Positions 1 to 64,000 of a DNA stretch of 64,000 nt are shown in pieces. Under the pieces are notes generated by a model, which saw nothing but the letters and a program-made list of their open reading frames with translations, searched no databases and had not been told where the DNA came from. Position 1 is the first letter of the stretch; every line of letters starts with the position of its first letter. The position numbers were made by a program, and so were the translations under genes. Origin of the DNA: an uncultured delta proteobacterium (GTDB lineage: Bacteria; Desulfobacterota; Binatia; Binatales; Binataceae); contig CAWEEQ010000004.1 of the NCBI GenBank assembly GCA_963808235.1, positions 448,001-512,000 on the forward strand. The letters run 5' to 3'.

Positions 1-408
1 GTTAAATGGCGCAAGATGATGAAGGGTCGCGTCCGCGGCGCCGAGTCGCGCGGACTCACGCTTGCGTTCGGCGACTTCGGGCTGAAGTCGCTCGAGACTT
101 GCCGAATCGACACGCGCGCTCTGGAAGCCGCTCGTATCGCGCTCACCCGTCATATCAAGCGCGGCGGCCGGGTCTGGATTCGCGTCTTCCCCGACAAGCC
201 CTTCACCAAGAAGCCGGCTGAAACCCGCATGGGCAAGGGCAAGGGCTCGCCCGAGGGATGGGTCGCATGCGTCAGGCCCGGACGGATTCTGTTCGAGATG
301 GAAGGGGTCGATTACGCGACCGCAAAGGAAGCGATGCGCCTTGCCGCGCACAAGCTTCCGATCAAGACGATCATGATCCAGCGCGAGGAGGGCGGCCTTG
401 GAGCTTGA
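1..408 (+). CDS. rplP: 50S ribosomal protein L16 (5' end outside window)
   Basis: Frame open from base 1 ([10 protein letters not shown]); motifs WIRVFPDKP and [14 protein letters not shown]; operon position. Confidence 0.97.
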
Positions 409-631
409 CGAACTGCGGCAGATGACCGCGCCCGATCTTCGCGTCAAAGAGCGTGAGGCGCGCGAGGAAGTGTTTCGCTTGCGCCTCAAGCTGCGCACTA
501 ATCAGCTCGACAATCACGCAAGCTACCGGCGCGCGCGCCGCGAACTTGCGCTTATCATGACATTGCTCGGCGAGAAGACTCGCGCGGAAAGCGCAACGGA
601 CAAGAAGGCAGGAAATGCGAGAGCGAATTAA
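398..631 (+). CDS. rpmC: 50S ribosomal protein L29
   Basis: ELDELRQM...EVFRLRLK...QLDNH...RRELA; between L16 and S17. Confidence 0.93.
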
Positions 632-869
632 GCGGCGCGAGGGCACCGTGGTCTCCGCCAAGATGACCAAGACCGTCGTGGTCAAGGTGGACCGCATGGT
701 CGAGCATCCGCTGTACGGCAAGCGCGTGCGCCGCAGCACCCGGTTCATGGCGCATGACGAGCGCGGGGAATGCAAGGAAGGCGACCGGGTGCAGATAATC
801 GAGTCGCGTCCGCTCTCGAAACGAAAGCGCTGGCGCGTCAGCCGCGTTCTGAAAAAGGCCGCGGGGTAG
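615..869 (+). CDS. rpsQ: 30S ribosomal protein S17
   Basis: [31 protein letters not shown]. Confidence 0.97.
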
Positions 870-875
870 CGCGCG

Positions 876-1244
876 ATGGTGCAGGTACAAACAGTTCTCG
901 ACGTTGCCGACAATTCGGGCGCGCGCAGAGTGATGTGCATCAAGGTGCTCGGCGGCTCCAAGCGCAGATACGCGTCGGTCGGAGATGTAATCGTGGTCGC
1001 GGTCAAAGAGGCGATTCCCAACGCCAAGGTCAAAAAGGGCGACGTGTCGCGCGCGGTGATCGTCCGCACGGCGAAAGAAATCAGCCGCGGCGACGGCAGC
1101 TACATCCGTTTCGACGGCAACTCGGCGGTGCTGCTGGACAAGGATCACGAACCGATCGGCACGCGCATCTTCGGGCCGGTGGCGCGCGAGCTCCGGGCGA
1201 AAAAGTTTTTGAAAATTATCTCACTCGCGCCGGAAGTGCTGTGA
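876..1244 (+). CDS. rplN: 50S ribosomal protein L14
   Basis: [42 protein letters not shown]. Confidence 0.98.
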
Positions 1245-1277
1245 GAGAATTAGTTCTGTGATCGAAAGAGTTATGTG

Positions 1278-1610
1278 ATGGCATCGCCGAAGTACAAAAT
1301 AAAAAAGAATGACACCGTGATGGTCGTCACCGGCCGCGATCGCGGCAAGACCGGCAAAGTGATGCGCGTGCTGCCGGAGCGCGGCCGGGTGGTCATCGAG
1401 CGGCTCAATATCGTCAAGCGGCACAGCAAGGCGCGCGGCGCGCAGAGCCCCGGCGGCATCGTCGAAAAGGAAGCGCCGATCAATATTTCGAACGTGATGA
1501 TTTTTTGCGATCGCTGCAACGCTCCGGTCCGGGTCGGACTCAAAATCGCCGACGACGGCGCGAAGAGCCGGGTCTGCCGGCGCTGCGGCGAGGCAATAGG
1601 TAACGACTGA
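1278..1610 (+). CDS. rplX: 50S ribosomal protein L24
   Basis: [36 protein letters not shown]; ATG at 1278. Confidence 0.97.
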
Positions 1611-2449
1611 TGGCCGATAAAAAAGAAAAGCCGGACAAGGCGGAGCAGGCCGCGAAGGCGGAGCAGACTGCCAAGTCCGATCAGGCCGCCAAGGCCAAGC
1701 GCGAAGGCAAAGCCAGGCAGGCCGAGCAGAAAAAGGCGGCCGAAGAGGCCAAGGCCGCGGCCGCGGTGCCGCTGCCGCCGGAGCCGAAGCTGCCGGCGCG
1801 GCTCCGAGTGCGCTTCGAGGAGGAGATCGCGCCAGCCCTGATGCGCGAGCTCAAGATCGAAAACCGGATGCGGGTTCCGCGGCTCGAGAAGATCACGATT
1901 AACATGGCGCTGCAGGAAGCTCGCGACAACGTGAAGATTCTCGACTCGGCGCTCGAGGAATTGAAAGTGATCACCGGACAGAAGCCGGTGCTGACCCGCG
2001 CGCGTAAGGCGATTTCGAATTTCAAACTGCGCCAGGGGATGCCGATTGGCGTGATGGTTACGCTCCGGCGCGAGAAGATGTGGGAATTTTTCGACCGCTT
2101 GGTGAATATCTCCTTGCCGCGCGTGCGTGACTTCCGCGGCGTCAGCGACAAGGCATTTGACGGGCGCGGCAATTACTCGCTCGGGCTGAAGGAACATACG
2201 ATCTTTGCCGAGCTGAATCTCGACAAGGTCGAGAAGGTGAAGGGACTTACGATTTCAATTACGACCACCGCGCGTACTGACTTCGAGGGGCAGACGCTGC
2301 TCCGCGCGCTCGGGATGCCGATGCGCGGCGCGTCGGAGCGTGAGGCGGACGAGGCCAAAGCAGCAGCCGCCCTCAAGGCCGCCGCTGCCGCGAAGGCCGC
2401 GGCGATCGCGGAAGCGCAGCCGCCGCCCGAGACACCGAGCGAGGCATGA
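1610..2449 (+). CDS. rplE: 50S ribosomal protein L5 with Ala/Lys-rich N- and C-terminal extensions
   Basis: [53 protein letters not shown]. Confidence 0.97.
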
Positions 2450-2460
2450 GGAACAACTGA

Positions 2461-2646
2461 ATGGCGAAAACGTGCCTGCGGGTCAAAGCGACCCGAAAAC
2501 AAAAATTCAAAGTGCGGCAGTATAATCGATGCCCGCTATGCGGCCGCGCGCGCGCATACTATCGGCGCTTCAAGATGTGCAGGCTATGCCTGCGCAAGCT
2601 GGCACTCGACGGAAAGCTGCCCGGCGTGATCAAGGCGAGCTGGTAA
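2461..2646 (+). CDS. rpsN: 30S ribosomal protein S14, short zinc-binding (type Z) form
   Basis: 61 aa, RCPLCGR...[16 protein letters not shown]. Confidence 0.97.
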
Positions 2647-2653
2647 AGAAATT

Positions 2654-3052
2654 ATGTCGCAGACCGATCCGATCGCAGAACTGCTCACGCGAATCCGCAA
2701 CGCGATGCGTGCGCGATACAACGAGCTCACGGTGCCCCATTCGCGGCTGCGCGAAGCAATATGCCGCGTGCTGATGGCCGAGGGATTTCTCGCCGGCGTC
2801 GAAGTGGGCGGCGAAGTGCCCAAGAAGATGCTCGCGCTGAAGCTCCGCTACTCGCCGACTCGCGAGTCGGTAATTCGCGGAATCGACCGAATCAGCAAGC
2901 CGAGCCAGCGCCGCTACGCGGGCGTCGGAGAAATCGGCAAGGTGCGGGGCGCGATGGGCGTGCAAATCGTGTCGACGCCGCTCGGCGTGATGACCGGGCG
3001 CGAAGCGCGCCGGCGCAAAGTCGGTGGCGAAATTCTCTGCAGGGTCTGGTAA
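2654..3052 (+). CDS. rpsH: 30S ribosomal protein S8
   Basis: TDPIAELLTRIRNA, RISKPSQRRY, VSTPLGVMT, GGEILC. Confidence 0.97.
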   Translation: MSQTDPIAELLTRIRNAMRARYNELTVPHSRLREAICRVLMAEGFLAGVEVGGEVPKKMLALKLRYSPTRESVIRGIDRISKPSQRRYAGVGEIGKVRGAMGVQIVSTPLGVMTGREARRRKVGGEILCRVW

Positions 3053-3075
3053 GCTACGGGGTTTGGTAAAGTAGA

Positions 3076-3627
3076 ATGTCGCGGATAGGAAGACTGCCGA
3101 TTCATCTCGATAAGAGCGTCAAGGCCTCGCTCGCGGGAGACCTGCTCAAAGTCGAAGGGCCCAAGGGGAAGCTCGAACTCAAGCTTCATCCGGGCTTCAG
3201 CGTCGATATCAGCGACGGGCAGATCGTCGTCAAGCGTCCCGGCGATACTCATGAGGAACGCTCCGTGCACGGCCTGATGCGCAAGCTGATTGCCAACATG
3301 GTCGAGGGCGTCGGCAAGGGTTTCACCCGCGTGCTCGAGATAAACGGCGTCGGCTACCGCGCGGAAGCCAAGGCGCAGCAAGTCAATCTGACGCTCGGCT
3401 ACTCGCATCCGATCGTGTATCAGCTTCCGCCCGGCGTGACTGCCAAAGTCGAGCGGCAGGTGCTGGTCACGCTGGAGAGCGCCGATCGGCAATTGCTCGG
3501 AACGGTGGCGGCGCAGATTCGCGAGCTCCGGCCGCCGGAACCGTACAAGGGCAAGGGAATCAAGTACGCGACCGAAACGATTCGCCGCAAAGCGGGCAAA
3601 GCCGCAGCCGGCTCGACCTCGGCATAG
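3076..3627 (+). CDS. rplF: 50S ribosomal protein L6
   Basis: MSRIGRLPI, GVGYRA, LGYSHP, RPPEPYKGKGIKY. Confidence 0.98.
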   Translation: MSRIGRLPIHLDKSVKASLAGDLLKVEGPKGKLELKLHPGFSVDISDGQIVVKRPGDTHEERSVHGLMRKLIANMVEGVGKGFTRVLEINGVGYRAEAKAQQVNLTLGYSHPIVYQLPPGVTAKVERQVLVTLESADRQLLGTVAAQIRELRPPEPYKGKGIKYATETIRRKAGKAAAGSTSA

Positions 3628-3645
3628 TACCAAGGTTATTTGCTT

Positions 3646-4008
3646 ATGGCTCAAGAGCGATCAGAAAAGCGAGCGTTGCGACGCGGCCGAGTCCGCCGCA
3701 AGGCGATTGGCAACGACGAGCGTCCTCGGCTGTCGGTGTTCCGCTCGCTGCAACATATATACGTGCAGGTGATTTCCGACCAGACTGGACGCACGCTCGC
3801 GGCGGCCTCCACCTCGAGCGCCGACGTGCGCGAGGGACTGAAGAGCAAGCGCAATCTTGCCGCAGCCAAAGCAGTCGGCAAGGCGATCGCCGAGCGATGC
3901 CTCAAGAGCGGGATTTCCAGCGTGGTGTTCGACCGTAACGGATTTCTTTATCACGGACGGGTCAAGGCGCTTGCCGACGCGGCGCGCGAAGCGGGGTTAA
4001 AGTTTTGA
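3646..4008 (+). CDS. rplR: 50S ribosomal protein L18
   Basis: [44 protein letters not shown]. Confidence 0.97.
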
Positions 4009-4040
4009 ACGGAAGGCAACGAACGCTCCGGGAAGGCACC

Positions 4041-4550
4041 GTGGTTGCGCGAATCGATCCACAGGGTCTCGAGATCAAAGAGAAGGTCGTGCATATCAAC
4101 CGCGTCGCGAAGGTCGTGAAGGGCGGACGCCGATTCAGCTTCAGCGCCCTGGTCGTGGCGGGCGATCACAACGGACTGGTCGGCTTCGGGCTTGGCAAGG
4201 CCAACGAAGTGCCCGAGGCGATTCGCAAGGGCGTCGATCGCGCCAAGAAGAGCCTCGTGCGCGTGCCGATTCAGGACGGTACGATTCCGCATGAAGTGGT
4301 CGGACGTTTTGGTGCGGGCCGAGTCGTGCTGAGGCCGGCGGCCGAGGGTACTGGAGTGATCGCGGCGGGCGGCGTGCGCGCGGTTGTCGAGCTTGCGGGA
4401 ATCCGCAACATTCTGACCAAGCGGCTCGGCTCCTCGAATCCGCATAACCTGGTCAAGGCGACGCTCGAGGCGCTCGCCGAACTGCGCAGCACCGAAGATA
4501 TCAATCGTCTCCGCGGACGCGTCCCGAATCATCCCGAAGCCGCCGCGTAA
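4041..4550 (+). CDS. rpsE: 30S ribosomal protein S5 (GTG start at 4041 is a best guess)
   Basis: [40 protein letters not shown]. Confidence 0.96.
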
Positions 4551-4570
4551 TGAGATGAGAGGTCGTTAGC

Positions 4571-4753
4571 GTGTCAGATAAAATTCGCGTCAAGCTGGTT
4601 CGAAGTCCGATCAGCACCACCCGCCGAGTGCGCGAAACCGTCAAGGGACTGGGGCTGGGCAAGGTCGGCAGCGAGCGCGAGCTCAAGCGCAGCGCCGCGG
4701 TCGAAGGGATGATCAAACGCCTGAAACATCTGGTCGTCGAGCTGAAGGACTGA
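4571..4753 (+). CDS. rpmD: 50S ribosomal protein L30
   Basis: IRVKLVRSPI, TVKGLGL, GMIKRLKHLV; between S5 and L15. Confidence 0.95.
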   Translation: MSDKIRVKLVRSPISTTRRVRETVKGLGLGKVGSERELKRSAAVEGMIKRLKHLVVELKD

Positions 4754-4775
4754 AAGCTCAAATGGATTTGCAATA

Positions 4776-5242
4776 ATGGATCTGAAGGATTTAAAGCCGT
4801 CGCCCGGCTCGACCCATCGCAAACGCCGCGTGGGCCGCGGAATCGGTTCCGGTCACGGCAAGACCGCCGGCCGCGGACACAAGGGCCTCGGCGCGCGCTC
4901 GCACGGCAACACGCCGCCAAGCTACGAAGGCGGCCAGATGCCTCTGCAGCGCCGCTTGCCAAAGCAGGGATTTCGCCGCACGCTGAAGAATGAAGCCCGT
5001 CGTGCCGAGTTTGCGATTGTAAATCTGTCCCGGCTGAACGACTTCGAGGCGGGCGTCACGATCGACGCGGCCGCGCTCGCGGCGCGTGGACTTATCCCGG
5101 CCGGGCGCAAAGTTAAGGTTCTCGGCGACGGCGATCTTAAGAGTAAGATTACAGTGCGCGCCGATGCGTTCTCGAAAGCGCGCGTGACAAAATCGCCGCC
5201 GCGGGCGGCGTTGCGGAGATGGTAACGCCCACCGATAGCTAA
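4776..5242 (+). CDS. rplO: 50S ribosomal protein L15 (apparent one-base deletion near 5175-5177)
   Basis: RVGRGIGSGHGKTAGRGHKG, EGGQMPLQRRLPK; adding one base after TCGAAA restores FSKSARDKIAAAGGVAEMV ending at TAA 5240-5242, abutting the secY ATG. Confidence 0.93.
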
Positions 5243-6562
5243 ATGCTGGATGGGTTTTCAAACGCCTCGCGCATCCCGGAATTGCGCCGCCGGCTGCTGT
5301 TCACGGCCGCGATGCTGGCCGTGTATCGGATCGGCGTCGCCGTGCCTACCCCGGGGATCGACGGGCAGGCGCTGCAGTCGTTCTTCGACGCCGCCAGCGG
5401 CACGCTCTTCGGCTGGGTTAATCTCTTCTCGGGCGGCGCGCTCCAGCAATTTTCGGTCCTCGCACTCGGCATCATGCCGTACATCTCGGTCGCGATCGTC
5501 CTCGATCTGCTGAAGATCGCGTCGCCATATCTCGACGAACTCTACAAGGAAGGCGAGGCCGGCCGCCGCAAGATAACGCAATACACCCGCTATGGCACCG
5601 TGCTTCTCGCGCTCTTCCAGGGCACGATGATCGCGTATCTCGCTCGAACAAATTCAGTCGCCCGGCGGCGGCAGTATCGTTTACAATCCGGGCCCCGGCT
5701 TTATCGTGATGACCGTGCTGACCGTCACTGCGGGCACCATGTTCCTGATGTGGATCGGCGAGCAGATCACCGAACGCGGTATCGGCAACGGTATATCGCT
5801 GATCATCATGGCGGGAATCGTGGCGCGCCTGCCGAGCGCGATCAGCACCACGGCGCAGTTCGTGCGCGAGGGCGAAATGAGCGTCTTCCTGCTCATCTTC
5901 ATTCTCGCGATCGCTGCCGCCGTTATCGCCGGGATCGTCTATATCGAGACCGCGCAGCGCCGTATCCCGATTCAGTACGCCCGGCGCGTGGTCGGACGCC
6001 GCGTCTACGGCGGGCAGAGTTCGCATCTGCCGCTCAAGATTAATACCTCGGGCGTTATTCCGCCGATTTTCGCGTCGGCGCTGCTGGTCTTCCCGGCGAC
6101 GCTCGCGACCTTCGTTCCATTTTTGAAACCGTACTCGAGCTATTTGACCCCCGGCGGCTTCTACTACGATCTGGTTTACGTCGCCCTGATCGTGTTCTTC
6201 TGTTACTTCTACACCTCCGTGACATTCAATCCGGTCGACGTCGCCGACAATCTGAAAAAGTACGGCGGCTTTATCCCGGGAATCCGGCCCGGACGTTTCA
6301 CCGCTGACTATATCGATCGCGTGCTGTCGCGGATCACGCTCGGCGGTGCGATTTACGTGAGTGCCGTATGCGTCCTGCCGACGATCCTGATTGCGCGCTT
6401 CAACGTGCCGTTTTTCTTCGGCGGAACCGCGCTGCTGATCGTGGTCGGCGTCGCAATAGACACGGTCGCGCAAATTGAAACTCATCTGCTGACCCGCAAC
6501 TACGAAGGCTTCATGCGCCGCGGACGGGTAGCAGAGACCGTCGCGGACCCGCAGGACCGTAA
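5243..6562 (+). CDS. secY: Preprotein translocase SecY (apparent frameshift near 5636; probable true stop 6560-6562)
   Basis: [24 protein letters not shown] in ORF 5243; [56 protein letters not shown] in ORF 5706. Confidence 0.93.
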
Positions 6563-6620
6563 GGAAGAAGGAGCAAAGGCAAAGACCTGCAGAGCGATCC
6601 GGAAACAGGGGCGCTTAAGC

Positions 6621-7301
6621 GTGCGGCTGGTTCTGCTCGGCCCGCCCGGCGCGGGCAAGGGAACGCAGGCGCGAGCGCTCGGCGCATTATGGAATGTTCC
6701 GCAGATAGCCAGCGGCGATTTGCTGCGCGCCGCGGTGCGGGAAGGTACCGAACTCGGACGCGAGGCGACTCGATATATGGATCGCGGGCAACTGGTGCCC
6801 GATGAACTCGTGTTGAAGCTCGTCGCGGAGCGCCTTGGCCGCAAAGACGCGCGCGCCGGATTTATCCTCGACGGATTCCCGCGCAACGTCGCACAGGCCG
6901 AGACGCTTGCCAGGATGCTCGAGGCGAATGGATCGAAGCTCGATAAAGTCGTCGCGGTGATCGTGCCGGACGAGGAGATCGTGAAACGGATTTCGGGACG
7001 CCGCACCTGTAAGAAATGCGCCGCGATGTATCACGCGATTTTCGAGCCGCCGAAAAAGGCCGGCGTATGCGACAAGTGCGGCGGCGAGCTTTACCAGCGC
7101 GAGGACGACGCCGAGGAGACTGTGCGCGAGCGCCTGAAGGTGTTCGCAGCCGCCACTCGTCCGTTGCTCGATTATTACGGGCGGCTCGCGATGCTCTCCC
7201 AGGTCGACGGAGTGGGACGCACCGACGAAGTCGAAAAGCGGATTCTGAACGCGGTCGGAACTAAGGTTCGCCCGAAGGTCGCCAGTGATTGGAATGATTA
7301 A
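6621..7301 (+). CDS. adk: Adenylate kinase with zinc-binding LID
   Basis: GTG at 6621, [29 protein letters not shown]...CDKC, QREDD. Confidence 0.95.
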
Positions 7302-8065
7302 TTTAAAAACTCCGGCCGAAATAGCCGTGATGCGCAAGGCGAGCCGCATCGTCGCCGAGATTCTCGAGGAGCTTGCCGCCGCGATTCGCCCCGGTATCAC
7401 CACTGAGGAGCTCGATCGGCTGGCCGAGGAAGCTACTTATCGCAAGGGCGCCAAGCCGGCCTTCAAGGGCTACAAGCCCGGCGACGTCGTCTATCCGAAA
7501 TGCCTGTGCGTGTCCGTAAATAATGAGATTGTCCATGGCATTCCGTCGAGTCGAAAATTGAAAAGCGGAGATATCGTCGGCCTCGATTTCGGAGTCGTTT
7601 ACGAAGGATTCTTCGGCGACTCGGCGCGGACCGTCGCGGTCGGACCCGTTCCCGAGCACGTCCAGAAACTGCTCAAGGTGACGCGCGACTCGCTATACGC
7701 GGGAATCGCGCAGGCTCGCGGCCGGCAACCGTATCAGCGATATCGCACGAGCGGTGCAGGCTACGGTCGAAGGCGCGGGATTTTCGGTCGTCACCGACTT
7801 TGCCGGTCACGGAATCGGCCGCCGTCTCCATGAAGATCCCCAGGTGCCGAACTATTTCCGGTTCGGGATGCCCAATCCCCGTCTTCGGGAGGGGATGGCG
7901 CTGGCGATTGAGCCGATGGTTAACGAGGGTAGCCCCGATTTGGAGATACTTTCCGACGGCTGGACTGCGGTGACGGCGGACGGTAAACTATCTGCCCACT
8001 TCGAACATTCCATCGCGATTACCTCCAACGGGCCAGAAATCCTGAGCGAGCTCGAAAATGTCTAA
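7294..8065 (+). CDS. map: Type I methionine aminopeptidase (apparent extra G near 7720)
   Basis: [19 protein letters not shown] in ORF 7285; [28 protein letters not shown] in ORF 7754. Confidence 0.93.
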
Positions 8066-8276
8066 GGGCGACGCGATCGAAGTACAAGGGACGGTGCAGG
8101 AAGCGCTGCCCAATGCGGTGTTCAGAGTGACGCTCGACAACGGGCATAAGGTGTTGGCCCATATCTCGGGCAAGATGCGGATGCATTACATAAAGATTCT
8201 GGCCGGCGACAAGGTCACCGTTGAATTGTCCCCATACGATCTGACTCGCGGCCGGATTACGTACCGGATGCGCTAG
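8058..8276 (+). CDS. infA: Translation initiation factor IF-1
   Basis: [38 protein letters not shown]. Confidence 0.98.
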
Positions 8277-8306
8277 GGAACGCGCCCCGGATAGAGATTG
8301 CGAAGT

Positions 8307-8420
8307 ATGAAAGTCAGAGCGTCGGTAAAAAAGATTTGTAAGAACTGCAAGGTGGTGCGCCGCCAAGGCGTCGTGCGCATCCTATGCTCCAACCCGCGGC
8401 ACAAGCAGCGCCAGGGTTAG
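8307..8420 (+). CDS. rpmJ: 50S ribosomal protein L36 (not in ORF track)
   Basis: Hand translation [37 protein letters not shown]. Confidence 0.97.
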
Positions 8421-8445
8421 GATAGTTCCAGGAAGGGTTTTCGCG

Positions 8446-8829
8446 ATGGCACGCATAGCTGGAGTCGAACTGCCGAAGAACAAGCGGATGGATATCGCGC
8501 TGACCTATATCTACGGAATAGGCCGGCCCGGCGCGCTCAAAATTCTCAAAGCCGCCAATGTCGATCCGGCAATCAAGACCGACGACTTGTCGGCCGACCA
8601 GCAGGTTCACATCCGCCAGGTGATCGACACCGACTTCGAAGTCGAAGGCGACCTGCGCCGCGATTTTCAGCAGGCGATCAAACGCCTGATGGATCTCGGA
8701 TGCTACCGCGGCATACGCCATCGCCGCGGACTTCCGGTCCGTGGCCAGCGAACCCATACCAACGCGCGTACTCGAAAAGGTCCGCGCAAAGTCGTCGCCG
8801 GCAAGAAGACCGCGCCGCCAAAGGGATAG
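8446..8829 (+). CDS. rpsM: 30S ribosomal protein S13
   Basis: [45 protein letters not shown]. Confidence 0.98.
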
Positions 8830-8969
8830 CGTATAGAACGCGGGCGGGAAGGGAAATTTTCGCCCGACGATAGGCACTGAAAGCGGATTCACTGAAAAAA
8901 GCGATAAAACGCGGACAGCTAAGGAAATTTTAAGCATGCTGTCGCCAACCAAGCGGATTCACTTAAAAG

Positions 8970-9458
8970 ATGGCTGAAGAAACCAAAGAGACCGAAGTTA
9001 AAGAGACCAAGGCTGCGCCGGAAAAGAAGGCCGCCGCCGCGGCACCTGCAGCGGCAGGCGCCGCAGCCGGAGCGCCCGCACCTGCGCCGCGCCGCAAGAA
9101 GGTGCGCCGCAACGTGCCCGAAGGCGTCGCGCATGTTCATGCGACCTTCAACAACACGATCGTCACGATAACCGATCAGCAGGGCACCGTGATCGCGTGG
9201 TCGAGCGCAGGCTCGGTCGGCTTCAAGGGATCGCGCAAGGGCACCCCGTATGCGGCCCAGATGGCGGCGGAGGCATGCGCGCGCAAATGCTCGGAAGTCG
9301 GGATGCGCGCGGTGGTCGTTCACGTCAAAGGTCCCGGCGGTGGACGCGAATCGGCAGTGCGTGCTCTGCAAGCGACAGGACTCGGTGTGATCTCGATAAA
9401 AGACGTGACACCGATTCCGCATAACGGATGCCGTCCGCCAAAGCGGCGCCGAGTCTGA
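8970..9458 (+). CDS. rpsK: 30S ribosomal protein S11 with N-terminal extension
   Basis: [45 protein letters not shown]. Confidence 0.98.
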
Positions 9459-9491
9459 CAATCCGGCCACTGAAAAAGGCGTAAAGATACA

Positions 9492-10118
9492 ATGGCAAGA
9501 AACTTAGGGCCGGTATGCCGGCTATGTCGGCGCGAGGGACTGAAACTCTTCCTTAAGGGAGAGCGATGCTACAGCGACAAGTGCGCTATCGAGCGGCGCA
9601 ATTATCCGCCCGGCGCGCACGGACAGGCGCGCACGCGTTTCTCTGAATTCGCGATTCGGCTCCGCGAAAAGCAGAAGGTCAAACGCATTTACGGCCTGAT
9701 GGAAGCGCAGTTCTCCGCGTACTTCGAGACGGCGGAGCGGATGGACGGGATTACCGGCGAGAACCTGCTCGTGCTGCTCGAGCGCCGGCTCGACAACGTA
9801 GTGTACAGGCTCGGCTTCGCGAGTTCGCTCGCGCAGGCGCGCCAGGTCGTTCGCCACGGGCATATTCATTTGAACGGAAAAAAAGTCACGATTCCCTCGA
9901 CCCTGGTCGAGGTTGGCGGCGTTATCAGCGTCGCCGAGGCGAGCCGCACCAAGAAGGTGATCGTCGAGGCGATCGAGATGGCGCAGCGGCGCGGCGTACC
10001 GCCGTGGATGGCTCTCGAACGCGAACAATTCCGCGGCTCGATGCGCTCGCTGCCGCAGCGCGCTGAACTCACGATGCCGATCAGCGAGAAGCTGATCGTC
10101 GAGCATTACTCCAGGTAA
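9492..10118 (+). CDS. rpsD: 30S ribosomal protein S4
   Basis: [51 protein letters not shown]. Confidence 0.98.
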
Positions 10119-10201
10119 ACGGAGGCAACCGATCGGCGTCCCGGTCCGTGGTGGGCCTGCGTGGGCGCGAGAAAATCCAATCGGAAACAAGAGCACAGCT
10201 T

Positions 10202-11230
10202 ATGCAGAATGACTGGCGAGATCTGATTAAACCCAAGACTGTCGAGTTCGACGAGAAGGAAGTCACTCCTTCCTACGGCAAGTTTTCCGCGGAGCCGCTC
10301 GAACGCGGCTACGGAATCACCGTTGGCAACGCGCTCCGGCGCATCCTGCTATCCACGCTGCCCGGCTATGCGATCACGGCGGTGCGGATCAAGAATGTCC
10401 TCCACGAGTTTTCCACGCTCGCGGGCGTCAAGGAGGACGTGACCGATATCGTCCTCAACTTGAAGGAAATCCGGCTCCGCCTCCATGAGGGCGAGCAGAT
10501 TACCGCGACGCTTAAAGTGAAGGGCGAAGCGCAGGTCACCGCGCGCGATATCACCGGCGGACCCAGCCTCGAAGTGCTGACCCCCGACAAGCATATCGCG
10601 TCGCTCGACAAGGGCGCCGAACTCGACATGGAACTCGTCATCAAGCGCGGCCGTGGATACGTGCCCGGCGAGCGCACCGAGGACGAGGAAGCCATCGGCA
10701 CGATTCGCCTCGACGCGATCTTTTCGCCGATTCGCAAGGTCAACTTCACCGTGACCAACGCGCGCGTCGGCCAGCGCACGGACTACGATCGCCTTGCGCT
10801 CGAAATATGGACCGACGGCTCGATCAATCCGCGTGAGGCGCTGACCTATGCGGCGCGCGTGATGCGCGATCAGATGACGATTTTCGCGGGCGTCGAAGAA
10901 GAAGCCGAAGTCCCCGCAGGTGCTGCCGAGGGCGGCGATGTGCGTCCGAGCCTAAGCGAGCTCCTCTACCGTCCGGTCGAGGGCCTGCCGATCTCGGTGC
11001 GCGCATTCAACGGCCTCCAGAATGCCGACATCAAGTATATCGGCGAACTGGTCCAGCGCACCGAGCAGGACATGCTGAAGATCAAGAACTTCGGCCGCAA
11101 ATCGCTGAACGAGATCAAGGAAGTCCTGGCCGACATGGGCCTCTCGCTCGGGATGCGCCTGGAGAATCTCCCCCCACGCGGCGAACTGGACCGCATGTGG
11201 GAAGAACAAGAACGCCGCGAGTCCGCTTAG
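10202..11230 (+). CDS. rpoA: DNA-directed RNA polymerase subunit alpha
   Basis: EPLERGYGITVGNALRRILLS, HEFSTL, RVGQRTDYDRL, KNFGRKSLNEI; ATG at 10202. Confidence 0.98.
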   Translation: MQNDWRDLIKPKTVEFDEKEVTPSYGKFSAEPLERGYGITVGNALRRILLSTLPGYAITAVRIKNVLHEFSTLAGVKEDVTDIVLNLKEIRLRLHEGEQITATLKVKGEAQVTARDITGGPSLEVLTPDKHIASLDKGAELDMELVIKRGRGYVPGERTEDEEAIGTIRLDAIFSPIRKVNFTVTNARVGQRTDYDRLALEIWTDGSINPREALTYAARVMRDQMTIFAGVEEEAEVPAGAAEGGDVRPSLSELLYRPVEGLPISVRAFNGLQNADIKYIGELVQRTEQDMLKIKNFGRKSLNEIKEVLADMGLSLGMRLENLPPRGELDRMWEEQERRESA

Positions 11231-11432
11231 GGGTTAGGTACCTGAGCGGAAGCGAATGGACCCGGGTGTTTCCCGTCTTTGTGTCATCCTGAGCGAAGCG
11301 AAGGAACCTGGATCTTTCTCGGCGCGAACGGATGCAGTAACGAAATATTCGCCATCGCCTCCTGACCGCGCGATTGTTCCCCACTCGCCGGGGGCGATTC
11401 CCTCGAGGGAAGGGGTTAGGGGTTAGGTTGGG
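11227..11432. repeat. Patchwork of REP/MITE-like short repeats in the rpoA-rplQ spacer
   Basis: TTAGGGGTTAGGT at 11227-11239 and 11416-11428; CCTGAGCGGAAGCGAATGGA (11241) vs GTCATCCTGAGCGAAGCGAAGGA (11283). Confidence 0.6.
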
Positions 11433-11494
11433 ATTGGTCAGGTGAGTGTCCCTCAACGGTTAGAGAAGGTGGAAAGTCTGGAGAATTAAAGCCG

Positions 11495-11944
11495 ATGCGT
11501 CATCTAAACTCGGGCCGCAAGCTCAATCGCACCTCCGCGCATCGCAAAGCGCTGTTCAAGAACATGGTCCTGGCCCTGATTCGTCACGAGCGAATCAAAA
11601 CCACCGATCCGAAAGCCAAGGAACTCCGCCGAATCGCCGATCGGATGGTCACCTTGGGCAAGCAGGGCGATCTCGCCGCCCGCCGCCGCGCATTCGCCTT
11701 CATGCAATCGCATGACGCGGTAAAAAAACTCTTCGACGAAATCGCCCCCCGCTTCAAAGAACGCCAGGGCGGCTACACGAGAGTGATAAAATTCGGCCAC
11801 CGAAGAGGCGACGCCGCGATGCTCTCGATAATCGAATTCACCGGCACCGAAGAAGAGACGAAATCCAAAAAACCAAAAAAACGCCCCCGCAAAGACACCA
11901 CTCCCGCAGAAACCCCCCGTAGAGCCCGAGCCGCCGCCGGCTGA
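11495..11944 (+). CDS. rplQ: 50S ribosomal protein L17
   Basis: [47 protein letters not shown]. Confidence 0.98.
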
Positions 11945-11970
11945 TCTGCGTCTCCTCAAGAACAGACCTC

Positions 11971-12002
11971 AAAGGCACGAAGAATAAATCTTCGTGCCTT
12001 TT
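11971..12002 (+). terminator. Intrinsic terminator of the ribosomal superoperon (possibly bidirectional)
   Basis: AAAGGCACGAAGA-ATAAA-TCTTCGTGCCTTT perfect 13-bp stem followed by T-rich tract. Confidence 0.88.
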
Positions 12003-12021
12003 CCTTTCTGTCCCGCCGGAC

Positions 12022-15000
12022 GTGAGCTCGCGCGCAGACATCTCTGCCTTACCGACCGACCTAGCGAGCCTTCGATTGGCTGGTGCGGAGACTAACCAAA
12101 CCGTGGTTCAGTCACCCATCGTTCTCGAGACCACGGATGCAATTCGGCGTTTGGTAGAACACTCTCGACCAGAGTCCTCTCCTGTGGCCGGAACTCTCGG
12201 CTATGCAGCAACGGCTCGACTAGTCGACAAGGATCTGTTGATTAGGTCTCGGGTACCTGAGATCAGCTGCACAATCGAAGAAAGCTTCTGGATCGCTGCG
12301 AGCCAAGCACTAAGCGAAGATACAGGTCTGGCATTCGATCGAAACGATGCTGGAAGAATAGGCGACTTAGAATTACTGGACTTTCCGTCAGGCGATGTTT
12401 ACGGACGGTCATCAGTTGAATGGGCGCCGATTGTCACGCGACAAACATCAACTGCCGGGACGGTCGTCAAAACCGATTGTAGAGCGGTCGAAGTCCGCGT
12501 CACGAAGTCCGCTTCGAATGCTTTCGCCGCCGCCTCTTCGGTCTACATTAGATGCGAAATCCGCAGTGACAATGAAATTATTTCCGATGATATTCGCGAG
12601 GTTTCCTTTGACGGCGACCGCATAGTGCAGAAGTTCGATGCCCCTGAGCAGATTTGTAAGGTTGGCATTTCTGTTTGGGCCGTGAGCGAGGATCGGGGCA
12701 CGCTGGTTTATCAAGAACATGGTACGCTCGTCCGACAAATCGTCTCTAACTTTGGTGTAGTCGGCGCGGTCGGTAGACTGCAAGGAGGGTGGTCGAACCA
12801 TATCAATCCCAAGGGAGCCGAGGGCCGCGTCGCAGAGGCAGAATCGTTCAAACGCATTCACTATGAGCGCCGCGATATTGGAAGCTACGAAAACGATTCG
12901 TGGGTGCCGGCGGCTCGAAAGCAGCGGGAAAAAATGCTGCGATTGCGCCCCGATGTATCAGGTGCGCGCTTCTTTCCGATCGGTTGGGAACCTGAATTTG
13001 CGACTTGGCTCAAAGAACTTACCTCGGTAGTCGACATCGAGCGAGTGCTCCTAGTCGATCCGTACTTTGATTCGGCTGGGCTCATCTCGCTGATCGCGCG
13101 CGCTGGAGTTCAGAACGCGAAATACTCGGTTCTGACGGCGTTCAATCACCGCCCCAAAGGCGGCAAGGTGAGTCGCCCGCGCCTGATAGAACGGTGCGAG
13201 CAGTTGCGCGCCGTGTTGCCGACTTACTTTCGCATCGAGGAAATTGGCCCCTCAGGGGCTGGCGACGACGCACTGATTCATGATCGGTACCTGATGCTTT
13301 GGAACCGAGCTGGAGAAGTTGTTCGAGCATTCAGTCTTACCAACTCACTGCAAGGAGCAACGCGTGAGCATCCCATGCTGGCAACGCCCATACCGGCGGA
13401 CGTGCTTCCGAAAGTAGTGTCATATATTCGGGAGATCCAAAGCGGCAAACACCCTCGCGGCACTGCAGTTACCGTAAAGACGCTTTGGGACAAGTACCCC
13501 GCCGAACGCAAGAGGGCCGCCGCGACCGGACCAGATTATCGCGTGATCGCTGAAGTATTGCTCAGCAAACACTTTGATAGCAATTTGTCTGCGCAAGCGG
13601 CTCTGGATGGCGCCGGTATGTGCGACTCGGCGACCAACCAATTCAATCTCGAAGCTGTGAAGCGTCGTCTGATTGGTCCAGAACTAGGAAAGTCCCGCCG
13701 GGTTCGCATGTCAATCAAGCGTTGGTCGGCACTTTCAGAAGTCAGCGTACGCACGGACGAGGAGGCCGGTCTAAGCCTCTTGCACGATGTCGTCGCGACA
13801 GGGAGCTCAGGACTAGATATCGTTGAAGAGGTCATTGTTAGAGCGCCGGTCCGACGGATGCCGTCAGGCACCGCGGATGCTGAAGTTGTGGCTGAAGATT
13901 TGACCATGGCAAGTGCGGTGCTTCATCCGTTTCCCCAGGCACTGAAATACGCAGACTCATTGCTTGATAGGCCATGGGAGTTTCGAGGTTTGTCGGTTTG
14001 GCCGCTGACTCAAGCCGTTAACTACTTGGCAGCAAAGCATCCGAATCGGCTCGTTCGTGCTATGGAGCGGCTCATTGATTGCTATTCGCCGACGCTTCGC
14101 GATGGCGGAGCGACCCCCGCTACGTATCCGGTGGCACGTGCGATTTCAATCGCACTTAGCCACGTTAGTGCATCGTTTTACCGGGCGGCGCGCGAAGCTC
14201 TTGAGACCGCTTTCATCTCAAGCCGAGTTGGGCTTCTTAGGGCCGTCGGTGCGGCGTCCTTGTCAGATCGCTTCATCAATGGACAGACCGTTCATGAGAG
14301 CTGTCTGACGAGCCTCCACCTATCGGTCGATGAACAGGTGTACGCCATGGCCCACATACACAACTCATTGCTATTTCAAAGGCCGAAGGTGGGAGGATCG
14401 TCCTCATCACCGTACGACGCAGCTACGATCGACTCCAAGCTTTCTATTTCTCGGCGCCTGTTGTCTGAGAGCATTCCCCCGAATTTGACGATAGAGAAAT
14501 TGCGTGAACTGGCTCACGCGATCAGCGGAGCTTTCGAAGGGGGCAATGCGATGGAACTCCAACGCCTGTTCGACGACGCCGCAAAGATTGGTACATTGGA
14601 GATCGGGCTCGCGCATCGCCTGTTTTTTCAACTTCTTTGCGATAAACTCTCGCTATTCTTCGCCACGGATAGCCGGCCTAACTTCTATCTTCCGGTTGAT
14701 GGCCCGCTTACGCTCGTCACCGCACAAATCTGCGAATCTGCCAACGCGGAATCTTGCGCGGTCCTCTCTAGCGAGCTAGCTCGGATCGGCGATCAATTGC
14801 TAAATCAATTGAGGGCGCCCTTCCTTCGGTCGAGAAACTATACTTCCTGGAGGAACGCGCGTGATGGTGCGCTCTGGATAGTTGCGTTCACTGACGTACT
14901 TGAGAGTGTATCTGCGGCTGGAGTCGAAGTTCCTGCCAACCTCACCATGTTCCGTTCGGATCTTGAATCGGCTTTGAGGCCATTTCCGGACGAAGAGAGA

Positions 15001-15111
15001 TTTGGTTCTCATATAGATTGGTTCGCAACGTATGTACGACAAGCCCGCGGGAGAATCAGCGCCATAGAGCTTGCCAAGCAGCTTCACCGAACACTGGCAT
15101 CCGCCCACTAG
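12022..15111 (+). CDS. VPA1262-family-like large protein with PLD-like nuclease motifs; possibly 5'-truncated
   Basis: 1029-aa open frame; DTGLAF...RIGDLELLDFP, VLLVDPYFDSAGL, IHDRYLML, FSLTNSLQ; atypical codon usage with many A/T-ending codons. Confidence 0.65.
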   Translation: MSSRADISALPTDLASLRLAGAETNQTVVQSPIVLETTDAIRRLVEHSRPESSPVAGTLGYAATARLVDKDLLIRSRVPEISCTIEESFWIAASQALSEDTGLAFDRNDAGRIGDLELLDFPSGDVYGRSSVEWAPIVTRQTSTAGTVVKTDCRAVEVRVTKSASNAFAAASSVYIRCEIRSDNEIISDDIREVSFDGDRIVQKFDAPEQICKVGISVWAVSEDRGTLVYQEHGTLVRQIVSNFGVVGAVGRLQGGWSNHINPKGAEGRVAEAESFKRIHYERRDIGSYENDSWVPAARKQREKMLRLRPDVSGARFFPIGWEPEFATWLKELTSVVDIERVLLVDPYFDSAGLISLIARAGVQNAKYSVLTAFNHRPKGGKVSRPRLIERCEQLRAVLPTYFRIEEIGPSGAGDDALIHDRYLMLWNRAGEVVRAFSLTNSLQGATREHPMLATPIPADVLPKVVSYIREIQSGKHPRGTAVTVKTLWDKYPAERKRAAATGPDYRVIAEVLLSKHFDSNLSAQAALDGAGMCDSATNQFNLEAVKRRLIGPELGKSRRVRMSIKRWSALSEVSVRTDEEAGLSLLHDVVATGSSGLDIVEEVIVRAPVRRMPSGTADAEVVAEDLTMASAVLHPFPQALKYADSLLDRPWEFRGLSVWPLTQAVNYLAAKHPNRLVRAMERLIDCYSPTLRDGGATPATYPVARAISIALSHVSASFYRAAREALETAFISSRVGLLRAVGAASLSDRFINGQTVHESCLTSLHLSVDEQVYAMAHIHNSLLFQRPKVGGSSSSPYDAATIDSKLSISRRLLSESIPPNLTIEKLRELAHAISGAFEGGNAMELQRLFDDAAKIGTLEIGLAHRLFFQLLCDKLSLFFATDSRPNFYLPVDGPLTLVTAQICESANAESCAVLSSELARIGDQLLNQLRAPFLRSRNYTSWRNARDGALWIVAFTDVLESVSAAGVEVPANLTMFRSDLESALRPFPDEERFGSHIDWFATYVRQARGRISAIELAKQLHRTLASAH

Positions 15112-15185
15112 TCAATTAGCCCGCCTTCAAGAAAGCGACACATCGCCGTCCTTAGTTACTCCATGCTGCTATTGCAACCCAATAG

Positions 15186-15380
15186 TTACTCACGGGCGAG
15201 CTTGCCGCTCTTGATGAGTCCTGCTTTCACCTTATCGAGCGGAATCCGCTTTTCGTGCCGGCGCGACCGCGAGACAAGCACATCCTGGAGGTCTTCCCAT
15301 AGCTCCCGATGCTTTGTCAGGTCGATTTGAACGGCTACCTTGCGGCCCTTCTCATCGGTCAGGTATCGGATTCCGGTCAT
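15186..15380 (-). CDS. Small RelB-like antitoxin candidate (orphan)
   Basis: MTGIRYLTDEKGRKVAVQIDL...LWEDLQD...IPLDKVK pattern typical of type II antitoxins upstream of RelE/ParE toxins; GGAGG upstream. Confidence 0.55.
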   Translation of the reverse strand: MTGIRYLTDEKGRKVAVQIDLTKHRELWEDLQDVLVSRSRRHEKRIPLDKVKAGLIKSGKLARE

Positions 15381-15456
15381 GGCTTCGTTCTTTCCTCCAT
15401 GCGATCGCATCGGCGAATCCGACGCCTCTCTGCAGCAGCAGTCGATCTTACGCCGC

Positions 15457-15846
15457 TTATATCATTTTGGAATTCATCGCCGGTTGGAGCATTTCCCCGC
15501 CAATTGTCATTATCGGGCGCACCTCGATTGTGCCGAGTTTCGCGAGGGGAATTTTTGTCGCGATCTCGACCGCCTCGTCCATATTCGCCGCGTCGACCAG
15601 GATGAAGCCGCCCAAATGCTCTTTGGTTTCGGCGAACGGTCCGTCGGTAATCTTTGCCTTGCCGCGGCGAACTCGCACGGTACGCGCGCTGCTGACCGGC
15701 TGGAGCGCATCGGAACCCAGGTAGCGGCCACTGCGGTCAAGCTCCTTATCATAGGCGATAGAGTCGCGGTCCAAAGTCGTTTTTTCGCTCGGCGTAAGTC
15801 CCGCCAACGTTCGCGGCTCGAAATAAACCAGGCACAGAAATTTCAT
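15457..15846 (-). CDS. YciI/DGPF-domain protein
   Basis: ALQPVSSARTVRVR, ITDGPFAETKEHLGGFILVD, GTIEVRPI. Confidence 0.92.
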   Translation of the reverse strand: MKFLCLVYFEPRTLAGLTPSEKTTLDRDSIAYDKELDRSGRYLGSDALQPVSSARTVRVRRGKAKITDGPFAETKEHLGGFILVDAANMDEAVEIATKIPLAKLGTIEVRPIMTIGGEMLQPAMNSKMI

Positions 15847-15896
15847 CGTTTAACTCCTTGCGCAGCGTCGATCGATTGATGCGCCAACATAGGTGA

Positions 15897-15923
15897 GTCG
15901 TTCGAGCTCCAACGGGATCGACA
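15897..15923 (-). promoter_or_regulatory. ECF42-type promoter for DGPF gene 1
   Basis: Minus strand TGTCGA-N17-CGAC, same layout as upstream of DGPF gene 2. Confidence 0.7.
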
Positions 15924-15994
15924 TTCCAACTTTCCAACGGGCTGTCAGGCCGCATATTCTCTGATAAACTTCCGATTACAGGCGGCAAAATATA

Positions 15995-17443
15995 ATGTCC
16001 AACGAACTCGTTGCTCCCGATAAATTCTTTCTGAACCGCTTCGGCATGAACCACGGCGCGCTCGAGCGAATCCTCGGCAGCGCGCTCGAACGCAAAGCCG
16101 ATTACGCCGATCTCTACTTCGAGTACCGCAGCTCGGAAGGCCTCGGTCTCGAAGAGTCGATGGTTAATCACACCAGCAAATCGGTCAGCCACGGCGTCGG
16201 CGTCCGCGTATGCGCCGACGATCGCACCGGCTACGCCTACTCCGACGAGGTGACGATCGACCGGATGCGCCTCGCCGCCGAGGCCGCCCGCGCGATCGCC
16301 GATCAGCGCGGCGCCGCGCCCGCCGCAGTGCAGGTCGGCACACCGGCCGCGCATCATGCGCTCTACGATCTCCCGAGCACCCCGCTCGACGTTCCAGTAG
16401 AGGAGCGCGCGAAATTGCTCAGCGAGATCGATAAGGTGGTGCGAGCCTACGATCCGCGCGTGAAAAACGTGATGGCGTCGTTCGCATGCGAGCAGAAGAT
16501 CGTGATGATCGTGAACAGCGACGGCCAAGTCGCCGCGGACATGCAGCCGTTATGCCGCCTCAACGTGACCGTTATTGCCGACGACGGCAAGGGCCGGCAA
16601 GCCGGCTCGTATGGTGGCGGCGGCCGAGTCGAGTGGAAATATTTTCTCGAGAACGAGCGCTGGCGCGAGTATGCGATCGAAGCGGCGCGGCAGGCGATCG
16701 TCAATCTCGACGCGGTTGATGCGCCCGCGGGCGAGATGGTTGTGGTGCTGGGCAACGGATGGCCGGGGATTCTGCTCCATGAGGCAATCGGTCACGGCCT
16801 CGAAGGCGACTTCAACCGCAAGGGCACATCGGCGTTCGCGAATCGAATCGGGGAGAAGGTCGCCAGCGAACTCTGTACGGTTATCGACGATGGGACTATC
16901 CCGAATCGGCGCGGCAGTTTGAATGTCGACGACGAAGGCACCAAGACCTCGCGCACCGTGCTGATCGAAAAGGGAATTCTGCGCGGTTATCTGCAGGATC
17001 GGATGAACGCGCGGCTGATGAAGATGGCGCCGACGGGCAACGGGCGGCGTGAGAGCTTCGCGCATTCTCCAATGCCGCGCATGACCAATACCTTCATGCT
17101 GGCCGGCGAATCGACGCCCGAGGAGATCATCAAGTCGGTGCAGAACGGACTCTACGCGGTCAGCTTCGGCGGCGGACAGGTCGATATTACCAATGGCAAA
17201 TTTGTTTTCTCCGCGAGCGAGGCTTACCTGATTGAAGACGGGAAAGTGACCCGGCCGGTGAAGGGCGCGACGCTTATCGGCAACGGGCCCGACGTTCTCA
17301 CCCGCGTCTCGATGGTGGGCAACGACCTGGCGCTCGACGCGGGCGTCGGGACCTGTGGCAAGGACGGGCAGTCGGTGCCGGTGGGCGTGGGGCTGCCGAC
17401 GATTCGAATCGACGGCATAACGGTCGGCGGCACTCGCGCCTGA
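15995..17443 (+). CDS. tldD: Metalloprotease TldD
   Basis: DYADLYFEY, GWPGILLHEAIGHGLEGDFNRKG, PMPRMTNT, CGKDGQSVPVGVG. Confidence 0.96.
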   Translation: MSNELVAPDKFFLNRFGMNHGALERILGSALERKADYADLYFEYRSSEGLGLEESMVNHTSKSVSHGVGVRVCADDRTGYAYSDEVTIDRMRLAAEAARAIADQRGAAPAAVQVGTPAAHHALYDLPSTPLDVPVEERAKLLSEIDKVVRAYDPRVKNVMASFACEQKIVMIVNSDGQVAADMQPLCRLNVTVIADDGKGRQAGSYGGGGRVEWKYFLENERWREYAIEAARQAIVNLDAVDAPAGEMVVVLGNGWPGILLHEAIGHGLEGDFNRKGTSAFANRIGEKVASELCTVIDDGTIPNRRGSLNVDDEGTKTSRTVLIEKGILRGYLQDRMNARLMKMAPTGNGRRESFAHSPMPRMTNTFMLAGESTPEEIIKSVQNGLYAVSFGGGQVDITNGKFVFSASEAYLIEDGKVTRPVKGATLIGNGPDVLTRVSMVGNDLALDAGVGTCGKDGQSVPVGVGLPTIRIDGITVGGTRA

Positions 17444-17458
17444 CGCTGGGAAATACCG

Positions 17459-18805
17459 ATGGCTTTGGATTTGGAACTCGCCAATTGGGCGCTCGACGAG
17501 GCAAAGAAGAAAGGCGCGAGCGCCGCGGAAGTTTTGTGTGTTACCGGAGAGTCGCTCATGGCCGGGGTGCGGATGGGCGAGGTCGAGAAGCTCAAGAGTT
17601 CGCGCGAGCGGCGGCTCGGCCTGCGCGTATTCTGCGGGCAGTCTTCCGCGACTTCGTCGACGGCCGAGATCGAGCGCGACGCGCTGGTGGATTTCGTCGC
17701 GCATACGGTCGAGTTGGCGCGTTTGTCGGCGTCCGATCCGTGGGCGGGGCTTCCAGAGCCATCGCTGCATCCCAAGTCATTGCCCGAACTCTCTTTGGCC
17801 GATCCTGACAGCGGCATCGTGGATGCTGACCGTGCACTCGAGATTGCGCGTCGCGGCGAGAATGCGGCGCTTAAATTCGATCCGAGGATCAAGAATTCCG
17901 GCGGCGCTGAATTCAGCTCCGGGCGTGGCCAGGTGCTGTTCGCCAACAGCCAGGGATTTTCAGGCGAGTATGCCGGCACGTCTTACTCGCTCGTGGTCGG
18001 ACCGATCGCCCAGGAAGGCGAGGCGATGCAGCAGGGATACTGGTACACCTCGAATCGGCGCTTCGGAAAACTCGAAGACGCGGAGTCGGTCGGCGTCACT
18101 TCAGCGAAGCGGGCACTCAGGCGTCTTGGCGCGCGCAAGATCAAGACGACCCGCGCGCCGGTCGTGTTCGATCCGCAGATGGCGGCGGGACTAATTCGAT
18201 CGATCGTCGGCGCCGCCTCGGGCCCGTCGCTCTACAAGGGCGCATCGTTCCTGGTCGGGCAGTTGGGAAATCGGATCGCCGCCCCCGGTGTCGCGATTAT
18301 CGACGACGCGCTGATCCCCGCGGGTCTCGGCTCCAAGCCCTTCGACGGCGAGGGCCTGCCGACTTCGCGCCGGCATGTGGTCGAGAAGGGCGTGCTGACC
18401 TCGTATCTGCTCGACTGCTACTCGGCGCGCAAGCTGGGCCTGGCGCCGACGGGCAATGCGGCGCGCTCGGTGGGCGACGCTCCGACCGTATCGACCACTA
18501 ATCTATATCTCGAGCCGGGCAGCTACACGCCCGAGCAGATAATCGGCTCGGTGAAGCAGGGACTCTACCTGACCGAGACAATCGGCTTCGGGGTGAACAT
18601 GGTTACCGGCGACTACTCGCGGGGCGCGAGCGGAATCTGGATCGAGGACGGTGAGCTTGCCTATCCGGTGCAGGAAATCACGATCGCAGGCAATCTCAAG
18701 GACATGATGGGCGGGATCGAGATGATCGGGAACGACCTCGAATGGCGATCTTCCACCGCGGCGCCGACGATCAAGATAACTGAGATGATGATCGCGGGCG
18801 CCTGA
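17459..18805 (+). CDS. pmbA: TldE/PmbA family protein
   Basis: PFDGEG, GFGVNMVTGDYSRGASG, YPVQEITIAGNL; follows tldD. Confidence 0.93.
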   Translation: MALDLELANWALDEAKKKGASAAEVLCVTGESLMAGVRMGEVEKLKSSRERRLGLRVFCGQSSATSSTAEIERDALVDFVAHTVELARLSASDPWAGLPEPSLHPKSLPELSLADPDSGIVDADRALEIARRGENAALKFDPRIKNSGGAEFSSGRGQVLFANSQGFSGEYAGTSYSLVVGPIAQEGEAMQQGYWYTSNRRFGKLEDAESVGVTSAKRALRRLGARKIKTTRAPVVFDPQMAAGLIRSIVGAASGPSLYKGASFLVGQLGNRIAAPGVAIIDDALIPAGLGSKPFDGEGLPTSRRHVVEKGVLTSYLLDCYSARKLGLAPTGNAARSVGDAPTVSTTNLYLEPGSYTPEQIIGSVKQGLYLTETIGFGVNMVTGDYSRGASGIWIEDGELAYPVQEITIAGNLKDMMGGIEMIGNDLEWRSSTAAPTIKITEMMIAGA

Positions 18806-18939
18806 GCTGCGTTTGCTCCCCTAAAAAGGCCTCCATTTCGATAGTTACGACCGCTTGACGCATCTCCCTGCGTGAGATAACAGTTTGTAGGGTTTATTTA
18901 CACATCGGCCGTCACGAGTGCAGCCGCAAGGAGACGCGT

Positions 18940-19752
18940 ATGAACCTTCAAGTCTCGGCGCAAGTCCATGAGAGGCTGCTTGCCAAGCTCTCATCGATGG
19001 GCCTGCCGCGTGAAGCGGCGGCCACTCTGCTGGAACGCCACATGGTGGTGCGATATCCAAAGGGCGCGGAACTATTCTCCAAGGGATCGCCCGCCGACGT
19101 GGTTTTCGCGGTCATGACCGGCGTGGTCAAGGTTCACAGCTCGCGACCGGGCAGCGATCGCGTGCTGGTCGAATTGGCTGGACCGGGCGACCTGGTTGGA
19201 TACGCAGATTTCTCCGACGTGGACGGCGAGCGATCGCAACTTTTCGAGGCGGCGGCCCTGACCAACTGCTGCGTCGCGTTGTTCACCCGCCATCACATTG
19301 CGGAAGTTCTCAAGGGCCTCGAGCCCGAGGCCTTGCTTAAAATTGCCGAGTCGATCAATTCGATATGGTCAGGTGTCGCCTACCGCTACGCGTCGTTCCT
19401 CGGAATGTCGCTGCGCAAACGGCTTGAGGTGGTTCTGGCCGAATTGGCGGAACGCTTCGGGGTGCCGGATTCTCGCGGAACGCTCCTGATGCCGGAACTT
19501 GCGCAGGAGGAACTCGCCGAGATGATCGGCAGTTCGCGCCCGATGGTGAGCAAGCTTTTGACTGAGATGACAGAGCGGGGCGTCCTCATCCGCGAGGGCA
19601 GGCGGCACATCCTGCTGACCGCGCCGAAGCCGGCCACTGTCGGTTCGCCGGCGCGTGAAGCGGGCTTGCATCCGGCGTTCGAGCCCAATGGCCGCGTGCG
19701 CGCGGAACGTCGCACGACGCGTGGCAATCCGGCGCCAGCCGCGAACGTCTAG
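18940..19752 (+). CDS. Crp/Fnr family transcriptional regulator
   Basis: cNMP-binding-like N-terminus (LFSKGSPAD, GPGDLVG) and HTH QEELAEMIGSSRPMVSKLL. Confidence 0.9.
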   Translation: MNLQVSAQVHERLLAKLSSMGLPREAAATLLERHMVVRYPKGAELFSKGSPADVVFAVMTGVVKVHSSRPGSDRVLVELAGPGDLVGYADFSDVDGERSQLFEAAALTNCCVALFTRHHIAEVLKGLEPEALLKIAESINSIWSGVAYRYASFLGMSLRKRLEVVLAELAERFGVPDSRGTLLMPELAQEELAEMIGSSRPMVSKLLTEMTERGVLIREGRRHILLTAPKPATVGSPAREAGLHPAFEPNGRVRAERRTTRGNPAPAANV

Positions 19753-19774
19753 TTCGCAGCCGCGCTCGACGTCG

Positions 19775-21025
19775 TCAAGTTGGCAGGGCCGACTGACGAT
19801 GCTGAAGGAAAACGCGGACAGCGGGATCGCGCTCCAGGCCGATTGCGATTTCGTATGCGTGTCGAGCTTCGCGGTGTGCGCCGGTCCTGGCGAGCAGCTC
19901 CGCGCGAGCGGCCCAATAGGGTTGGTATTCATTGAGCCGGGCATCGCCGGCGACTTCATGCAATGCTTCGAGAGCGGCGCTCGGGCCGAGCGTCTCCGCG
20001 ATCGCCAGACTGCGATTGATCGCGACCACCGGCGAGCCGGAGAGCGCCAACAGCGCGTCGTATAGCTGCACGACCGATTCCCAATTTGGGTGGCCGGTGC
20101 GACGTCGATAAACGTGCGCCGACTGGAGCGCGGCTTCGAGTTGATAGCGGCCGAGTGAGCCCAGGGCGCTCGCGCGTAAGAGCAGCGCCTCGGCTTCATC
20201 GATCATCCGCGAGTCCCAAAGCGCGGGATCCTGCTCGGCAAGCGGAACGTACTCTGCGTTCACACTGCGCCGTGCGCGACGCCGCGCTTCCGCATGAAGC
20301 ATGAGCGCGAGCAGACCCATCGGCTCCGGCTCCCCGGGCAGCAGTTCGGTCAGCAACCGGCCGAGAAAGATGGCTTCATCGGCTAGATCGCGCCGTGCGA
20401 TATCCGTGCCTGCGGGATCGATCCAGCCTTGAGCAAACGCCGCGTAGATTGCGTCGAGCACGGTGTCGAGCCGGTCGCGCAGCTCTTCACGAGCCGGAAT
20501 GCGAAACGGGATGTGTGTCTCGCGGATCTTGTTCTTCGCGCGGACCAGGCGCTGGCCCATCGCGGCCGGAGACATCAGGAAGGCGGAGGCAATCGCGGCC
20601 GCATCGAATCCCAGCACCACCTGGAGAATCAACGGCGCGCGGACGCCGGCGTCGATAGCCGGATGTGCACACGCAAACATCAGACCGAGACGTTGATCGG
20701 GAATCTCCGCATCGGCGGCGGCAGCCTCGAGTTCTTCGGCCATGAGGAGCAGATCGCGGGCCGCGTCGCGGCGATACGCTTGTCGCCGGGCGACATCGAT
20801 CAGCTTTCGCCGCGCGACGGTCATCAGCCACGCCTCCGGATTCGTCGGGCATCCATTGTGCGGCCAATCTTTCAGCGCCGCTGCGAACGCCTCCGACAGC
20901 GCGTCTTCGGCAGCGGCCACGTCGCGGGTGCGCGCCGCGAGAAAGGCGACCAGCTTGCCGTAACTGCGGCGGGCGACCGCGTCCGCCGTGCTACGCGCCT
21001 GCTCATCGCCTTCGCCGGAGTTCAT
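19775..21025 (-). CDS. ECF sigma factor with C-terminal TPR extension (ECF42-like)
   Basis: AAEDALSEAF, AWLMTVARRKLID, LMFACAHPAI, MGQRLVRAK, YQLEAALQSAH, VVAINR, YQPYWAARA. Confidence 0.9.
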   Translation of the reverse strand: MNSGEGDEQARSTADAVARRSYGKLVAFLAARTRDVAAAEDALSEAFAAALKDWPHNGCPTNPEAWLMTVARRKLIDVARRQAYRRDAARDLLLMAEELEAAAADAEIPDQRLGLMFACAHPAIDAGVRAPLILQVVLGFDAAAIASAFLMSPAAMGQRLVRAKNKIRETHIPFRIPAREELRDRLDTVLDAIYAAFAQGWIDPAGTDIARRDLADEAIFLGRLLTELLPGEPEPMGLLALMLHAEARRRARRSVNAEYVPLAEQDPALWDSRMIDEAEALLLRASALGSLGRYQLEAALQSAHVYRRRTGHPNWESVVQLYDALLALSGSPVVAINRSLAIAETLGPSAALEALHEVAGDARLNEYQPYWAARAELLARTGAHREARHAYEIAIGLERDPAVRVFLQHRQSALPT

Positions 21026-21046
21026 ACGATTACTTGAGCGCGGAGC

Positions 21047-21694
21047 TCAGCCGCCGCGCTGCATCTGAGCCAGCCCTTCGGCGATTTCGCCGAGCGCCCG
21101 CTTGACCGACGCTCGGGTCTGCACATGACTCCACCACGCCGCGAGATTCGGACGCTCCTCGAGCGGCGGTTTGGCGCCGTTAAGCGGGAGCATCTTCACC
21201 GCAAAGAATATCGTTGGCGCGAGTGCGCAGTCGGCCAGGGTAAAATCTTTTCCGGCTGCGAAGCCAACTGCGGGCAACATTCTGTCGAGTTGATCGAGGC
21301 GCCGATTGAACTCGGACAACGCCGCGGTGAGCACCTTTTCGTTGCGGTTCCTCGGATCGAGCTGCGCGGTCAGAACATCCTGGGTCGCGGTCAGATAGAG
21401 ATCGTGGAAGCGGGTGAAGGTACGCACCCGTGCGCGCGCTTCCGGCGATTTTGGCAGCAGCGGGGGAGTCGGGAACCTGTCCTCAAGATATTCGTTAATT
21501 GTTTCCGACTCAGGAATGATGAGCGCGTCGGCATCGAGGGCCGGCGTCTTTCCGAGGAAATTGATCTTCAGGTACTCGGGTGATTTCAGATCGTTGCCCG
21601 GAATCGGCACGATGTCGATGTCGAGGCCTTTATCGTAAATCGCGATGCGTGATTTGGCCGCGAAGTTGGACGCGTTCACGTTGTAAAGTTTCAC
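21047..21694 (-). CDS. Glutathione S-transferase family protein
   Basis: Probable GTG at 21694; YLKINFLGKTPAL, ESETINEYLE, FTLADCAL. Confidence 0.88.
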   Translation of the reverse strand: MKLYNVNASNFAAKSRIAIYDKGLDIDIVPIPGNDLKSPEYLKINFLGKTPALDADALIIPESETINEYLEDRFPTPPLLPKSPEARARVRTFTRFHDLYLTATQDVLTAQLDPRNRNEKVLTAALSEFNRRLDQLDRMLPAVGFAAGKDFTLADCALAPTIFFAVKMLPLNGAKPPLEERPNLAAWWSHVQTRASVKRALGEIAEGLAQMQRGG

Positions 21695-21730
21695 CGCATC
21701 TATTCCTCGCACTTGACGAGCCAACGGGGC

Positions 21731-22081
21731 TCACGGCTCGTTCCAGAACGGCCTCACCTCGATGATACCGTGGCTCGCGGCCGGACATCGCGATGCCCAC
21801 GAGATCGCCGCGTCGAGGTCGGGCACATCGATCGCGTAGTAGCCGCCGAGCTGCTCCTTAGAGTCCGCATAAGGACCGTCGAGCACTTGCGACTTGCCGT
21901 TGGTGACGCGCACCGTGGTCGCGTTCGAGGTCGGCTGGAGGCGATTCGAGCCGAGAAGAGCGCCTGCCTTTTTCAGCGCCTCGGTGTAAGCGCCATACGC
22001 CGCCATCGCCTGATCCTGTTCGGTCTTGGTCAGTTTGGACCAACCATCTTCCTGAGCATAGAGCATCAGAATGTACTGCAT
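21731..22081 (-). CDS. YciI/DGPF-domain protein
   Basis: MQYILMLY..., RLQPTSNATTVRV, LDGPYADSKEQLGGYYAID, IEVRP; AGGAGG RBS. Confidence 0.92.
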   Translation of the reverse strand: MQYILMLYAQEDGWSKLTKTEQDQAMAAYGAYTEALKKAGALLGSNRLQPTSNATTVRVTNGKSQVLDGPYADSKEQLGGYYAIDVPDLDAAISWASRCPAASHGIIEVRPFWNEP

Positions 22082-22131
22082 GTGAAGCCTCCTTAATTGT
22101 GGGCGTGCATTTATTGCTTCCCTGCCATAAT

Positions 22132-22158
22132 GACGCTCGGACTCCGGCGATTTCGACA
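22132..22158 (-). promoter_or_regulatory. ECF42-type promoter for the DGPF-GST-sigma operon
   Basis: Minus strand TGTCGA-N17-CGTC. Confidence 0.72.
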
Positions 22159-22325
22159 TCCTATTGATTTTCCCAAAGCGGAAGTCCGAGACCCGATTGT
22201 CCACGCGCACGAGGTTTGGTGTTGAGCTTAAGTTGCGTGCTACTCCAATTTCAGGGCATCGCGGCACGCGCGACGATGCTCCTTGCCGCCGGTCTCTCAA
22301 TGGTTAGGTTTAAGGAGCGAATCGA

Positions 22326-24938
22326 ATGAACGCAAATCGCTTTACCGAAAAACTTCAAGAAGCGCTGGGACGCGCGCAAAACGCGGCGCTTACCGCGCAT
22401 AACCAGGCGGTCGACGTCGAGCACTTGCTCTCGGCACTGCTCGAGGACGACGACGGGCTGGTGTCGTCGATAGTGACGCTAAGCGGCGCCGATCGCGCGG
22501 CGCTACGGCAGAAGCTCGATGCGGAACTCGCGAAAATTCCCCGCGTCACCGGCAGCGGTTCCGACAGCGGACAAGTTTACGCTACCCAGCGTCTTGGCCG
22601 GGTGCTCGCACGCGCCGAGCAGGAAGCGGGCAAACTCAAGGACGAATATGTCTCGGTCGAGCACGTGCTGATCGCGATGCTCGACGAGCCGGGCGCGGCG
22701 GCGAAGCTGCTTCGCGAAGCCGGGCTCACGCATGACAAGTTGATGGGTGTGCTCAAGAAAGTGCGCGGCAGTCAGCGCGTCACTTCGTCCAATCCTGAAG
22801 CCACTTACCAGGCGCTCGAGCGTTACGGCCGCGACCTGACCAAGCTCGCGGCGGCGGGCAAAGTAGATCCGGTTATCGGACGCGATGAGGAAATCCGCCG
22901 CGTCATCCAGGTGCTCTCGCGCCGGACCAAGAACAATCCCGTGCTGATCGGCGAGCCAGGCGTGGGCAAAACGGCGATTGTCGAGGGGCTGGCGCAGCGA
23001 ATCGTCGCGGGCGATGTGCCCGACGGCTTGAAGAACCGCAAGCTGGTCGCGCTCGACATGGGCGCGCTTATTGCGGGAGCGAAATTCCGCGGCGAATTCG
23101 AGGAGCGCCTGAAAGCCGTCCTGAAGGAAGTGCAGGAGGCCGCCGGCGAGATAATTCTGTTCATCGACGAGCTGCATACGGTGATCGGCGCGGGCGCCGC
23201 GGAAGGCGCGATGGATGCGTCGAACCTGCTGAAGCCGATGCTCGCGCGCGGCGAGTTGCATTGTATCGGCGCGACTACGCTCGACGAGTATCGCAAGCAT
23301 ATCGAGAAAGATGCGGCGCTGGAGCGTCGCTTCCAGCCGGTGTTGGTCGAGGAGCCCAGCGTCGAAGATACCATTTCGATTCTGCGCGGATTGAAGGAAC
23401 GCTACGAGGTCCATCACGGAATCCGGATCAAGGACAGTGCCCTGGTAACGGCCGCGGTGCTTTCCAAGCGCTACATCACGGATCGGTTCCTGCCCGACAA
23501 GGCGATTGACCTGGTCGACGAAGCCGCGGCAAAGTTGCGCACCGAAAAAGAATCGATGCCGGTCGAGATAGATGAAGTGAACCGGCGGGTGATGCAACTG
23601 GAGATCGAGCGTGAAGCGCTCAAGCGCGAGACCGACAAGGCGTCGCGCGAGCGGCTCGAAAAGCTGGAAAAAGAGCTTGCCGAAATAAAAGAGAAGCGCG
23701 CGGGGTTGCAGGCGCAGTGGCAAACCGAAAAGGGCGGGCTCGAGGCGCTTGCGAAGATCAAAGCTGAAATCGAGCAGACCAGGCTCGCGATCGAAAAAGC
23801 CAAGCGCGAGTACGACCTCAACAAGGTCGCCGAGCTGCAATACGGAAAGCTCGCGACGCTGGAAAAAAATCTGGCCGCGGAAGAGGAAAAACTGATCGAA
23901 AAGCACGGCGGCGGCGATCGGTTGATCAAAGAGGAGGTGGACGAAGACGATATCGCCGAAGTGGTGGCGCGATGGACCGGAGTGCCGGTCTCGAGGCTGC
24001 TCGAAGGCGAAGTGCAGAAGCTCGCGCATCTGGAGGAGCATCTGCACAAACGCGTGATCGGCCAGGACGAAGCGGTGATCGCGGTCTCAGACGCGGTGAT
24101 TCGCGCGCGCTCGGGACTGAAGGATCCAAATCGGCCGATCGGCTCGTTCATTTTTCTGGGGCCGACCGGTGTCGGCAAGACCGAACTTGCGCGCGCGCTG
24201 GCGGCATTCCTGTTCGACGACGAAGCCGCGATGATCCGAATCGACATGTCCGAGTACATGGAGAAGCACACCGTCTCGCGGCTGGTCGGCGCGCCCCCGG
24301 GCTACGTCGGCTTCGAGGAGGGCGGGCAACTGACTGAAGCGGTGCGACGGCGTCCGTATTCCGTGGTCCTGTTCGACGAGATCGAAAAGGCTCATGGCGA
24401 CGTGTTCAACGTGTTGCTGCAACTGCTCGACGACGGACGGCTCACCGACGGTCACGGCCGCACGGTGGATTTCCGCAATACAGTCGTGATCATGACCTCC
24501 AATATCGCAAGCCAGCTCATCCTCGGATTCAAAGGTCAGGACTACGAGAAGATGAAGATGCAGGCGCTCGAGGTCCTGCGGCAAAGCTTCAGGCCCGAGT
24601 TCCTGAACCGCGTCGATGAGGTCGTGGTGTTCCATCCGCTGACGCGCGAAGAGTTACGCCAGATAGTCGATATCCAGCTGACGCGATTGCGGGAGCGCCT
24701 CGAGGAGCGAAAGATCGTGCTCGAGCTGAGCGATAAGGCTCGCGACTATCTTGCCGAGCATGGCTACGATCCGTCATACGGCGCGCGTCCGCTGAAGCGG
24801 ATGATCCAGCGGGAGCTTGAGACCTCGCTCGGGCGAAAGCTGTTGTCGGGCGAGATTCGCGACGGCTCCCGAGTCACGGTGGACGCCGGTCAGAAGGGGT
24901 TGGAATTCTCGAGCATCGTATCGCCCAATCCAAGCTAA
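22326..24938 (+). CDS. clpB: ATP-dependent chaperone ClpB
   Basis: Two AAA modules (GEPGVGKT; GPTGVGKTE), long coiled-coil M domain, GAPPGYVG; AAGGAG RBS. Confidence 0.97.
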
Positions 24939-24978
24939 GTAGCTGTTTTTCAAGCAATATCTCTCACGACTCGCGACA

Positions 24979-25002
24979 GGCCGCGCTCCCCGGGGCGCGG
25001 CC
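24979..25002 (+). terminator. GC-rich hairpin after clpB
   Basis: GGCCGCGCTCC-CC-GGGGCGCGGCC inverted repeat; no U-tract. Confidence 0.45.
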
Positions 25003-25146
25003 GCATAGCCATCTTGCCTCGCTCAAAATAACGGTTATTCTTTAGATGATGTGATGCTGGAGTGATCGCTTCATGAGTTCAGCTAATATGCTGTTGATGA
25101 GGCGGGCCAGCGAAATCTTTATTTTTTGGCAACAGGAAGGTGTGCA

Positions 25147-25605
25147 ATGGCTGGTTCAGTGATCGATCTCGGAATTGTACCGGCGGGTCCGCGAATTTCG
25201 CGCCGCCGCATGATTCTTCGCGTGGTGATAGTGACGCTCGCGATTGCGGTTAGCGCGGCGCTCGCGTTGCTTCCAAATCCCGCCAAGGCCGCGGGCAGTC
25301 CAATCGTCATCAAGATGTCCGACAAGGCGCCATTTTATGCGCCTGAAAAAGTTTCGATAAAAGCCGGAGACAGCGTGCAATGGGTGAACGACGGTCAGAC
25401 GGTTCATTCCGTCTCGACGACGGCCGCTAATGCGCAGAATCCGAAAGACACGTCGATGCCCAAAGGCGCGGTGGCCTTCGATTCCGGCTTTATCCCGCCG
25501 GGCGGCGATTACAGCTACACATTTACCGTGCCCGGCACGTATCGTTACTTTTGCCTTCCGCACGAGAAGGCGGGTATGGTCGGGGTTATCGTCGTAGAGA
25601 AGTAG
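25147..25605 (+). CDS. Exported cupredoxin (plastocyanin/azurin family)
   Basis: Signal-like N-terminus; type-1 Cu ligands TVHSV and YFCLPHEKAGMVG. Confidence 0.9.
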   Translation: MAGSVIDLGIVPAGPRISRRRMILRVVIVTLAIAVSAALALLPNPAKAAGSPIVIKMSDKAPFYAPEKVSIKAGDSVQWVNDGQTVHSVSTTAANAQNPKDTSMPKGAVAFDSGFIPPGGDYSYTFTVPGTYRYFCLPHEKAGMVGVIVVEK

Positions 25606-25623
25606 AGACTCGCGAGTTTCGAA

Positions 25624-26178
25624 ATGATGACGAGCGCGCTTTGCAACATCATGACCCGCGTCGCGCTTGCGATGTTCGCGATCACGATCGTTGCGGCGAT
25701 CTCGCCGGCGCCTGCCGAATGTTTTCCATGGAGCATCGACATGTATCGGGGGCCGGAGACTCAGCCGTTTGCGAAGGCGCCGCGGGTCACGCCCGCCGAT
25801 ACGCTTCCTGTGCATGGGGAGCCGCCGATGAATCTCGAGCAGGCTACGATCAAGATGCACAATCCGCTGCAGCCGACGGCGCAAAATCTCGCTGCCGGCC
25901 GGGATCAATTCAACACCTCCTGCGCGCCATGCCACGGTGCTACGGGGCAGGGTGACGGTCCGGCCGCGCACATTTTGTCGAAGCCGCCGAAGAATCTGAT
26001 CTCGGGTACGAGCAAAGATCTTCCCGACGGCTATATCTACGGAGCGATTCGCGACGGCATCCTCACGATGCCCTCCTACGCCGCGGAGATCCCGCCCGAG
26101 CGGCGCTGGCAGGTAGTTGAGTATTTGCGATCGATGCAGCAGACGGCTGCGGCGAAAAAAAAGGTCGCCGAGAAGTAG
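25624..26178 (+). CDS. Monoheme c-type cytochrome (ActE-like)
   Basis: Signal peptide, DMY...QP, NPL, CAPCHGATGQGDG, distal Met in TMPSYA, ERRWQVVEYLR. Confidence 0.88.
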   Translation: MMTSALCNIMTRVALAMFAITIVAAISPAPAECFPWSIDMYRGPETQPFAKAPRVTPADTLPVHGEPPMNLEQATIKMHNPLQPTAQNLAAGRDQFNTSCAPCHGATGQGDGPAAHILSKPPKNLISGTSKDLPDGYIYGAIRDGILTMPSYAAEIPPERRWQVVEYLRSMQQTAAAKKKVAEK

Positions 26179-26380
26179 CGTCAGTCGCGAATCTCCATCA
26201 GTTTCTTCAGAAATTTCTGGAAATCGGCCATCTGGCTGAGATTGCATTCTGCACTCAGGGCGCTTTCAGTCCTCCTTTCAAACCGGTTTAATTGTTTGGC
26301 GATTGCAGGGGCGTGCTGGCGGTTGTAGGTACGCTCTGAACCGTACCTGAAGCGTATGCGCGAACGGGCGAGGAGCTGCG

Positions 26381-27658
26381 ATGCGAGCATTGAAGATCGG
26401 TGGCGCGATTACGCTGGCGCTCGCGATTGCGGCGTTTGATGCGTCGTTCGTTCGCGCCGGCGATGCGCCCCTGACCGTCTCGCAGCTCGTCGAGATTGCG
26501 GTGGAGGCCAACCCGCAGGTCAAGTCGGCGCGCTACCGGTGGGACTCCGCGGTTCATTCGATCAAGCAGACGGTCGCGCCGAACGATCCCATCTTCACTT
26601 ACACGAACAGCGACAGTCCGAAGACTCCAGTCGGGCGCGCGTCGCTCAGGGAGTTCAACTTCAGCGAATCGTTTCAATTCCCCGGCAAGGCGCTGCATCA
26701 GCGGGACCAGGCGGTGCGCAGCGCAGATATCGCGCGACTCGCGCTGGCCGCGACGGTACGCGATGTGCGCGCCGCGACTGAGATCGGATACTTTCAGCTC
26801 GTGCTCGATAGCTCTCTGGGAGCCGTCAACGATGAAAACGTCCAAAATCTCGATCAGATCGTAAGAGTGGCCGAGACGGCGTACTCGACGTCGAAGGTCG
26901 CGCAGACCGACGTGATCAGCGCCGAGTTCGATCTGGCCGCAGCACGCCAGCTTCAGCGTCAGTACCTGACCGCAGTGGCCAACGACGAGACCTCGCTGAA
27001 TCTGCTGCTCTATCGTCCGGTCGGCGCTCCATTGTCGGTGGATCGAACTCTTAAAGTAGAAGCCCTGACGGCGCGGCTCGACGCGCTTATCGATAGAGCA
27101 TATGCGATGCGGCAGGAAATTCTCGAAGCAGCACTGGCGGAGCGCAATATGGATACCGCGCTCTATCTCGCGAAGATGGAGTACCTGCCAGACTTCACCG
27201 CGGCCGTCCAGTATGACGACTACCTGGTTCCGAGCTTCGCCCCGAGACCGAGCCAGCCGCGGGACTGGGTCGGCATTATCGGTTTCAACATGCCGATCTT
27301 TTTTTGGCTCAAGCAGGATGAAGACGTGGTGCGCGCGAAGGCGAACCTTCAGGCGGCGCGCTCGGATCTTGCGCTGATAAAGATCCAGACTGCGGCGGCG
27401 GTCGCGACGCTGTTCCGCAGCGCGCAGTTCGCGTACGAAACCGCGATTCTCTATCGCGATTCGCTGATTCCGCTGGCGCAGCAGGATCTTCGCGTCGCGC
27501 TGACCGCCTATCAGTCCGGTAAAATCGATTTCGTGACGCTCTCGAGCGTTGTGCAACGCAATTTCGCGGCGCGCGTAAGTTACCTGCAGGCGGCCAACCA
27601 GTTTTTGGCCGGCGAAGTTTCGCTCGAGCAGGCGATTGGAGCGCCGCTGCATCAATGA
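26381..27658 (+). CDS. TolC-family outer membrane efflux protein
   Basis: AVEANPQV, FQFPGK, AYQSGKIDF; first gene of an RND triplet. Confidence 0.9.
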   Translation: MRALKIGGAITLALAIAAFDASFVRAGDAPLTVSQLVEIAVEANPQVKSARYRWDSAVHSIKQTVAPNDPIFTYTNSDSPKTPVGRASLREFNFSESFQFPGKALHQRDQAVRSADIARLALAATVRDVRAATEIGYFQLVLDSSLGAVNDENVQNLDQIVRVAETAYSTSKVAQTDVISAEFDLAAARQLQRQYLTAVANDETSLNLLLYRPVGAPLSVDRTLKVEALTARLDALIDRAYAMRQEILEAALAERNMDTALYLAKMEYLPDFTAAVQYDDYLVPSFAPRPSQPRDWVGIIGFNMPIFFWLKQDEDVVRAKANLQAARSDLALIKIQTAAAVATLFRSAQFAYETAILYRDSLIPLAQQDLRVALTAYQSGKIDFVTLSSVVQRNFAARVSYLQAANQFLAGEVSLEQAIGAPLHQ

Positions 27659-28794
27659 CTCGAATCCGCGCAAATCTGATCGTGCTCGCCGCATGTGCAG
27701 TCGCAGGCCTGGCGGTTTTCGGGTCCGGATGCCGCAGTGATTCCGCGGGCCCGGCCGCAGCGGTACCCGAAGCGACGCCCGTGGTGCCTCGACTGGTTCG
27801 GCAGCAGGGCGCGGAGTTGCTCCAGTTCAACGCCGGCGATGTTCCGGGCCTTGTCATGGTGGACGTACAGAACGTCGATTTGCCGGGCGTTCTGGAAACC
27901 TCCGGCCAGATCACGTACGACGATCGCCGGGTCTCGACGATAGTCTCCCGCGTGCAGGGTCGAATCGAGCAGAATCGCGTCTCGCTCTGGGATAGCGTGC
28001 GCCGAGGCGAGAAGATCATCGCTCTCTACAGCCCCGATTTCATGACTGCAGAGGCCGAGTACCTCCAGGCGCACGACACCTCCAAGCTGATCGCGGCGCC
28101 TGGCGTCGGCGCTTCGTCGGATTTTGCAGGCTCTCTGATGCTGGCCGCGAAACGCAAGCTCCAGTTTCTGGGCATGAGCGATGCCGATATACAGTCGCTC
28201 ACCGCGCCCGATCCGGTCGTGTGGATGCGCGCGCCGATAAGCGGCGTCGTGGTCGAGAACAAGGTGCAACGCGGCGCGGCGGTGAATCCCGGCGACGCTC
28301 TGTTCACGCTCGGCACACTCGAAGACGTATGGATCACCGGCGATATCTACGAGGACGATCTCGCACGCGTGCGCGTCGGGCAGGAGATGTCCGCGGTAAC
28401 GACCGCCTTCCCCGACGAAGTGTTCAAGGGAGCGATCGCGCGCATCAGTCAGAATATCGATCCCACGACGCACACCGCCTCAATCCGCTGCGAGGTGAAG
28501 AATCCCGACGGCAAGCTCAAACCGCAAATGCTCGCGAAGGTGACCATCGTCACGCGGCCCGGCAACGCGCTGGTAGTTCCGCAGGACGCGCTGGTGTTCG
28601 ACATAGACAATTACTACGCGTTCGTCGAAGTCAGCCCCGGACTATTCGAGCATCGCAAGGTGGCGATCGCTTCGTGGAGTCGCGCCGGCTACGCGCGGAT
28701 CGTCGCCGGGTTGAAGGTCGGCGACCGCGTCGTCAGCGGCGAAACGCTGCAAGTAAACGCGCTATGGCACGAGGCTCACGGAGAGAGCTCGTAG
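27655..28794 (+). CDS. RND efflux periplasmic adaptor (CusB/CzcB-like)
   Basis: Lipobox-like SGC, LYSPDF, RAPISGVV, VWITGDIYEDDL, LKPQM, GLKVGDRVV. Confidence 0.92.
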   Translation: MTRIRANLIVLAACAVAGLAVFGSGCRSDSAGPAAAVPEATPVVPRLVRQQGAELLQFNAGDVPGLVMVDVQNVDLPGVLETSGQITYDDRRVSTIVSRVQGRIEQNRVSLWDSVRRGEKIIALYSPDFMTAEAEYLQAHDTSKLIAAPGVGASSDFAGSLMLAAKRKLQFLGMSDADIQSLTAPDPVVWMRAPISGVVVENKVQRGAAVNPGDALFTLGTLEDVWITGDIYEDDLARVRVGQEMSAVTTAFPDEVFKGAIARISQNIDPTTHTASIRCEVKNPDGKLKPQMLAKVTIVTRPGNALVVPQDALVFDIDNYYAFVEVSPGLFEHRKVAIASWSRAGYARIVAGLKVGDRVVSGETLQVNALWHEAHGESS

Positions 28795-28853
28795 CTCGGG
28801 CCGAGGCATCGCCGGACATTTTCGATGATGCGGTCAAGAACGATAGGTAGGCC

Positions 28854-31800
28854 ATGATTCGTTCCTTGATGTCGCTGGCGCTTCGCGAGCGGGTAGTCGT
28901 TATCGGCATCGCGCTGATGCTTCTGCTCGCGGGTGTCTATTCTTTCTCGCAGTTGGATATCGAAGCGTACCCCGACCCGGTTCAGCCGTTGGTTGAAGTG
29001 CTTACATTGCCCAACGGTCTGAGCGCGGAAGAAGTCGAAAAGCTGGTCACCGTGCCGACCGAATATGGTCTGGCCGGGATGCGCAATCTCAAGGCGATGC
29101 GATCGATATCGCTCTACGGATTGTCGGATATCCGATGTTATTTCTCGTGGGAAAGCGACTACTACTGGGATCGGGTTGAGACTATCAATCGCCTGTCCTT
29201 CATTACGCTGCCGCAGGGTGTGACGCCGGGAATTTCGCCCGATAATCCGATCGGAGAAATCTACCGCTACACGGTCGAGGGTCCCGACCACGATCTGATT
29301 CACGAGAAAGAGATCGAGGACTGGATCCTTGAAAAACAACTGCGGACGGTGCCCGGAGTGGAAGACGTTTCGGGCTTCGGCGGGTTGACCAAACAGTTCC
29401 AGGTCGAAGTCGATCCGCACAAACTCAACTACTACCAGGTCCCGCTCTCGACGCTGATCTCGGCGCTGCAGAACTCGAACACCAACGCAGGCGGCAACTA
29501 TATGAGCGTCGGCGAGCAGGCGTTCGACGTGCGCGGGCTGGGGTTTTTCCAAAGCCTCGACGACATCCGCAACGTCGTCCTCAACGCAAACAAGTCCACC
29601 CCGATCAAGGTCTCGAACGTCGCCGATGTCGATGTCGGCTACGCGCCACGGCTCGGAATTGTGGGCAAGGACAATCAGAACGAAGTCGTCACCGGCATCG
29701 TGCTGATGCGCAAGTATGGCAACACGCTGGAGACGCTCAAGGGCGTCGAGGCGAAGGTCCAGGATCTGAACACCTCGGGCATACTGCCCAAGGGCTACAA
29801 GGTCGTGCCGTACTACGACCGCACCAAGCTGGTCGACACCACGCTCCGCACGGTAATCGAGAACCTGACGATCGGAATGGCACTGGTCTTCCTGGTGCTG
29901 ATTTTCTTCCTTGGTAACCTGCGCGCGGCGATCGTGGCGGCGGTGAACATTCCGCTGGCACTATGCGGTGCGTTCACGCTGATGCATTTCACCGACACCC
30001 CGGCCAATCTGATTTCGCTCGGCGCAATCGATTTCGGGATCATCATCGATACCACCGTTATCGTGATGGAAAATATCGAACGACACCTGACCGCGCCCGA
30101 ACGCTCGAGCGAGAGTTACCGCCTTCGAATTTTGGCCGCCGCGCAGGAAGTAGGCGGGCCGATGTTCTTCTCGACCCTGATTTTCGTGATCGCGTTCCTG
30201 CCGCTGTTCACGATGCGCGGCGTAGAGGGGGCCATCTTTTCGCCGATGTCGCATACCTATGCATTCGCGCTCGGCGCCGCGATTCTGCTCGCGGTGACGT
30301 TGTCGCCGGTCCTGTCTTCGTTTTTCTTCGCGCGCGGAATGCGAACCGTTCACAATCCGGTCTGGGCGGGAATCTCAGCCTTCTATCACGGGATGTTTGA
30401 GTGGGTGCTGGAATGGCCGCGGGCGACGTTGACCGCAATAGTCGTGCTGCTTGCCGGCGTGCTGTCGCTCTTCCCGTTGCTGGGCGGGCAGTTTCTGCCC
30501 AAGCTGGAAGAGGGAAACATCTGGGCGCACGCGACGATGCCGCTGACTATCTCGCTCGAACATGGCGCCAAGCTATGCAATCAGATGCGCGCCGTGTTCA
30601 AGAGTTTCCCCGAAGTTGTCACGGTCGTGTCGCAGCTAGGCCGTCCGGACGACGGCACCGAGACGACCGGGTTTTTCAACATCGAATTCTCAGTCGAACT
30701 GAAGCCCGACCGCGAATGGCCCGCGGGGCTCGACAAACCGAAACTGGTCAAGCAGATCGACGACAAACTCACGCAGAAGTTTCCGGGTGTGGCTTTCAGC
30801 TACTCGCAAAATATCGAAGACAACATCGACGAAGCGATCTCGGGGGTAAAGGCCGGCGAAAACGCGATCAAAGTTTTCGGTTCAGACCTCGCGACCGACG
30901 AGCGTATAGCCAACGACATCAAGGAATCGCTGGGCGGAGTGCGTGGAGTGGCCGATGCGGTCGTGTTGCGTTCTCTCGGACAGCCCAATCTGCAGATCAC
31001 GCCGGACCGCGCTGCGTGCGCGCGCTACGGGATAAACGTCGGCGACGTTGGCGCTGTCGTGCAGGCGGCGATCGGCGGTCAGGCGGTGACGCAGGTGCTG
31101 GAAGGGGACCGGCGCTTCGACCTGACGGTGCGATGGAAACCCGAATACCGGCAGAGCCTCGATGCGATCCGCCAAATCCGGGTCAATATCCCGGCCGGCG
31201 GACAAATTCCGCTCGACCAGGTCGCAAAGGTCGAGACCGCCGAAGGCGCGTCGTTCATCTATCGCGACTCGCTCCAGCGATTCGTGCCGATCCGATTTTC
31301 GATCCGCGGCCGCGATTTGCAGAGTACCGTCGAAGAAGCCAAGCGCGTCATTGCTACGAGCGTCCATCTACCCGACGGGGTGCATCTCGAATGGTCGGGC
31401 GAGTACGGTGAGCTTCAAGCCGCCAATCGCCGGTTCATGATCGTCGTGCCGTTCGCACTGTTGCTGATCGCCGGCGTCCTTTATGGCGCCACCCAATCGT
31501 TAATCGATACGTTCATCATCATGGCGCAGATTCCGGTCGCCTGCCTCGGCGGAATTCTTGCGCTGATCATCACTGGCACTCCATTCAGCGTGTCGGCTGG
31601 AGTCGGTTTCATTTCGATTTTCGGCATCGCCGTGATGGACGGAATACTGCTGAGCTTCTACATCCGCCAGCTCTGGGAGCAGGGGCATCCTTTCGTCGAG
31701 GCGATCATCAACGGCTCCGACCGCCGTCTCCGAGCCACGATGATGACCGATCTCGTCGATGCGTTCGGGCTCTTGCCGGCGGCTCTTTCGACGCGAATCG

Positions 31801-31973
31801 GCGCGCAGACCCAGCAGCCGCTGGCGATTGTTGTTATCGGCGGGGCGCTCGCGATCATGATTCTCACCCGAATCCTGCAGCCGGTGTTGATCTACCTGTG
31901 CCATCGCCGACTGCGAATCGACGATCAGAACCGCGCACGCATGACGCAGCCGGTCCAGCTCGATCCAGCCTGA
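28854..31973 (+). CDS. CusA/CzcA-family heavy-metal RND permease
   Basis: IEAYPD, GEIYRY, TM4 GAIDFGIIIDTTVIVMEN, FLPKLEEG, QQPLAIVVIGG. Confidence 0.93.
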   Translation: MIRSLMSLALRERVVVIGIALMLLLAGVYSFSQLDIEAYPDPVQPLVEVLTLPNGLSAEEVEKLVTVPTEYGLAGMRNLKAMRSISLYGLSDIRCYFSWESDYYWDRVETINRLSFITLPQGVTPGISPDNPIGEIYRYTVEGPDHDLIHEKEIEDWILEKQLRTVPGVEDVSGFGGLTKQFQVEVDPHKLNYYQVPLSTLISALQNSNTNAGGNYMSVGEQAFDVRGLGFFQSLDDIRNVVLNANKSTPIKVSNVADVDVGYAPRLGIVGKDNQNEVVTGIVLMRKYGNTLETLKGVEAKVQDLNTSGILPKGYKVVPYYDRTKLVDTTLRTVIENLTIGMALVFLVLIFFLGNLRAAIVAAVNIPLALCGAFTLMHFTDTPANLISLGAIDFGIIIDTTVIVMENIERHLTAPERSSESYRLRILAAAQEVGGPMFFSTLIFVIAFLPLFTMRGVEGAIFSPMSHTYAFALGAAILLAVTLSPVLSSFFFARGMRTVHNPVWAGISAFYHGMFEWVLEWPRATLTAIVVLLAGVLSLFPLLGGQFLPKLEEGNIWAHATMPLTISLEHGAKLCNQMRAVFKSFPEVVTVVSQLGRPDDGTETTGFFNIEFSVELKPDREWPAGLDKPKLVKQIDDKLTQKFPGVAFSYSQNIEDNIDEAISGVKAGENAIKVFGSDLATDERIANDIKESLGGVRGVADAVVLRSLGQPNLQITPDRAACARYGINVGDVGAVVQAAIGGQAVTQVLEGDRRFDLTVRWKPEYRQSLDAIRQIRVNIPAGGQIPLDQVAKVETAEGASFIYRDSLQRFVPIRFSIRGRDLQSTVEEAKRVIATSVHLPDGVHLEWSGEYGELQAANRRFMIVVPFALLLIAGVLYGATQSLIDTFIIMAQIPVACLGGILALIITGTPFSVSAGVGFISIFGIAVMDGILLSFYIRQLWEQGHPFVEAIINGSDRRLRATMMTDLVDAFGLLPAALSTRIGAQTQQPLAIVVIGGALAIMILTRILQPVLIYLCHRRLRIDDQNRARMTQPVQLDPA

Positions 31974-32045
31974 CGCCGACGGTCGGTGAAAGACTCGCCG
32001 CGCGCACGCGAACCGTGGTAAACGGGCGACAGGAGGCCTTGAGCG

Positions 32046-32888
32046 ATGGAATTCGAGATGATCGCAAGCGGCTACGGCCTGCTGGAAGCGCCACGCGTCG
32101 ACGAGCGCGATCGACTGTACTTCAGCGACATTCCCAACGGCGGAGTTTATCGGCGAAATCCCGGCGGCAACGTCGAAACTCTGATCCCCAAACGAAAGGG
32201 CGTCGGCGGGATGATGTTCAACACCAGCGGCGGACTCGTGCTCACCGGACGCGGCCTGATTCATTGGGACGAGAAGACCGGCAAGAGCCGCGACCTGTTC
32301 GCCGCGTGGGAAGGCAAGCCGGTCAGCATGAACGATCTCACCACCGACGATCATGGCAGCGTGTACACCGGCACGCTCAACTTCGATCCGCTCGGCGACA
32401 ACAAGCCGATTCCGGGCAGCCTGTTCCGGATCGATCCGCCCGGGCGCCCGGTGAAGTTGTGGGACGGTATCGAAGTCAGCAACGGTCTCGGACTAAGTCC
32501 TGATCGCAAACATCTCTATCACTCGGACTCCACGACCGGCGCGGTATGGATTTACGACGTGACCCACGAGCGCGGGGTCAAGGATCGGCGCATCTTTGCG
32601 AAAATGCCGACGGGATGGCCCGACGGGCTGGCCGTCGATGCGCAGGGCGGTGTCTGGGTCGCGGCGGTGCGCGTCGGCGAGGTTGTTCATTTTTCGAAAG
32701 ACGCGACGGTCAAAAAGCGGATCAAACTCCCGGCCGCGATGGTGACCAGCCTCGTGTTCGGCGGGCGCGACATGCTCGACCTCTACGTGGTGACCGCGGA
32801 CAACAGCGACGACCCAACTCGCAAGGGCACGATTTTCCGCGCGCGCGCGGACGTTCCCGGGTTGCCGGTGCCAAAAGCGAATTTCTAA
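32046..32888 (+). CDS. SMP-30/gluconolactonase/LRE family protein
   Basis: LLEAPR, LYFSDI, MNDL, VSNGLGLSPD, PDGLAVDAQG, VFGG. Confidence 0.9.
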   Translation: MEFEMIASGYGLLEAPRVDERDRLYFSDIPNGGVYRRNPGGNVETLIPKRKGVGGMMFNTSGGLVLTGRGLIHWDEKTGKSRDLFAAWEGKPVSMNDLTTDDHGSVYTGTLNFDPLGDNKPIPGSLFRIDPPGRPVKLWDGIEVSNGLGLSPDRKHLYHSDSTTGAVWIYDVTHERGVKDRRIFAKMPTGWPDGLAVDAQGGVWVAAVRVGEVVHFSKDATVKKRIKLPAAMVTSLVFGGRDMLDLYVVTADNSDDPTRKGTIFRARADVPGLPVPKANF

Positions 32889-32900
32889 GACAGGCTATCG

Positions 32901-33797
32901 TCAGCGGGCAGATCCTGCGGCGGCAGGCGCTGCGATCGTCGCATCGGGCGGTTGCTCGCGCGTTCCGGCCAGCAGTGCGCCCGACGCAATTGTGAGAAGG
33001 AAAGCGCCGATTCGCATCGCGGCTGCCGCAGGATCCGCCGGCAGATGCTCCCCAAATGCGAGCATCCCGCCCACTATGGGGACCAGGTTGGAGAGTGCGC
33101 CCGAAAGCGGCATCGCGATTATTCCGCGCGCGGAATGAAACGAGTTCTGCAGCGCAATTATCCCAGCGACGTTTGCGGCGACTACGCCATACGCGTAGGG
33201 ATTCGTGACGATTCGAAACGCGAGTGCACCGGCTTCATTGCCGAGGAACTTGTCGGTCATTGCCTTGGTGAACAATCCACCGAGTCCGAACGCGATGCCG
33301 GAAAAAATCGCGGCTGCTGCGCCACTATGCTTCAACCGCTCGATTCCCATCGGCGCCAATCCCGCGGCCAGCAGCAGGGCGGACAGCATCAGCAGCGTTG
33401 CCGGTTGCAGAGCGCCTTCGGCCTGACCGGCCGGCAGCGACAACGTCAGCATCACCATCCCGAACACGATCGCGCCGATACCGATCCATTCGCGCGGGCG
33501 CGCCCGCTCGCCCAGGATCACCACTGAAGCGATGACGAACAGCGCGATCCCGCTCTGCATCATCACTGCGACGATCGAGACCGAGGTCTGCGAAACCGCG
33601 ATCACGTAGAGCACCCAACCCGCGGTTTGCACTGCGAGTCCGCCGATCCAGGTTGGATCGCGAGTCCATGCGACGACCGCCCCGATCATATTCGCGCCGG
33701 CGGCCACCGGCAGATCGTCGGAGCGGCTCTTCATCATCAACAGGCCCAGCGCGAGCAACACGCTCGACACCGTCGCGAGTGATAAGTAGAAGATCAC
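32901..33797 (-). CDS. DMT/EamA-like multi-pass membrane transporter
   Basis: About 9 hydrophobic segments, ILGER...EWIG, AFGE; overlaps hpnI stop. Confidence 0.7.
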   Translation of the reverse strand: MIFYLSLATVSSVLLALGLLMMKSRSDDLPVAAGANMIGAVVAWTRDPTWIGGLAVQTAGWVLYVIAVSQTSVSIVAVMMQSGIALFVIASVVILGERARPREWIGIGAIVFGMVMLTLSLPAGQAEGALQPATLLMLSALLLAAGLAPMGIERLKHSGAAAAIFSGIAFGLGGLFTKAMTDKFLGNEAGALAFRIVTNPYAYGVVAANVAGIIALQNSFHSARGIIAMPLSGALSNLVPIVGGMLAFGEHLPADPAAAAMRIGAFLLTIASGALLAGTREQPPDATIAAPAAAGSAR

Positions 33798-34960
33798 GCG
33801 GCGCGGCTCTTAACTTCGCGCATCGCTCCGCCCCGCATCAGCTGGAACTTGCGGCCGGCCCACGTCACCTTGTTGCCGAGCAGGCTCGCAGCCCATACGC
33901 CGGTCATCACGAGGTCCTTGATTGGAACGAGCCAAAGATCGGCGAGCAACTCGGGCATCTTGAGCACGCGTCCCACGATCATCGCCGACATCGCGAGCCG
34001 CAGCGCGATTACCAGCACGAATGCCGCGACTGCAGGAGCACTTCCGCGCAAGATCGCAAGCAATACGAGCGCCCAGAACGGTCCATGCATCAGGATTGTC
34101 GCGATACTTACCGGGCGCACCGTTCGGAAGGTGCGCGCCCACCTCAACTGATGATGCCAGAAGTCGACGAAGCGGCGTTCTTCGCAAGCGAGTGTGACCA
34201 GCGCGCTGGAGAGTTTGATCTCATAACCTAGGGTGTTGACGAGCTTTCCCATGTAGAAGTCATCGGCAAGCAAGTTCTTCACCGCGGAGAATCCGCCGAT
34301 TGCTTCCAGCGCCGCCCGCTTGATCGCTATCGTCGCGCCGAGCCCATAGTGCATCGGCTCGACCATCTCGGCGAGCAGAATTTGCGGCAGGAAGTCGGTG
34401 TTTACGTACAGCGCCTCGAAGCGTGATGCGAGCGTGCCGATCGGACGGGCACGATAGGCGCAAGTCACGATTCCGATCTTCTCATCGGCGATCAGCTCAC
34501 CGACGATACGGCGCAGGTAATCTCGGTCGACCGATACGTCGGCGTCGCTCAGGACGAAAATGTCGGCCTTGGGCGCGCGCTCGGCCATCTTGATGAGCTT
34601 GGCAATCTTGCGATTGGAGCATCCCGGTTCCTCGCCCACGACCAGGGTGATGTTCGCGAACTGGTATCGCTGCCTGAGCGCGACCGGAACTTCGGCGGCC
34701 GGATCTTCGTAATCCGAGACGCCAAAAAAATAATCGAGGCGGGAATACGCCACTTCGAGAAAGCTCACCAGGTTGGCGGCGAGCGAATTGCTCTTTCCGT
34801 GCAGCGGCTTCAGCACTGCAACGCGCGGCGGAATTTTCGGAATGGGAAGCGCCGGCCTTGATGCGCGCGCGGCGAATCTAATCGTCGCCAGCGTCGCGGC
34901 CGCATAGTAGAAGAGCGAAATGGCAATCGCAACAGCGGGCAGAAGGACATAGATTGTCAT
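33794..34960 (-). CDS. hpnI: Hopanoid biosynthesis glycosyltransferase HpnI (GT2/GT21-like)
   Basis: VAVLKPLHG, NRKIAKL, VLSDADV, GATIA, LADDFYMG, HQLRWART; next to hpnJ. Confidence 0.85.
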   Translation of the reverse strand: MTIYVLLPAVAIAISLFYYAAATLATIRFAARASRPALPIPKIPPRVAVLKPLHGKSNSLAANLVSFLEVAYSRLDYFFGVSDYEDPAAEVPVALRQRYQFANITLVVGEEPGCSNRKIAKLIKMAERAPKADIFVLSDADVSVDRDYLRRIVGELIADEKIGIVTCAYRARPIGTLASRFEALYVNTDFLPQILLAEMVEPMHYGLGATIAIKRAALEAIGGFSAVKNLLADDFYMGKLVNTLGYEIKLSSALVTLACEERRFVDFWHHQLRWARTFRTVRPVSIATILMHGPFWALVLLAILRGSAPAVAAFVLVIALRLAMSAMIVGRVLKMPELLADLWLVPIKDLVMTGVWAASLLGNKVTWAGRKFQLMRGGAMREVKSRAA

Positions 34961-35049
34961 CGCATGACTCGCGTGCCCAGCCGACCTGGCGCGAGGCTCC
35001 CCTTCATCGCTAACGAGCCGACAAGATTAGTCTCGGCCAGTTCTCGTCG

Positions 35050-36507
35050 TCAGGCTGATGCCTGCTCCGCCGCCTGCGCCGTCTGATGCCGACGCTGGCG
35101 CATCGTCGAAAGGAACTGTCTACCTTCGTTCAGCATCCGCTTGGTCTCTTCCATCGAGGTCAGCATTTTCTTGACCGATTTAAAAATGTAACGCGGACGG
35201 AAGTAGAAGCTGCGATAGAAACGCTCGACGGCGCCGTAAATTTCGTCGTTGCTCAGCCCGGGATAGGTGATCGTGCATTTCTGATAGCCCGACTCGTCGA
35301 GCAACGGATCGACCGCCAGGAATCCATTCTTGGTTACGTAGTCAAACAGCTCGGTGCCCGGGTACGGTGACGCGAGTGAGACCTGGATCGTTTCGCAATC
35401 CATCTCGCGCGCGAACCGAATCGATTCCTCGATCGTTTCCTTGTTTTCGCCCGGCAACCCGAGGATGAAGGTGCCGTGAATCAGGATTCCGAGTTCATGG
35501 CAGTCCTTGGTGAAGCGCCGCGCCCGATCGATTCCGACTCCCTTCTTGATATTCTTCAAAATCTGCGCGTTGCCCGATTCGTAGCCGACCACGAACAGCC
35601 GGAGCCCGCCGTCCTTCATGATCTTCAACGTTTCGTAGTCCACGTTGGCGCGCGAGTTGGTGGACCAGGTCACTCCGAGCGGCTTCAGCAGTTGCGCGAT
35701 TTTGCGCGCGCGCGCCGGGTCGGCGGTGAAAGTATCGTCGTCGAAGAACAGTTCCTTCATCTTGGGGAACTTCGACTTCATCGCCGCGACTTCTTCGTAC
35801 ACATTTTCCGGGCTGCGGACGCGATAGCGATGACCCTGCGTGACCTGCGGCCACAGGCAGAACGTGCAGCGCGCCGGGCATCCGCGTCCCGTGTACATCG
35901 ACACGTACGGATACTGGCAGTAGGGGCTGTTGTACTTCAGGTAGTCGAGATTTTTCTCGTAAACCTCGGTCACGAACGGAAGCTTGTCGAGTTCTTCGTC
36001 GGTGAGCGCGGGACGATCGGGATTGTGATGCAGCTCGCCATTTTTCTGATAGCTGATTCCGCCGATCGTGCTCCACTCGCGTCCTTCGGCAACTTCGAGC
36101 ATCGAGTAGTCGAATTCCTTGCGCGCCGCGATATCGATCGCCGGCGAAAGTTTTAGCGTTTCGTCCGGACGCGCCGTCGGATGACCCCCGACCATCGCGA
36201 TGATCGCGTTCGGGTTCGCGGCCTTGATTGCTTCCGCCGTGCGCGCATCCATCCGCAGCGACGGGGTCGAGGTATGAATCACGACCAGGTCGTAATTCTT
36301 TGCCTCGTTAATCGTCATCTCGACGGTGTAGTTATGCGGCGGCGCGTCGAGCAGTCGCGCGCCCGGAATCATCCCCGCCGGGTAGGCGAGCCAGGTCGGA
36401 TACCAAAACGACCAGACCTCGCGCGTCGCCTGATATCGTGAGCCGGCGCCACCGTCGAAGTCGTCGTAAGAGGGAGGGTTCAGGAAAAGCGTCTTCATCA
36501 CGTCCAT
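35050..36507 (-). CDS. hpnJ: Hopanoid biosynthesis radical SAM protein HpnJ
   Basis: LFLNPPSYDDFDGGAGSRYQATRE, FWYPTWLA, GRGCPARCTFCLWPQ, FFDDDTF. Confidence 0.92.
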   Translation of the reverse strand: MDVMKTLFLNPPSYDDFDGGAGSRYQATREVWSFWYPTWLAYPAGMIPGARLLDAPPHNYTVEMTINEAKNYDLVVIHTSTPSLRMDARTAEAIKAANPNAIIAMVGGHPTARPDETLKLSPAIDIAARKEFDYSMLEVAEGREWSTIGGISYQKNGELHHNPDRPALTDEELDKLPFVTEVYEKNLDYLKYNSPYCQYPYVSMYTGRGCPARCTFCLWPQVTQGHRYRVRSPENVYEEVAAMKSKFPKMKELFFDDDTFTADPARARKIAQLLKPLGVTWSTNSRANVDYETLKIMKDGGLRLFVVGYESGNAQILKNIKKGVGIDRARRFTKDCHELGILIHGTFILGLPGENKETIEESIRFAREMDCETIQVSLASPYPGTELFDYVTKNGFLAVDPLLDESGYQKCTITYPGLSNDEIYGAVERFYRSFYFRPRYIFKSVKKMLTSMEETKRMLNEGRQFLSTMRQRRHQTAQAAEQASA

Positions 36508-36702
36508 AGGTAGAGGATACTCCAGGGCCTGTCCGCTTGGTTAGTCTCGGGAACTATACAAATCATGGCCGGCGAAGGCAAGGTTTTGAAAAAAACTTAT
36601 CCCCTTTCGGTCGATCATTTTCGATAAACGACGATGAAGCTAGCCCGTTATTAGGTTTTTTGCATGGCACAAGTGATGCGTTCTAATGCAGAGGCTAGGA
36701 AC

Positions 36703-37017
36703 ATGACTAAAAAGTTACTTTTGGCCGCCGGATCTTTGCTGCTCTTGTCGGGGACCATCGCGCTTCAGGGTTGCTACGATTCAGGTCCCGACTACGGTTA
36801 CGGATCGGGGTACTACGCGGGCTCAGGATATTATAGCCAACCGGTCTACGTTGGCGACTACGACGAGCATCACAGTTGGCATGATCGCGATTGGTGGGTG
36901 AACAATCATCGCGACTGGGTCCAGGATCATCACAAGGATTGGATCAGTCACAACGAGCAGCACGAGGATCATCAAGAGGCTCGGCGGTCCAGCGATCATG
37001 ACCACGACCGGAATTAG
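36703..37017 (+). CDS. Small predicted lipoprotein with Gly/Tyr-rich and His/Asp/Trp-rich regions
   Basis: MTKKLLL...ALQGC lipobox; AGGA RBS. Confidence 0.72.
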   Translation: MTKKLLLAAGSLLLLSGTIALQGCYDSGPDYGYGSGYYAGSGYYSQPVYVGDYDEHHSWHDRDWWVNNHRDWVQDHHKDWISHNEQHEDHQEARRSSDHDHDRN

Positions 37018-37064
37018 CGAAAAGGTCACTCGCCGCATCTGGCGATGTCCGAGGCCACGCGAAC

Positions 37065-40000
37065 TTACGCGTTTAGTTGATCGAGCAGTGCCTTTGCGTC
37101 TTTGAGGTCGGCGGTTTCGAAGCCCTCTGTGAACCAGTTGTAGATATCGGCGAGCATCGCGCGAGCGTCATCGCGATTGCCCTGCGTGGCGAGCAGCCGT
37201 GCGAGGCTGGTAGTCGCGCGGAGTTCCCACGACTTCGCTTCCTGCTTCTTTGCAATATCGATCGCATTGCGGAAGCAATCTTCAGCGGTGCCTCGCTCTG
37301 TATTTCCCCGCATCAGCAGAAATTCTCCGCGGAGGCGATTCAACTCGGCTTCGTAGTAACGCTCCTCGGTCTGCGTGAACGGCAATACCTCGTCAACTGC
37401 ACTTAGAGCCTCATCGATTTGGCCTACCGCCGCGCATGCTTCTGCCAGCATCGCTCCGAACACCGAACGGTTTATGCCGAAGCGGGTCGCAGCCACCGTT
37501 GCCATCGCGTCGCGTATAATCGCTATCCCTTCGAGCTTCCCTTCCTTGGCCAGCAACCAGCCGCAAGCGACGTCTGCTCGGGCCAGCTGGATTTGTAAGT
37601 CTGCCGCCCAAGGGGCTTGCAACAGCGTTTGCGCGTTTTCTCGAACCTGCTCAAGATTGCCGCACCAGATGTCGATTTCGTTTGGCTGAAGCCCGAAGGC
37701 GTTCGCCACCGGATTGGAGCTCCGCTGACCCCTGATTTCGGCCTCGCGCATCTGCTTTAGCGCTTGGTCCGGGAAGCCAAGCAGCCAAAGCGTGCGACCG
37801 AGGTTCATCGGTAGGAGAACCTGAGGGATTTGCAGATCGGGAACGTCCGGAAGTGGATGGAACAGCTCGATCGATTCCTCAAGCATCTGCCTTGCTTGAG
37901 TCAGCTCCCCTAGCGTACCCAGGTTGATTGCTAAAGCGTACTGGAAAATCGCAAGCTGGATTGGATCATTGATCCTGCGGGCTATGTCCAGGGCCTCTCG
38001 TGCCACTACGACCGATTTGCGCGTAGCGCCCCTCGTCGCATGCACGAGTCTGATCCCGGACAATGCTCGTAGCAGGTCGGTACTCTCGCCGTCGCGAACG
38101 CAAAGCTCATAGGCTCGCGAAAAGGCCGCCTCGGCCTGATCGGAGGACGGGCCTTTCACAGTGATGGAGGCGGTGCCCAAAGTCAGCTGCATCTGCAATT
38201 CCTGCGCGTCGCGAGCGGGACTGTCGGGCAAAGTCTTGAGCAGTTCCAAGCCCGCCGTCAGATGCGCAAACGCTTCGGCGAAGGCCGACCGATTTAGTGC
38301 CTGTTCGCCGGCCAACCCCATGTATTGCACCGCCTTGGCGGCGTCGCCCGCACGCCCATAATGATGGGCCAGCTCGGTGTAGCGGTCTTCCAGCCGTTCG
38401 GCGTAGAGAGATTCGATCGCCGCGGCGGTGCGTCGATGCAGCTCCTTGCGGCGCTCGTTCAGCACCGAGCCAAACGCGACCTCCTGGGTCAGCGCGTGCT
38501 TGAAAGAGTACTCGATATCGCCCACAGCGGGCTGCTCATAGATGAACTCGCCGAGCTGCAAGTCATTGAGCATGCGGCTTAGTTCGTCGTCGGATTTCGG
38601 GACGACCGCACGAATCAACGAGAGCGAAAACTCCCTACCGATGACGGCCAGCGCTTGCAGCTCGTCCTTGGACTCCGCGGATAGCCGGTCGATGCGCGCG
38701 GCGAGAATCCCCTGCACGGTAGGAGGAATCTTAAGCTCGCCCAGCGGCCGGGTGAGCCGCATCATGGCGCCGTCGCGGACCAACGAACCCTCGTCGAGCA
38801 GGACCTGCACCGTCTCTTCCATAAAAAATGGGTTGCCCTCGGTGCGCTCGATGATCACGCGCTTGAGTTGCGCCATCCCCGCGCCGTCGCCGAGCAGCGC
38901 CGACAGCATCTCGTCGGCGCTCTCCTTGCCGAGCGGGTCGAGCCGAAGCTGCGTATAGATAGTCTTGCTGTTCCACTGATGAGAATATTCCGGGCGATAG
39001 TTCACCAGCAGCAGGATCTTCGCATTGGCGATCGAGTCGGCGAGCAGATTCAGCAGCGCCTGCGTCTCCTCGTCGATCCAATGCAGGTCCTCGAAGATCA
39101 CCATCAGCGGCTGATTGAGCGATTCGCGCAGCAGGATGCGCTTGATCGCATCGAGCGTGCGCCGCTTGCGGACCTGCGCGTCCATCTGCGCCAACGGATC
39201 GTCGCCCTCGACGATTCCGAGCAGCGCGAACAGATACGGCAGGGTGTCCTCCTGCGCGCGGTCGAGCATCAGCACCTTGCCGCCGATCTTCTCGCGCCGC
39301 GCACGGGCGTCGTCATCAATGGTGATTTTGAAATAGCCGTGCAGCAGGTCGAGCACCGGCAGGAACGCTGATGCCTTGCCATGCGAGACCGAAAATGTTT
39401 CGAGCACCATCCAGCCCGATTGATTTTTGACCTTGAACTCGTAAAACAGCCGCGACTTGCCGGTGCCCGCTTCCGCCATCGCGGCGACGATCTGTCCGCG
39501 ACTGGCCTGCGCGCGCTCGGCCGCGGTCTTCATCGCATCCATCTCGCGCTCGCGCCCGACGAACTTGGTAAGGCCGCGCCCTGCCGATCGCTGCAGCCGC
39601 GTGCGCAGCGGTCCGAGCCCCGTCACCTCGTACACGTTGACCGGTTCGCTGACCCCTTTCACCCTGGTCGGTCCCAGCGGCTTGAGCGCGAAGTAGCCCT
39701 CAACCAGCCTGCGCGTCTGCTCACTGACGGCGATCGATCCAGTCGGCGCGAGTGCCTGCATCCGCGAGGCGAGATTGGTCGTGTGACCGATCGGCGTGTA
39801 TTCGGTATGTCCTTCGCCGGTCGTGATCGAACGAATCACAACCTCGCCCGTGTTCACACCGACGCGTGCTTCAAGCGGCAGATTGCCTGCCTCGCGGAGC
39901 CGCGCCGAGTAGCGTTTCAGGTCCTCCTGCATGCGCAGTGCGGCGTAGAGCGCGCGTTGCGGATGGTCCTCGTGGGCGACCGGGGCGCCGAACAGCGCGA

Positions 40001-40412
40001 AGATGCCGTCGCCGGTGCTCTGCACGATGTACCCGTCGTAGCGGCGGACCGCATCGATCATCAGCTTCAGCGCAGGATCGATGATCGCGCGCGCCTCCTC
40101 GGGGTCGAGATCCTCCTCGAGTTCCGTCGCCCCCTTGATATCCGCGAACAGTGCGGTGACCGTCTTGCGCTCCCCTTCGAGCGCTTCCGGTGAACTACTG
40201 TCGGGCGCGACTCGCACTCCTGATTCTGGCGACGAGGTTGCGGCCGTGGTGCCCGCACTATTGGCGAGTGAAGTGCCGCACTTGCCGCAGAAGTCGGAGG
40301 TCGGCGGGTTTTCCGCCCTGCATTTTGCGCAATGTTTTGCGAGCGGAGTCCCGCACTTCGCGCAGAAGTTATTGGTTGCGGGATTATTCGTCCCGCATTT
40401 CGAGCAGTTCAC
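37065..40412 (-). CDS. Zinc-ribbon / class III nucleotidyl cyclase / AAA-STAND ATPase / TPR protein
   Basis: Four CxxC; LFADIKG, TGDGIFALFGAP, NLASRMQ; AEAGTGKSRL, IFEDLHWID; WELRATTSLARL...WFTEGFET. Confidence 0.92.
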   Translation of the reverse strand: MNCSKCGTNNPATNNFCAKCGTPLAKHCAKCRAENPPTSDFCGKCGTSLANSAGTTAATSSPESGVRVAPDSSSPEALEGERKTVTALFADIKGATELEEDLDPEEARAIIDPALKLMIDAVRRYDGYIVQSTGDGIFALFGAPVAHEDHPQRALYAALRMQEDLKRYSARLREAGNLPLEARVGVNTGEVVIRSITTGEGHTEYTPIGHTTNLASRMQALAPTGSIAVSEQTRRLVEGYFALKPLGPTRVKGVSEPVNVYEVTGLGPLRTRLQRSAGRGLTKFVGREREMDAMKTAAERAQASRGQIVAAMAEAGTGKSRLFYEFKVKNQSGWMVLETFSVSHGKASAFLPVLDLLHGYFKITIDDDARARREKIGGKVLMLDRAQEDTLPYLFALLGIVEGDDPLAQMDAQVRKRRTLDAIKRILLRESLNQPLMVIFEDLHWIDEETQALLNLLADSIANAKILLLVNYRPEYSHQWNSKTIYTQLRLDPLGKESADEMLSALLGDGAGMAQLKRVIIERTEGNPFFMEETVQVLLDEGSLVRDGAMMRLTRPLGELKIPPTVQGILAARIDRLSAESKDELQALAVIGREFSLSLIRAVVPKSDDELSRMLNDLQLGEFIYEQPAVGDIEYSFKHALTQEVAFGSVLNERRKELHRRTAAAIESLYAERLEDRYTELAHHYGRAGDAAKAVQYMGLAGEQALNRSAFAEAFAHLTAGLELLKTLPDSPARDAQELQMQLTLGTASITVKGPSSDQAEAAFSRAYELCVRDGESTDLLRALSGIRLVHATRGATRKSVVVAREALDIARRINDPIQLAIFQYALAINLGTLGELTQARQMLEESIELFHPLPDVPDLQIPQVLLPMNLGRTLWLLGFPDQALKQMREAEIRGQRSSNPVANAFGLQPNEIDIWCGNLEQVRENAQTLLQAPWAADLQIQLARADVACGWLLAKEGKLEGIAIIRDAMATVAATRFGINRSVFGAMLAEACAAVGQIDEALSAVDEVLPFTQTEERYYEAELNRLRGEFLLMRGNTERGTAEDCFRNAIDIAKKQEAKSWELRATTSLARLLATQGNRDDARAMLADIYNWFTEGFETADLKDAKALLDQLNA

Positions 40413-40428
40413 TTACGCTTCTCCGGAA

Positions 40429-41475
40429 TCAGAAGGCCGAGCGCTTTTGTACCATCCGATGTGGCGCTACAGGCCAGCAGGATCGCTTGCCGCGCTGGTG
40501 GATGCGGATCGGGGCGGGGGTCGTCACGAATGCGATCGAGCCGGTCAGGCCACTTACCACCATCACCGCAAACCACAGCAATCCAAGTGCGATTGCGTCG
40601 TCTCTGCCCATTCCCGCCATTCCGAACAGTACCAGGTACGCCGACTCGCGCAGCCCAAGTCCATTGAGTGTGAGCGGCAGGCTCGCGAACACATTCGCAA
40701 TCGGAACGCACAGGATAAAGAGCGTGAGCGGGGCGCCAAGGCCGAGCCCCGCCGCGACCAGATATTGCGCGACCGCGAGGGTTATCTGCAGCGCAACTGA
40801 AAGCGCAATCGGCGCCAGCAGCGCCGTTGGATGATGAAGATATGGTGCGACGATTCCTCCCGCGCGACGAATCGGACGGGGCATCAGATGGATCAGGCGC
40901 GCGAGCAGCGGCGACGCGAGATAAGCGCCGAGAGCCAGCGCGCCAACTAGAATCGTAGGCGTGACTACGGACGGCGGCAGCGGTGCATAGTTCAGGAAAA
41001 TCGCCGAGAACGCTGCAAGCCAGAACAATCCGAGCAGTCCGACCAAGCGATCCGCGACGACTGAGGCAATCGACTCTCCCATGCGATTGCGTGGCCTGCC
41101 CAAATAGATAGATCGCGCCGCATCGCCGGCCAGCAATCCGGGCACGAACAGGTTGGTGAACATCCCGAGGAAGGTGTATGCGACAAAATCGGAGAAGCTC
41201 GCGTGTACTTTCAGGATTGCGGCCAGTAGTTTCCATCGATACGAAGACATCACCTGGCCGGCGAGATACAGCGCGACCGCGGATGCGAAATACGGGGGAC
41301 GCTCGCGGGCGAAGATTCGAAACACGGGACGCGCATCGAAACGCCACAGCAGCATGGCCACGACCGCCACCCCAAGGCCCGCTCGGATCGCAAACGCGCG
41401 GTACGGATGGGCCGGCGGTTTTGACGCGGGCGCGGGCGACGGAGTCACGGGTTCAGTTAGTGGTGATTGGCTCAC
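40429..41475 (-). CDS. Lysylphosphatidylglycerol synthase TM / flippase-like membrane protein (start uncertain)
   Basis: YRWKLL, FTNLFVPGLLAGDAAR, SVVADRLVG, LPLTLNGLGLRE. Confidence 0.85.
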   Translation of the reverse strand: MSQSPLTEPVTPSPAPASKPPAHPYRAFAIRAGLGVAVVAMLLWRFDARPVFRIFARERPPYFASAVALYLAGQVMSSYRWKLLAAILKVHASFSDFVAYTFLGMFTNLFVPGLLAGDAARSIYLGRPRNRMGESIASVVADRLVGLLGLFWLAAFSAIFLNYAPLPPSVVTPTILVGALALGAYLASPLLARLIHLMPRPIRRAGGIVAPYLHHPTALLAPIALSVALQITLAVAQYLVAAGLGLGAPLTLFILCVPIANVFASLPLTLNGLGLRESAYLVLFGMAGMGRDDAIALGLLWFAVMVVSGLTGSIAFVTTPAPIRIHQRGKRSCWPVAPHRMVQKRSAF

Positions 41476-43249
41476 GGTTGGAGATCCGTTCACGGCGAAT
41501 GATCGCGCGCTTTTTCCCTTCGATTGCAATGATGTCGAATTCCTCCAGCCGCTCTTTCATCCGCGCCAGGTCGCCCGCATCGAGCACGATCACCGTGCGA
41601 CCCGGCCGTTCCCAGACGCGGAACATCTGTTCGTCGTTGTTCAGGAACCATTCTCGCGCGTCCGGATCGTGACCCGCACCGAAGTCGAGTTCGGTCCGGC
41701 CGCCGACCAGGATCACCCGGCGTCGGTTGTAAAACGGAAGCGACTGAACGTAGCGATGATAACAGATGATAGTCGCGTCGGGTGCCTTTTCGGCGATCGT
41801 GCGGCTCAAGTCGGCGTACGAGCGCATCGGCTCGGTCTCCAGCCGCGCCCATCCCCCGGCCATCAGCGCGAACGCGAGCGTGACGACGATTGCACCGAGT
41901 CCCAGCGCCTTACGCTGGATCATGAAAATCGATGTAGTGATTGCGCCGCCGGCCAGCAAAATCGCGGCAATCGCGTACATCGCAGGTCGCGCCGCCATAA
42001 CATAAGGAGTGCGGAACTGCGCCGCTGCGATCGCCGCGATCATCACGCCAGCACCCATCAGGGCGAGCATCGGTCCGCTCTCGATCAGAATGCGGGAATC
42101 CGGCGGGCGAAGCGCGGCGCGAGAGCTGGCGTCGGGCCATGCGCAGCACGCCAGTCCGTCCGCGATCAAAACGGCAAGCGGAGGAACCGCCGGCAGCACG
42201 TATGGGATCAACTTGGCGCTCGCGCATGAGAACGCGACGATCGTCACGGCGGCTGCTACGACGCAGAATCGTCGCGCGGGATTTCTCGACGCCGAACGCC
42301 AGGTCAGGAACGGCACCAGCATCGACCACGGCAGCAATCCGAGCGCGAGAACCGGGATGTAGAAATAAAAGGATTCGCTATGGCTGTAGTCCGCATCGAA
42401 GACGCGTCTCAAATGCTCGCCGACGAAATAGAAATCGAAAAACCCGGGCTCGCGGATAGTCATCAGGATAAACCACGGCGCCGCGAGAAGCGTCGTGAGC
42501 GCGAGGCCGGGGATCACGCGGAATCTCCGGATTGCGCCGCCAAGTTCGCGATTCCATCCGAGAAATATCACCATCGTAAGGATCGGAAGCGCCGCACCGA
42601 CCGGTCCCTTGGTCATCACCGCCAAGCCCATCGCTGCGTAGGCAATCCAGCACCATCGCGCACTCTCTTTCCAGGCCAGATAAAAGGAGAAGGTTGCGAT
42701 CGTCACCATCGCTGTCAGCAGCATGTCGGTCGTAATCACCTGTGCCATGACCGCATAGAGCGGAGTCGTCGCGAGGATTGCGCCGGCAAGAATCGCGTGG
42801 CGTCGTCCGTACGCGTGAAGCGCGAACCAGTAGGTCGCGAGAATCCCGCCGATCGCTGACAATGCGACCGGCAACCGCGCGGCAAATTCCGAGACTCCGA
42901 AGATCCAGAAAGAAAGCGTCGTCAGCCAATAAAGCAGCGGAGGCTTTTCCACGTAGGCGACATAATTGAGATGCGGCACGATCGCGCTGCCGCCATGCAG
43001 CATCTCGCGAGCGATCTCCGCGTAGCGCGCCTCGTCAGGCTCCCACAGTCCGTACGAGCCCAGATGAAAGAAAAATATAGCGCTCGCGAGCGCGACAATC
43101 GCGGCGACGTCGTACGCGATCGATGTCGTCGGCGCATGCCGCTGAGACTCGGCGTCGAGTGCGGGCGTGGCGTTAGCGCTACGGGCGGTCTCGGACACGA
43201 AAGTTAAGTCTAACGTGTCGAGGCGGGACCGCGAAATCGCACGGGACAA
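41453..43249 (-). CDS. ArnT-like glycosyltransferase family 39 (start may be 43198)
   Basis: LWEPDEARYAEIAREM, EKPPLLYW, FAARLP, MTKGPVG, KLIPYVLP. Confidence 0.9.
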   Translation of the reverse strand: MSRAISRSRLDTLDLTFVSETARSANATPALDAESQRHAPTTSIAYDVAAIVALASAIFFFHLGSYGLWEPDEARYAEIAREMLHGGSAIVPHLNYVAYVEKPPLLYWLTTLSFWIFGVSEFAARLPVALSAIGGILATYWFALHAYGRRHAILAGAILATTPLYAVMAQVITTDMLLTAMVTIATFSFYLAWKESARWCWIAYAAMGLAVMTKGPVGAALPILTMVIFLGWNRELGGAIRRFRVIPGLALTTLLAAPWFILMTIREPGFFDFYFVGEHLRRVFDADYSHSESFYFYIPVLALGLLPWSMLVPFLTWRSASRNPARRFCVVAAAVTIVAFSCASAKLIPYVLPAVPPLAVLIADGLACCAWPDASSRAALRPPDSRILIESGPMLALMGAGVMIAAIAAAQFRTPYVMAARPAMYAIAAILLAGGAITTSIFMIQRKALGLGAIVVTLAFALMAGGWARLETEPMRSYADLSRTIAEKAPDATIICYHRYVQSLPFYNRRRVILVGGRTELDFGAGHDPDAREWFLNNDEQMFRVWERPGRTVIVLDAGDLARMKERLEEFDIIAIEGKKRAIIRRERISNREPITTN

Positions 43250-43355
43250 AGCTTGGCGCCCTCTCCCGCACCGGCCTCGATGATGCTAGTGTCTGGCGTC
43301 ATCGAGCCGGAGGTTGCCGGCCGTTGAACTCCTATCATTCACTTCACGAGGTCGT

Positions 43356-43784
43356 ATGTCCTTCTATCGTCTAGTTGTACCAGCAATCCTCCTCGCCCTC
43401 GCGGCAGCGCCCCTGGCTGCCCGGGCTGCCGGCGAGTCCACCACGCCCAGCGGCCTGCGCATCATCGACGTCAAGCCGGGCACCGGACCCATGCCGCAGG
43501 CCGGCCAGACGGTGACGGTCAATTACACCGGCTGGCTGTTTGTCGACGGCAAGAAGGGCAAGAAATTCGACAGCTCACTGGACCGAAACGAGCCATTTTC
43601 CTTTACGATTGGCCAGGGCCAGGTCATCAAGGGTTGGGACGAAGGCGTCGCCACCATGCATGTCGGCGGCAAGCGCACGCTGATCATTCCGCCGGACCTG
43701 GGCTATGACGCGCGCGGCGCCGGCGGCGTTATCCCACCGGACGCCACGCTGATCTTCAACGTCGATCTGCTCGGCGTGAAGTAG
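43356..43784 (+). CDS. FKBP-type peptidyl-prolyl isomerase, exported
   Basis: [42 protein letters not shown]. Confidence 0.95.
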
Positions 43785-43809
43785 CCGGTCGGCGCATCGG
43801 GACAGAGCG

Positions 43810-45546
43810 CTAGTATCCGAGCGCGCCGCCGCCTTTGCGCGGATCGAACGCGCCACGGAAATTTCCCGGCGCTAGCGTGATCGCGTTCACCGCACCGAGC
43901 ATCGGCACGACTTTGAGCTTGTACCCCATTTGTTCCAGCGCGTTGCGCGTGGCCGGCGCAATCGTCTGCTCGACTATCACTACGTCAGGCTCGGCCTGTT
44001 CATGGATTCTGGGTTCGGCTACCGCGCTTGCCGGGTCGAGATGAAAGTCGAGAATATTCAGCGCGACTTGCAACACGCCGCTGACAATCGTCGGTCCGCC
44101 GGAACCGCCGGTCGCCATGAACGGGCGCCCCTTCTTGGTAACGATAATCGGCGCCATCGAGGACAGCGGCCGCTTGCCCGGCCTGATCTCATTGGCGAGT
44201 TCGCCTTGTAGGTGATACGCGTTCGGCACTCCCGGCGCGATTCCGAAATCATCCATCTCATCGTTCAGCAGAATGCCCAGTGCGGGCACGCTCACCTTCG
44301 CGCCGAACACGGTGTTGATCGTTGTCGTCAGCGCGACGACGTTGCCGTCCTTGTCTGCCACCAGCAGATTCGACGTGCCATGGTCGTGCGCCGGCGCCGG
44401 CGGCGTCGGTGCCGGCGAATGTTTGTGCAGCGCGCGCTCGCGCAGCTCGAGAATGTGCGAGTCGGACAGCATCTGCTGGATTTCGACGCCGACGAAAGCA
44501 GGGTCTGCATATTGTGCGCGATCGATAAATCCCTGGCGCATCACTTCAATCAGCCGCGCTAGATATGGAGGCGAGTTGATGCCGAGTCCCGCCAGACGCC
44601 CAGTTTCCAGCGCCCCCAGCATCTCGAGCACGACTCCGCCCGACGACGGCGGCGGCATCGTATAGATGTCATAACCTTCATAGTGGCGGCGAATCGGATT
44701 GCGCCAGGCCGGGCGATAGTTCGCGAAATCGTTTGCGCCGATCAATCCGCCATGCGCCGCCATGAATGCTGCGATCGCCGCTGCGACCGTGCCGTGGTAG
44801 AAACTCGCGACCGGATCGTCGCCGAGACCCTTCAACGTCGCGGCGAGATTCTTCTCGACGATCGTGTCGCCCGCTTTCGGCGCGGAGCCGTCGGGCTTCA
44901 GGAAGACTTCGCGCAATCCAGGGTCGTCCTTGAGCTTCGCGGCCATCTGCGCAATCTCGCCGGCCAGATGCGGACTTGCGCCAAAGCCATCGCCGGCGAG
45001 CTTGATCGCGGGTGCGGCGATTTGCTGAAACTTCATGGTGCCGAAGCGCCGCAGGGCGGCATCGATTCCGGCTATTTCGCCCGGCACCGCGACTGCGAGC
45101 ACGCCATTCTGCGCGAGCTCGGTGTTGGGCTTGCCACCCTGCATGAACATGTCGGGATGAGCCTTCAGCGGCGCGGTCTCGCGATAGTCGAGCGCGTAGA
45201 AGGCACGGTCCTTCGCGACGTAAATCAGCATGAAGCCGCCGCCGCCGATTCCGCACGAAGCCGGATTCGTCACCCCGACCGCGAGCGCAGTCGCGACCGC
45301 CGCATCGATCGCATTTCCTCCATGCTTCAGTATCTCGAGCCCCGCGCCGGCTGCGTCTTCGCTCTCTGAGACAACCATCCCATGCGTTCCGACTGCGGAC
45401 CGATCCGGCGCCACGTCAGCGGCAAAAGATTGCGGTTGGATCGAAAAGGAAATCGCGAGCGCAATCGGTATGACCGTCGCGCGAAGGCATTTGGCGGACA
45501 GGCGGCCGCGGAATTTTACAAACATCAGCGCTTTACTAACAGCCAT
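43810..45546 (-). CDS. ggt: Gamma-glutamyltransferase
   Basis: GGNAIDAAVA, GIGGGGF, DYRETAP, VAVPG, PPPSSGG, nucleophile Thr in HGTSN, LNDEMDDF, PGKRPLSSM. Confidence 0.94.
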   Translation of the reverse strand: MAVSKALMFVKFRGRLSAKCLRATVIPIALAISFSIQPQSFAADVAPDRSAVGTHGMVVSESEDAAGAGLEILKHGGNAIDAAVATALAVGVTNPASCGIGGGGFMLIYVAKDRAFYALDYRETAPLKAHPDMFMQGGKPNTELAQNGVLAVAVPGEIAGIDAALRRFGTMKFQQIAAPAIKLAGDGFGASPHLAGEIAQMAAKLKDDPGLREVFLKPDGSAPKAGDTIVEKNLAATLKGLGDDPVASFYHGTVAAAIAAFMAAHGGLIGANDFANYRPAWRNPIRRHYEGYDIYTMPPPSSGGVVLEMLGALETGRLAGLGINSPPYLARLIEVMRQGFIDRAQYADPAFVGVEIQQMLSDSHILELRERALHKHSPAPTPPAPAHDHGTSNLLVADKDGNVVALTTTINTVFGAKVSVPALGILLNDEMDDFGIAPGVPNAYHLQGELANEIRPGKRPLSSMAPIIVTKKGRPFMATGGSGGPTIVSGVLQVALNILDFHLDPASAVAEPRIHEQAEPDVVIVEQTIAPATRNALEQMGYKLKVVPMLGAVNAITLAPGNFRGAFDPRKGGGALGY

Positions 45547-45658
45547 CGCTGAGCGATGAAAGTGTTAGATTTCGCGATCTGGAAGTGCTTTGATCACGCC
45601 AAGCACGTTCGAAAGAGCCCTAGGGCTCGCCGTCATATTCCGAACCGGAGGAATGAAA

Positions 45659-46477
45659 ATGAACTTTGCCGAAATCATCTACGAGAAAAAAGATCGCGTG
45701 GCCACCGTCACGATGAACCGGCCCGAGAAGATGAACGCATGGACGCCGAAGATGGGCGCGGAGATGCGCACTGCCATGATGGATGCGGAGCGCGACCCTG
45801 ACATCGGCGCGATAATCCTGACCGGCGCGGGCCGCGCATATTGCGCGGGCGCAGACATGAGTGCGCTTTCGAATATCGCGTCGGGGCACGGGTCGGCTCG
45901 CGCTGCCGAAGAGCCGGATCCGTCGATGGCCCAACAGCGCGCCGACTACCGCACCTCCTACTCGTGGCCGCTGGGACTCAGCACGCCGGTAATCGGCGCG
46001 ATCAACGGCGCGTGTGTCGGACTTGGCTTCACGACTTGCCTTTACCAGGACATCCGGATCGCGTCGGAGAACGCGCGCATGGGATTGATCTTCACCCAGC
46101 GCGGGCTTGCGATCGAGCACGGGAGCAGCTGGATGCTGCCGCGAATCGTCGGGCTGGCGCGTGCGATGGAGTTGGCGGTCACCGGCAGGCTGGTCGATGC
46201 GAACGAGGCGCTCGAGATGGGCCTGGTAAGTCGCGTCGTGCCGCAAGACAAATTGATGGCTACCGCGCGCGAGATCGCATCGGGGATCGCCACCAAGTGT
46301 TCGCCGCTCGGCGTCGCGCAGGCCAAGAAGATGATCTATCAGCATCTGTTCACCGATCTCGCGACCGGTGTGCGCGACGACGACGCGTCGATGGAGATGA
46401 TGACGCACTCGGAAGATTTCAAGGAAGGCGTGAAAGCGTTTTTGGAAAAGCGCGCGCCGAAGTTTACCGGCAAGTAG
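45659..46477 (+). CDS. Enoyl-CoA hydratase/isomerase family protein
   Basis: NRPEKMNA, YCAGADM, INGACVGLG, EDFKEGVKAFLEKRAPKF; GGAGG RBS. Confidence 0.93.
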   Translation: MNFAEIIYEKKDRVATVTMNRPEKMNAWTPKMGAEMRTAMMDAERDPDIGAIILTGAGRAYCAGADMSALSNIASGHGSARAAEEPDPSMAQQRADYRTSYSWPLGLSTPVIGAINGACVGLGFTTCLYQDIRIASENARMGLIFTQRGLAIEHGSSWMLPRIVGLARAMELAVTGRLVDANEALEMGLVSRVVPQDKLMATAREIASGIATKCSPLGVAQAKKMIYQHLFTDLATGVRDDDASMEMMTHSEDFKEGVKAFLEKRAPKFTGK

Positions 46478-46545
46478 GGGTCGTGAAGTAACGCAGAACC
46501 CCCACCTAACCTCTCTCGTAAAGTAACGGGCGAGGGAGCAGAGAG

Positions 46546-47046
46546 CTACTTGTCGAGCGGGTGCTTGAATTTGCGATCGGGATGACGAATCGTCAGCACC
46601 GGGCAGGGCGCTTTCTGGACCACGCGCTCCGCCACACTGCCCATCAGGACGTGCGCCAACCCCGTGCGTCCATGAGTGCCGAGCACGATCAAGTCGGCGC
46701 CCTCGCTCTGCGCGGTGTGCAGGATCTCCAGGAACGGCGAGCCCACTTTGAGCAGACTCTTCACCTTGATGCCGCCGGTGCGCAGCTTGCCCGCGATCTT
46801 GTCGAGTTCCTTCTGCGCGAGCAGGCGCTGCTCCTCGGCGATTCGGCCCATCGCGCCCACGTCCATCGCCGGCCCGAGCTCCGGCGTCATCATGACCGGC
46901 GCGAGCGGCTGATCGACGTGCAGGAGTACGATCTCGGCGGAGAACTTGGTCGCCAATTCCTGCGCGAAGCTGAGCGCGAGATTTGAGTCCTCGGAAAAAT
47001 CCGTAGCAGCGACGATTTTTGAAAAGGTTGGCACAGTCGGAACCAT
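46546..47046 (-). CDS. Universal stress protein
   Basis: KIVAATDFS, DLIVLGTHGRTG, MGSVAERVVQKAPCPVL. Confidence 0.94.
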   Translation of the reverse strand: MVPTVPTFSKIVAATDFSEDSNLALSFAQELATKFSAEIVLLHVDQPLAPVMMTPELGPAMDVGAMGRIAEEQRLLAQKELDKIAGKLRTGGIKVKSLLKVGSPFLEILHTAQSEGADLIVLGTHGRTGLAHVLMGSVAERVVQKAPCPVLTIRHPDRKFKHPLDK

Positions 47047-47158
47047 ACGACGCAAGCGTTGCGGTGGCAAGCGAAACAAACTGATGCGCGCGCGCGAGTC
47101 CTCGACCGCGCCACTATCGTGCGTTACATTTTCTTGAGGATCGTGGGAAACTGAGCAT

Positions 47159-47536
47159 ATGGCCACTCGCCGCGGATTTGGAATTGACGACTTCGAACGC
47201 GCCTTCGACGAGTTCTTCGACGAACTTCTGATCGATCGATGGAAGTGCGGAACCGAGTCCGGTCGTTTCGAGCGCGCCCAGGTGACCGATCATCCCGATC
47301 GGTACGAAGTTCACGTCGCCGCGCTGGGCGTCGATCCGGCAAAAATTCAGGTCGAAGTCTCAGGCCAGCGAGTCGCGTTACGGATGCCCGAGAACCTCGG
47401 CGGGATCCTGCAGAGATCGTTTTCTTTCTCCGACGCGATCGACGGTGAAGCTTCGACCGCGCGATGGTCCGAAGGCACGCTCATCGTCACGTTGCCCAAA
47501 AAGAAAGCGCGACGAATCTCGCTCAAGGACGTTTGA
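47159..47536 (+). CDS. Small heat shock protein (Hsp20/alpha-crystallin), divergent
   Basis: FDEFFDE N-terminus, GVDPAKIQVEV, QRSFSF, ARWSEGTLIVTLPK, RRISL. Confidence 0.78.
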   Translation: MATRRGFGIDDFERAFDEFFDELLIDRWKCGTESGRFERAQVTDHPDRYEVHVAALGVDPAKIQVEVSGQRVALRMPENLGGILQRSFSFSDAIDGEASTARWSEGTLIVTLPKKKARRISLKDV

Positions 47537-47560
47537 GCCGCTCCCGACACAACTACTTAT

Positions 47561-50080
47561 ATGACCGACCACAGCGACCCCATCGCTACCCGCGGCAGCG
47601 CCGCGTTGCTTCCCGCGCAATCGCCCGCCGAGCTCGGCGCATCCGAATTGCGCATCCCGATTCTGCTTGACTCCGCGGCGCTCGAGCGCGCCGCGTCCGG
47701 CGACGGACTGATCGAGCTGTTCGGGCAGGGGCGGGCACTCGATGCAATCCGCCTAGCGATGGGAATCGATGCCCCCGGCTACAACGTTTTCGTAAGCGGA
47801 CTTCGCACTCGCCAGGAGCGCGAATCTGTACTGCGTCTGCTCGGCGAGAAAGCCGCAACGATGCCCACGCCGGGCGACTGGGTCTACGTAAATAATTTCA
47901 GAAATCCGGAATCTCCGGTCGCGATCTATTTGTTGCCGGGGCAGGGTGTGGAACTTCGCGAGCGCATGGCCGAGCTGCTGAGCTTTGTACTCGAGCAATT
48001 GCCCAAGGCGTTCCGGCGCGAGGACTTCGACCAGGAGCGCGCGGCGTTGCGCGACAAGTACAACAAGCGCGCGCAGGAACTGTTTGGCAATCTCGAGACT
48101 CGCGCGCGCGAGCGCGGGTTCGCGATCCAGAGCACGCCGTCGGGCCAGGTCATTTTCATTCCACTGATCGAAGGCAAGATGCCCGAGTCACCCGAGGCGC
48201 TGAACAAGGCGATGGCGGGAAGGACCGACGCCGAGCGCGAAGCGTTGGCCAAGGTCCAGGTCGAGTTGCAGGACGAACTCGCGACCCTGACCCTTCGTCA
48301 GCAGGAGATGATGCGCGAGTTGATCGAGGACATTCGCGCGATCGAACGCGCCTTTGCGGCCCGGCTCATCAACCCATCGATCGAAGACTTAAAGCATCGC
48401 ATTAAGAATCCTGCAGTAGATTCCTGGCTCGAACAGGTCGGCGAACACATGCTCGGCAATCTCGATCGGTTCCGCGAGCAGCCTGCCGAGCAGGGGCCGC
48501 CCCGGCCTCCTTCGATCGAGGACGGACCGCGATGGTTCGAGTACCAGGTCAACGTCCTGGTCGATAACTCGGCGACACGCGGTGCGCCGGTGGTGCTCGA
48601 GGACGCGCCGACTTATCGCAACCTGTTTGGCACCATCGAGCGCTGGATCGATCCGCTCGGGCGCTCGGGCACCAACTTCACGCGCATCATCGGCGGATCG
48701 TTTCTGAAATCGCACGGCGGTTTCCTGGTCTTCGACATGGAAGATGCGGCGATCGAGCCGGGAGTCTGGAAAACGCTCAAGCGCACGCTCAAGTCCGGCC
48801 GCATGACGCTCGAGACTTTCGAACCGTTGCCGTTTTTCTCGATGAGCGGGCTCAAGCCCGAGCCGATCGAGATTCACAACAAGGTCGTGGTGCTCGGCGG
48901 CGCATATCTTTACAACCTGCTCTATTTTTACGACACGGACTTCTCCGAACTGTTCAAAGTGAAAGCTGAGGTGCGGCCGGCGGTGGCCGCCGATGGGGCC
49001 GCTGCGGCGCATTACGCGGCGCGCGTCGGCGCACTCTCGCGCAGAGAGAATCTGCCGCCCTTCGACGCGAGTGCGCTGGAAAGAATTGTCGAGTTCGGGA
49101 TGCGCATGGCGGGCGATCGGACCCGGGTGCTCGCGATGCTCGAGCCGATCGACGATCTTGCGCGCGAGTCGGCTTACTTCGCGCGCGGCGAAGATGCCGC
49201 CCGGGTGAGCGGCGCGCATGTCGAGCGTGCGCTCGTGGAGCGGATGCTTCGGCTTAACTTTATCGAAGAGGAAATTCGCAGGCTCATCGCCAATGGCACG
49301 CTCATCGTCGAGATCAAGGGCACCAGCGTCGGACAGATCAACGGCCTCGCCGTGCTCGACGTCGGCGGGTACAGCTTCGGCCGTCCATCGCGCGTCACTG
49401 CGACGGTGGCGCTCGGGCAATCCGGCGTGATCAACATCGAGCGTGAAGCGCGGATGTCGGGCTCGACGCACGACAAGGGAATCATGATACTGAGCGGCTT
49501 TCTGCGCGCGCGCTTCGGACAGACTCATCCGCTCGCGATGACCGCGAGCCTTTGCTTCGAGCAATCTTACTCGGGAATCGACGGCGACAGCGCAAGCTCG
49601 ACTGAACTGTACGCGCTGCTCTCCGCGCTGTCGGGAGTGCCGCTGCGCCAGGACCTTGCGGTTACGGGTTCGGTCGATCAGCACGGCACCGTGCAGGCAA
49701 TCGGCGGTGTCAATCAAAAGGTCGAAGGCTTTTATCGTGTGTGCAAAACGATCGGTCTAACCGGCGCGCAGGGTGTGCTGGTGCCGCGCACCAACGTGTC
49801 GAATCTGACTCTGGATCCGGAAACCACCGGCGCAATCGAGCGCGGCCAGTTCCACATCTATCCAATTGACACGATCGATCACGGGATCGAGGCGCTCACC
49901 GGCGTGCGCGCGGGAACCATCGAGGAGCCTGGATCGATTAATTATCTCGTGGACCAGCGTCTGAAGAAGATGGCGGACATTCTGCGCGATCGCCCGATGG
50001 GCGAGACTCGCGTCGTGCAGGAGGCCGGCCAAAGTCCGCCGATTCCGAAACCGCCAACACCTCCAGAGCCGCCCCGCTAA
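47561..50080 (+). CDS. Lon-like protease (LonC type, degenerate Walker A)
   Basis: GQGRAL, GYNVFVSG, DWVYVNNF, GQINGLAV, FEQSYSGIDGDSASSTE, GGVNQKVEGF. Confidence 0.9.
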   Translation: MTDHSDPIATRGSAALLPAQSPAELGASELRIPILLDSAALERAASGDGLIELFGQGRALDAIRLAMGIDAPGYNVFVSGLRTRQERESVLRLLGEKAATMPTPGDWVYVNNFRNPESPVAIYLLPGQGVELRERMAELLSFVLEQLPKAFRREDFDQERAALRDKYNKRAQELFGNLETRARERGFAIQSTPSGQVIFIPLIEGKMPESPEALNKAMAGRTDAEREALAKVQVELQDELATLTLRQQEMMRELIEDIRAIERAFAARLINPSIEDLKHRIKNPAVDSWLEQVGEHMLGNLDRFREQPAEQGPPRPPSIEDGPRWFEYQVNVLVDNSATRGAPVVLEDAPTYRNLFGTIERWIDPLGRSGTNFTRIIGGSFLKSHGGFLVFDMEDAAIEPGVWKTLKRTLKSGRMTLETFEPLPFFSMSGLKPEPIEIHNKVVVLGGAYLYNLLYFYDTDFSELFKVKAEVRPAVAADGAAAAHYAARVGALSRRENLPPFDASALERIVEFGMRMAGDRTRVLAMLEPIDDLARESAYFARGEDAARVSGAHVERALVERMLRLNFIEEEIRRLIANGTLIVEIKGTSVGQINGLAVLDVGGYSFGRPSRVTATVALGQSGVINIEREARMSGSTHDKGIMILSGFLRARFGQTHPLAMTASLCFEQSYSGIDGDSASSTELYALLSALSGVPLRQDLAVTGSVDQHGTVQAIGGVNQKVEGFYRVCKTIGLTGAQGVLVPRTNVSNLTLDPETTGAIERGQFHIYPIDTIDHGIEALTGVRAGTIEEPGSINYLVDQRLKKMADILRDRPMGETRVVQEAGQSPPIPKPPTPPEPPR

Positions 50081-50116
50081 GCGCGATCTATCGCGCGCCG
50101 CAGAGATAGTTTCGCG

Positions 50117-51520
50117 ATGGCGATCGACCTCCGACTCGACCCCGCCGAAGTTGCGCTGCTGACCGATCTATACGAATTGACCGTCAGCGCGGCGTTCTTC
50201 GATCACGGCTTCAACGATATCGCGTCGTTTGAGCTCGCGATGCGCCGGATGCCGCCGGGGCGCGGCTTCATGATCGCGGCCGGTGTCGAGCGCCTGGCCG
50301 AAGCGCTGGAGCATTACCGCTTCGACGATGCGGCCATCGAGCATCTGCAATCGCTGAAGCTCTTCAAGGCCGAGTTTCTCGAGTACCTATCGAAACTCCG
50401 CTTCACCGGCTCGATCCGCGCACTACCCGAAGGAACAATTTATTTCGCCGGCGAACCAATTCTCGAAATTCGCGCGCCGCTCATCGAAGCCCAACTGATC
50501 GAGACGCTGGCGCTCAATCAGCTCGGTTTCGCGTCGATCGTCGCGACCAAGGCTGCGCGATGCTTTACAGTCGCCGGAGGCCGGCGCCTGGTGGACTTCA
50601 GCCCGCGTCGCGCGCAAGGCGCCGATGCGTCGCTCGTCGCGGCGCGCTCCAGCTACCTCGCCGGCTTTCACGGCTCCGCCAACGTGCTCGCGGGAAAACG
50701 TTATGGGATCCCCGTTTTCGGCACCATGAGTCACAGCTTCGTGATGGCGCATGAGAACGAGCGCGACGCGTTCAGCGATTTCGTAAACAGCTTCCCGACT
50801 CTGAGTACTTTGCTGGTCGACACTTACGATACGGTACGCGGAGTCGAAAATGCGGCGGCGGTGGCTGTGCAGGTTCGAGAGGCGGGCGCAAAAGTCCAGG
50901 CGCTGCGGCTCGACAGCGGAGATCTACACGCGCTCAGCCGCCGGGCGCGCGTGATTCTCGATAAGGCCGGTCACAGCGATATCTCGATTGTCGCGAGTGG
51001 CAACCTGGACGAGTTCAAGATCGCCGAGCTCGTCGACGCAAGCGCTCCAATCGACGCGTTCGGCGTCGGCACTGCCCTCGCCGTTAGTGACGACGCGCCC
51101 GCGGCCGACTTCACTTACAAGTTGGTCGATTACAAAAATCATGCGCGCCTGAAAACTTCGGCGGGCAAGATCTCCACCCCCGGCCGCAAGCAGCTCTTCC
51201 GTGCGTACGCATCGAACGGATCTTTTTACGCGGACTTGGTCGGCATTATCGATGAAGGCGCGACGACCGTCGCGCATGAATTCAAGACCGCGCCGGCCAA
51301 AACCGCTGCGCTGATGGAAAATATCTTCGAGCACGGCGCTCGCATCATGCCGCGTCCCGGTCTTTCCGAGGCGCGCGAGCGGGTGATGAATGGTCTGACC
51401 GCGCTGGACGCGCGGCACAAGGTGCTTCGCCGCCCGGCGGAGTTTCCGGTCCGTATGACCGCCGCGCTCAACGCGCTGATGATCAGCGAAAAGCTTCGCG
51501 CCGAAAAACGCCAGGACTAG
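50117..51520 (+). CDS. pncB: Nicotinate phosphoribosyltransferase
   Basis: LLTDLYELT, AQLIET, GTMSHS, LLVDTYDT, RLDSGDL, FGVGT, YKLV. Confidence 0.92.
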   Translation: MAIDLRLDPAEVALLTDLYELTVSAAFFDHGFNDIASFELAMRRMPPGRGFMIAAGVERLAEALEHYRFDDAAIEHLQSLKLFKAEFLEYLSKLRFTGSIRALPEGTIYFAGEPILEIRAPLIEAQLIETLALNQLGFASIVATKAARCFTVAGGRRLVDFSPRRAQGADASLVAARSSYLAGFHGSANVLAGKRYGIPVFGTMSHSFVMAHENERDAFSDFVNSFPTLSTLLVDTYDTVRGVENAAAVAVQVREAGAKVQALRLDSGDLHALSRRARVILDKAGHSDISIVASGNLDEFKIAELVDASAPIDAFGVGTALAVSDDAPAADFTYKLVDYKNHARLKTSAGKISTPGRKQLFRAYASNGSFYADLVGIIDEGATTVAHEFKTAPAKTAALMENIFEHGARIMPRPGLSEARERVMNGLTALDARHKVLRRPAEFPVRMTAALNALMISEKLRAEKRQD

Positions 51521-51522
51521 GA

Positions 51523-53679
51523 TCAGTTGATCGCGCCCGCGATGAATGGCGTCGTACGCTCCGGCGGCGGCGAGGCTTTCAGCTCCCTGGCCGCCGATTG
51601 AATGCCGGCGGGATCGAAGATCACGAGGAGCGGTTTGATCTGATCGGTGGGTGGATTTGAAGCGCGGGTCCATCGGCTGGGGGCCGGGTATTCGATTTCG
51701 CGCGCGGTTGCGGCGTAGCGATCGATGAGTGGCTTTACGGCCTCGTACGAGCCAACGATCACGATTCCGAGCCGGCCGCCGGCCGCTGGTCCAACTAGCC
51801 AGTCGGTGTAGGCGCGCGGGGCGGCATCGACGAGCCAATCGGTTGGGAGCAGGTTGAGGCGCTTAAGTTCGAGTCGGGAAAGTTTCGCGGGATCGTTGCC
51901 GCCGGCGAGATACTTTGCCGCCGCCTCGACAATCGCGTCGAAGCGCAGCGCATCGGCGCGGGCTTCAAGCTGCGCGCCGGAAAGTTTGGCGTAAGCGGCG
52001 AAGGCGGCGGGCGGAATTTTGTAGATCCACACGCCGTCCTCTTTTGTTGGAGCGATGCCGAGCGATGCGAGTGGCTGCCGCCAAATCTCGAAACCCGCTT
52101 CTGCCGGATCGGCAATCACCGCCTGTATATCGAAGTGCGCCAGGTAGGCCTTCAGCTGATCGCCCACTTCGGGCAGATCTATCCCGCCGTAGGAATAGTT
52201 GATGACGGGCATTCGCGCGAACTCGAATGGCGCAATTACCCATCCGCAGGCCATCCGGAAGTACATGTCGCTTTTCGCCTGCCAGTACATGTAGATGCCG
52301 TCTTGCTGGAAGGGCAGCGGCAGGATGATTTCGCGCGGCGACAACTCCTTCGCGTAGCTTCCATCCTTGAAGAAGGCGGGGAGGTTGAGACCGGTTACCC
52401 AGAACGAAGCGCTTAAATTTGGCGCGAAGAATAAAACGACCAGCGCAGCGGCCAGGTATTTTGTTGAGGAACGTACTGCCGCGCTGCTGAACCATAAAGC
52501 CGCGATCAACGAAATCGCGAGCGACGAGTACATCGAGAATCTCGACGCCAGCGCATTCGATAAGACCGGCAACTTCGCGAACGCCGCCCACGGCATCGGA
52601 AACAGCGCCCGTCCTGCTACGTGAAGGACGGTTCCGAATGTGGCCACGATCGCAATCGCGAGCATCGCAATCAGAAATTTTCCGGTTGCCGTGCGCCATG
52701 TGTTCCGCCGGTACGCCTCGACGATGATGAGCAGCGGCAGTCCTATATAGACGCCGTTCTCGTACAGGTTTCCGCCGAACTTTTCTGTTATTGCACGCGC
52801 GAATCCAAAAGTGCCGAGCAGGTTGGTCTCGGTGGGAATAAAAAAATTGAGCAGATCGCCGGTGTACCTTTCAGGCGGCCAGATCGGACCATGCGGGGAG
52901 CCAAACGCGAAGAGATAGTAGAGGTACCACGAGACCGCGACGAGCGCGATCGCGTAAGCGCCGGCCAGAGGAGCAACCAAGCCGAGTATTCTCGCTCGCG
53001 TTTCGCGGTCGAAAAAAATAATCCCGAGCAACATCGCAAAGCCGGCGAACATTGTCATGGTCGCGAAGAGCTCGAGGCCGCAGAGAAACTGCACTACCAG
53101 CAGCGCGGCTATCTCGAGAATGAAGCGCCGCGCCGAAATCTCGCCATCGAGGCGGCGAAGCCCCGCCAGGGCCGCCAGTGGAATCGGAAACGCAAGCATC
53201 ATTTGGAAATGGCCCGGGAGCATCTGACCCAACATGTATGGCGAGAAGCCGAAGATGTAACCGCCCAGGATCGACGGCCAGAAAGCTCCGGTCACGCGAC
53301 GACAGAGCAGAAATGCCGAAAGCGCACTGACGGGAAGCGCGACGACGCAGAGAAAGTTGTAAGAGACGACTTCTCCGAATGCGGTGCTGAGCGGAATTAC
53401 GATCCATGCGGGCAGCGGAATAAAAGTGGCCCACGCGAGGTTCACTCCGCGCGGCGCCCACAATCGGTCGGTCAGAAAAGGGTTGACGCGATGCTCGAAA
53501 ACGTGGCGCCACCATCGGAGGAACCACAGCCACGTCGACGGATCGCATCCTTGCCCGATAAAGGCGGTGGTGAGATGGCCCTTGAGGCCGCGCCCGAACA
53601 GAAGAATTGGGAACGCGAGAAAGAGCAGGAAGGCTGCGGTCGAATCGTATCGGCCGTAGCGGCTATTGACGCGAGCCAT
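51523..53679 (-). CDS. Large multi-pass membrane protein, GT-C glycosyltransferase-like
   Basis: DP...W, NPFLTDRLWAPRGVNLAW, GGYIFGFSPY, YIGLPL, many TM segments then soluble C-domain. Confidence 0.65.
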   Translation of the reverse strand: MARVNSRYGRYDSTAAFLLFLAFPILLFGRGLKGHLTTAFIGQGCDPSTWLWFLRWWRHVFEHRVNPFLTDRLWAPRGVNLAWATFIPLPAWIVIPLSTAFGEVVSYNFLCVVALPVSALSAFLLCRRVTGAFWPSILGGYIFGFSPYMLGQMLPGHFQMMLAFPIPLAALAGLRRLDGEISARRFILEIAALLVVQFLCGLELFATMTMFAGFAMLLGIIFFDRETRARILGLVAPLAGAYAIALVAVSWYLYYLFAFGSPHGPIWPPERYTGDLLNFFIPTETNLLGTFGFARAITEKFGGNLYENGVYIGLPLLIIVEAYRRNTWRTATGKFLIAMLAIAIVATFGTVLHVAGRALFPMPWAAFAKLPVLSNALASRFSMYSSLAISLIAALWFSSAAVRSSTKYLAAALVVLFFAPNLSASFWVTGLNLPAFFKDGSYAKELSPREIILPLPFQQDGIYMYWQAKSDMYFRMACGWVIAPFEFARMPVINYSYGGIDLPEVGDQLKAYLAHFDIQAVIADPAEAGFEIWRQPLASLGIAPTKEDGVWIYKIPPAAFAAYAKLSGAQLEARADALRFDAIVEAAAKYLAGGNDPAKLSRLELKRLNLLPTDWLVDAAPRAYTDWLVGPAAGGRLGIVIVGSYEAVKPLIDRYAATAREIEYPAPSRWTRASNPPTDQIKPLLVIFDPAGIQSAARELKASPPPERTTPFIAGAIN

Positions 53680-53698
53680 TAGATGCGGCGCGTCAATA

Positions 53699-54772
53699 TC
53701 AGCGGTGACTGGCGGAGGCGATCGCGCCGACGGCGTGCAGGGCGGAGGCGGCGTCGCGGAGGCATCGCTCTGTGGTCGCCCAATCGATGCATGGATCTGT
53801 AACCGAGACGCCGTACCTGAGCTTCGATCGATCGGCGCTGAGCGGCTGATTGCCTGCTTCGATATTGCTCTCGAGCATCACGCCCATGATCGCGTTGCTG
53901 CCCCCGCAAACCTGGTCGACCAGCGCCTGAAGCACCGCCGGCTGCCTGGTGTAGTCCTTGCTGGTCTGGGCGTGCGAGCAATCGACGATCACGCGCGGCT
54001 CGAGTCCTGCCGACGCGAGCATCCGGCTGCATTCGCCGATACTGTCTGCGTCGTAGTTCGGCTTGCGGCCTCCGCGCAGCACGATGTGAGTGTCGGGATT
54101 TCCCGAAGTGCGGATTACCGCGGAAATTCCGTCCTGGGTGATGCCGAGAAAAGCGTGCGGGCGGCGCGCGGATTGAATCGCGTTGATCGCGACCTGGAGA
54201 TTTCCTTCGGTGGTATTTTTGAAGCCCACCGGCATCGAGAGTCCGCTCGCCATCTCGCGATGGGTCTGGGACTCGGTGGTGCGCGCGCCGATTGCGGTCC
54301 ATGCGACCAGGTCCGCGATGTACTGCGGCGTGATCGGATCGAGCAGCTCGGTTGCCGCGGGCAATCCCATCCGGTTTATTTCGATCAGCACGCGGCGTGC
54401 GATCCGGAGTCCCTCGCGCATGTTGCAGCTATCGTCCATGTCGGGATCGTTGATGAGGCCCTTCCATCCCACCGTGGTGCGCGGCTTGTCGAAGTACACG
54501 CGCATCATGACGTAGAGCTGGTCCGAGATGGCTTCCTTGAGCCGGACGAGGCGGCGCGCGTAATCGAGTGCGGCGTCGGGATCGTGAATCGAGCAGGGAC
54601 CGACAATACAGAGCATCCGGCGGTCGCGCCCGGCCAGGATGCCGCGGATAGTCTCGCGAGACTCGACCACGACCCGCGCGATTCCCTCGTCTACCGGCAT
54701 CTCGGCCTTAAGCAGGCTCGGCGCGATGAGCGGCTCGGCGGCGAGGACATGAACGTCCTGAATTTGGCGCAT
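53699..54772 (-). CDS. 3-deoxy-7-phosphoheptulonate (DAHP) synthase, class I-alpha
   Basis: VGPCSIHDP, RVYFDKPRTTVGWKG, IGARTTESQTHREMASGLS, VDCSHA, YGVSVTDPC. Confidence 0.95.
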   Translation of the reverse strand: MRQIQDVHVLAAEPLIAPSLLKAEMPVDEGIARVVVESRETIRGILAGRDRRMLCIVGPCSIHDPDAALDYARRLVRLKEAISDQLYVMMRVYFDKPRTTVGWKGLINDPDMDDSCNMREGLRIARRVLIEINRMGLPAATELLDPITPQYIADLVAWTAIGARTTESQTHREMASGLSMPVGFKNTTEGNLQVAINAIQSARRPHAFLGITQDGISAVIRTSGNPDTHIVLRGGRKPNYDADSIGECSRMLASAGLEPRVIVDCSHAQTSKDYTRQPAVLQALVDQVCGGSNAIMGVMLESNIEAGNQPLSADRSKLRYGVSVTDPCIDWATTERCLRDAASALHAVGAIASASHR

Positions 54773-54917
54773 ATAGTTAATAGATATTTTTATCCGAAAG
54801 GAGGGGGCTAACAAAGACGGTGGCCGGCGGCGCGTATGAGGTCGAAATTGGTAGTGCTCGATTGGCTCGCGGCCCTCACCCGTGCCTCAAAGATTCCCGC
54901 AGCACCAGACGGAATAC

Positions 54918-56207
54918 TCAGTTGGTATGCAGACGATTAGCTAGTTCCACGACGTGCGACGGATCGATCGCGACTATTGCTGCCGCGCCGACCGCGAACA
55001 TGATCACAAATCCCGCCATCAGGCGCAGGTAGAATGAGGGCTGATGGCTGGTTCGCGCGATCCCCGATTTGAAGACTGCGTTGACTCCGGCCGCGAGCGT
55101 CATCCCGATTACCGCATCGCGCGCTGAACTGGTGCCGGCGTTGACGAAACCGGCGAGGGAGAGCGAGATCGCGTCGACGTCGACGAGTCCGCTGATCGCC
55201 GAGACCGCCATCTGGCCGCCGTAGCCCAGATAGTTCTTTGCGAGCCGGACCACGAATAGGACTACGGTGAATACGACGCCGAACTTGAACGCTGGAGCGA
55301 GTGACAACGGGTTGCGGAAAGTCGAGGCCGCGACCTTGGCGCCGCTTTCGTGAGAGGCAATTCCAAGAATAAATGCCGCGCCGAAGCCGGCGAGCATCAT
55401 TGCGGCGAAACTCGGGACTCCCGCCAATGCCAGCGTCGGACTGACTACTGCGACTATTAGCAGCATCCGCGGGAACAAGATCGAATTGGCTATTAGCGCG
55501 TTGCGAGCCGCGGATATCGCCGTGTCGGGCGCCTCGGCTACTGCGCGCGAAATTCCGGTGGTATAGGCGGTCGTCGATGCAAGCGCTCCGAGCACCGCGG
55601 TCAGCAGCGCGCCGCGCTCGTCACCGGCGTACTTGGTCAGGAAGTAGCCGACGTACGATACGCCCGAGACCAAAATTACGAATAGCCAGATCTTGCGCGG
55701 ATCGAAAAATCCGAACGGTCCGTACGTGCCGGCGGGGAGCAGCGGGTAGATGATGAAAATCAAGCCGAGGAAGGTCAGCGTGTCGATATATTCCTGGTCG
55801 GAGATTCCTTCGAGCACGAAATGGCGCAACTGATCGCGCTCCGCCAAAATCAGCGCGAGCACGATTCCAAGTCCGGCGCCGAATTGGCGGTCTGACGTAA
55901 GGCAGAGAGCGGCCAGCGTGAAGGTCGCGATCGCGGCAAGCTCGGTGGTGATTCCGCTGCGCTCCGGATGCTGCATGCGCATCACGAGGATCGCGCCGAT
56001 CACGCCCGCGAAGAGCACGGCCGCAAGCACGACACTGCCAAGGTGTCCAGCTACCGCGCCGAGCAGCGCTATTATCAGGAAGTCGCGGGTGCCCGGCCGC
56101 GGCGGACCGTCAGCCGTCGGTTCTCGCGTGCGTCCAACCAGCAGGCCGATCGCAAGCGCAAGCAGAAATCCAAGCGCGGGAGAGTAGGGGCCGGTAGGCT
56201 CGGGCAT
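54918..56207 (-). CDS. MgtC/SapB + DUF4010 membrane protein
   Basis: ALAIGLLVG.RE, GTRDF, GITTE, IWLFVILVSGVSYVGY, ASTTA, SGLVDVDAI. Confidence 0.88.
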   Translation of the reverse strand: MPEPTGPYSPALGFLLALAIGLLVGRTREPTADGPPRPGTRDFLIIALLGAVAGHLGSVVLAAVLFAGVIGAILVMRMQHPERSGITTELAAIATFTLAALCLTSDRQFGAGLGIVLALILAERDQLRHFVLEGISDQEYIDTLTFLGLIFIIYPLLPAGTYGPFGFFDPRKIWLFVILVSGVSYVGYFLTKYAGDERGALLTAVLGALASTTAYTTGISRAVAEAPDTAISAARNALIANSILFPRMLLIVAVVSPTLALAGVPSFAAMMLAGFGAAFILGIASHESGAKVAASTFRNPLSLAPAFKFGVVFTVVLFVVRLAKNYLGYGGQMAVSAISGLVDVDAISLSLAGFVNAGTSSARDAVIGMTLAAGVNAVFKSGIARTSHQPSFYLRLMAGFVIMFAVGAAAIVAIDPSHVVELANRLHTN

Positions 56208-56231
56208 CGAGATTGCGATGTTATCGGAATG

Positions 56232-57485
56232 TCAGCGGAAATGCTTGCTCAGGAAATCCAGACATCGGCGCCATGAATCGAGGTTCGCGACGTGGTTGGC
56301 CTCAGGAGCTCCGCCCAGCGCCATCGGCGTTTTCACGACCGGATGAAAAATTTCACTTATCACCGGCGAATACGGAAAGCGGATGAAATGCCCGGCGCCC
56401 GCGTAGCTGACGTGTTCGTAGGAATGCGGAAAATCGTGCGCGATGAATCGTTGCATCGCAAGGTCGGCGAGATTCAGCGACGGCCACATCTGATCGTCGG
56501 TGCCGGAGAACATCAGGACCGGCCCGCCGATCTTTTCGACTGCGATTAGCGCGCGCTCGGCACTCTCGCGATTTTTGAGACATTCGAGAAACCAATTTCT
56601 GAGCGCGACCGGCGACTTGTTCCACACCTCGAGGCCGCGGGTCGTGGTCGCGATGCATGGCACATCCTCGCCGCGGATTGTCCACGCTGAGCGCACCGGA
56701 GCGTCGGCACCGCCGATTCCCGGCCACACGATACCGCTGGGCGCGTATGCGACCACCGCCGTGATCTGTGGAAACGTCGCGCCCAGCAGCAGCACCAGCT
56801 CTCCGCCGCGCGACGCACCGATCACAGCCAGCTTGTCGCCCGTTACTCCAGGGTGACGCTTCATCCACGCGATCGCCTTTGCAAAGTATTCGAGCGGGAT
56901 CCGCACAAGATCGCGCGGCAGACCGGGCATCGCGAAGTATCCGAGCGACATCACTGCATAGCCGCGACTTGCGAGCAGGGCAGGGTGATCGATCGCGAGT
57001 CCGCCGCCCGATCCCCCAACCAAAATAACGCCCGGCCGCGCACCGTCCTCATGATGGAACATCGTTGCGACGAGTCCGTCGTCGCTGACCTCGCTCCGCA
57101 CGACGCCTTCCGCCGCGAGCCTTCGCGATAGTTCCGCACTCGCGACGAGCCGGCCCTCCAGCGCTGCGCCGATCTTCACCGTCACCGGCGCTGTCGTCGT
57201 CTTGATGAACGGCGTGTGCTCTTTGATCGTTGAATCAAGTGTCATCGACCATAGGAGTCCCATCGCGTCCGCGACTCGATAGTTTCCGGCGACCGGGGCC
57301 TGACGCGCGAGGTCAACGGCCCCGTTCGAATCGGTGACAAATTCCGCGTGTGAGCTCCATCGATGCCCCAGATCGTCGTCCGCGGATGCCCTGACCACCA
57401 CCTGCGTGACGGCGGGAAATCCTTCGAGCCGAATAGAAACCGGCTCGTCGTAAAGCGCGTCGGTTTTGGAGGCGACGATTCGCAT
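56232..57485 (-). CDS. Acyl-CoA thioesterase / BAAT family hydrolase
   Basis: GAVDL, MGLLWSM, LLASRGY, GASRGGE nucleophile elbow, GTDDQMW, YAGAGH. Confidence 0.9.
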   Translation of the reverse strand: MRIVASKTDALYDEPVSIRLEGFPAVTQVVVRASADDDLGHRWSSHAEFVTDSNGAVDLARQAPVAGNYRVADAMGLLWSMTLDSTIKEHTPFIKTTTAPVTVKIGAALEGRLVASAELSRRLAAEGVVRSEVSDDGLVATMFHHEDGARPGVILVGGSGGGLAIDHPALLASRGYAVMSLGYFAMPGLPRDLVRIPLEYFAKAIAWMKRHPGVTGDKLAVIGASRGGELVLLLGATFPQITAVVAYAPSGIVWPGIGGADAPVRSAWTIRGEDVPCIATTTRGLEVWNKSPVALRNWFLECLKNRESAERALIAVEKIGGPVLMFSGTDDQMWPSLNLADLAMQRFIAHDFPHSYEHVSYAGAGHFIRFPYSPVISEIFHPVVKTPMALGGAPEANHVANLDSWRRCLDFLSKHFR

Positions 57486-57562
57486 AAGCCGGCCTTATCA
57501 GTATCTCGAGCGACCGTCAAAAAGCTCCTGCTCGTCCAATAAACAGCTTAAATTTCAGCGGC

Positions 57563-57625
57563 TTGCTGACAGGTCGGCCCCAGTGGTATCGTGCTCACGT
57601 TGAGTGGGCGCGTGCCCACTTTTTT
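57563..57625 (+). promoter_or_regulatory. sigma70-like promoter and rimP leader hairpin
   Basis: TTGCTG-N18-TATCGT, then GAGTGGGC-GCGT-GCCCACTTTTTT terminator-like hairpin typical upstream of rimP. Confidence 0.65.
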
Positions 57626-57698
57626 GTTGGTGTCGCAAAAGGAATCGCGCGAAAAACTGGGCTCTGGGTCGCGTGCCGGAGCGGGCGGAAGGAGGTGA

Positions 57699-58190
57699 GT
57701 GCCGACGGTGGCTCTGACGCTTCATCCGACCGCGGAAAAGGTGCTCGCCCTGCTTGAGCCGCACATCGAGCGCCAGGGTTACGAACTGGTTTCGGTGGAT
57801 TTTCGCAAGGGTACGCGCAATTCGATCCTCCGGCTGCTGGTCGATAAGCCGGGTGGTGGAATTGCGCTTAGCGACCTTGAGCGCCTGAGCCCGACGCTCG
57901 GAGATTTGCTCGACGTGTACGACCCGGTCGAAGGGCGTTACACGCTGGAAGTTTCGTCGCCCGGTATCAACCGGCCCCTGCGAAAGCTCGAGCATTTCGA
58001 GGCGGTCACGGGCGAACGCGTGAAGGTGCGGACCCATCGCGCGCGCGACGGACAGAAGACGTTTGTCGGCAAATTGGTTGCGGTGACCGATTCGGGAATC
58101 GAGCTTGACGATGAGAGCAGTCGAAAACGTCTAACGATTGGTTTCGACGAGATGTCCGGAGCGAATTACGAGTACGATTTTGACAAGTAG
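57699..58190 (+). CDS. rimP: Ribosome maturation factor RimP
   Basis: GYELVSV, LRLLVDK, LLDVYDP, YTLEVSSPGINRPL; GGAGG RBS. Confidence 0.95.
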   Translation: MPTVALTLHPTAEKVLALLEPHIERQGYELVSVDFRKGTRNSILRLLVDKPGGGIALSDLERLSPTLGDLLDVYDPVEGRYTLEVSSPGINRPLRKLEHFEAVTGERVKVRTHRARDGQKTFVGKLVAVTDSGIELDDESSRKRLTIGFDEMSGANYEYDFDK

Positions 58191-58295
58191 AATGACAAGA
58201 ATTCGCATGGAAAGCTCATTTTCATTCCGCCCCGCTGGTCGGGAGCGGCTTAACTCTATTGGCGCGTGGTTCTCATCGCGCCCCGGGGAGGCACT

Positions 58296-59771
58296 ATGCA
58301 GGTCGATCTGAACCGGGTAATCGAGCAGGTCTCCAAGGAAAAAGGCATCGACAAGACGATCGTGATCAACGCGGTCGAAGAAATGATGCATTCGGCGGCG
58401 CGGCGCACGTTCGGCCCCGACCGCAATATCGAATCGCGCTTCAATCCCGAGCTCGGCGAGATCGAGCTGTTCGAGATCAAGACGGTCGTCGACAAAGTGG
58501 CGAACTCCGCCGCCGAGGCCGACGTCGCAGAGGCGCGCGCGAAATACGATCCCGAAGCGGAAGTCGGCGACGAAATTTTGATCAAGCTCGACACGGCCAC
58601 GATGGGCCGTATCGCAGCTCAGGCGGCCAAGCAAAATCTCATCCAGCATATTCGCGACGCCGAGCGCAAACAGATCTTCAACGAGTACAAGGATCGCAAA
58701 CTCGAAGTCGTGTCGGGAATCGTGCAGCGCTTCGAGCGCAAGAACATGATCGTAAACCTCGGCCGCACCGAGGCGATCCTTCCCGAAAAAGAGCAGATCC
58801 CGCACGAGCGCTATCGCCAGGGCGATCGCATCCGCGCGCTGATCCTCGACGTCGATCTGTCGGAGAAAGGACTTTCGATCGTGCTCTCGCGCACTGCCAA
58901 CGACTTCCTGATGAAGCTGTTCGAGCAGGAAGTGCCGGAAATCTACGAAGGCATCGTCGAGATTCGCCAAAGTGCGCGCGAGCCCGGCGGACGCGCCAAA
59001 GTCGCGGTCTATTCCAAGGATTCGGACGTCGATCCGGTCGGCGCATGCGTCGGGATGAAGGGCACTCGCGTGCAATCGGTGGTGCAGGAATTGCGCGGCG
59101 AGAAAATCGACATCGTGCCGTGGACCGACGACCAGGCCGAGCTGGTCTGCCGCGCACTCGCGCCCGCAAAAGTCTCCAAGGTGATCATCGACGAGGACGA
59201 GCACGCGATGGAAGTGATCGTGCCCGACGATCAACTATCGCTGGCGATTGGAAAACGCGGACAGAACGTGCGATTGGCGCATCGGCTCACCGGATGGAAG
59301 CTCGACGTGCGCAGCGAGGCCGAGGCCGAAGAGGAAGCCCGCTCCGCGCGCGCCTCGCTCAACGCGATTCCCGGCATCGGCGACATCAACGCCGAGTTGC
59401 TCTACCAGTGGGGCTTCCGCTCCGCCGAGCAATTGTCGGAGGCCGATGAGACCGCCTTCGACGTCGAAGGCATCAGCAGTGAGCGCGCCACCCAGATAAT
59501 CAACGCGGCGCGCGACCATGTCTCCAACAAACGGATCGCGGCCGAAGCCAAGGCCGCCGCTGCAGAGGCTGCCGCCGCCGAGACTGCCGCGGCCGCCGCA
59601 CTTGCCGCGACTGAGGCCGAAGGCGCGGAGGCGGCTGCCGAGACGATTGCTGAAGATCCCGCTCCTGCGGCGAGCCAAGACTCCGTTCCTGCGGCGGGCG
59701 AAGATTCTGCTCCCGCAGCTAGCGAAGACTCCGCTCCTGTGGCGGGAGATGATGCGGGAGAAAAATCGTAA
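58296..59771 (+). CDS. nusA: Transcription factor NusA
   Basis: GRIAAQAAKQ, FEQEVPEIY, AREPGGRAK, DPVGACVGMKG, LSLAIGKRGQNVRLA. Confidence 0.97.
   Translation: MQVDLNRVIEQVSKEKGIDKTIVINAVEEMMHSAARRTFGPDRNIESRFNPELGEIELFEIKTVVDKVANSAAEADVAEARAKYDPEAEVGDEILIKLDTATMGRIAAQAAKQNLIQHIRDAERKQIFNEYKDRKLEVVSGIVQRFERKNMIVNLGRTEAILPEKEQIPHERYRQGDRIRALILDVDLSEKGLSIVLSRTANDFLMKLFEQEVPEIYEGIVEIRQSAREPGGRAKVAVYSKDSDVDPVGACVGMKGTRVQSVVQELRGEKIDIVPWTDDQAELVCRALAPAKVSKVIIDEDEHAMEVIVPDDQLSLAIGKRGQNVRLAHRLTGWKLDVRSEAEAEEEARSARASLNAIPGIGDINAELLYQWGFRSAEQLSEADETAFDVEGISSERATQIINAARDHVSNKRIAAEAKAAAAEAAAAETAAAAALAATEAEGAEAAAETIAEDPAPAASQDSVPAAGEDSAPAASEDSAPVAGDDAGEKS
59652..59753 (+). repeat. Degenerate 24-nt tandem repeat (about 4 units) in the NusA tail
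   Basis: Encodes EDPAPAAS / QDSVPAAG / EDSAPAAS / EDSAPVAG. Confidence 0.75.
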
Positions 59772-60066
59772 ACTAGAACCGGCCGGACCCAGGCCCGAGC
59801 GTACCTGTATCGGATGTATGAAAAAGGATTCGAAGTACGCGATGCTTCGAATTGCGGTCGTGAATGAAAAAGTCGAGGTGGATCTTGAGGCGCTTGCCCC
59901 CGGACGCGGCGGATATTTGCATCCGACGCTCGAGTGCGCCGACCGATTCGTCAATTCAAGGGTAAAGGAATTTCGCGCGATCGGACGCAACATCGATCGT
60001 CACGATCGGGTCACAATCGCCGAGTTCATTAAACGGCGACTGGATAGAAACTCGAAGGTCGAATAG
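59752..60066 (+). CDS. YlxR/DUF448 family RNA-binding protein
   Basis: [21 protein letters not shown]...C; between nusA and infB. Confidence 0.88.
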
Positions 60067-60076
60067 TATAATCAGG

Positions 60077-63004
<2,928 letters not shown>

Positions 63005-63101
63005 ACCAGGCTGGGATCTGCAGGCTGGGATCTGAAGCAAGAATGCGCGGTCTCGTCCCGGACGCGCCGGAGAATTCGTCGCGTGGAGGAGGGGGCGTAT
63101 C

Positions 63102-63389
63102 ATGGTCGTCGGCGTTATGCGGCTGACCCTGTTTCTGCCGGAAAACCATTCTCTAAAAGGCAAACGACAGGTGCTGCGCGCGATCAAGGATCGCGTCCGC
63201 AACAAGTTTAACGTTTCCATCGCCGAGTCCGACGGCCACGATATGTGGCAGCGCGCCGAGCTGGGTATCTGCCAGGTTGGCAGCGATCGCGCCTTCGTCG
63301 ACAAGGCCCTGCGTGAGGTCGTGAACTTTATCGATTCGCTCGGGATGGCCCCGCTCGGCGAAGAACAGCTCGAGATCATCAACTACTGA
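63102..63389 (+). CDS. DUF503 (YlxP-like) protein
   Basis: HSLKGKRQV, KFNVSIAE, DMWQRAELG. Confidence 0.9.
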   Translation: MVVGVMRLTLFLPENHSLKGKRQVLRAIKDRVRNKFNVSIAESDGHDMWQRAELGICQVGSDRAFVDKALREVVNFIDSLGMAPLGEEQLEIINY

Positions 63390-63439
63390 TGCCGCGGCTT
63401 CGCTGAGCCGCGTTGAGTCTACAATGCCGGTGAATCAAG

Positions 63440-63790
63440 GTGCCTGAAGGCCGAAGACCCGAGCGTGTCGCGGAGGCGCTGCTCCGCGAGCTGTCTGCGA
63501 TGCTGGTGCGTGACCTGCGCGACCCGCGCCTGCGCGGTATCACGCTGACCGGAGTCAAAATGGACGACGACCTGCGCCACGGCCACGTCTTCTTTTCCCA
63601 TCTCGAAGGCTCCGCGCGTGCGCCCGCCGCGATCGCAGGCTTCAAGAGCGCAAGCGGTTTCATCCGCCGCGAAATCGGCAAGGCACTCGCGCTCCGATAC
63701 ACCCCCGAGCTGAATTTCGAATTCGACCCGGGCCTCGAACGCGCCGCCCGCATCGACGCCCTCCTGAAACAATCCGCGCCGAAGGACTGA
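63440..63790 (+). CDS. rbfA: Ribosome-binding factor A
   Basis: RRPERVAE, LRDPRL, SGFIRREIG, LRYTPELNFEFD. Confidence 0.94.
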   Translation: MPEGRRPERVAEALLRELSAMLVRDLRDPRLRGITLTGVKMDDDLRHGHVFFSHLEGSARAPAAIAGFKSASGFIRREIGKALALRYTPELNFEFDPGLERAARIDALLKQSAPKD

Positions 63791-63850
63791 GCACCTCCGC
63801 GCTCGACGAAGAAAACGAGCCGCCCCTGACGGCTGAATAGGTAGCCAATC

Positions 63851-64000
63851 GTGAAAATTATCAGCAGAGCGGAAGACTTCGCCACGTTCGAAGCTTACAA
63901 AAGCTGGCTAGCCAAGAACGAAGGCAAGATCAGGGTCGTAAACGTGGTCTACAATCCCGATCGCATCGGCGTATTCCGATCCAAAAGATACCTCGTGACT
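63851..64000 (+). CDS. Hypothetical protein, runs off the window end
   Basis: GTG at 63851, 50 open codons MKIISRAEDFATFEAYKSWLAKNEGKIRVVNVVYNPDRIGVFRSKRYLVT. Confidence 0.45.
   Translation, partial: MKIISRAEDFATFEAYKSWLAKNEGKIRVVNVVYNPDRIGVFRSKRYLVT

Follow-up and report, generated by a model that had tools for sequence, protein, structure and literature searches.

The window, the whole stretch of 64,000 nucleotides that was analysed, contains an open reading frame (ORF) of 1029 codons on the forward strand (12022..15111). It follows the ribosomal genes rpsM-rpsK-rpsD-rpoA-rplQ and precedes tldD, with two protease genes on that side. The frame starts with GTG and has no internal stops; the public gene call for the same ORF starts at the GTG at 12103 and gives a protein of 1002 aa. 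The ORF has a GC content of 0.551, lower than the 0.610 of the window, and its GC content at third codon positions (GC3) is 0.565 against 0.680–0.791 in eight neighbouring genes (rpsM, rpsK, rpsD, rpoA, rplQ, tldD, pmbA, and crp). The long, uninterrupted, low-GC frame after the ribosomal operon that was described in the initial annotation is therefore present. That annotation also described a skew towards CTA, TTA, GTA, and ACT codons. When the ORF is profiled against the same eight genes, pooled, this holds clearly for CTA (11.7 against 3.2 per 1000 codons) and GTA (11.7 against 3.6) and only weakly for TTA (2.9 against 0.9) and ACT (8.7 against 6.3).

The ORF is part of a 3.95 kb segment (12008..15958) with a GC content of 0.553 that is specific to this genome. 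In blastn comparisons with 11 relatives that have a short gap at this site, homology extends to position 12007 on the left and resumes from 15959. Both flanking genes, rplQ (encoding L17; 11495..11944, forward strand) and tldD (15995..17443, forward strand), are conserved. The last sequence on the left that is common to the relatives is the intrinsic terminator of rplQ (11971..12001, forward strand), an inverted repeat forming a hairpin with a 13-bp stem and a T-run. An assembly chimera was rejected as the source of the segment, since on either side the conserved gene order carries on in the same contig. A check of the surroundings of 12008–15958 for flanking direct repeats, att-like sites, and an integrase found none of these, and there is no tRNA in the window.

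Two smaller ORFs, both on the reverse strand, share the segment. One encodes a YCII-domain protein of 129 aa (15457..15846; PF03795, 79.7 bits), which is convergent with the large ORF and has no counterpart at the loci of the relatives. The other, of 74 aa (15186..15410), is weakly RelB-antitoxin-like (PF18506, 20.1 bits where 27 are required) and has neither a partner toxin nor a PADLOC match. A toxin-antitoxin pair made up of this small ORF and the large one was considered and rejected, given the opposite strand and the low score. No small ORF was called beside the target in 16 homologue loci, where ORFs of at least 90 aa were considered.

The segment was found in one of 41 genomes (G000) and in none of the 40 relatives searched, and a survey of 401 genomes from the phylum recovered the gene in two. 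Together with the atypical GC3, this agrees with the earlier proposal of a foreign gene: the ORF looks foreign and horizontally acquired. In two relatives the rplQ-tldD gap contains an NsnB/PDC-M55A-like ATPase instead. The gap is a small, variable, cargo-swapping spot in this genus.

Family membership and the N-terminal truncation

The VPA1262 family had been assigned to this ORF in the initial annotation, and an NCBIfam HMM search shows that the assignment was right. The N-terminal domain model NF040700 (VPA1262_N_dom) matches with 204.5 bits (cut-off 80), aligning aa 92–472 with profile positions 111–475 of 478. The full family model NF040699 aligns collinearly, aa 27–954 with profile positions 107–1026, and scores 301.1 bits, a little short of its cut-off of 325. 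The six closest relatives also fall below this cut-off (207–304 bits) and five of them carry the N-terminal module, so the shortfall is due to divergence of the clade and not to truncation alone. There are 383 homologue clusters at E≤1e-3. Searches of the ORF protein against Pfam and PADLOC returned no family or model at E≤1, and a PDB sequence search with a 150-sequence profile returned designed helical repeats only (best E 0.005) and no PLD protein.

The VPA1262 family was named Juno in a bioRxiv preprint of August 2026 (10.64898/2026.08.01.741415). According to its main text, two cloned members, from P. agglomerans and V. parahaemolyticus, gave more than 100-fold fewer plaques with 4 of 12 coliphages. 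The role in defence that had been suspected for the family is thus experimental for two other members, and the suggestion of an undescribed system does not hold. Nor does the derivation of the family name from a defence-gene-rich island of V. parahaemolyticus, the island being a GMT mobile island. On sequence grounds, the ORF is a divergent, 5'-truncated member of the already known Juno/VPA1262 family and not a new system.

Strong PADLOC matches lie within 10 kb of the homologue at 7 of 16 loci, a raw count uncorrected for background. The neighbours are AbiEi/Eii, SIR2-HerA, LmuA-like, DRT nitrilase, capH/capP, PDC-S02, and a methyltransferase with an AriA-like ATPase; in locus L039, a DrmC-like gene is about 1.2 kb from the Juno homologue. 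Five plasmid records carry homologues and four of these are conjugative. No defence genes flank the copy in the window, where the neighbours are housekeeping genes.

The copy in the window lacks the start of the family protein. The alignments to the two NCBIfam profiles begin at profile position 107 or 111. For the sister protein P0004 the match to the genome begins at aa 110, and nothing in the genome corresponds to its aa 1–109. Among 115 homologues of at least 1000 aa, 112 have at least 61 extra N-terminal residues (median 103), and at all 16 homologue genomic loci the ORF starts upstream of the aligned part. Homology to the family starts at the first codons of the ORF, 21 nt from the end of the terminator. 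Judged from these comparisons, the copy has lost the family's first ~105 residues plus its native start and promoter. The consensus of the missing module gave an impression, no more, of a helix-turn-helix, and a Protein Atlas search with the N-terminal 130 residues of the family (from P0005) had no usable match.

Has this copy been disabled by the loss of its 5' end? Or is it a natural, fully functional short Juno, in which the N-terminal ~105 residues are dispensable or regulatory and expression comes by read-through from the ribosomal operon, which is strongly transcribed? A natural short form is possible, since the remaining 3 of the 115 long homologues are also short at the N-terminus, but the break here interrupts a block that the family conserves instead of coinciding with a domain border, and the missing part includes five family-conserved columns. 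The retained 1029 codons are open, with every invariant residue kept, and bear no sign of decay: the ORF deviates at 6 of 55 conserved columns (family median 10%), no more than its full-length sisters P0004 (12 of 60) and P0005 (15 of 60). The nearest relative, P0003, at 80% identity, is likewise open over 978 aa, although it is cut by the contig end and so is uninformative on N-terminal shortening. Against a working short form stand the lack of a promoter-like site, the gap of only 21 nt from the 13-bp-stem terminator to the first codon, and a first ATG only at aa 305. We consider the natural short form credible but somewhat doubtful. The description of the ORF as intact is accordingly true of the frame and not of the protein, from which ~105 N-terminal residues of the family are missing.

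With the native start and promoter lost and homology starting right after the rplQ terminator, any expression of this copy would come only via terminator read-through and a GTG start. The sequencing runs listed are four soil-metagenome DNA runs, with 5–7% of the words, and none is an RNA run; a search of metagenome contigs for related loci gave 32 pattern matches, none of them confirmed. We lean slightly towards a copy that is disabled or silent, and regard continued protection by it as only a little less likely.

Domain architecture and the PLD-like core

The full ORF protein is modelled confidently by AlphaFold without the missing module (pLDDT 86.9, pTM 0.82), a further point for the natural short form; a second model has a pLDDT of 91.9. 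Following a linker region (aa 1–115), aa 122–238 (12385..12735, forward strand) form a predicted Ig/FnIII-like beta-sandwich. Fold searches place this domain, by fold class only, with Z scores up to 9.5, the matches including Integrator (8rbx_g), factor XIII (4kty), and GH2 enzymes. The C-terminal ~520 aa (aa 506–1028; 13537..15105, forward strand) are predicted to be all-helical and solenoid-like, as the helical-looking C-terminus of about 500 aa noted earlier had suggested. The solenoid has no specific match, the ARM/HEAT-type hits (E 2e-4, Z 7–8) being below the helical background; this is no evidence of a new fold.

Between these parts, aa 311–493 (12952..13500, forward strand) are predicted to form a domain with the PLD-superfamily fold. 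When the full-length model was used in Foldseek, ARM/HEAT repeats filled the list and PPK1 was the sole hint of a PLD fold, so a separate model of the domain was needed. With the domain, VIA-align (48,161 chains), pdb_via, and Foldseek all agree, giving Z scores of 9–11.8 to more than 15 PLD-superfamily entries and Foldseek E values down to 6.7e-6. This bears out the PLD fold that had been proposed from motifs. In VIA-align the nuclease matches are SauUSI (7clg_B, Z 11.7, 147 aligned residues, rmsd 2.9), Nuc (1bys, Z 10.0, 146 of 152 residues), NucT (10.0), BfiI (9.5), and Zucchini (9.0). However, non-catalytic folds score as high: FAM83 (4urj) is the top match at 11.8, with TrmB at 9.4 and MITD1 at 9.2. 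The predicted fold therefore does not by itself imply catalysis.

All three central motifs of the initial annotation are found, LLVDPYF at aa 343–349, IHDRYL at aa 419–424, and SLTNSL at aa 438–443, and with them the family-invariant D-P-Y/F-F, H-D-R, and S/T-N-S. Within the first, DPYF (aa 346–349; 13057..13068, forward strand) has D346 and P347 each in 150 of 150 aligned homologues. The second contains H420-D421-R422 (13279..13287, forward strand; H 149/149, D 148/149, R 149/149), the family's variant of the PLD HxK. The third contains T440-N441-S442 (13339..13347, forward strand), the S-N-S by which the family replaces the PLD GSxN. Of 150 homologues, 141 have Ser and 7 have Thr at position 440, while N441 is kept in 134 and S442 in 149. 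The canonical PLD (HKD) motif is HxK(x)4D(x)6GSxN. It is absent here: Arg replaces Lys, W427 stands where the Asp would be expected, and residues 440–442 read T-N-S. No Pfam PLD-domain model matches the protein at E≤1, and an hhalign comparison of the family profile with a canonical DrmC-like PLD protein is not significant (probability 0.11, E 0.51). The single local hhalign alignment to the DrmC-like protein does set HxR on HxK. The statement that DPY and HDR mark a PLD nuclease is not supported beyond the fold: the motif is a non-canonical HxR with no HKD Asp and no Pfam PLD match, and the domain may be a nuclease, may act on lipid, or may have no catalysis.

Two copies of aa 299–500 are predicted to form a homodimer, with a score of 0.51 against 0.17 for the best of three controls. 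At least 91% of contacts agree between runs, and the pLDDT of the partner is at least 77. The predicted interface includes residues 420–422 and 440–442, so that the two motifs are predicted to meet across the dimer. In a benchmark, 20 of 30 solved pairs and 1 of 23 single chains attained this mark; because a custom alignment was used, the counts apply only roughly. Since PLD dimers have been solved, the result may stem from the predictor having memorised them.

The PLD-like domain might instead be non-catalytic, as in FAM83, MITD1, or the TrmB sensor, serving only dimerisation or ligand binding, with protection due to another part of the protein, such as a solenoid that sequesters a target. 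This would fit the pseudo-enzyme at the top of the structural matches, the change of Lys to Arg, and the missing HKD Asp and Pfam match. We think it unlikely. Nucleases score equally high, and the 149–150 aligned homologues, with a mean column identity of only ~14%, nearly always keep the His, Asp, Arg, Asn, and Ser. In the predicted dimer these residues come together at the very place where the active site of PLD enzymes is formed. Less likely still is an attack on membrane phospholipids, as by Cls, Pss, and PLD, with the cell killed by membrane damage: phosphatidylserine synthases (3hsi, Z 9.4; 8yr5, Z 10.3) and phospholipases D (7wu1, 7e0m, and 2ze4, Z 8.1–8.9) do match, but single-domain nucleases match at least as well and along almost all of their length, the model has a soluble solenoid and no membrane-type segment, and fold scores by themselves do not separate the two substrates.

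Proposed function and comparison with known systems

The explanation that we consider probable is that a divergent Juno (VPA1262) gene, encoding a single-protein anti-phage system, was horizontally acquired in the rplQ-tldD gap and has lost its 5' end. Family membership (at the level of the domain), fold, truncation, and foreign origin are shown by the data, while catalysis, substrate, sensing, and current activity are inferred. For the family we propose the following mechanism. The solenoid, the beta-sandwich, or both would recognise a phage component. Two PLD-like domains would pair and build a single phosphodiesterase site from their HxR motifs, in the manner of Nuc, BfiI, and SauUSI. The paired site would cut a phosphodiester substrate, more likely nucleic acid and possibly lipid, and this cut would stop the infection.

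It is also conceivable, although improbable as a whole, that Juno represents a catalytic branch of its own within the PLD superfamily, with a homodimeric H-D-R/S-N-S site gated by the Ig-like domain and solenoid, and that the copy in the window is a working N-terminal deletion expressed by read-through. If so, the ~105-residue module would have a regulatory role that the protein can do without, and a Juno lacking it would be minimal or under different control.

The appropriate annotation is an N-terminally truncated VPA1262/Juno-family gene, not a new defence system. The main text of the Juno preprint (10.64898/2026.08.01.741415) gives no fold or mechanism, and does not contain the words PLD, nuclease, or AlphaFold. 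The confidently predicted PLD-fold core with its invariant HxR variant, the predicted motif-to-motif dimer, and the Ig-like domain and solenoid as candidate sensor parts are, as far as that main text could be searched, additions to it. All of them can direct mutants and assays for the mechanism of Juno. In addition, the truncated copy offers a natural experiment on the need for the N-terminal module.

The closest known system is Juno itself. The ORF protein is collinear with the family over aa 27–954, passes the N-domain model, and has in common with it the invariant DPYF, HDR, and SNS motifs, the helical C-terminal half, the single-gene layout, and the sporadic, mobile distribution. It differs in that its score, like those of its whole subclade, does not reach the cut-off of the full-length model (301 of the required 325 bits for the ORF), in being without the family's first ~105 residues, and in being flanked by housekeeping genes rather than lying in a defence island. 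This likeness was judged via the NCBIfam models and homologues.

DrmC of DISARM, MkoC, and DpdK also have a PLD-superfamily domain in an anti-phage setting. These proteins have canonical HKD motifs and are parts of multi-gene systems, and the ORF protein matches none of their PADLOC models at E≤1.

The single-HKD nucleases Nuc (1bys), NucT (6ehi), BfiI (2c1l), NgoAVII R (4rct), the N-domain of SauUSI (7clg), and Zucchini (4ggj) resemble the domain over ~140–160 residues with Z scores of 9.0–11.7. The motif of the ORF is at the same place in the strand order, as read off the secondary structure of the model, and the predicted symmetric dimer likewise joins two motifs. In contrast to these nucleases, the ORF protein has HxR for HxK, S-N-S for GSxN, and no conserved Asp four residues on; it has no significant sequence or profile match to them, and its PLD domain is only one part of a chain longer than 1000 aa that also includes a beta-sandwich and a solenoid.

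The non-catalytic domains FAM83 DUF1669 (4urj, 5lzk), MITD1 MIT_C (2ymb), and TrmB/TrmBL2 have equal or higher Z scores (9.1–11.8). In these domains the catalytic His and its partners have been lost. Unlike them, the Juno family keeps an invariant His-Asp-Arg together with Asn-Ser.

A truncated gene of the Juno family

The Juno-like open reading frame (ORF), at 12022..15111 on the forward strand of the window, is a 5'-truncated member of a protein family already shown to be anti-phage (bioRxiv 10.64898/2026.08.01.741415, August 2026). That preprint renames the VPA1262 family Juno and describes two members cloned in E. coli, one from Pantoea agglomerans and the other V. parahaemolyticus VPA1262; the words PLD, nuclease, abortive, AlphaFold and "domain architecture" do not occur in its main text. 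An anti-phage role is therefore not a new proposal, and the undescribed defence system proposed in the initial annotation has been described. No other paper on Juno as an anti-phage system was found in the literature from 2024 onward, and a GMT-island preprint uses vpa1262 solely to delimit a deletion.

The initial annotation had named the VPA1262 family, and was right at the domain level, since the NCBIfam model NF040700 (VPA1262_N_dom) matches aa 92–472 with 204.5 bits against a cut-off of 80 (profile 111–475 of 478). The full-length model NF040699 (VPA1262_fam) aligns collinearly with aa 27–954 (profile 107–1026 of 1026) at 301.1 bits, below its cut-off of 325. This shortfall is a trait of the entire subclade: NF040699 gives 207–304 bits for the six nearest relatives (P0003, P0004, P0005, P0013, P0014 and P0015), and the N-terminal module is present in five of them; 10 of 11 more distant homologues score 339–1192 bits, with the remaining one, from locus L052, at 304. 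Among 1.84 billion cluster representatives, searched exhaustively with HMMER, 383 proteins match at E≤1e-3; 254 of these reach E≤1e-10 and 82 reach E≤1e-30. Neither Pfam nor PADLOC (2023) matches the Juno-like protein at E≤1. Shorter relatives, either split or minimal, may also exist: an ORF of about 529 aa in another genome of the phylum (G266, locus L054) matches the entire N-domain model (240 bits) and apparently lacks the helical half, and nine genomes (including loci L056–L059) have ORFs matching only the PLD-like core (profile about 305–465) in open frames of about 150–330 aa.

The reading frame runs for 1029 codons from a GTG without interruption, directly after the ribosomal genes as first described, with rplQ upstream. 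The intactness claimed for it holds for the frame and the conserved residues but not for the N-terminus, as the first ~105 residues of the family are absent. The NCBIfam profiles are matched only from positions 107 or 111 here, versus positions 1–18 in full-length relatives. Likewise, the full-length sister P0004 (1134 aa, 42% identity) matches the genome only from its residue 110 (window 12019–15084), and its residues 1–109, as part of the same query, have no other match in the 4.59-Mb assembly. Among homologues of at least 1000 aa, 112 of 115 have at least 61 extra residues before the conserved G114 (median 103), and three have fewer than 50; in all 16 fetched genomic loci the ORF begins 330–640 nt 5' of the aligned part. 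In a 16-sequence alignment, homology to the Juno-like ORF begins near its fifth codon; the cut lies inside a conserved block of the family and not between domains. Upstream, the in-frame codons belong to the 3' end of rplQ and to its terminator, whose 13-bp stem (11971–12001) stops 21 nt short of the ORF, and no promoter-like site is present between terminator and ORF. The public gene call of the same protein (P0002) starts at GTG 12103, 27 codons downstream of 12022, giving 1002 aa, and the earliest ATG is at aa 305.

Is this copy still working? Of the family-conserved columns, 6 of 55 deviate in the Juno-like ORF, which equals the family median, versus 12 of 60 in P0004 and 15 of 60 in the other full-length sister, P0005; five further conserved columns fall in the missing part. 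By this measure the retained part is free of decay. We consider a working and a defunct copy about equally probable: the frame and conserved residues are intact, but the conserved module, the start and the promoter have been lost. In the closest homologue in a genome record (L038:9668-13083, a deltaproteobacterial MAG, 42% identity), the gene is broken into two ORFs (411 and 736 aa) that overlap, by either a frameshift or a long-read error.

The rplQ–tldD gap and the origin of the segment

The Juno-like ORF follows rpsM, rpsK, rpsD, rpoA and rplQ. Past its 3' end, the reverse strand carries a 74-aa ORF, whose RelB-like match is sub-threshold, and a YCII-domain gene; beyond these lie tldD, pmbA and a Crp/Fnr regulator. 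The lower GC noted initially is borne out (0.551 versus 0.610 for the window), as is the difference in GC3 (0.565 versus 0.680–0.791 in eight neighbouring genes). Of the codons said to be in excess, CTA and GTA are enriched about threefold (11.7 per 1000 codons each, versus 3.2 and 3.6 in the eight neighbours), but TTA and ACT are only slightly in excess.

The Juno-like protein was found in one of 41 genomes searched, the source genome, and in none of 24 same-genus or 16 same-class genomes; across the phylum, 2 of 401 genomes have a match to the N-domain model above its cut-off. In the genus, a search of 25 other genomes located rplQ in 24, and it is followed by tldD in 22 of the 24. In the remaining two (G018 and G023) the contig ends at rplQ; these unpublished genomes enter only the counts 0/24 and 24/25, and the conclusions are the same without them. 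The gap between rplQ and tldD varies in size and content. It is about 0.2–0.55 kb with no cargo gene seen in 11 genomes, 0.85–1.3 kb with small ORFs, one a DUF1801, in four, and about 2.8–3.0 kb with a sulfatase in five. In two others (about 2.0 kb in G019 and 2.6 kb in G006) it holds an AAA_15/AAA_21 ATPase and a 149-aa partner. This gap is a small cargo-swapping spot. The ATPase (L027:475-2349 and L033:478-2217) matches PADLOC NsnB at 1e-39 to 5e-41 and also PDC-M55A; its partner has no family match.

DNA homology to the 11 short-gap relatives extends to window 12007 and resumes at 15959, so the genome-specific segment is 12008–15958; besides the Juno-like ORF it carries the two reverse-strand genes, the 74-aa ORF and YCII. 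No flanking repeats, integrase or tRNA were found around it, and the window contains no tRNA. The left edge of this foreign segment is also the break point of the Juno-like gene, a coincidence that fits either the gain of a fragment by recombination or a later deletion of the gene's 5' end. The 74-aa ORF and YCII gene (15186–15846, reverse strand) have GC3 of 0.67–0.69, nearer that of the host than that of the Juno-like ORF, and on this basis may have arrived separately.

Other genes in the window, at 5243–8065, also have anomalies. An apparent frameshift near 5620–5640 divides secY, with the N-terminal part in the frame of ORF 5243–6043 and the rest in ORF 5706–7301, and the secY frame continues into adk without a stop codon. 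The methionine aminopeptidase ORF (7285–7833) covers only profile positions 1–138 of 247. These look like assembly indel errors rather than real gene breaks.

Neighbourhoods of the homologues

Homologues were examined at 16 loci from 16 species, including myxobacteria, cyanobacteria, Bacteroidota, Rhizobium and WOR-3, by scanning 203 neighbouring ORFs of at least 90 aa with PADLOC (E≤1e-5). Strong matches to defence components lie within 10 kb at 7 of the 16 loci, which supports a defence link as a raw count rather than as a measured enrichment. These are PD-DExK, an MTase and a DolB-like gene (L041); an ATPase-Toprim/AriA-like gene and an MTase (L043); PDC-S02 (L044); AbiEi and AbiEii directly downstream, with DrmMII and MzaB (L048); capH and capP directly upstream (L051); SIR2-HerA, an LmuA-like gene, a HEC-01A-like gene and PD-T4-6 (L052); and DRT nitrilase and PDC-M62A/B (L053). 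Six loci (L038, L039, L040, L042, L045 and L050) have weak or generic matches only, and the scanned neighbours at L046, L047 and L049, a 6-kb contig, have none. The capH/capP regulator pair (L051:8173-9274, a Maribacter MAG; PADLOC 2e-8 and 1e-63) is directly 5' of the Juno homologue, an arrangement hinting at transcriptional control of the CapH/CapP type for some Juno genes. Homologues also occur on 5 of 72,556 plasmid records, four typed as conjugative; on an Agrobacterium plasmid the homologue adjoins a NERD-domain gene, toxin-antitoxin pairs and an integrase.

Predicted fold and a variant PLD site

The full-length AlphaFold2 model, built on a 68-sequence alignment, has a mean pLDDT of 86.9 and a pTM of 0.82; a model of aa 110–500 reaches a pLDDT of 91.9. 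The predicted protein comprises an Ig/FnIII-like beta-sandwich (aa 122–238, VIA-align Z up to 9.5), a PLD-like domain (aa 311–493) and, where a helical C-terminus of about 500 aa had been anticipated, an all-helical solenoid (aa 506–1028) with ARM/HEAT-type matches only, which do not rise above the helical-protein background. The initial annotation, which would have fallen without a predicted PLD fold, was right on this fold: AlphaFold2 together with VIA-align and Foldseek predicts it. Against 48,161 representative chains, VIA-align matched the PLD-like domain to FAM83 (4urj, Z 11.8, 155 aligned, rmsd 3.5), the SauUSI nuclease domain (7clg_B, Z 11.7, 147 aligned, rmsd 2.9), FAM83B (5lzk, 10.9), PPK1 (1xdo, 10.1), Nuc (1bys, 10.0, 146/152 residues), NucT (6ehi, 10.0), BfiI (2c1l, 9.5), TrmB (9.4), PssA (3hsi, 9.4), MITD1 (9.2), NgoAVII (4rct, 9.0), Zucchini (4ggj, 9.0), vaccinia F13 (8.7) and phospholipases D (8.1–8.9). 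Every nameable non-sandwich match has a PLD-superfamily fold. PLD-superfamily chains were also top in Foldseek (PPK1 6.7e-6, Tdp1 5e-4, NucT 2e-3) and in a second fold search with the full model.

The motifs quoted initially are all present: LLVDPYF at aa 343–349, IHDRYL at 419–424 and SLTNSL at 438–443. In 150 aligned homologues with ~14% mean column identity, D346 and P347 are invariant (150/150 each), and H420 (149/149), D421 (148/149), R422 (149/149), N441 (134/150) and S442 (149/150) are highly conserved; position 440 is S in 141/150 and T in 7/150. The canonical motif of PLD enzymes is HxK...GSxN. From the model's secondary structure, the Juno H-x-R at a strand start, the hairpin and S-N-S would take its place. 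The HDR motif, taken initially as one mark of a PLD-like nuclease fold, is non-canonical, with Arg for Lys in every sequence and without the Asp four residues on (W427 here, F/Y/L in most homologues). Compared by profile with a canonical DrmC-like PLD protein (locus L039), the family gave no significant match (probability 0.11); the sole local alignment pairs H420 with the His and R422 with the Lys.

Two copies of aa 299–500 passed as a predicted dimer with a score of 0.51 (median of three runs) versus 0.17 for the best of three controls. In the tool's calibration, 20 of 30 solved pairs attained the dimer mark, as did 1 of 23 single chains; since the prediction used our own alignment, these counts apply only roughly. 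At least 91% of contacts agree between runs and partner pLDDT is at least 77. The symmetric predicted interface includes 420–422 and 440–442, with contacts R422–T440' and M452–H420'. The pass may reflect likeness to solved PLD dimers rather than independent evidence.

The best-supported mechanism for the family would be a sensor part coupled to a dimeric PLD-type phosphodiesterase, with the HxR variant motifs forming the phosphodiesterase site of the dimer; here we infer catalysis, substrate and trigger. In single-motif PLD nucleases, two chains jointly form one active site, and the predicted Juno dimer is arranged likewise.
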